64,000 nucleotides of DNA, taken from NCBI GenBank assembly GCA_044892505.1, contig CM097882.1:299584001-299648000 (forward strand), written 5' to 3'. This stretch comes from Schmidtea nova (lineage: Eukaryota). The notes under the pieces are model-generated. The model made no database searches. It had not been told where the DNA came from and saw nothing but the letters and a program-made list of their open reading frames with translations. Positions within the stretch are counted from its first letter, which is position 1. Every line of letters starts with the position of its first letter. Below are positions 1 to 64,000 of this stretch, piece by piece. The translations under genes and the position numbers were made by a program.

Positions 1-429
1 TCATTTATCAAAACAGCTCCATAAAAATGTTTCATAACACATTGAGTATCCTCTTTGTCGCCGGTTCTTTTAGAACATTTGTATTTCAGAATTTTTTCGA
101 GTATGAATGGACACTTTTCGACATACTTTACTAACTCGACAGCAATACTGCTAGATAATGTGACTTTGAACTTAAAATATGTAAAGCAACATTCATAATA
201 ATAATTATTTAAACTACGAATTTTCTTTTTGCAAAATAGCTTCAAAATATATTCAATCAAGTTTGTCTTTTTTCTTTACATATTGCTGGTAATTTGACTC
301 TTAATTTACTACCTTTGTATATTTAGGGTTATTTTAATTAGACATGTTTGTAAATAATTCTATTGAAATGTGGTTTTGTAATAAAATAAACAGCGTTTTG
401 ACAATTTTTAGATGACAGAAAGGAATAAC

Positions 430-695
430 TGTAATAAAAATATGAATTTAAAAAGAAAAGATAATATAAGATTGTTTTACTTGTAATGGGTGTAATGCCA
501 CATATATTGGAGGGACTGCCTGTCAAATTTATACATGAGTCCAAGAGCATGCCAGAAAGAGTGTAAAGAGTAATATTTTTGAGCATAATAATACATGCAA
601 GAATAGAATTAATATTTCTAATTTGAATATATTGTCTAAGGGTTTTAAAAGGTATTGTGATAATAAAATCATTTAATCCAAAAATAAACATACAA
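430..695 (+). mobile_element. Degenerate Penelope-like element GIY-YIG endonuclease remnant
   Basis: Plus strand reads FTCNGCNATYIGGTACQIYT*VQEHARK...NILSKGFK, matching the CNGCNATYIGETAR..RVLEH motif of the PLE copy at 48633-48941. Contains stops. Boundaries approximate. Confidence 0.65.
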
Positions 696-2681
696 ATGCA
701 ATATCTACATGCATTTTGTAGTTTTTAACTAATTTTTCTATGAATAATAAACGTTTTACTTGATTTTGCATGTGGTTATACACTTACTAATAAATTTATA
801 AATAAATAAATTATTTAAATTTTAATAAATAATATAAATTTTGTTGTCTGAAGATGCCAATATTGGTAAAATAATATGTCAAAATATATTGTCAAAATAT
901 AATGGTGATAATATTACTCTCTTACTTACAAATAAAATATAAATAAAACAATGTATAATTAAATAAAAATGTCAATGACTTAATTATTAAAAAACTCCAT
1001 TCAAACTTTTTTTATTATATTTTTAACAGACTCGCTGTTATTATCAGGTAGGAGATATAATTTCTCGATTTAATAACATCTGTTATTTTCATCTTCGATC
1101 TTTTCGATTCTAATTCAAAAGTTTTCATATTTTTAATAAAGATAATAGATCAAAATATTCTTTAAAGTTACACAAATTTAAAAAATACTGAAAAGAACTG
1201 TGTCAAAAATTTGTGTAACTTTTAAAATTATTTCACTTTATAATCTTTCTAAAAAAATATAAAATAAAACTATTTAATATCTCTTTTAAAAAACAAATTT
1301 TAAAAAATTTTAAATTTTAAAATTTGTGTATCACTTAGCAATAGCTGACCAAATAATTGTCCAGAGATTCTAATTTTGTTTATTTTCATTTTTTCAGACT
1401 ATAGTTTAAAATTTGATAAATTGAAAATATTTTGATCAATAATCTTAATGATTGAAAATTAAGTGAAAAAATTAAAAAATTATAAGAAAAATTATAAGAA
1501 AAACTAAATTAAAATAAGGCAATTCCTAAGTTTTTGAATGACATAAGCCGTGAGCTTCGGAGTGATAAATTGAGAAATGACTTTTAAGAAACATCTAAAT
1601 GAACACATATTGTAAAATACGGTATTGTTCAATTTTGACGTACGTCATTTTTACATTAAACATATTGTCTTTCTTTTACTTAACAATTTTTGAAGATATT
1701 TTGGATTTTTTAACATTATTTGTGGATATATTTTAAAAAATAGCTTCACTTGTTTTTGCTGGGTTTCTGGTAATTTTTTATTTTAACAACAATTTTGATA
1801 GATTTATTTTAATTCAAAATATTATTTTAAACAAAACAATGTTTTTTATTTACTTTTTTAGCATAAACTAACAAAGAAATGATAAAACATTGTTCTCTTT
1901 AATAAATGATAAAATTTCATTTCTGTGTTACCTTATATTTGTTGTTACTTTTACCGGAAGTTCGACATCAGATTTCAGTTGCCACTTTAAAAAACAGACT
2001 ATGTATGAAAAAAAATGTTTTTATTTTCTAAAGTTTTTACTATTTCAAGATAATCAAAATAAAAATTTTAAAAATTAAATTTTAATTTTTTTCTTAAGTT
2101 TAAAAGTTTGATAGATTTAATTTTAAATATTTAATGTATATTATAAATTTCAAACTTAATTTTCCAAAGGAAAAATTCGATAAAAACTTTAAATATTTTA
2201 TTGGTTAATCGTTGACTTTCTCTTTATTTTCAGTGAACTGCTAGGAAAAACTCCATAGTTTATCAAGATTTGGATTTCTTTCTGATTTTTTATTTCTGTG
2301 AAAATTTCTTTACTTGAAGAGTTTTATTAGTTGAAACAACAAACTGTTTTCCATTTTAGAAAGTGACTTACGGAATTTTTAAATTTTAGTGTTCTTTTAA
2401 TTTTCATATCAAGCTTTTACAGTAAATTCTACATAAAATCCAATTTGTCGACATTTTTCTAGTTGTATAGACTTTCAGAAAATAGAGAAAATTTCAAAAA
2501 GATGGGTTTATTGATAAAAATACAAAAGTATTTTTCTCATTAATGAGCTATATAATAGTTGGTAAGCAGATTTGAAATAAAAAATAAAATTAAAATATTT
2601 TAGGACATTTTTATTCACTGTTTACCTAAATCAAAATATCACTGACTGTTCTAAGAAAATTGTAATATCGAATAATATTAA

Positions 2682-2915
2682 CCCCTTTCTGCATGAGTGT
2701 TCATATATGAACATAATTAATTAACACTCGAAAATATTCTTTTTTCATAACTCTTGGCGCATAAGACGCCATATATGGACATTATTATTTTTTTTGATTT
2801 TGAATATATAGAAATATAAAAAATTCAAAAATAAAAAATACGTGTCTTTTATTTTTCAATTTTACACCTTAAAAATATTTTTTAAATATAAACAAAAAAT
2901 TCATGCAGAAAGGGG
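2682..2915. mobile_element. piggyBac-type MITE
   Basis: Perfect 15-bp TIR CCCCTTTCTGCATGA...TCATGCAGAAAGGGG flanked by TTAA on both sides (2678-2681, 2916-2919). Confidence 0.8.
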
Positions 2916-2919
2916 TTAA

Positions 2920-3156
2920 CCCTTTGATCACGTTTCTTTTCAAATTTGATTAAAAAATGTATTTCTTTTTGTCTGTAAATGGCAAATAAAGGAATTAATT
3001 AGAGTTAACAGCACAGAAAGACAGCTCGAACGGGGAAATCGCGGAATAACAACGTGAGAAAACATAAATAAATGCAAGCACGTCCAAATAGCGGGATGTG
3101 TATAATTAAACCAGTAGATGCTGCACGCGTAAACCGCGGGATACTCGGTCAGAGGG
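2920..3156. mobile_element. Second piggyBac-type MITE abutting the first
   Basis: Imperfect TIR CCCTTTGATC...GGTCAGAGGG with TTAA at 2916-2919 and 3157-3160. Confidence 0.6.
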
Positions 3157-3210
3157 TTAATGGAAGATAATTATTACGGTTGAATGCACTACTTGCATTT
3201 TCCATTTAAA

Positions 3211-3640
3211 TTCTTGAGCAACCACCACTTTTTATTAACATCTTTAGCTTCTTCTCTTTCGCCCATAAGATTATCAATGTTTTCATTAAATAATTTTTCA
3301 AACCTCTTTCAATCAAATATATTTTACAAATAGCATGATGAATTTATAGCCTTCATAAATTGGTACAGAATGCGACACATCATCTTCAAGACCCAGAACT
3401 ATACGAATTGACGGTGAATAGAATTTCATCCAAATATTTTGAATCATTTTTTCTTTGCCTTTGGATTTAAAGGAGCTTCAGGACAAAAACGAAATCTTTT
3501 TTCGTCAGCCAGATTTTATCTATATTATACCGTTTAGAAGAAATACAATGTCCAATGGAGTAATTTAAAGTCAAAATATCTTTAATTGAACATATTCTAA
3601 AGATTCATATATTCCAGATCCAATAATACAATGGCGATTA
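3211..3640 (-). pseudogene. Actin-like pseudogene fragment with frameshifts and deletions
   Basis: Mixed minus frames give KDILTLNYS/IGHCISSKRYNIDKIW (actin [24 protein letters not shown]), PEAPLNPKA (TEAPLNPKA), DDVSHSVPIYEGY (DGVTHTVPIYEGY), NYLMKTL (DYLMKIL) and EREEAKDV (EREIVRDI), collinear with actin. Confidence 0.65.
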
Positions 3641-5885
3641 AATTATAAATCTTATTCCAAGAAAATTAAAAATTATGTGTCAAAACGTTAATTTTTCAAC
3701 AATTCAAAAAAACTTAAAAATAACAAACTCAGTAAAATTTCAAAAAAAAATAAAATTCAACTTTTTTTAATTTATCACAACAAATCTAAACTAAATTAAA
3801 ACGGTAAAAAATATAAAAAATATTTAACTTTTTAAATACATAAACATTTTACATGATTGCTGAATAATAAATTCTTTTCAAATTTTTTTTACATTTTTAG
3901 TTTAATCACTTCCTCCAAAGCAATTAAATAAACTTCGGAGTCATTATATTATTTAAATGATTTATGAAAATAATTGATAAAATATATTTAGTTAATAAAA
4001 TTACAAAAAACTACAGATGCATAATGTTCAAATATAAATTATTCTAATCAATTTTTCTTAGAAAGATCCAAATTTTTATGATGTCCGCCAGTTCTTTTTT
4101 TTCTTTTAACAAACACGGTTGATTATTCTAAAATATAAACAAAATAAGACTAAGAATTTTTTTTTGAAATTAAAATTGACTTTAAATTATTTATTATTTT
4201 TGTCATTATTTTTGTAATTGATTTAAATTATAATAAATTTTTATTGTGGCACGTGCTAGTTATTTATTATCTGACATAGTGTATATTGGCATACAATAAG
4301 TTTAAAAATATTTTTCGCCGAAACATTTTAAGAGGAATTAAAATAAAAGTTTTATTATATATGTTAAAATAGTACGCTTTCTCTAAATGCGCTTAAGCTC
4401 TTTTAAATGCACCTTTAAGAGTTTTGCATTTGAGAAACACAAGTTCAAATCTACCAATATTTTAATATATTTTTTAATTTTTTTTTTTATTTTCATCTTT
4501 TATCTAAAAATATAAAAATCAAAGAAATAGAAGAATAAAGACTTTAGTAATTTTAATTGATGTAATAATATTAAGACCCACCAATTTAGAAATTGGTTAG
4601 TCGTGGCTCAGCTTGAGAGCTTCATTGCCTTTGGCGTATGTGTGGATATGCGTGTGCAATCGGTATTTTAATATTAAAAGAATATTCGATAGCCAGTGTG
4701 TCTTCTTTTGGTGTAGGTTTATGTGTGTGCTTGAGTTTGGTGTGCAGAATTTGTAATCTGTGAGTTAGTTGTTTTTTGCGTATTGTTTTTTTGGTTTGGA
4801 AGGAAAATTGTTGATTGATTTTAAGATTGAGTGGTTTTCATTTTGAAATCTTTTCCAGATTTTGGAGATATTATTAAATAATTTTCGTTTCGCCTTGGAT
4901 TTCTATTTTCGAATATCATTTTGAAATGGCTGGTAGTAGAGCTGATGGATTCAGTGCTACTGGATTAGACTTTTTGGTAAGGTGTAAATCTGTAGTGTTT
5001 TTGGAACTTGAAGAAAACATGAGTATTATTCTTGAAAGTGTTGACTGCAATCTATATGCTTCTTAAAGCATCAAGTTTTAATTCCGTCGTCTGATCAAAC
5101 AAAAGTTGAGATTTGGAATCAAGCACTGTAATTTTTGTTGTATGTACCTATTCAAATCAGTTTCGCATTGAAATGTCTTTTCACTTATAAAACAAGAATG
5201 TTCCATACAAATTTGTAACTATTTTCAATACAACAAAACTGCTTACATCCTTGAAAGACTAAACGTGTATTCGATTATTTATCTGAAATGGCTTATCAAT
5301 TAGCGTTTGATATGCCCACAAATGATACACAACAGTGTAAGTAATAAGTCCGATTATCTTTGCAGCAGTTGGCAAACCGCTCGAGGCAGTTTCTTGGAGA
5401 TAAAAAATTGGAAATAAAACAGATCCTTAATATAGTATGCAAAACACAAATGTAAAGACATAAATCGATAAAATTTATGATAAAAGGTATTTTTATTAGA
5501 ACTAATAATAAATTAAATAGCTGTTATTGTTCTCTCTCGCAATCCTCTAGAATATATTTATTTTTTTAATTTCATTTGTTTTCAAAATCTTTATAATAAA
5601 TTTAATCTACTAATAAGTTTATCATTTTGTTGTTGTATCATTTAATTATTTGGCCAAGGAAGATATTATANNNNNNNNNNNNNNNNNNNNNNNNNNNNNN
5701 NNNNNNNNNNNNNNNNNNNNNNNNNNNNNNNNNNNNNNNNNNNNNNNNNNNNNNNNNNNNNNNNNNNNNNNNNNNNNNNNNNNNNNNNNNNNNNNNNNNN
5801 NNNNNNNNNNNNNNNNNNNNNNNNNNNNNNNNNNNNNNNNNNNNNNNNNNNNNAGTGAAAAACCAAAAATTAAAAAAATAATATT

Positions 5886-7030
5886 TTATTTCTTTGTTAT
5901 AAAATCAGTTATTTTGCCTGTTTACATGATTCCAACAGTTTTTTTCTTGAAAATGCTTTCCAATCTCTCATAACCAATACATCGAAGGTCGTTATATTTT
6001 GTTGTGGCTCCAAATGATTTACTCCGATTTCAAAGGCCAGTTTTGCCTGATTACTTTTTATTTTATTCTTCCGTTTTTCATATTTTTCACCCGTAGCACT
6101 TTCATTACTGACATCCTCCATTGCAGGCTCACTACTGACTAGGGCAACAATGTAATTATAAGTCATAACGTCATCTGTATAAGAGTCATTATGATTTATC
6201 CAATCCGCAACCTCTATCATTAATAAGTTCGAACCCCTTAATATTTATAATGTTTCCACAACTTCAGTTGAATATATCATTATGATTATGTCATCAGATA
6301 AATGACACCCTTCGCATTTATATCGTTTTGTACCTTCATTAAGTCTGTCACGCCATTTTTTACTATTTTGTCTATTAATTTCTTTTTGAAGTTTCTTTTA
6401 AAGTTTCCGATGACACCTTGATCCATAGGATGAATCAAGGATGTCACGTTGGATGGTAAAAGTATAATTTTATATCACCTACACATAAAGCTAATGGATG
6501 GATGGGGCATTATCAACAATTAATGATGATTTATGAGACATTTTGCATGAAGACAAATACTGTTTTACTTTTGGCACGAACTCAAAAAATAAACAATTCT
6601 CTAAACAGATCACAATTCATCCATGCCGATTTTTAAGAATGATAATAATCAGGAACACCTTTCACATTAATGTTTATGAAACATCATGGTGTCGCATATC
6701 TTCCGGTGGCAAACGCTAGCAGTTCATGTTCTCCAGACGCATTGGAACATAAACCCGTGGTCATTCTTTATTTATTCGATGAATATCCGAAAGCTTTATG
6801 TTCAGAGGTTGGAACTAATGTATAATTTGTTAAAATTTTAAAATTAATTTCAGTTTCATTGATATTATATATCCGGCACGCAGTATATTACCCCTTTCAA
6901 CTGTGTTTTTAAACTCATCAACAAATCGGCTTGGTGAATTTTCATCCGCAGAAAGGTTTTCACCAAAAGAAGATTTTAATGATCGTTTCTATAACATATT
7001 TAATAGTGTGTTTCAGACGTTTCAGACTAT
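5886..7030 (-). mobile_element. Tigger/pogo (CENP-B-like DDE) transposase remnant
   Basis: Minus frames: GENLSADE, INETEINFK, CSNASG, AWMNCDLF, VDNAPS, LLPSNVTSLIHPMDQGVIGNFK and a C-terminal KQ..KITDF tail. Multiple stops and frameshifts. Confidence 0.75.
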
Positions 7031-7041
7031 TTTTATTATAA

Positions 7042-7099
<58 letters not shown>

Positions 7100-7466
7100 A
7101 AATGTTAATATTAGCTCGTTTAGAATGTTTTGTAGTACTATGTTAGCGATGTACAGAGGGAGAAAAGTAAGCGCCCGAGAGAGTCAGCCCGATTATTGTG
7201 GGGACACTCGGGGTGTATGTTATGTACGCAGGTGACTATATGGGTGTATACAGAAAACCAAATTTTTATAGAATCACAATATCTAACTAAATAACAATAA
7301 TAAAAACTTTTATTATATAACGCAGGAATAACCAATTTAAAGTTACTTTTGAATTAAGGAATAACTCTTCTTGGATACTTGGGAAAATAACTTGGATAAT
7401 GGCTGATTTGTTATTATTCTATTTATATTGTTATTATTGGATAAAAAAAATATTTGCTAGGAACGG

Positions 7467-7690
7467 GATAAATTGGCTTTACTTGTGATTTCTTTTAGCC
7501 TGAGTAATGATATTGGATGGAAAAATATTTGATAGGAATGAGATAAATTGGCTTTGTTTGAGTTTTCTTTTATCCTGAGTAATGATATTGGATGGAAAAA
7601 TATTTGATAGGAATGTGATAAATTGACTTTATTTGTGTTTTCTTATATCCTGTGTAATGATGTTGTATGGGAAAATATTTGATGGGAAAG
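7467..7690. repeat. 75-bp tandem repeat, about 3 copies
   Basis: GATAAATTG unit starts at 7467, 7542 and 7617 (period 75). Confidence 0.85.
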
Positions 7691-8292
7691 GAATCTTCTT
7701 TGGTAAATTTCTTTTACGATTTACAACAAATTTTTAACAATTTTCTTTTAACTTCATTTTCTTAATTTTTTTTTGAATCAATTTTTTTAATTATTCAATT
7801 TGGCTTACTATAGCTTTTGCTATAGCAAGCCAAATTTGAATTTTAAATGTAATAATAATAATAATTGGAATAAATATTTGCTGTCATAATAAAAAAGGGG
7901 GGGTTCCTGGTGTCCGCAGGGGCACCGTCCATAGTAATGACGGCGCTTACAAACTGTTGAAAGAATAATTACATGAACTAAACATAATATATATATCATC
8001 TAAATCATCTAATTCAAAATATTTTGCTTTATTTGTTGTGCATCTGTTAACTAGCGTGGGTTTAAAATCTATCATTTTAAGAAAGTCCTCCACGGGCCCC
8101 TTTTTTTCACCAATGGTATATTGTTGACCTTCCTACACCATACTCTTGGTACAAAATGCTTATTGACTCCTTATTTTCTAACCGGTTAACTGCATTATAA
8201 TTTCTCTTCAATTTTAATGATCAATTTTGATTTTTTGATTTTTAGCTATCAAGGGGGGGGGGGGGGTGAATCAATAAAAAGATTTAAATGGG

Positions 8293-8893
8293 TGTGGTGA
8301 TTCATGCATAGGCATCTGACCACACAGGTTGTATGTGTTCAATTGACATTTTGTGGTCGCCTATATTTTGTAATTTTTAAATGTAAAAATATTTGTGTAT
8401 TTTATATTTTTTATAAAAACTTTCAATTAATTTTTATGTTTGCTGTTTAAAAAAAAAAGCTTTTGTAAAGGTAAAAAAACAAATGAAACTTTGTTTAAAA
8501 AAAAAAGAATATAATGTATGGAAAAAATTTTGTTTAAAAGAAAAAATTTGGCGTTTTTTTAAAATAAACATTTACATCTTTAAATTTCTTTGTGATTTAT
8601 CTATTATTTTCGTTGATGAAATGAACGAAGTTATCCGACAGAAGATTAACGCTTATTTAACAGTATTTGATGAAATCTATAAAGATAATCTTCATAATCA
8701 TGTTTTGGAAATGATCGAGCAGCCCCTGCCTGCGAGAAATAGTGTTTTTGAGAGACTCGGCACTCTGGGGAAAGTCGTGACACCGCGGAGACTGATTAAC
8801 GGAGTAGAGAGTCAGAGGAACGGAGATTCCGCTCCTTTAACTATACCAACTGAGAAGCAAAAGCAGCAGATCCCGGACGTCGTAAACATTAAA
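8293..8893 (+). repeat. 5' LTR of gypsy element 1
   Basis: Differs from 14040-14641 by 3 substitutions and one A in a poly-A run. Confidence 0.93.
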
Positions 8894-10504
8894 ATGGTGT
8901 CAGAAGTGGCAGAAGATATTCTTGTTTCTACGTCTCTACATGCGCGAGACGAAGTCGTGCGACAGTCCGGACCACTGGAGACTCATACTCCTACCACTGC
9001 GGACGTCTGGGCCAGATTTGTCGATGTCCAGCATGTTTCTCTCGTGGCAAACTACGATCTCCTCACTATCCGAGAACTTTACTTTCAAGGTAACCACATT
9101 ATGTTAAATATTGTTCACCTTTTTAACTTGTGTGGTCTAGGCTTTTTGTGTGTTGTCGCCACATTAGCACCCTTACCTATTCCCTTATCTGGGGGGTCTA
9201 ATCTCAATACACATAAGGTACCTTGCACTGACATAATGGCAAATAATCAGGGCCATGCCGCCCTATGTGCTACTGAGGGTTTTGTTTTTGTCTCAACATC
9301 AGACAAGAACCGGATACTTCCCTTTAGTTTAAGCCTATCCTTTAAAGGACTTCTCAGTTACTTAAAATATGAGAAAAATGTTTACATAAATGACACGTAT
9401 GCTACATATAGGGGTTTTGTACATAGATTCGACGATCGACCCTTATATGAGCATATAAATGCTGGCGACACTATATATTTGCGGTACCGTATGCGCGGGG
9501 GCGCAGACAGTGACAATCCGTCTGTTTCAGACCAACCGCCTTCGCCTGGGACTACACAGCCAGACATCCCAACATCAATGCACAATTTGCCCAAGATTCC
9601 GTTCTTTTTGGATCAGAACGGATCTCCAGCATCCTGGTTTTTTGTACTGGAAAGACATTTTAGGATCATGACAATCACATCATCCTCCGAAATGTTCGAC
9701 CACTTGATCACCTGTTTGCAAAGGGAACTACTTTCGAAATTGGCTCATAATTTCTTGACCATTTCTACTTCTGCTGACCCGTACACAGCTCTTAAGAATC
9801 TAGTTCTCGAGAATTATCGCGAACCTAAGGCCGATATTTTCTCGCATTACTTCAAGGCACAGTCTCTCGGGTTACAACGTCCATCCGAATTCCTCAAAAG
9901 AGCCATTGATAACCTCGAATCCTTACAACAAGGTATCACTACCGACGACTCTCTGCTTCGTAGATTTTTTTTGTCGGCCTTGCCACCTCAGACACAGGCA
10001 ATATTGGCAGTTACGGAGTCAACCAACCTCCGGGATCTCGCCAATATGGCAGATAAAATCGCCAAAGCATCGGGCGTTAGCACGTCGCAACAGTGCAACC
10101 AAGTCAATTCGTTTGAGACTTTAGCCGCTGATACAGCCAGTTCAGCAAAGCGAAACATCCAGAGTTCAGATATAGTTTTGGCTGCAATTGAGCAGATATC
10201 TGATCGATTGAAGAAAATTGAGGCTCGGGATGAAAGACGGTCATCTCCGCACAGACGCACCTTTTCTCGTGAACGTTCTCTTCCCCGTCCTAAGAAGATT
10301 TGCTACTATCACGAAAGATTCGATAGAAAAGCTCAAAAATGCCACATAGGTTGCGAATATGCAGACAGGAGTTCAAGCTGTGAGCTTTTAGATGTCTGCG
10401 TCTATCATGGGAGATACAGGCAAGCAGCCAAATACTCTTTAGAAGGCTGCAGGTATTTCAAAAGTAATCCAGCACCGCAGAACAAGTCACATCCAAAAAA
10501 CTAG
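8483..10504 (+). CDS. gag: Extended Gag ORF: LTR-encoded leader + hydrophobic segment + ubiquitin-like domain + Mag-type Gag
   Basis: 673-aa ORF. PFFLDQNGSPASWFFVLERHF resembles the Mag Gag N-terminal motif, and there are two C-x2-H-x9-(C/Y)-x3/4-C motifs at the C terminus. Alternative in-frame ATGs at 8621, 9101 and 9236 (the last in good Kozak context). Confidence 0.85.
   Translation: MKLCLKKKEYNVWKKFCLKEKIWRFFKINIYIFKFLCDLSIIFVDEMNEVIRQKINAYLTVFDEIYKDNLHNHVLEMIEQPLPARNSVFERLGTLGKVVTPRRLINGVESQRNGDSAPLTIPTEKQKQQIPDVVNIKMVSEVAEDILVSTSLHARDEVVRQSGPLETHTPTTADVWARFVDVQHVSLVANYDLLTIRELYFQGNHIMLNIVHLFNLCGLGFLCVVATLAPLPIPLSGGSNLNTHKVPCTDIMANNQGHAALCATEGFVFVSTSDKNRILPFSLSLSFKGLLSYLKYEKNVYINDTYATYRGFVHRFDDRPLYEHINAGDTIYLRYRMRGGADSDNPSVSDQPPSPGTTQPDIPTSMHNLPKIPFFLDQNGSPASWFFVLERHFRIMTITSSSEMFDHLITCLQRELLSKLAHNFLTISTSADPYTALKNLVLENYREPKADIFSHYFKAQSLGLQRPSEFLKRAIDNLESLQQGITTDDSLLRRFFLSALPPQTQAILAVTESTNLRDLANMADKIAKASGVSTSQQCNQVNSFETLAADTASSAKRNIQSSDIVLAAIEQISDRLKKIEARDERRSSPHRRTFSRERSLPRPKKICYYHERFDRKAQKCHIGCEYADRSSSCELLDVCVYHGRYRQAAKYSLEGCRYFKSNPAPQNKSHPKN
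8895..8909 (+). promoter_or_regulatory. Primer binding site, tRNA-Leu type
   Basis: TGGTGTCAGAAGTGG is the reverse complement of CCACTTCTGACACCA, the 3' end of metazoan tRNA-Leu(CAG/CAA) plus CCA. It lies just after the 5' LTR. Confidence 0.85.
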
Positions 10505-10539
10505 TCTCGCCATCTCTGTACGCGGCATGCACAGATGGC
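10495..10539 (+). promoter_or_regulatory. -1 programmed ribosomal frameshift signal (gag-pol)
   Basis: A AAA AAC heptamer in the gag frame just before TAG, 7-nt spacer, then hairpin GCCATCT/CTGT...ACAGATGGC. The -1 frame is open into the FLVDTGS protease motif. Confidence 0.8.
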
Positions 10540-23910: not shown

Positions 23911-24960
23911 TTAAATAAAATGATCATTTTTACCACATTTTAAACAACATTTGCTTAAAGGACAATTGTTCCGAATATGACCTGATTCACCACAACAATA
24001 ACATTGACCGGGTTGTAAGGGTCGCAATTCTGGTTCCGGAAACCCTTTCGCTTTGTTGTAAACTCGTCTTGCAATATGTTTCATAGAAACCATAGGCCTA
24101 TTGGGTCTCTCATTAACCAATAAACTTTCTGAACTTCGCCTTCTTTCAGTGAAATGTGGTCTATTGCCATTTTTTTCGTAATTTCTTTTATTACTGACAT
24201 ACCGATTAGTCTCTGGAACTGATGGTCTAATCACTGGGTGAACATTCTGCCTTATTGGGATTTTATTTCTTGTTACAGATGCATATGACGATTGTTTCCT
24301 ATTATCTGCCAGTGCAAATATCTCTCTGGTGTCTTCTGTATGTAAATTATTTTCAAAGTTTACATTCATTTTCTCTATTTCTGTGAGAGATACTTCTGGG
24401 TTCATTGCAATTGCATCCTTAACTTTTTCTGAATACATACGTTTTGTAACAATATCCTTGACAATCATGTCTTCCGTTTGATTTGCGGAAAGAACTTCAC
24501 GGACTAATTTCCTCACTCTGATTATAGAATTTTCAAACCTTTCGTCCGATCTCTGCTTTATCAGACTCATGTCTTCGATATTTTGTAAAAAACTTTTGGA
24601 TTTTACATATTTTAAAATAAACCAACCTTTTACCTCTTGATCTGAAGCCAGAGTCTTAAGTGTCTCCTTAAAGGCCATCCATATTTCTTTTGCATCTCCG
24701 TGTAATAATAAATCGAATGCTGCTCCTAAATTGAGCGAATTTATCGTCACAAATTCTTCAATAGATTCAAGCCAGTCCTTTCCATTTTCTTCTTTTCCTC
24801 CAAAAAACTTCTTTATCTTTGGGTAAATCGATTCTTGAATATTTTTTGGCAAAGATTCGACAATTTTCTGCCTTTGTTGTGATCTTGTAATAGCTGCGAT
24901 TTCGGCGTGGTCGCCAGTAACATTTCCATTATTAGTCATAATATAAGACGTTATTTCCAA
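23911..24960 (-). CDS. gag: Gag of element 2 with CCHC knuckle and truncated second knuckle
   Basis: KFFGGKEENGKDWLESIE capsid-like N terminus, CYCCGESGHIRNNC, then CLKCGKNDHFI*. First in-frame ATG is at 24939, inside the LTR. Confidence 0.8.
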   Translation of the reverse strand: MEITSYIMTNNGNVTGDHAEIAAITRSQQRQKIVESLPKNIQESIYPKIKKFFGGKEENGKDWLESIEEFVTINSLNLGAAFDLLLHGDAKEIWMAFKETLKTLASDQEVKGWFILKYVKSKSFLQNIEDMSLIKQRSDERFENSIIRVRKLVREVLSANQTEDMIVKDIVTKRMYSEKVKDAIAMNPEVSLTEIEKMNVNFENNLHTEDTREIFALADNRKQSSYASVTRNKIPIRQNVHPVIRPSVPETNRYVSNKRNYEKNGNRPHFTERRRSSESLLVNERPNRPMVSMKHIARRVYNKAKGFPEPELRPLQPGQCYCCGESGHIRNNCPLSKCCLKCGKNDHFI

Positions 24961-25570
24961 AATTCTATTCTATTTAAAACTGTAATATTTAAACAAATAT
25001 TAATNNNNNNNNNNNNNNNNNNNNNNNNNNNNNNNNNNNNNNNNNNNNNNNNNNNNNNNNNNNNNNNNNNNNNNNNNNNNNNNNNNNNNNNNNNNNNNNN
25101 NNNNNNNNNNNNNNNNNNNNNNNNNNNNNNNNNNNNNGTTAATTATTTGCGCCACGGCTTATTCTCCGGATTTGTTTGTAGTGGTGATAAAAATAAAAAT
25201 TGTAAAAATCAGATTTTCCGGATCTGAACTATTTTAGTAAGTTTTTATGTAAGACTTCAAGAGATTTCATTTTTTCTAAATATCAGTCTGTTACGTGAAA
25301 ACGATTTAGAGAATATGATACCAAACTTGAATATAAATTAAACGAATAGTAATAAAATATGACAAATGAGTTTGTGTAACAAAAATGACTTAGAAAAAGA
25401 TTGCTTTTAACCATTCGACTATTTATTTTTAATTTAATTTATCTTTACTTGTTTTTAGATTATAGATTAATATTTTTATTTATTAAATATTAATTTTTGA
25501 CAATTTATTTAACATTTTTGTAAACACTTGAAATTTCATGTTGAAGAGAAAAAATATATTAATCAATTAA

Positions 25571-25619
<49 letters not shown>

Positions 25620-26229
25620 CATAATTATCTTTTTTCACCTTTGATCTTTTTTTATTATTATTATCAATAATTCTCATAATGACTATAGATCAAAATTTTT
25701 TTTTATAAACAATAACACAATATTTCGGCACAGCCGAAATATTGTGTTATTGTTTATAAAAAAAAATTTTGATCTATAGTNNNNNNNNNNNNNNNNNNNN
25801 NNNNNNNNNNNNNNNNNNNNNNNNNNNNNNNNNNNNNNNNNNNNNNNNNNNNNNNNNNNNNNNNNNNNNNNNNNNNNNNNNNNNNNNNNNNNNNNNNNNN
25901 NNNNNNNNNNNNNNNNNNNNNNNNNNNNNNNNNNNNNNNNNNNNNNNNNNNNNNNNNNNNNNNNNNNNNNNNNNNNNNNNNNNNNNNNNNNNNNNNNNNN
26001 NNNNNNNNNNNNNNNNNNNNNNNNNNNNNNNNNNNNNNNNNNNNNNNNNNNNNNNNNNNNNNNNNNNNNNNNNNNNNNNNNNNNNNNNNNNNNNNNNNNN
26101 NNNNNNNNNNNNNNNNNNNNNNNNNNNNNNNNNNNNNNNNNNNNNNNNNNAAATTAGAAAGAATTTCATATTGGAATGATCACGATTTTTTAAGATCAAA
26201 ATACTTTATCAAATAAATATTTCAGAGAA

Positions 26230-26830
26230 AAACTTAACAACCTATTATTACACTATTTCTGTTACAGTCTTTATAACGATTATTAATATTGGACACTCCC
26301 TTCAGTTGACCATGTTCAAGAACTTGAGTACAGCGATGATGGCGGTCCGTCCATTGTATGTGGCATTACACACATTACATGTAAATTGATACACGAGATT
26401 TGAATACAATCCAACCGGAGTTTGTAACTTATTTCCAAGCATACTACTCACTTTGCACTAATTGGAGACAATCCTAAAGTTTAAACCATTCAGTTGATTA
26501 CCTCTCTTCCTTTTATAATTTTGAAACTCCTCTGAATACAGCAATACTATCGTGAATTATGGTCTTTTTTGTTTGATATTTCTTTTCACTACATCATGCG
26601 AATTATCACCTATATTACCTTCAAGCTTACAAAAATCCTTAGGATTATATATACATTTATCAACCATTTCTCTCATCATCATCATCATCATAATCAAAAT
26701 TCGTTTTGACTAAACATTCTTCATTAACAGTTCCACTAGTGTATCTATAATATTTACAGAGTTTTTGAAAATAGAAGATCAACACCATGATCTATAAATC
26801 AATCCTTTTACCCCATCTTTCTTATATTTA
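26230..26830 (-). mobile_element. Degenerate PLE thumb/GIY-YIG remnant, same family as 47.7-49.4 kb
   Basis: GLIYRSW, IVLLYSEEFQ, TPVGLYSNLVYQFTCNVCNATY and HRCTQVLEH are collinear with the 48.3-48.9 kb copy. Confidence 0.7.
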
Positions 26831-27820
26831 AACTTACAAAAACTTTCTGGAATATGAAATCAATTTTAATTTTCTTAAATATCTTTAATAATTTTTGATT
26901 TCATTTTTTTAAGACAAAGAATCAAAAGCATTTCTTTTTGTGTTTCAACAGTAATTTGGGGCACTGCTTTTTATTTTAAGTTATTTTTGTAAAAGGCAGT
27001 GCCCTAACCTTTGCTGAATAACAGAGAAATATTTTTAATCCATTGTCTGAAAAAATAAAAGAAAATCGGTTTATTAATTAACATTTTATTTCTGAGATAA
27101 TAAAAAATAATATTATCAATTATAATTTGTAGAATTATATTTATAATGAAAGCTAAATTATTTCCCTAAAACATTTTAGTTTAACAAAGATGACATAGAA
27201 ATAATTTTTTAAAAAAATTTTTATGAATATTTGAATATTTTATTTTCCCTACTGAGACCATTTCCCAACTAAATGCTTCAAAGACCTTATTGCTTTATAA
27301 TAACCTAGCTTGTCTGTTGAATTTAACAAAGTCAAACAAGTCAATGAAAAATGTGGAAAAAAAATAATTTCAGACTGTTGGAAAATGATTAAATAACTGA
27401 CGCCAATATTTAAACAAAAGTATTAGAAATGTAATTACTAATTTGGGACATGCAATATAAACTAGGGGGAAAATTTGTCATTTATTATTTACCTTAAATT
27501 GAACAAATAGTAATTTGAACAATTGGTTTATATAAATTAATATTAAAAAAATAGAATTTTATTTTATTTTTTAGTAGGAATAAATTAATTATATTTTTTA
27601 ACCATTTTATTATAATGTTAATAAATTTTATTTTTAATGATATTTTTGAAACTAGCTGTAGATTATTTGTAGAAATCTAAATTTTACATTTAATTAACTA
27701 TTTTTGCAATTTTCCCATCGGTTTAGACATAATTGTCATTCATTCTGCAACTGAAATTTATGTGAATAAAACTATAAATATATTAATTCTTATAATTAAT
27801 AATTAATGTTGTCCATTTAG

Positions 27821-27959
27821 AATTTCGAATGGAAAAATCTAAATAAAGCAGAAATAAAAATTCCTACTAGCCACGATGATATTAAATTCGTGGAATCCCA
27901 TTTAGATTTTTTTATTGGGGATGAAAATTGTTGCACCAGAACTTCGGTAGCAAAAGAAA
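27821..27959 (+). CDS. Candidate exon, possibly following the ZP exon
   Basis: TTTAG acceptor and stop-free phase-0 frame NFEWKNLNKAEIKIPTSHDDIKFVESHLDFFIGDENCCTRTS. Possible donors at 27947 (phase 0) or 27960 (phase 1). Confidence 0.35.
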
Positions 27960-29537
27960 GTTCGTTTTTCATTTTATTTATTTTTTATAATTATTATTTT
28001 ATTAATTTTTAATTGTAAATAACTTCATAAAATTGAGTTTGATTATATAAAAATAATAACTTAATCATATTTTACTAATTCCGACTAAATATGTTTTTAA
28101 TAAAATTATTAAATATTTTACAAACTTTATTTGTTTTATTCAATGAAAATAATATCGTGAATGAAGAAGCATTGCTACTAGAATTCACTGCTATATGCGC
28201 CTAAGGGTTCTTTCGAAAGTAGCTTTTAAAAAAATATTTTATCGAAAAAACGAAATGTATTTAGAATAAAAAGCCCCTCAATCGCAATGCAAAGTACGAT
28301 ATTTGCGAGAATATATTATAAAATTATTTATTGTTTAACAAATAAATGGGCGCATTTGTGCACTGAATATGCCGCTGAGATAAAATGTTTCTGTTTAATT
28401 TAAGAGGACTTTTTTATTCGAATCTTTCAACTGACCTAGCAGTAGAGCGGCCGTGTTCAGTTGACTAACGTCTATTTTTTATTAGTTTGAGAATTTAAAA
28501 TAAAAGATGATTTTTAACAAAATGAAGCTATTAAATAATATTGGTTAATTTAAAAATAATAAATAAATAAAAGAACAATATCTTTTAAAATTTTATTTAA
28601 AAATCTTGAAAATATCAATGTAAAAATAATTTTTTATGCTTAAAACGTTCATGGCATGTTTTCTTATAAACTGCCTAATGCAATTCGGTCTATGTTATGA
28701 TTTTGTATATTGTTTTACTTGTCACGAGTGTAAAGTCACACATTTGAGAGACTGCTTTCTATCTCTGTATACCAGTTTGAGAGCATGACAGATTAGATGA
28801 AATTAATTAATACTGTTTAAGATAATAACACTTACAAGTTAAAAATTTAAATTTCGAATTTAAAAATATTTTTTAAATGTTTTAAAACTTATTGAAACAT
28901 AAATTATAAAGTTTTGATAAAAAAAATCATTTAATCCTAAATTAAAAATACAGAAGTTTTTAATTAATTTTATAAAAATTAACTAAAATCTTTGTAAGCA
29001 CCTGATGTGCACATATGATTATGTAATTATAATAAATCTAAAAATGTGATCAAGTTTCATTTTATTGAATTATTTAGTTCTTAATGATGACAGCTGAGAT
29101 GCCAAAATATATTTTTGTAAAATAGTGTTCTTTTATTTATTTAATATAATTGTTTATGTTGTTATATATTAATGAGAAATAATAAGATTATCAATAGTGA
29201 TATAGTTTTTGATCTTAGTTTAAAATGTTGTTATTATAACAAATTATTATAAAAAAATTCAACCCAAAGATGAAAAAAAAGGATAGAAAAATTAAAACAA
29301 TTAATTCATTTTCCTTTCAAACTCTACAAATCCAAAAGTCAGTTTTTTTACTGTCTAGTTAAAGTTTAAAATTATAAAACAGCATATAAATAATAAATAA
29401 AGGAATATTTTTCAGAATATTGTCAATTAATTTATGTTCTACGTGAAGTCCTTTCTTAATTTGGTCGTCCGTAATTTATTTTAAATGACCATTTTCAAAA
29501 TCATTTATATTTCATTTCAACCTAAACCAATTTTTTG

Positions 29538-29595
<58 letters not shown>

Positions 29596-31081
29596 AATAA
29601 TAAAATAAAATATTTAAAATAATCGTTAGCTGACATTTTAATATAATGTTAGAAAGTGAATAAAAGTTGATCCTGAAATCATATGGTGTTATGAACAATG
29701 GCAGTATACATAGAATTGTTTGATCAAACTCCTACTTAAATATTATTTAATGTAACGAATATTTAGAAATAACAAAAGAAAGAAAAGACTTATTAATGGC
29801 GTGTAAAACAATATGCGTTCTACATTTGCTTCTACAGCACATGTAAACATAGAGTTGCGTAAAATAAGGTGTATTTTATAAGCCAAGGTCATGAAACATA
29901 TCAATTTTGTTTTCAGCTTATTTCTCATATAATATGTTGCTATTATGTGGTAATAATAGCGGGTTATGTATGCGTTTATGTATGAAAAAAAACTTTAAAA
30001 AAATTAAATTACATTATATAACAAAGTTATTGCTTTCCTTTTGTGATTTCAAAGAATATATTGTCATAAACTGCAACACTTAAAAAACCGCCGATTAAAG
30101 GCCGCTTGTCTAGAATAAAATCCTTTACCTATTCTTCACATTAAGTTATTATTTATTTTAATTAAAATATATTTACATTTAGATATTATTTCAATTTTAA
30201 AACTTATTTTTTTTAAATTTAAATGAAATTTTCTTCTTACCCTTTAGATGTTAGTCTTTTAACTGGAATTTCTCTATTTATTTCAATTAAATCGGGAAAT
30301 TTGGAAAATATTTTTATTTTATGTTCAAAATTTAGCAATAAATTTACTTGAAAAATGATTAGGTAAATGTGGAGTGATTGATTTTAGGTTAAGATTTCCG
30401 GGGAAGTTATTTTAATTTTTCTTAATTTTTCCATTAAGTAAAATATTTTTCATTTTCATTGAAAAATAATTTAGAATAAATTTAAATTTGAGCAATTATT
30501 TTCCAAGAAATAACGATTTCTACATTGCTAAATAATTAATTTCACTTTTCATTAAAGCGGTTTATTTTAAGTTTGTCATAATAAACTAGACAAAACATTA
30601 AATAGAAATTCATTGAAATAAAGACTTAGTAACTTAAAAACAAAAGGAAGCACAAACATAAAAACGTTTTATTTTTATTAAAAAAGTAAAAGACATGAAA
30701 AAACTATTATTTTTGCGTACTTCATAAAGCCAAAAAATTTACTTTCTCCTACCGCAATTTAAGCAAATTAGGGACAATAATTGGTATTAGTCAGAGAGAA
30801 AAAGAAATCAACACCATGAAAGATTACATAAACAAAAACTAGTGCAAAATAAAGACAATAAGTTGTCAATTAATTGGCCCCTTGGATATAAAAAATATGA
30901 AGTAAAAATAAAATATGAAAAAACGTTGTATTTAAAATTAATTTCTAAACTAAAATAACAATAACAAATAAATTTTGAAGAAATATGTTATAAAATAAAG
31001 AAATGTACAGAAGTAATGAAAGTTAATTCAATTTAAATATTTAATTTAATAGTTAATTTAAATTACAACTAAATAAAAAAT

Positions 31082-31301
31082 ATTAATATCAATAATTCCC
31101 ATAATGGATGACTATAGATCAAATTTTTTTTTAAACAAGTACACAATATTTCGGCACAGCCTTTACACTCTTGATAAAGTCTGTGATGAAATATTGTTAC
31201 TTGTTTAAAAAACATTTTTGATCTATAATCTTAGCATTATGGGAATTATTGATATTAATATTAAAAAAAGATCAAAGGTGAAACAAAAAGATAATTATGA
31301 T
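31082..31301. mobile_element. Foldback (long-TIR) MITE, representative of a family with at least 8 copies in the window
   Basis: Arms ...CATAAT..GACTATAGATCAAA..ACACAATATTTCGGCACAG and its reverse complement. Other copies at about 19840-20040, 25617-25780, 41414-41585, 50592-50765, 52322-52470, 55017-55231 and 61768-61972. Confidence 0.8.
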
Positions 31302-31838
31302 TAATAAAAAATGTATTAAATGTTTAACTTTTTGCTGTTTTAGTCGTTTTTCAATTAGGTTAACTTTCAAAGATATTTTCTTATTGAGAAAAGTTACTTT
31401 TTTGTAGATAATTAAAATGGCATCTTTAGAAAGTTCTTGAATATTGCTATAATAAAATAAAATTATTATTATATTGTTTTGATTTCGGTATTAATTTCAC
31501 GAGAAGTTAGGAACACTTTTATAAATTTAGAAAAATAATGAAGTATTTAATATAAGGTTACAAAAATTGATAAATATGTACAGATTTTTAATATTATAAA
31601 TTTTATTGTTAATAAAACCCGTTTCGAATTGCAAAACAAATAAATTCAGATTTTATTCATGAATTCTTATAGAAATAACAAAATATTATACGATAATATA
31701 CAGTGTTGTGAGTAAAGTATAAAATAATTAACTAAAAAATAGTAAATACAAATAATATGTTATTGATATAATAATATGATTTTAATTGTGCATTCTGCAC
31801 AAATTATGTCTACAAACCTTAATAACAAACTAATAAAC

Positions 31839-32215
31839 CAATGTTTCCCAACCTGGGCGATTTGAAATTTTAAGTGGGCGATGTTTTTGCCATGTTGTTT
31901 TTGCATATATCAACCTTTTTGCCACTGTTTGCCTAAAATTTTATTATTTCCGTATCGTTTTTAATTCTAGAATCTAGATACAATCTATGTATATAAATAG
32001 CACAGACACACACAAACAAGTTCTATAAATGACCTACATCTGTATATGCCTCTGCCCTTAATTCGTCAATTTTTATAGTATAACAATATATGATGCACAC
32101 ACATCACCTTACATCTAGTTACATTTACTCTACCCCAGTGTTTCCCAACCTGAGCCCTTTGAATTTTTAGCAATTGTAAATGGGCGATAATCGTAAAAGG
32201 GTTGTAGAAACGCTC
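31839..32215. mobile_element. hAT-type MITE
   Basis: CAATGTTTCCCAACCT terminus, internal second TIR-like copy, 8-bp TSD TAATAAAC (31831-31838, 32216-32223). Confidence 0.75.
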
Positions 32216-33582
32216 TAATAAACACTTTTGGGTCTAACTTACAATCTAATTTACAATTAATCATTCATAATTGTTTGACTACAACGTGACGTGAGTGCGA
32301 CGCACAATTTGTCTGCTTAAAATATATTTAATTTGAAAATGATGTAGAATTGATCAATTGCCATTTTATAAAAAAGAAAAATTATTTTATTTTTTATTTT
32401 TTTAGTAACTAAATAATTTTTCATTATTTACCCATCATTTTAATTTTTATAATCAAATTTTTCATTTGTTGTCCAATTTCTAAATTTTGAATTAACTTTT
32501 GATTAAAAATAAAATTGAACACTTTATTTAACTTTTTCAGTGGTAAAATAATAAAAAAACAAGTTTTACCCTGAAGAGTGAATTTTTTTTAATATGAAAA
32601 GAGATTTTTTTAAAAATAAATTTACATAATAAATATGAACACAAAACTTCTGCCAGGCACATAAATATCGTCAGTTTCATATAAGATATCGAATTAAAGT
32701 TTAGCTCTTTCCAGATTTTTCCAGGTGTATTTAAAATGTCCTTTTAAAAAATAGTTTTTCATTTTACCTAATATTAAGTTATGATTGTTTGTTTGAAAAA
32801 AGAAATATAAAAAGAAGCTTGAAAAAATTATTGGAGAGTTTCAGTTTTTACAACAACCCTACAATATTGAATAAATGTAATATTTTATGTCTAAATTATT
32901 TTAAATGCTTATTTAATAACAAACTGAATTGCCATAAGAGGGATAATAATTACATATTCATTGTTCATGAGAAATACATATGTGAAAATAAGCCTTTTTA
33001 TCCCATGATAATATCATCGTTCATCAGTCATCTATTTTTATTATGTTTTTATTTATTATGTTTTCTATATTACCCAGTTGCTGTCAATTATAATATTCTT
33101 CTACGAGGCATAAAGGTCAAATCTTTTCATTTCTCTGTATTCTTTCACTGGTTTGGTACATTACTAGCAACCGGGTAGAAATCTCAAGCAACCAAGATTA
33201 GGACAACCGGATGACTGAACAAACTCTGTAGAGCAAGTGCTATATATCAAATGTTATGTTTTTAAGGTATTCATTATATGAACTAAAAAATTAAATTTTT
33301 CGTGCCTGAAAATAAAAAGATTTTTATATAACTGTAACGCCTTATATGAATGACAATATATTACTTATGTGTAATTATATATTTGTTTTACTCATAGAAA
33401 AGAAACATTTTACTTTCTTATTAAATTAAAATAGTTGAGGTGTAACCATACAATATATGGATGAATGTCGCCTACTCGCAACATTATCCTAAAAGTAAAA
33501 AAGTCTAATTTGTTCAATAAATTTATGGCTAATTGGATATTTATTAAAAAGAGATTGACACTTAACCATTATTGCCTTACAT

Positions 33583-33817
33583 CATCGTTTCCCAACCCTT
33601 TGAAGATTATCGCCCATTTTCAATTGCTAAAAATTCAAATCGCCCACTAGTGGGCGTTATCGCCTAGGTTGGGAAACACTCAGGTAGAGTAGATGTAACT
33701 ACATGTAAGGTTATGTGTGTGCGTCATATATTGTTATACTATAAAGATTGACAAATTGAGAGCAGAGATATAAATAGATGTAAGTCATTTATAGGACTTG
33801 TTCTGTGTGTATCTGTG

Positions 33818-33896
<79 letters not shown>

Positions 33897-34043
33897 GATT
33901 GTATCTAGATTCTAGAATTTAGAACGATACGGAAATAATAAAATTTTAAGGCAAACAGTGGCAAAAAGGTTGACATATGCAAAACCAGCGTGGCAAAAAC
34001 ATTGCCCACCTAAACTTTCAAATCGCCAGGTTGGGGAACATTG
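33583..34043. mobile_element. Second copy of the same hAT-type MITE, inverted, with expanded (TA)n
   Basis: Reverse complement of 31839-32215; TSD CCTTACAT/CCTGACAT (7/8). Confidence 0.75.
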
Positions 34044-36682
34044 CCTGACATCAAATTCTTACCCAATTATCAAATTTTTATGTGTTTTTTATTAAAATTT
34101 TGTAAATTCTATGAAGCAAGTAATAAGGTGAATTTTATATTTTATGCAATTAATTTGGTTAAGATATTAAATAAATTGAAACAAAACTGTCAGTTGCAAT
34201 TATGTTACAATTATTAATTTCTGAATTCATAATAATCAAATAAAAATAAAATTTTATTTCAAAATACAAATCATCATCAATCTGAAATATTCAAACAAAT
34301 TTTCAAAGTTTTTTATTTCAATATTATCAAATGTTATTAGATAAATGAAATTTTTTATGGTACTGGAGAGATCTGCCCGGCCAAGAGTACATAGATAACG
34401 CCTCATATTTATATTTTAAATAATATTTTTTTTAAATGAAATTGAATTTTATTATATGATATCTAATTTTTAATAAAAAATGGTGAAACCTTGACTCTTC
34501 AATAACAAATTTAACATTTATTTTTATTAGAAAATTGACATATTTTAACATTTTACTTTACTGAATAGAATATTAAAATATGTCAATTTTCTTGTAAAAA
34601 TAAATGTTAAATTTGTAATTTATTAATCACTTTTTTAAACATTTAAAACTCATTTATTTTCCTCCCTTAGGTTTAATATCTTTCACTATCTGACCAGGTG
34701 CAATTGGTTATAAATTATCCATATTGTCATATCGAATCCTTACTATAAAGAACTCTCAAACCCTCATTAATAATAACTCTCGAACTCTCATCGCTTTTTA
34801 AAACAAAGCTGTCATTGTTTTGAAATGTGATAGTTCAGTCTTGACTTCCCATAATTCATGTGTTGTTTTAGACATCAAAACCTGATAATACACAATGATA
34901 ATAAATGACAATAAACACGATAGTAAATAAAAATGGACTTGTATCCAAATCATTGCGACTCGCGGGTCCTAGTTTGCCTACCCTTGATATAACAGTTTAG
35001 AAATTATTAAATTTTCTTTAAAGGTAGATTTTATTTTTATAATAATATACTTATAATCATATTTATAATCTTCCTAGCTTTCATATCAATCATTAAAACA
35101 AATAAAAATAAAATATGCATATTAAGTACTTTTTCATTTCATTGTCTTTATTTCGTTTTCACATTTCATTAACTCTAAACATTTGGTGAAAAGCATTGCA
35201 AACATGTATTTTGGTATGGTCCAAAAATTGTCGGAGTCTATAGCACGCCAAAACACAGATTGTTAGCCCTTTATTTGAATGGTCGAAAGAAAGATGGTGA
35301 ACCTTAATAAGATTTCTTGTTAGATCTGTAACCTTCTAAAGAAGCGGTTGTTATTGAACAAATACACTTTTTGATCTATTTTTTCGTCACAAGGTTTAAT
35401 AAAAATAATTTGGATATTATTTTAAGACTTTTCTGACCTCTTATTGTTATCATATATGATAGATGAGTAAAGCAATTTTAGGTGAAACTAGAACCTTTAA
35501 GAACAAACTAAATTTTGTTATATTTCAAATATTATTATTAATTATTAATTATTTTCTTATAAACAGATTAAAATTATTATACATCTTAATTCCTTATATT
35601 TTCCACTTTATGAAACTCTCGGAATCTCCTTTTTTCGAAATCATCAGAATATGGAAAATGTGATTTTAAAGATATGAAATCATGGAATTTCAGAGAATTC
35701 AATTAATCTTAGCCCCTTCATAAAATGATTATTTATTAAATGTAGTGCATAATATCAAAAGTGACAGTTCACTATCAACATTTTATTTCTAAAAAGACTT
35801 GAAGAAAAAGAATTAGAAGAAATCGTTTGATTGATAATGAATAAAATCTGAATCAGATATGGGAATAATTTTCATTATTTTTTATGTCGAAATGGTAGGT
35901 TGTTTGATTGAAAGAATTAATTAGACAGAATAAATTTTGAGGGTTAATAACCATACAATTTTTATGGTATAGAAATGAACATTTATGTTACTGTAAAATT
36001 GTTGCATTTGTAAATAGACATAGAGTCGTAGAATAAATTCATCGAAAATAATATATTAACATTTTATATTTTTAGAGCCTTCGGGATAATTATTCAGTTC
36101 AGATAGGTGATCCTACAAATCAGTTTTATTTTAGAAATTGATGATAAAATATTTTCTTGATATTTATTTTCAACCGAATTTTTATAATTTAAAGGGAATT
36201 TTTAGGTATAATTTGTCCATTAGAATACATAAATATAACGGGAATCTTTTATTATAAATATATTATGTACTTATAGATGTATCAGTTAGAAATACTTAAT
36301 AAAATNNNNNNNNNNNNNNNNNNNNNNNNNNNNNNNNNNNNNNNNNNNNNNNNNNNNNNNNNNNNNNNNNNNNNNNNNNNNNNNNNNNNNNNNNNNNNNN
36401 NNNNNNNNNNNNNNNNNNNNNNNNNNNNNNNNNNNNNNNNNNNNNNNNNNNNNNNNNNNNNNNNNNNNNNNNNNNNNNNNNNNNNNNNNNNNNNNNNNNN
36501 NNNNNNNNNNNNNNNNNNNNNNNNNNNNNNNNNNNNNNNNNNNNNNNNNNNNNNNNNNNNNNNNNNNNNNNNNNNNNNNNNNNNNNNNNNNNNNNNNNNN
36601 NNNNNNNNNNNNNNNNNNNNNNNNNNNNNNNNNNNNNNNNNNNNNNNNNNNNTTTTTTTGTGATACCCAGTGCAAATCCCCA

Positions 36683-36724
36683 ATAGCAGACTAGTTTCGA
36701 GCTTTTGGCTCTCATCAGTGCTAT
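36683..36724 (-). ncRNA. Minimal type I hammerhead ribozyme (inverted copy)
   Basis: Exact reverse complement of 37147-37188. Confidence 0.85.
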
Positions 36725-37146
36725 GCAGGAGACGCGAAAATTTCTCTCCGCGCCAGGTAAGTATAAAACAAAGTCGAAAGATTTTGTTATATACTATACC
36801 TGGTACACTGGATAAAACATCACTTGAATATGCAAGGTCCTACAGATAATCTGTAACTTGCAAACATGGCGTATGAATTTCATTTTCGCCTCTGCGCACT
36901 AAAAGTGTTCAACAGAAACTGTTTGCAAGCGCACCCGACTGCCTTAGCTTCATTATTTCAATTTCTTGAAATATCTTTTGAAAAAAACATTTGTCGGTTT
37001 GCCATGTTTGCAAGTTACAGATTATCTGTAGGACCTTGCATATTCAAGTGATGTTTTATCCAGTGTACCAGGTATAGTATATAACAAAATCTTTCGACTT
37101 TGTTTTATACTTACCTGGCGCGGAGAGAAATTTTCGCGTCTCCTGC

Positions 37147-37188
37147 ATAGCACTGATGAGAGCCAAAAGCTCGAAACTAGTCTGCTAT
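37147..37188 (+). ncRNA. Minimal type I hammerhead ribozyme
   Basis: Stem I ATAGCA/TGCTAT, core CTGATGA, stem II GAGC-CAAAA-GCTC, GAAA, palindromic stem III ACTAGT, GTC cleavage triplet (cut after 37182). Confidence 0.88.

Positions 37189-64000: not shown

Follow-up and report, generated by a model that had tools for sequence, protein, structure and literature searches.

An LTR-to-Gag reading frame in a Ty3/gypsy element

The window (the whole stretch of DNA analysed, 64,000 nt from the AT-rich, 1.25-Gb genome of Schmidtea nova) contains a 6.35-kb LTR retrotransposon, which we assigned to Ty3/gypsy by its LTRs, target-site duplication, primer binding site (PBS), polypurine tract and protease-RT-RNase H-integrase order. 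We call the element young; its 5' and 3' LTRs are 99.3% identical. It belongs to a family with at least 63 copies in the host genome (family A; Gag identity 88–100%), and 5-bp duplications surround other copies of the family as well. A 15-nt match, which takes in the terminal CCA, makes the PBS complementary to the 3' end of an intron-containing host tRNA-Leu(CAA). The features of the element, all on the plus strand, are as follows.

8288–8292 and 14642–14646, plus strand: target-site duplication, sequence ATGGG, 5 bp
8293–8893, plus strand: 5' LTR, 601 bp, with a TATA-like site at 8361 and AATAAA at 8563
From about 8590, plus strand: putative U5 of the 5' LTR, the U3-R-U5 borders being placed by motifs only
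8621–8893, plus strand: LTR cargo frame, beginning MNEV, open and in the Ubl-Gag frame
8894–8909, plus strand: ATG (8894–8896) in the Ubl-Gag frame, overlapping the PBS (8895–8909)
8897–9274, plus strand: open leader from the PBS to the ubiquitin-like domain (Ubl), containing ATGs in frame at 9101 and 9236
9275–9502, plus strand: Ubl, 76 codons, C-terminal YRMRGG, with the predicted cleavage point after 9502
9503–9601, plus strand: acidic, Pro-rich linker (ADSDN...), predicted N-terminus of the trimmed Gag, with an in-frame ATG at 9578
9602–10504, plus strand: Gag, with a DUF7041 region at 9623–9829
10301–10354 and 10397–10450, plus strand: CHCC knuckles of Gag, the third ligand of the second being Ser in the window copy
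10495–10501, plus strand: A AAA AAC slippery-type heptamer ahead of the gag stop
10468–13914, plus strand: pol in the -1 frame (aspartic protease, RT, RNase H, integrase)
11464–11466 and 12916–12918, plus strand: in-frame stops breaking pol of the window copy
14030–14039, plus strand: polypurine tract
14040–14641, plus strand: 3' LTR

A single open frame of 695 codons (8417–10504) runs from the LTR through the PBS, the leader, a 74-residue segment and the linker into Gag. The first-pass annotation of this DNA had reported the segment at 9281–9502 (plus strand), and we confirmed its translation as 74 residues that end in YRMRGG and are followed by ADSDN. The only protease that the element encodes is the aspartic protease identified with Pfam, and a pol frame of at least 1,140 codons is present in five of the 12 family copies that were taken whole. 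Contigs from four runs cover the stretch, mostly at 90–99% identity, and are uninformative on starts or strand. The window also holds a second gypsy element on the minus strand (21.4–25.0 kb), which has a CCHC Gag with its own Met start and no Ubl.

The segment before Gag is related to ubiquitin

The segment is almost certainly a diverged homologue of ubiquitin. Its fold begins two codons upstream of the 74 residues, at 9275, giving 76 residues in an ungapped register with host ubiquitin, to which 11 of the 76 are identical. The first-pass annotation had called the segment ubiquitin-like from its length and pattern; the homology and the C-terminal motif stood up to analysis, but the other motifs it listed are ubiquitin's own and are not closely matched here. 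On its own, the window segment had no Pfam match at E ≤ 10 and did not reach the cut-off of PF00240. One sister-family copy passed the Pfam ubiquitin cut-off (26.8 versus 25.4 bits), and other sister-family copies gave E values from 4e-5 to 0.2. Language-model features placed the segment with ubiquitin clusters (0.93), which we used as a lead only.

The homology became clear with a clade profile built from 25 retroelement segments of 12 families, with no ubiquitin in the alignment. Searched against the PDB, this profile matched single ubiquitin over positions 9–78 with E values of 1e-6 to 6e-6, and the best 60 of its 525 matches were all ubiquitin-family chains; ISG15 and SUMO were matched as well. 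HHalign aligned the profile with host ubiquitin over 69 ungapped columns at 95.8% probability. The profile match that the first-pass annotation had asked for was thus obtained at the level of the clade (E about 1e-6), but not with the segment alone. A profile made without the window family gave the window segment 23.8 bits, more than any of the 300 controls in which the body was shuffled and the real tail kept, while the body alone was equalled by two of 300 shuffles. When each family was left out of the profile in turn, 10 of the 12 passed; family E was marginal, one of 300 shuffles scoring as well, and the family D domain was not recovered, being equalled by 33 of 300. An initial five-family profile comparison had found a match in no more than the final 17 columns (23%) and was superseded by the 12-family alignment.

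An AlphaFold2 model based on the 12 families (pLDDT 86.6) has the strand-strand-helix-strand-strand-strand order of ubiquitin. The first model, from the five-family alignment, had a pLDDT of 43.6 and was unusable. With the later model, the top rows of a Foldseek search were ubiquitin or Ubl chains or fusions (TM 0.54–0.66), and a VIA fold search returned the TINCR Ubl (Z 10.5, rmsd 1.8, 71 aligned) and ubiquitin (Z 8.8, rmsd 2.6, 73 aligned), so that the beta-grasp fold suggested as a check is borne out at the level of prediction. Predicted fold and whole-domain sequence homology together place the segment in the ubiquitin-like (beta-grasp) superfamily.

The domain accompanies a Gag clade and ends invariantly in Gly-Gly

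A search with Gag revealed six further families (B–G) in the host genome, with Gag core identities of about 60, 48, 45, 41, 40 and 42%, and five related proteins from other data sets that also carry the domain; the range of the clade beyond the host genome is given by these five proteins, from two word-indexed searches. In all 12 families, a segment of 70–80 residues ending in Gly-Gly directly precedes a short linker and Gag, and the conservation of the Gly-Gly among relatives that the first-pass annotation had anticipated was therefore found throughout. Five more distant Gags from the same searches have no such segment, and in the Gag tree the 14 rows with the domain split from these five Ubl-less relatives at 100/100. 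The Ubl is thus characteristic of an entire Gag clade and not a capture peculiar to the window element. The earlier description of a captured, fast-evolved Ubl accordingly holds as regards a diverged ubiquitin homologue, but not as regards a peculiarity of this element.

The family representatives are 9–33% identical to one another in the Ubl, and across the clade 8–20 of the 76 residues are identical to ubiquitin. G75 and G76 are the sole invariant columns of the 25-segment alignment. All 12 families have a hydrophobic residue or Ala at position 73, and the tails, which include MRGG, LRGG, LTGG, LKGG, LYGG and IYGG, follow a hydrophobic-X-Gly-Gly pattern. The Gly-Gly is followed by A, M, S or Q and in no family by Pro, so all 12 representatives have the arrangement of a ubiquitin-fusion precursor, with Gly-Gly in the register of ubiquitin G75-G76 and a non-proline after it. 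Ile44, Lys48 and Lys63 are each retained in one of the 12 families (where the window has Thr, Phe and Ala), Arg72 is retained in eight, with Pro at position 72 in two, and core positions stay hydrophobic while surface residues vary freely. Because Ile44, Lys48 and Lys63 are mostly lost, the conservation pattern fits a host-cleaved processing site better than a conjugated tag or signalling ubiquitin, and the idea that the domain acts as a decoy is weakened. The Ile44 surface is contacted by many deubiquitinases; with this surface gone and only 11 of 76 residues identical, recognition by a deubiquitinase is not assured.

The first-pass annotation had also assigned the Gag to the Mag type. Gag of the Mag clade features CCHC-type zinc knuckles, but the window Gag has no zf-CCHC match in Pfam and instead carries the array CX2HX9CX3C (CHCC) twice. 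The window and 12 of the 14 clade rows have two CHCC arrays, the exceptions being one incomplete row and one row with a single match. We therefore regard the Gag as probably CsRn1-like rather than Mag-type, a placement made by knuckle pattern. The CsRn1 clade (CsRn1, PwRn1, AgCR), as characterised in the relevant parts of PMC2582038, likewise has the CX2HX9CX3C knuckle and a gag/pol overlap with pol in the -1 frame; it differs in having one knuckle rather than two and a tRNA-Trp rather than a tRNA-Leu(CAA) primer, and in the Ubl, which is present here.

The domain is under purifying selection and is probably translated with Gag

For family A, we compared 63 copies that had been picked through Gag and not through similarity in the Ubl. 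The Gly-Gly is retained in 62 of the 63, the remaining copy not being covered there. Variants common to at least two copies comprise 11 silent and 8 replacing changes in the Ubl (omega 0.23, p = 0.002), 15 silent and 8 replacing in the Gag core (omega 0.16), and 17 silent and 31 replacing in the leader (omega 0.63, p = 0.08), counts of shared variants that are inflated by tandem duplicates. The Ubl is thus under purifying selection in family A, and the leader is under weak or no protein-level constraint; the direct contrast between the two reached p = 0.11 only. Among Ubl variants found in four or more copies, eight are silent and one is replacing, and the selection spans the domain rather than just its tail. 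An earlier tally of 8 silent and no replacing variants in family A was discarded because the copies had been ranked by Ubl similarity itself. Pooled over families B–G, omega was about 0.46 for the Ubl against about 1.0 for the leaders, with little constraint on the Ubl in families B and C taken alone (0.79 and 0.93). The Gly-Gly is lost in five of the 52 matched B–G copies: 3 of 13 in family E, 1 of 11 in B and 1 of 5 in G.

In five of the 12 families there is no Met between the Gly-Gly and the Gag core, and Gag of these families can therefore be made only through the Ubl. The other seven, including that of the window, have a Met after the Gly-Gly that could start Gag alone; it directly follows the Gly-Gly in three families, and in family A it corresponds to the ATG at 9578, retained in 62 of 63 copies.

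Host mRNA pieces in the LTRs share the Gag frame

The LTRs of family A share their first 100–300 bases and a short 3' end, while the middle part is swapped between copies. Of 57 copies bearing a PBS, 49 have at least 100 open codons upstream of it in the frame of Gag; the other two frames are open to this extent in no copy. Three of the cargo pieces were identified firmly: the N-terminus of the PP2A scaffold subunit (PP2A-A) in 17 copies (E 2e-51), a piece of Aurora kinase in one (E 4e-49) and the winged helix of MCM8 in one (E 2e-22). A POTRA-like cargo in three copies, perhaps SAM50-like, is a weak match (E 0.11). Two further ATG-led cargo frames are without a match, one in about 21 copies (the type of the window) and one in nine; searches with the MNEV cargo of the window returned no convincing source, and those with the MDVD-type cargo no match. 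Another cargo, which also occurs in family C, is in frame in one copy and out of frame in three tandem copies. No host gene was found as the source of the PP2A-A piece; two matches outside LTRs are only 70% identical. Pieces of host genes were also seen in sister families, namely O-GlcNAc transferase in family F, NOMO1 and a histidine phosphatase in family G, and a 5'-nucleotidase in the protein P0017; these loci were picked partly for their long frames and are therefore not a fair test of in-frame cargo.

In the four LTR variants examined, AATAAA lies 15–60 bases before the cargo ATG, a position that would place the cargo in U5 and at the 5' end of the transcript. Because the copies share ancestry, the 49 of 57 correspond to about seven capture events. 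The chance that the three firmly identified pieces would all be in frame is 1 in 27, and that seven cargo types would each have an in-frame copy about 1 in 2,000 if they are independent. Neither stops nor frameshifts interrupt the cargo frames of 23, 18 and 10 copies, but there is no significant selection at the protein level (p 0.08–0.34). The cargo frames seem to need openness and not function, and the in-frame bias could simply reflect suppression of Gag translation by out-of-frame starts. The first-pass annotation had suggested that host cleavage would explain the tolerance of the long leader, and the captured host coding pieces in the leader region lend this suggestion support.

Bel/Pao elements carry a second ubiquitin-Gag arrangement

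A search of the host genome with the Pfam ubiquitin model gave, among 150 scored rows, 14 of host type followed by at least 136 others, many of which lie in frames of more than 1,000 codons. Among 16 rows that we inspected, most have the tail of another ubiquitin unit together with Hsp70 or Hsp90 pieces upstream, and the four that we aligned are 88–95% identical to host ubiquitin. Three loci taken whole are Bel/Pao elements by Pfam, with an Hsp70 fragment, ubiquitin and Gag laid out in one frame, and the LTRs of five copies are 99.7–100% identical. At the DNA level this ubiquitin is nearest to one host polyubiquitin gene (81–86% versus 71–80%). Among seven relatives from outside the host genome, one (P0020) carries a ubiquitin at the corresponding position that has diverged further. 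By these comparisons, a second superfamily arrived at this layout independently and recently.

A probable host-cut processing site and its alternatives

We consider it probable that the in-frame Ubl serves as a processing site cut by the host, which frees Gag and insulates it from whatever is encoded upstream. Translation would start upstream of the Ubl, at the cargo ATG (8621) or at the ATGs at 8894, 9101 or 9236, and a -1 frameshift at the A AAA AAC heptamer (10495–10501) would yield a Gag-Pol carrying the same tag. A host deubiquitinase or Ubl protease would then cut after the invariant Gly-Gly; we propose this cleavage from pestivirus and ubiquitin-precursor biology, and we expect it to be correct. 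The cut would free Gag with a constant N-terminus (ADSDN in the window copy), whatever had been translated before it. The weakest step is the purpose of the cut, and we lean only slightly towards the view that it insulates capsid assembly from the upstream sequence. If so, the family could for this reason keep in-frame pieces of host mRNA, which would be acquired through template switching by RT and kept in frame in the LTR and leader. Taken as a whole, the interpretation in the first-pass annotation is partly supported.

Among the alternatives, the Ubl may be cut off for a different purpose, boosting the translation or folding of Gag and exposing a stabilising N-terminal residue, with the leader and cargo being incidental. 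The model for this would be the service of ubiquitin to the ribosomal proteins L40 and S27a, both of which are encoded as ubiquitin fusions in the host genome. A, M and S are stabilising N-terminal residues under the N-end rule, and one of these three follows the Gly-Gly in 11 of the 12 families; in addition, the protein P0003 as recorded lacks a leader, its Met1 being the first residue of a 76-residue Ubl. As the sole explanation this is unlikely: it leaves the open upstream frames of most copies unexplained, and where Met follows the Gly-Gly directly, cleavage would create the same N-terminus as plain initiation. It is compatible with the host-cut processing site as a side benefit.

We give a small chance to the released Ubl being itself the product, which would be conjugated or would jam host E1, E3 or deubiquitinases and so protect the element. 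Selection over the whole domain and the frequent retention of Arg72 would suit such a role, as would the several ubiquitin-pathway domains listed for Burro elements in part of PMC6431247. The near-complete loss of Ile44, Lys48 and Lys63, the Pro at position 72 in two families and the free variation of the surface around a hydrophobic core speak against it, and a protease would need a folded core too.

We regard it as improbable that Gag retains the Ubl for interactions, in the manner of the UBL domains of Rad23 and parkin, or that the Ubl is an untranslated relic. Uncleaved UBL domains occur among the fold matches at similar Z, and the internal Met could start Gag in seven families, but the only invariant residues are the Gly-Gly exactly at the end of ubiquitin, and purifying selection excludes a relic in family A. 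Ulp1-like and adenain-like proteases read xxGG sites, so the cutter might instead be such a protease from another mobile element, as the hydrophobic-X-Gly-Gly tails and the extreme divergence from ubiquitin would allow, but this is very improbable because a linear-motif protease would not need the whole fold that is retained and the element's own protease is aspartic only.

Extending the host-cut processing site to both superfamilies, we tentatively propose that LTR retrotransposons twice took ubiquitin as a host-cut insulator before Gag, once in an old CHCC-type gypsy clade and once in a young Bel/Pao lineage. The LTR would then be an interchangeable cassette in which captured 5' pieces of host mRNAs in U5 provide the start codon, are made as a host-peptide-Ubl-Gag fusion and are cut away. 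The element might in this manner borrow host starts or camouflage while shedding fragments of host regulators, PP2A-A and Aurora kinase among them. This wider scheme is speculative, and we would sooner expect it to fail in part than to hold in full.

Relation to known systems

The closest precedent is the ubiquitin inserts of cytopathogenic pestiviruses. As described in the portions of PMC8310069 and PMC13517609 on BVDV Osloss, CP1 and CP Rit, these viruses carry ubiquitin, NEDD8 or other cellular inserts, and in CP Rit host hydrolases cut a ubiquitin-NS3 junction that lies behind an S27a fragment (PMC8310069). As in the elements studied here, a ubiquitin-type sequence thus sits in a polyprotein, sometimes behind a host fragment. 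In the pestiviruses the host hydrolase cut fixes the downstream N-terminus, whereas in Ubl-Gag such a cut is predicted; and the pestivirus inserts are near-authentic ubiquitin in short-lived mutants, whereas the Ubl has drifted, is fixed across a Ty3/gypsy clade and precedes a capsid protein.

Host ubiquitin precursors (polyubiquitin, Ub-L40, Ub-S27a) also place the ubiquitin fold and a Gly-Gly before another protein; unlike them, Ubl-Gag is encoded by a mobile element and has largely lost Ile44, Lys48 and Lys63. Divergence need not prevent cutting: FUBI-S30 contains a diverged copy of ubiquitin and is still cleaved, and FUBI is among the fold matches of the Ubl model.

Within gypsy elements, the giant planarian Burro/GYPSM1 has a Ubi2/SUMO-like domain (PF11976) among its captured host domains (PMC6431247), so that there, too, a gypsy polyprotein holds a ubiquitin-family domain. 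The Burro domain is internal, downstream of Gag and between MATH and BCL-2 in an element of 25–30 kb, while the Ubl here is N-terminal to Gag in an element of 6.3 kb; section 7 of PMC6431247 proposes no processing role for the Burro domain. Entry of host mRNA pieces by RT template switching, often as mosaics, is described as LTR-mediated retroposition in parts of PMC5131818. The host pieces in those cases replace internal coding sequence, whereas the multi-copy elements of family A keep Gag intact and have them within the LTR or leader, from where they run in frame into Gag. The fixation of extra domains in LTR elements is treated as rare in the pertinent part of PMC9289625. Our search of the open literature found no report of a Ubl before a retrotransposon Gag, and the main texts of PMC3118150, PMC2774666, PMC2582038 and PMC5131818 do not contain the word 'ubiquitin'; Repbase Reports, subscription journals or supplements may describe such a domain. 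We therefore view the arrangement as ubiquitin-fusion processing, a known device, in a setting for which we found no description, its cleavage being predicted by analogy.

Retrotransposon Gag is normally trimmed by the aspartic protease of the element itself, and a host-cut ubiquitin tag, if true, would be a different route of Gag maturation. So far this route comes from short-lived pestivirus mutants; here it would be clade-wide and re-invented in a second superfamily. It would also offer a mechanical reason for the tolerance of in-frame host sequence upstream of Gag, and through this tolerance the elements would keep generating chimeric reading frames of host and transposon sequence. New in this work are the interchangeable in-frame host mRNA pieces in the LTRs and the independent Bel/Pao ubiquitin-Gag. 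The 12 gypsy domains, 9–33% identical and all ending in Gly-Gly, form a natural panel for the minimal needs of deubiquitinases.

Host mRNA fragments in the Ubl-Gag gypsy families

Pieces of host mRNA were found in the LTRs and leaders of gypsy families of this genome that are related through Gag, namely family A, to which the main element with its ubiquitin-like domain (Ubl) before Gag belongs, and its sister families. The loci concerned (L-numbers) are as follows:

L003, L005, L020, L028, L141, L159, L173: interchangeable and nested pieces in the 5' LTR
L117, L118, L122, L130: O-GlcNAc transferase TPR and catalytic pieces in the family F leader
L124-L128: NOMO1 and histidine-phosphatase pieces leading the family G frames
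L143: ankyrin/DUF5586-like pieces in a 2.4-kb LTR of family D

The cargo of the first seven loci comprises PP2A-A, Aurora kinase, MCM8 and POTRA-like types together with two of no recognised gene, and nearly always lies in the Gag frame, which in the main element is open through the primer-binding site, leader, Ubl and Gag. One LTR cargo is common to families A and C.

A Bel/Pao family with ubiquitin before Gag

A Bel/Pao family of high copy number (L074-L095; for example G000:C1:391871000-391880999) encodes, in a single frame, an Hsp70 piece, a ubiquitin tail, a near-authentic ubiquitin and Gag(-Pol). Some relatives have an Hsp90 piece in place of the Hsp70 piece, many copies lack pol, and some copies are located in tandem arrays of 4.5-5.6 kb.

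Other elements in the window

21259-25004 (-): second gypsy element, broken
48302-48941 and 53153-53941: fragments similar to Penelope-like elements
49768-50391 (+): 207-codon single frame

The broken gypsy element has a CCHC Gag and 89-bp short direct repeats, and no ubiquitin-like domain is present in it. In the 207-codon frame an Asn-rich stretch is fused with pieces of a TCP-1 chaperonin and of a dual-specificity phosphatase; this frame is likely another chimera of captured host fragments. In the Penelope-like pieces the RT was identified by Pfam and an endonuclease-like piece by eye; the 48302-48941 piece, read on both strands, is an apparent short inverted repeat.

Genomic arrangement of family A and the primer tRNA

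G000:C3:1967169-1985450: family A tandem array
G000:C3:136378037-136390464: family A tandem array
G000:C2:37212922-37218289: family A tandem array
Window 7446-7688: 75-bp unit present in triplicate as a tandem repeat, upstream of the main element
From G000:C2:300510470 onward: long tandem tRNA gene array (L177)

Spacing in the family A arrays is ~5.8 kb, with 4.5 kb in one. The main element LTR starts with TGT (window 8293-8295) and ends with TAAA (8890-8893) rather than the usual CA; other copies end in TAAA, TACA, CACA or CAAA. The tRNA array, with a repeat unit of 0.9-1.35 kb, contains tRNA Gly, Gln and an intron-containing Leu-CAA, the tRNA whose 3' end is complementary to the primer-binding site of the main element; the tRNA Leu 3' end has 793 matches across the genome.

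What the first reader, a model, noticed from the sequence alone, without database searches (positions are those of the whole stretch)
37107..37188. Hammerhead ribozyme element carrying the U1 snRNA 5'-end sequence
Seen in all three copies (37107-37120, 36751-36764 inverted, 59327-59341): ATACTTACCTGGCG, then a GGAGA...TCTCC hairpin, then a complete hammerhead 26 nt downstream of the 14-mer. Established: metazoan U1 starts AUACUUACCUGGC. The match runs beyond the splice-site-pairing bases, which favours U1 origin over a generic antisense donor. A specific 13-mer occurs about once per 6.7e7 random positions. The rest is not U1 (no stem-loop I loop, no Sm site). Inference: a chimeric U1-derived retrozyme whose self-cleaved monomer or circle could pair with pre-mRNA 5' splice sites, or a relic of capture from or insertion into U1 genes. 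I do not know of this combination being described.
Basis: partly seen in the sequence, partly recalled or inferred. Interest (0 to 1): 0.88.

Follow-up and report, generated by a model that had tools for sequence, protein, structure and literature searches.

The report
Hammerhead retrozyme carrying a U1 fragment
A ~380-base self-cleaving-ribozyme repeat with several thousand copies in this animal genome carries the first 17-19 bases of the host's own U1 splicing RNA, most likely an old captured fragment that is predicted to sit locked in a hairpin next to the ribozyme, not free to bind splice sites.

Summary
All three window copies belong to a 377-382-nt repeat family: 3,687 exact copies of the 17-mer genome-wide, in tandem arrays, with head-to-head partial copies. 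Each unit carries a canonical metazoan type I hammerhead with a 2-bp helix III and a palindromic ACUAGU, the dimer-acting type.

The family consensus matches one U1 gene type of the host for 17 nt (ATACTTACCTGGCGCGG). An older subfamily matches a second U1 type at 18 of 19 nt. Nothing else in the unit resembles U1. The motif also occurs in hammerhead repeats of two other organisms in public runs, where the adjacent hairpin varies.

Origin from U1 is well supported. The proposed action is not. Folding puts the motif in a hairpin against an upstream 5'-splice-site-like arm. Exposing it costs about 17 kcal/mol, against about -15 for a perfect splice-site duplex. No RNA data were available.

Best reading: a non-LTR (Penelope-type) retrozyme with a captured U1 5' fragment that now works in cis. 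This is a new variant of a known kind. First readers flagged the same motif 11 times elsewhere in this genome. I found no published description.

The parts
36657..36997 (-). Near-complete repeat unit (unit positions 36-375) in inverted orientation. It forms a head-to-head pair with the next copy.
   Evidence: blastn against the unit, 93.9% identity; sequence read
36748..36764 (-). U1-like 17-mer ATACTTACCTGGCGCGG of the inverted copy
36683..36724 (-). Hammerhead of the inverted copy; C17 lies at 36689 on the minus strand
   Evidence: mirror of 37147-37188; Rfam HH9 hit at 36667-36736, 24.1 bits
37001..37254 (+). 5'-truncated unit (positions 163-375) followed by the first 36 nt of the next unit. 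It runs into a masked N stretch, which was not filled.
37069..37082 (+). 5'-splice-site-like left arm CCAGGTATAGTATA, predicted to pair in cis with the U1-like motif (13 bp, one bulge)
   Evidence: circular and linear MFE folds
37107..37123 (+). U1-like 17-mer, identical to nt 1-17 of host U1 type 'a'
37119..37138 (+). Hairpin B, CGCGGAGA-GAAA-UUUUCGCG. It overlaps the last 5 nt of the U1-like motif.
   Evidence: kept in subfamily 2 with a GCAA loop
37147..37188 (+). Type I hammerhead: helix I of 6 bp, helix II of 4 bp, helix III of 2 bp plus a UA loop (palindrome ACUAGU). Predicted cleavage after 37182.
   Evidence: direct reading; Rfam HH9 alignment; architecture as described in PMC4209133
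37190..37194 (+). GGGGA, predicted partner of UCUCC (37139-37143), extending helix I
59051..59455 (+). Third copy: one unit plus about 30 nt of terminal redundancy, about 6% diverged from the consensus. U1-like 14-mer at 59327-59340. Hammerhead at 59366-59407 with G10.1-to-A.

Best explanation
The three sites are copies of a non-coding, non-autonomous retroelement of the metazoan non-LTR retrozyme kind: 377-382-nt units in tandem. Each unit carries a dimer-type type I hammerhead, which would cut multimeric transcripts into unit-length RNAs that can circularise. The copies were probably made by a Penelope-like reverse transcriptase. Early in the history of this family a 17-20-nt piece of the 5' end of the host lineage's U1 snRNA was captured. 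The likeliest routes are template switching of the reverse transcriptase onto U1 RNA, or transcription of a master copy from within a U1 gene. The captured piece has since been kept as part of the conserved block that holds the ribozyme. In the RNA it is not a free U1-like end. Its first 12 nt form the 3' arm of a long hairpin against an upstream 5'-splice-site-like arm, and its last 5 nt open the next hairpin. So it most likely acts in cis, in folding of the ribozyme and 3' module or in recognition of that module by the reverse transcriptase. Shown: the family, its copy number, the hammerhead anatomy, the identity to host U1, and presence of the motif across subfamilies and in other organisms. 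Inferred: self-cleavage, circles, the capture mechanism, the cis role, and the Penelope-like partner.
For: Family: at least 2,599 first-look candidates. There are 3,687 exact 17-mers and 3,728 exact 35-mers of the hammerhead, in arrays with a 380-382-nt period and up to at least 60 units. 5' ends are variable, and many arrays stop at ...TTTTCAAAA next to (TAA)n-like DNA. Head-to-head partial copies are frequent. No frame stays open around the unit. Hammerhead: the full core, and a 6/4/2-bp helix layout with palindromic ACUAGU, which is the canonical metazoan dimer-type described in PMC4209133. U1 origin: host U1 type 'a' (RF00003, 111.8 bits) begins ATACTTACCTGGCGCGG, a 17/17 match to the consensus. 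The tandem U1 type 'b' begins ATACTTACCTGGCGTGAAG, an 18/19 match to the consensus of older subfamily 2. The 6 nt beyond the splice-site complement have a chance probability of 6e-6 at window composition and 2.4e-4 with uniform base frequencies. Persistence: subfamily 2 has 266 dispersed, decayed copies and keeps the motif, while its left arm differs. Contigs of two other organisms share only the block from motif through hammerhead to tail. They show no variant at 10% or more within the 14-mer, and their differences cluster in the adjacent hairpin. Sequestration: circular MFE -118 kcal/mol, z = -6.5, P(unpaired) about 0. Exposing nt 1-11 costs +17.4 kcal/mol, against -15.3 for a perfect 5' splice-site duplex. 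Both subfamilies keep the two-hairpin layout. Partner: Penelope-like elements are abundant, with 3,406 GIY-YIG candidates and an 854-aa ORF carrying RVT_1 plus GIY-YIG. A link between retrozymes and Penelope-like elements is proposed in bioRxiv 10.64898/2026.07.22.740005.
Against: There is no RNA evidence at all. The runs found are contigs, and none is on record as RNA. Structures are thermodynamic predictions only. The U1-like arm is invariant while its pairing partner drifts, which suggests a sequence-specific constraint beyond simple pairing. That would suit a partner such as U1 snRNA or splice sites. Organism D differs from the reference by only about 3.5% across the shared block, so its conservation carries little weight. 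No Penelope-like element sharing sequence or a hammerhead with the repeat was found in 33 loci. The hammerhead is below Rfam's gathering score.
Confidence: 0.55

Rival explanations
1. Trans-acting U1 mimic. The self-cleaved linear or circular RNA exposes the U1-like sequence and pairs with pre-mRNA 5' splice sites, competing with U1 snRNP or modulating splicing.
For: The complement to the 5' splice-site consensus is perfect (duplex -15.3 kcal/mol). The motif is invariant across subfamilies and in two other organisms while its cis partner drifts. Thousands of potential source loci exist.
Against: The motif is predicted fully paired; opening it costs about +17 kcal/mol, more than a splice-site duplex returns. 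It lies about 60-76 nt from the 3' end of the cleaved monomer, not at a 5' end. There is no Sm site and no U1 stem-loop to recruit U1 proteins. No transcript evidence exists.
Confidence: 0.1
2. The selected feature is on the opposite strand. CAG|GTAAGTAT there is a perfect 5' splice donor and U1 snRNP binding site. It would act in antisense or read-through transcripts, which the frequent inverted copies make common, for example to recruit U1 snRNP, suppress premature polyadenylation or drive splicing.
For: The antisense sequence is a perfect donor consensus in both subfamilies and one base short of it (AAAC for ATAC) in the organism C loose-end consensus. Head-to-head copies place both strands in one transcript. 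The invariant arm fits pairing to an invariant partner, U1 snRNA.
Against: This explains only 11 nt. The further 6-8 nt identical to host U1 would be chance, with p between 6e-6 and 2.4e-4. The ribozyme marks the other strand as the functional RNA strand. There are no RNA data. This reading does not exclude a U1 origin; it concerns only why the motif is kept.
Confidence: 0.12
3. A cis-regulated mini-intron, as in Drosophila virilis Penelope. The interval 37073-37150 (GU...AG, 78 nt) ends inside helix I of the hammerhead. The intronic U1-like arm would mask the donor, so that spliced and unspliced RNAs carry different ribozymes.
For: The geometry parallels the 75-nt Penelope intron, whose 3' end abuts helix I of the hammerhead (PMC4209133, PMC2377424). 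Subfamily 1 has CAG|GUAUAGU, a pyrimidine-rich stretch before UAG, and a CUUAC branch-like site 37 nt upstream.
Against: The older subfamily 2 reads CAG|GAAAAGU and organism C reads CAG|AAAGU. Both lack the GU, so the donor is not conserved. The listed joints do not include a skip over this interval; the table shows only the best supported, and the runs may be DNA.
Confidence: 0.08
4. A chance or convergent resemblance with no descent from U1.
For: An 11-nt complement to a splice site could evolve by selection alone. The genome holds many repeat families.
Against: The 17/17 and 18/19 identities are anchored exactly at nt 1 of two host U1 types. The expected number of 17-mer matches at random is about 4e-8 per 377-nt unit (my arithmetic: 2 x 377 / 4^17). 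The G+C-rich extension sits in a window that is 27% G+C.
Confidence: 0.03

Closest known systems
Metazoan non-LTR retrozymes (Cervera and de la Pena 2020, PMC7229834)
   Same: Tandem non-coding repeats of a few hundred nt, each with a type I hammerhead; species-specific sequence; thousands of copies. Units slightly longer than one monomer are consistent with circular or multimeric templates.
   Different: No U1 or snRNA segment is mentioned in that paper or its supplement. Circular RNA and expression are unshown here. This family also has one recurrent 3' end and frequent inverted partial copies.
Penelope-like elements and their pLTR hammerheads (PMC4209133; bioRxiv 10.64898/2026.07.22.740005)
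   Same: Dimer-type hammerhead with a tiny palindromic helix III; tandem and head-to-head arrangements; abundant RT plus GIY-YIG elements in the same genome; a splice-related feature directly upstream of helix I in D. virilis Penelope.
   Different: No sequence similarity between this repeat and 33 sampled Penelope-like loci, and no hammerhead detected in them. The unit has no ORF.
SINEU: SINEs with U1- or U2-derived heads (Kojima 2015, PMC4494074)
   Same: A mobile element that incorporated part of a U1 snRNA, with template switching as the proposed route. The snRNA piece brings no internal promoter.
   Different: SINEU elements carry long snRNA pieces at the 5' head, have poly(A) tails and occur in crocodilians. 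Here only 17-20 nt are kept, they are internal and paired in a hairpin, the element ends in ...TTTTCAAAA, and it carries a ribozyme.
U1 snRNA (Rfam RF00003)
   Same: Nucleotides 1-17 (or 1-19) are identical to the host's own genes, including the 5' splice-site recognition sequence.
   Different: No stem-loops I-IV and no Sm site. RF00003 gives no hit on the repeat at E up to 10. Residual similarity is no better than in shuffles, 83% of which score as high. No similarity to U1 upstream promoter regions.

Membership tests
Hammerhead ribozyme, type I (canonical metazoan form) | Conserved core: C3-U4-G5-A6-N7-G8-A9, G12-A13-A14, A15.1-U16.1, and cleavage after H17 | tested here: met
   Read directly at 37153-37182 and aligned to the HH9 consensus. 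The 35-mer is exact in 3,728 copies.
Hammerhead ribozyme, type I (canonical metazoan form) | Helix I open (6 bp), helix II of 4 bp, helix III of 1-2 bp with a small palindromic loop (dimer-acting) | tested here: met
   AUAGCA with UGCUAU, GAGC with GCUC, and AC-UA-GU, which together read ACUAGU. The description is from PMC4209133.
Hammerhead ribozyme, type I (canonical metazoan form) | Score at or above the Rfam gathering threshold | tested here: not met
   No hit at gathering thresholds. Best hit is HH9 at 24.1 bits against 52. This is expected for a helix III too short for the model.
Hammerhead ribozyme, type I (canonical metazoan form) | Self-cleavage activity | not testable with these tools
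   Needs in vitro transcription of monomer and dimer constructs.
Metazoan non-LTR retrozyme | Tandem repeats of about 170-400 nt, each with a type I hammerhead; non-coding | tested here: met
   Period of 380-382 nt, arrays from 1 to at least 60 units. No frame stays open around the unit.
Metazoan non-LTR retrozyme | Expressed as self-cleaved linear and circular RNAs | not testable with these tools
   Runs holding the repeat are contigs, and none is on record as RNA.
Non-autonomous derivative of a Penelope-like element | Sequence shared with the pLTR or tail of an autonomous element in the same genome | tested here: not met
   No blastn similarity and no hammerhead in 33 RT/GIY-YIG loci. The sample is small against 3,406 candidates.
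U1 snRNA | 5' splice-site recognition sequence at nt 1-11 | tested here: met
   17/17 identity with a host U1 gene.
U1 snRNA | Stem-loops I-IV, the AUUGCAC loop and an Sm site | tested here: not met
   No RF00003 hit at E up to 10. Local alignment finds only the 17-mer. The shuffle test gives p = 0.83.
SINEU-type snRNA-headed SINE | snRNA-derived segment at the 5' head and a poly(A) tail | tested here: not met
   The motif is internal to the unit. Arrays that stop at the recurrent 3' end finish in ...TTTTCAAAA with no poly(A).

The most novel reading that the evidence does not exclude
The retrozyme RNA is a natural U1 5'-end mimic. Thousands of loci would produce a stable, possibly circular RNA whose U1-identical 17-mer can switch between a cis duplex, itself a copy of the U1:5'-splice-site helix, and pairing in trans. 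That would let it titrate 5' splice sites, or with its 5'-splice-site-like arm titrate U1 snRNP, and so couple activity of a mobile element to host splicing.
Probability: 0.08. Interest if true: 0.85.

Novelty: new variant of a known kind. Interest (0 to 1): 0.5.

Why it matters
Animal retrozymes are abundant, and their small circular RNAs have no known function. Here one family carries an exact copy of the sequence the spliceosome uses to recognise introns, taken from the host's own U1. The copy has persisted through at least two subfamilies and occurs in repeats of other organisms. If it is only a captured fragment, it shows snRNA capture by a ribozyme-bearing, probably Penelope-mobilised element, extending what SINEU showed for LINE-mobilised SINEs. 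If the sequence is kept because of its complementarity to splice sites or to U1, it would provide a direct, testable link between self-cleaving repeat RNAs and splicing.

Tried and rejected
- **Rfam.** At gathering thresholds nothing was found in the window.
- **MIR6140 and MIR2599 hits**. These are artefacts of the long inverted repeat at 36828-37043, not microRNAs.
- **Rest of the unit against U1.** The only local alignment is the 17-mer. Residual similarity is no better than in shuffles, 83% of which score as high, so the apparent GATGAGA and ATTGCAC echoes were dropped.
- **U1 promoter capture.** Host U1 genes share a GAAAATG-like box near -70. The repeat has nothing similar upstream of the motif. 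The three T's before the motif also match U1 type 'a', giving 20/20, but three T's in a 27% G+C window are weak evidence.
- **Repeat copies near U1 genes.** None in ten 3-kb U1 loci.
- **Autonomous parent.** 33 Penelope-like loci share no sequence with the repeat and show no hammerhead by pattern or by Rfam.
- **Expression.** The single run search gave contigs only, none on record as RNA. The listed joints showed neither the candidate mini-intron nor clear circle junctions.
- **Decay of genomic copies.** The 17-mer count (3,687) against the 35-mer count (3,728) reflects CpG decay in dead copies and says nothing about selection.
- **Other hammerhead families in this genome.** The scan notes 572-nt and ~960-nt families.
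- **Literature.** No paper combines ACUUACCUG with hammerhead. U1 and snRNA are absent from the two retrozyme papers read.
- **Host organism.** It was not identified. It has three large chromosomes totalling 1.25 Gb, and a soil metagenome holds 83% of the repeat's sampled words.

Full report
**1. The observation.**
- The 14-mer ATACTTACCTGGCG occurs three times in the window: 37107 (+), 36751 (-) and 59327 (+). None of 100 dinucleotide-preserving shuffles gave three matches.
- In the first two copies the match extends to the 17-mer ATACTTACCTGGCGCGG. The third reads GGCGTGG.
- Twenty-six nt after the 14-mer lies a complete hammerhead core:
  - helix I: AUAGCA (37147-37152) with UGCUAU (37183-37188)
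  - CUGAUGA: 37153-37159
  - helix II: GAGC-CAAAA-GCUC, 37160-37172
  - GAAA, then AC-UA-GU
- Rfam finds nothing at gathering thresholds. A permissive scan gives HH9 at 24.1 bits against a gathering score of 52, E = 0.0013, on both copies.
- Helix III has 2 bp and a 2-nt loop, and ACUAGU is self-complementary. This is the canonical metazoan type I form, which works as a dimer between tandem copies (PMC4209133).
- Copy 3 has G10.1-to-A and is about 6% diverged from the consensus.

**2. The repeat family.**
- The window lies in a 1.25-Gb genome with three very large chromosomes.
- The unit, for example window 59058-59436, has at least 2,599 first-look candidates.
- The exact 17-mer occurs 3,687 times and a 35-nt hammerhead string 3,728 times. 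The reversed-pattern controls give none.
- Copies sit in tandem arrays with a 380-382-nt period, from one unit to at least 60.
- Arrays have variable 5' ends. Many stop at one recurrent 3' end...GTCATCCGACAAATG(T)nCAAAA, followed by (TAA)n-like DNA. Inverted partial copies are often attached head to head.
- The window's 36657-36997 (-) and 37001-37254 (+) pair is such a junction. The plus copy runs into a masked N stretch, which I left alone.
- Twenty-nine distinct monomers give a 377-nt consensus that contains the motif. No reading frame stays open around the unit.
- The MIR6140 and MIR2599 hits come from the inverted repeat and mean nothing.

**3. Comparison with the host's own U1.**
- RF00003 finds U1 genes in the genome at up to 111.8 bits.
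- Type 'a', in two clusters on C1, begins ATACTTACCTGGCGCGGTTTAACC. It is identical to the repeat consensus for 17 nt, or 20 nt counting three T's upstream of the gene.
- Type 'b', a tandem array with a ~2.5-kb period on C2, begins ATACTTACCTGGCGTGAAG.
- A second repeat subfamily came to light through a loose end in the read table. It has 266 dispersed copies that look far more decayed than subfamily 1.
  - Its consensus reads ATACTTACCTGGCGCGAAGAG. That is 18 of 19 against type 'b', and the one difference is at a CpG.
The data clearly do not meet it.
- The six bases beyond the splice-site complement, GCGCGG, have a chance probability of 6e-6 at the window's 27% G+C, or 2.4e-4 with uniform base frequencies.
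- Nothing else in the unit resembles U1:
  - no RF00003 hit at E up to 10
  - no further local alignment
  - residual similarity no better than in shuffles, 83% of which score as high
  - no resemblance to the upstream regions of U1 genes, which share a GAAAATG-like box near -70
- No repeat copy lies within the ten U1 loci fetched.

**4. Persistence of the motif.**
- Between the two subfamily consensus sequences, I count about three differences in about 115 nt across the block from the motif through the hammerhead to the ...ATCACAAAGC tail. The region just upstream, which pairs with the motif, differs at roughly a third of its positions (by eye).
- Contigs from public runs of two other coded organisms align only to that same block: about 1757-1855 and 1764-1877 of L004, where the motif is 1770-1786.
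  - They show no variant at 10% or more within the 14-mer.
  - Their differences cluster in the hairpin that follows, at 1785-1804.
  - Unaligned ends read ...TTTTATACTTACCTGGCGCGA in one organism and AAACTTACCTGGCGC in the other.
- One of these organisms differs by only about 3.5% across the block, so it adds little weight. The other is more divergent and more informative.
- All these runs are assembled contigs and none is on record as RNA. I therefore have no evidence on expression, RNA ends or circles.

**5. Predicted structure.**
- The consensus monomer, folded as a circle, gives -118 kcal/mol, z = -6.5 against shuffles.
- The U1-like 17-mer has P(unpaired) about 0.
  - Its nt 1-12, plus the preceding U, pair with CCAGGUAUAGUAUA 25 nt upstream: 13 bp with one bulge. 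That arm looks like a 5' splice site.
  - Its nt 13-17 start a second hairpin, CGCGGAGA with UUUUCGCG, closed by GAAA.
- Forcing nt 1-11 open costs +17.4 kcal/mol in ensemble free energy. A perfect CAGGUAAGUAU duplex returns -15.3, and ordinary donors return -9 to -13.
- Subfamily 2 keeps the same two-hairpin layout with a different left half.
- The left arm is not a conserved donor. It reads CAG|GAAAAGU in subfamily 2 and CAG|AAAGU in one of the other organisms.

**6. Mobilisation.**
- The genome is rich in Penelope-like elements: 3,406 GIY-YIG candidates, many in head-to-head or tandem pairs. An 854-aa ORF carries RVT_1 and a C-terminal GIY-YIG domain, and its Atlas neighbours are of the same kind.
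- Tandem plus inverted 5'-truncated copies are the usual look of such insertions. A 2026 preprint argues that animal retrozymes derive from the terminal repeats of Penelope-like elements.
- None of the 33 loci sampled shares sequence with the repeat or shows a hammerhead. The partner is therefore inferred, not shown.

**7. Interpretation.**
- *Origin.* Descent of the motif from U1 is well supported. The nearest precedent is SINEU, where U1 and U2 pieces were added to SINEs, probably by template switching (PMC4494074). The differences are large. Here the piece is short, internal and paired, and the carrier is a ribozyme repeat.
- *Present role.* I favour a cis role within the conserved ribozyme and 3' module. 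The motif is predicted to be sequestered, and the two-hairpin layout is kept in both subfamilies.
- *The weak point.* The motif stays invariant while its partner arm drifts. That hints at a sequence-specific constraint. It keeps three rivals alive:
  - a trans-acting U1 mimic
  - use of the perfect donor CAG|GTAAGTAT on the opposite strand
  - a Penelope-like mini-intron at 37073-37150, whose 3' end falls in helix I, as in D. virilis Penelope, but whose donor exists only in the young subfamily

**8. Novelty.**
- I found no paper linking hammerhead repeats or retrozymes with U1. The library searched is incomplete.
- First readers of this scan flagged the same motif at least 11 times elsewhere in this genome. 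Those are the same family, not independent support.
- I class the finding as a new variant of a known kind and score it moderately. The U1 capture is real and unusual. The exciting functional reading is unsupported and, on predicted thermodynamics, disfavoured.

Noticed in passing
L031-L039 (G000:C1 about 508.466-508.470 Mb and 510.992-510.999 Mb): Each canonical U1 gene (ATACTTACCTGG...) has, about 415 nt upstream on the same strand, a second U1-like gene. It scores 104-110 bits on RF00003 and starts AAACTTACTTGGTG, an altered splice-site recognition sequence. Both clusters are inverted duplications. A third variant, AAACTAACCTGGCG, lies on C2 (L035). These may be variant U1 snRNAs.
   Followed up: partly
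G000:C2 312.96-313.03 Mb and 314.00-314.03 Mb (L040): A tandem array of at least 30 U1 genes (type 'b', 86.6 bits) with a period of about 2.5 kb. Another AAACTTACTTGG-type sequence lies about 540 nt upstream of the copy examined.
   Followed up: no
L079 (G000:C1:338221000-338230999): A Penelope-like element with an 854-aa ORF (RVT_1 plus GIY-YIG) in head-to-head and tandem (3,136-nt period) arrangement. The family is very abundant (3,406 GIY-YIG candidates). No hammerhead was detected in it by Rfam at E up to 1.
   Followed up: partly
L013, L020, L027, L029 array ends; window 58800-59050 and 59437-59820: The repeat arrays, and the window's third copy, abut (TAA)n / (ATA)n microsatellite-like DNA. 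This suggests a target preference for such tracts.
   Followed up: partly
window 37073-37150: A 78-nt interval with GU...AG ends, a pyrimidine-rich stretch before the AG and a CUUAC branch-like site. It ends inside helix I of the hammerhead, the same geometry as the 75-nt intron of D. virilis Penelope. The GU is absent from the older subfamily.
   Followed up: partly
run X5: A soil metagenome holds 83% of the repeat's sampled 31-mers, so the host or a very close relative is present in soil samples. The host species was not identified.
   Followed up: no
window 8483-9502: Other first-reader notes on this window describe an LTR retrotransposon with a Gag fusion and a ubiquitin-like domain. I did not examine them.
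   Followed up: no
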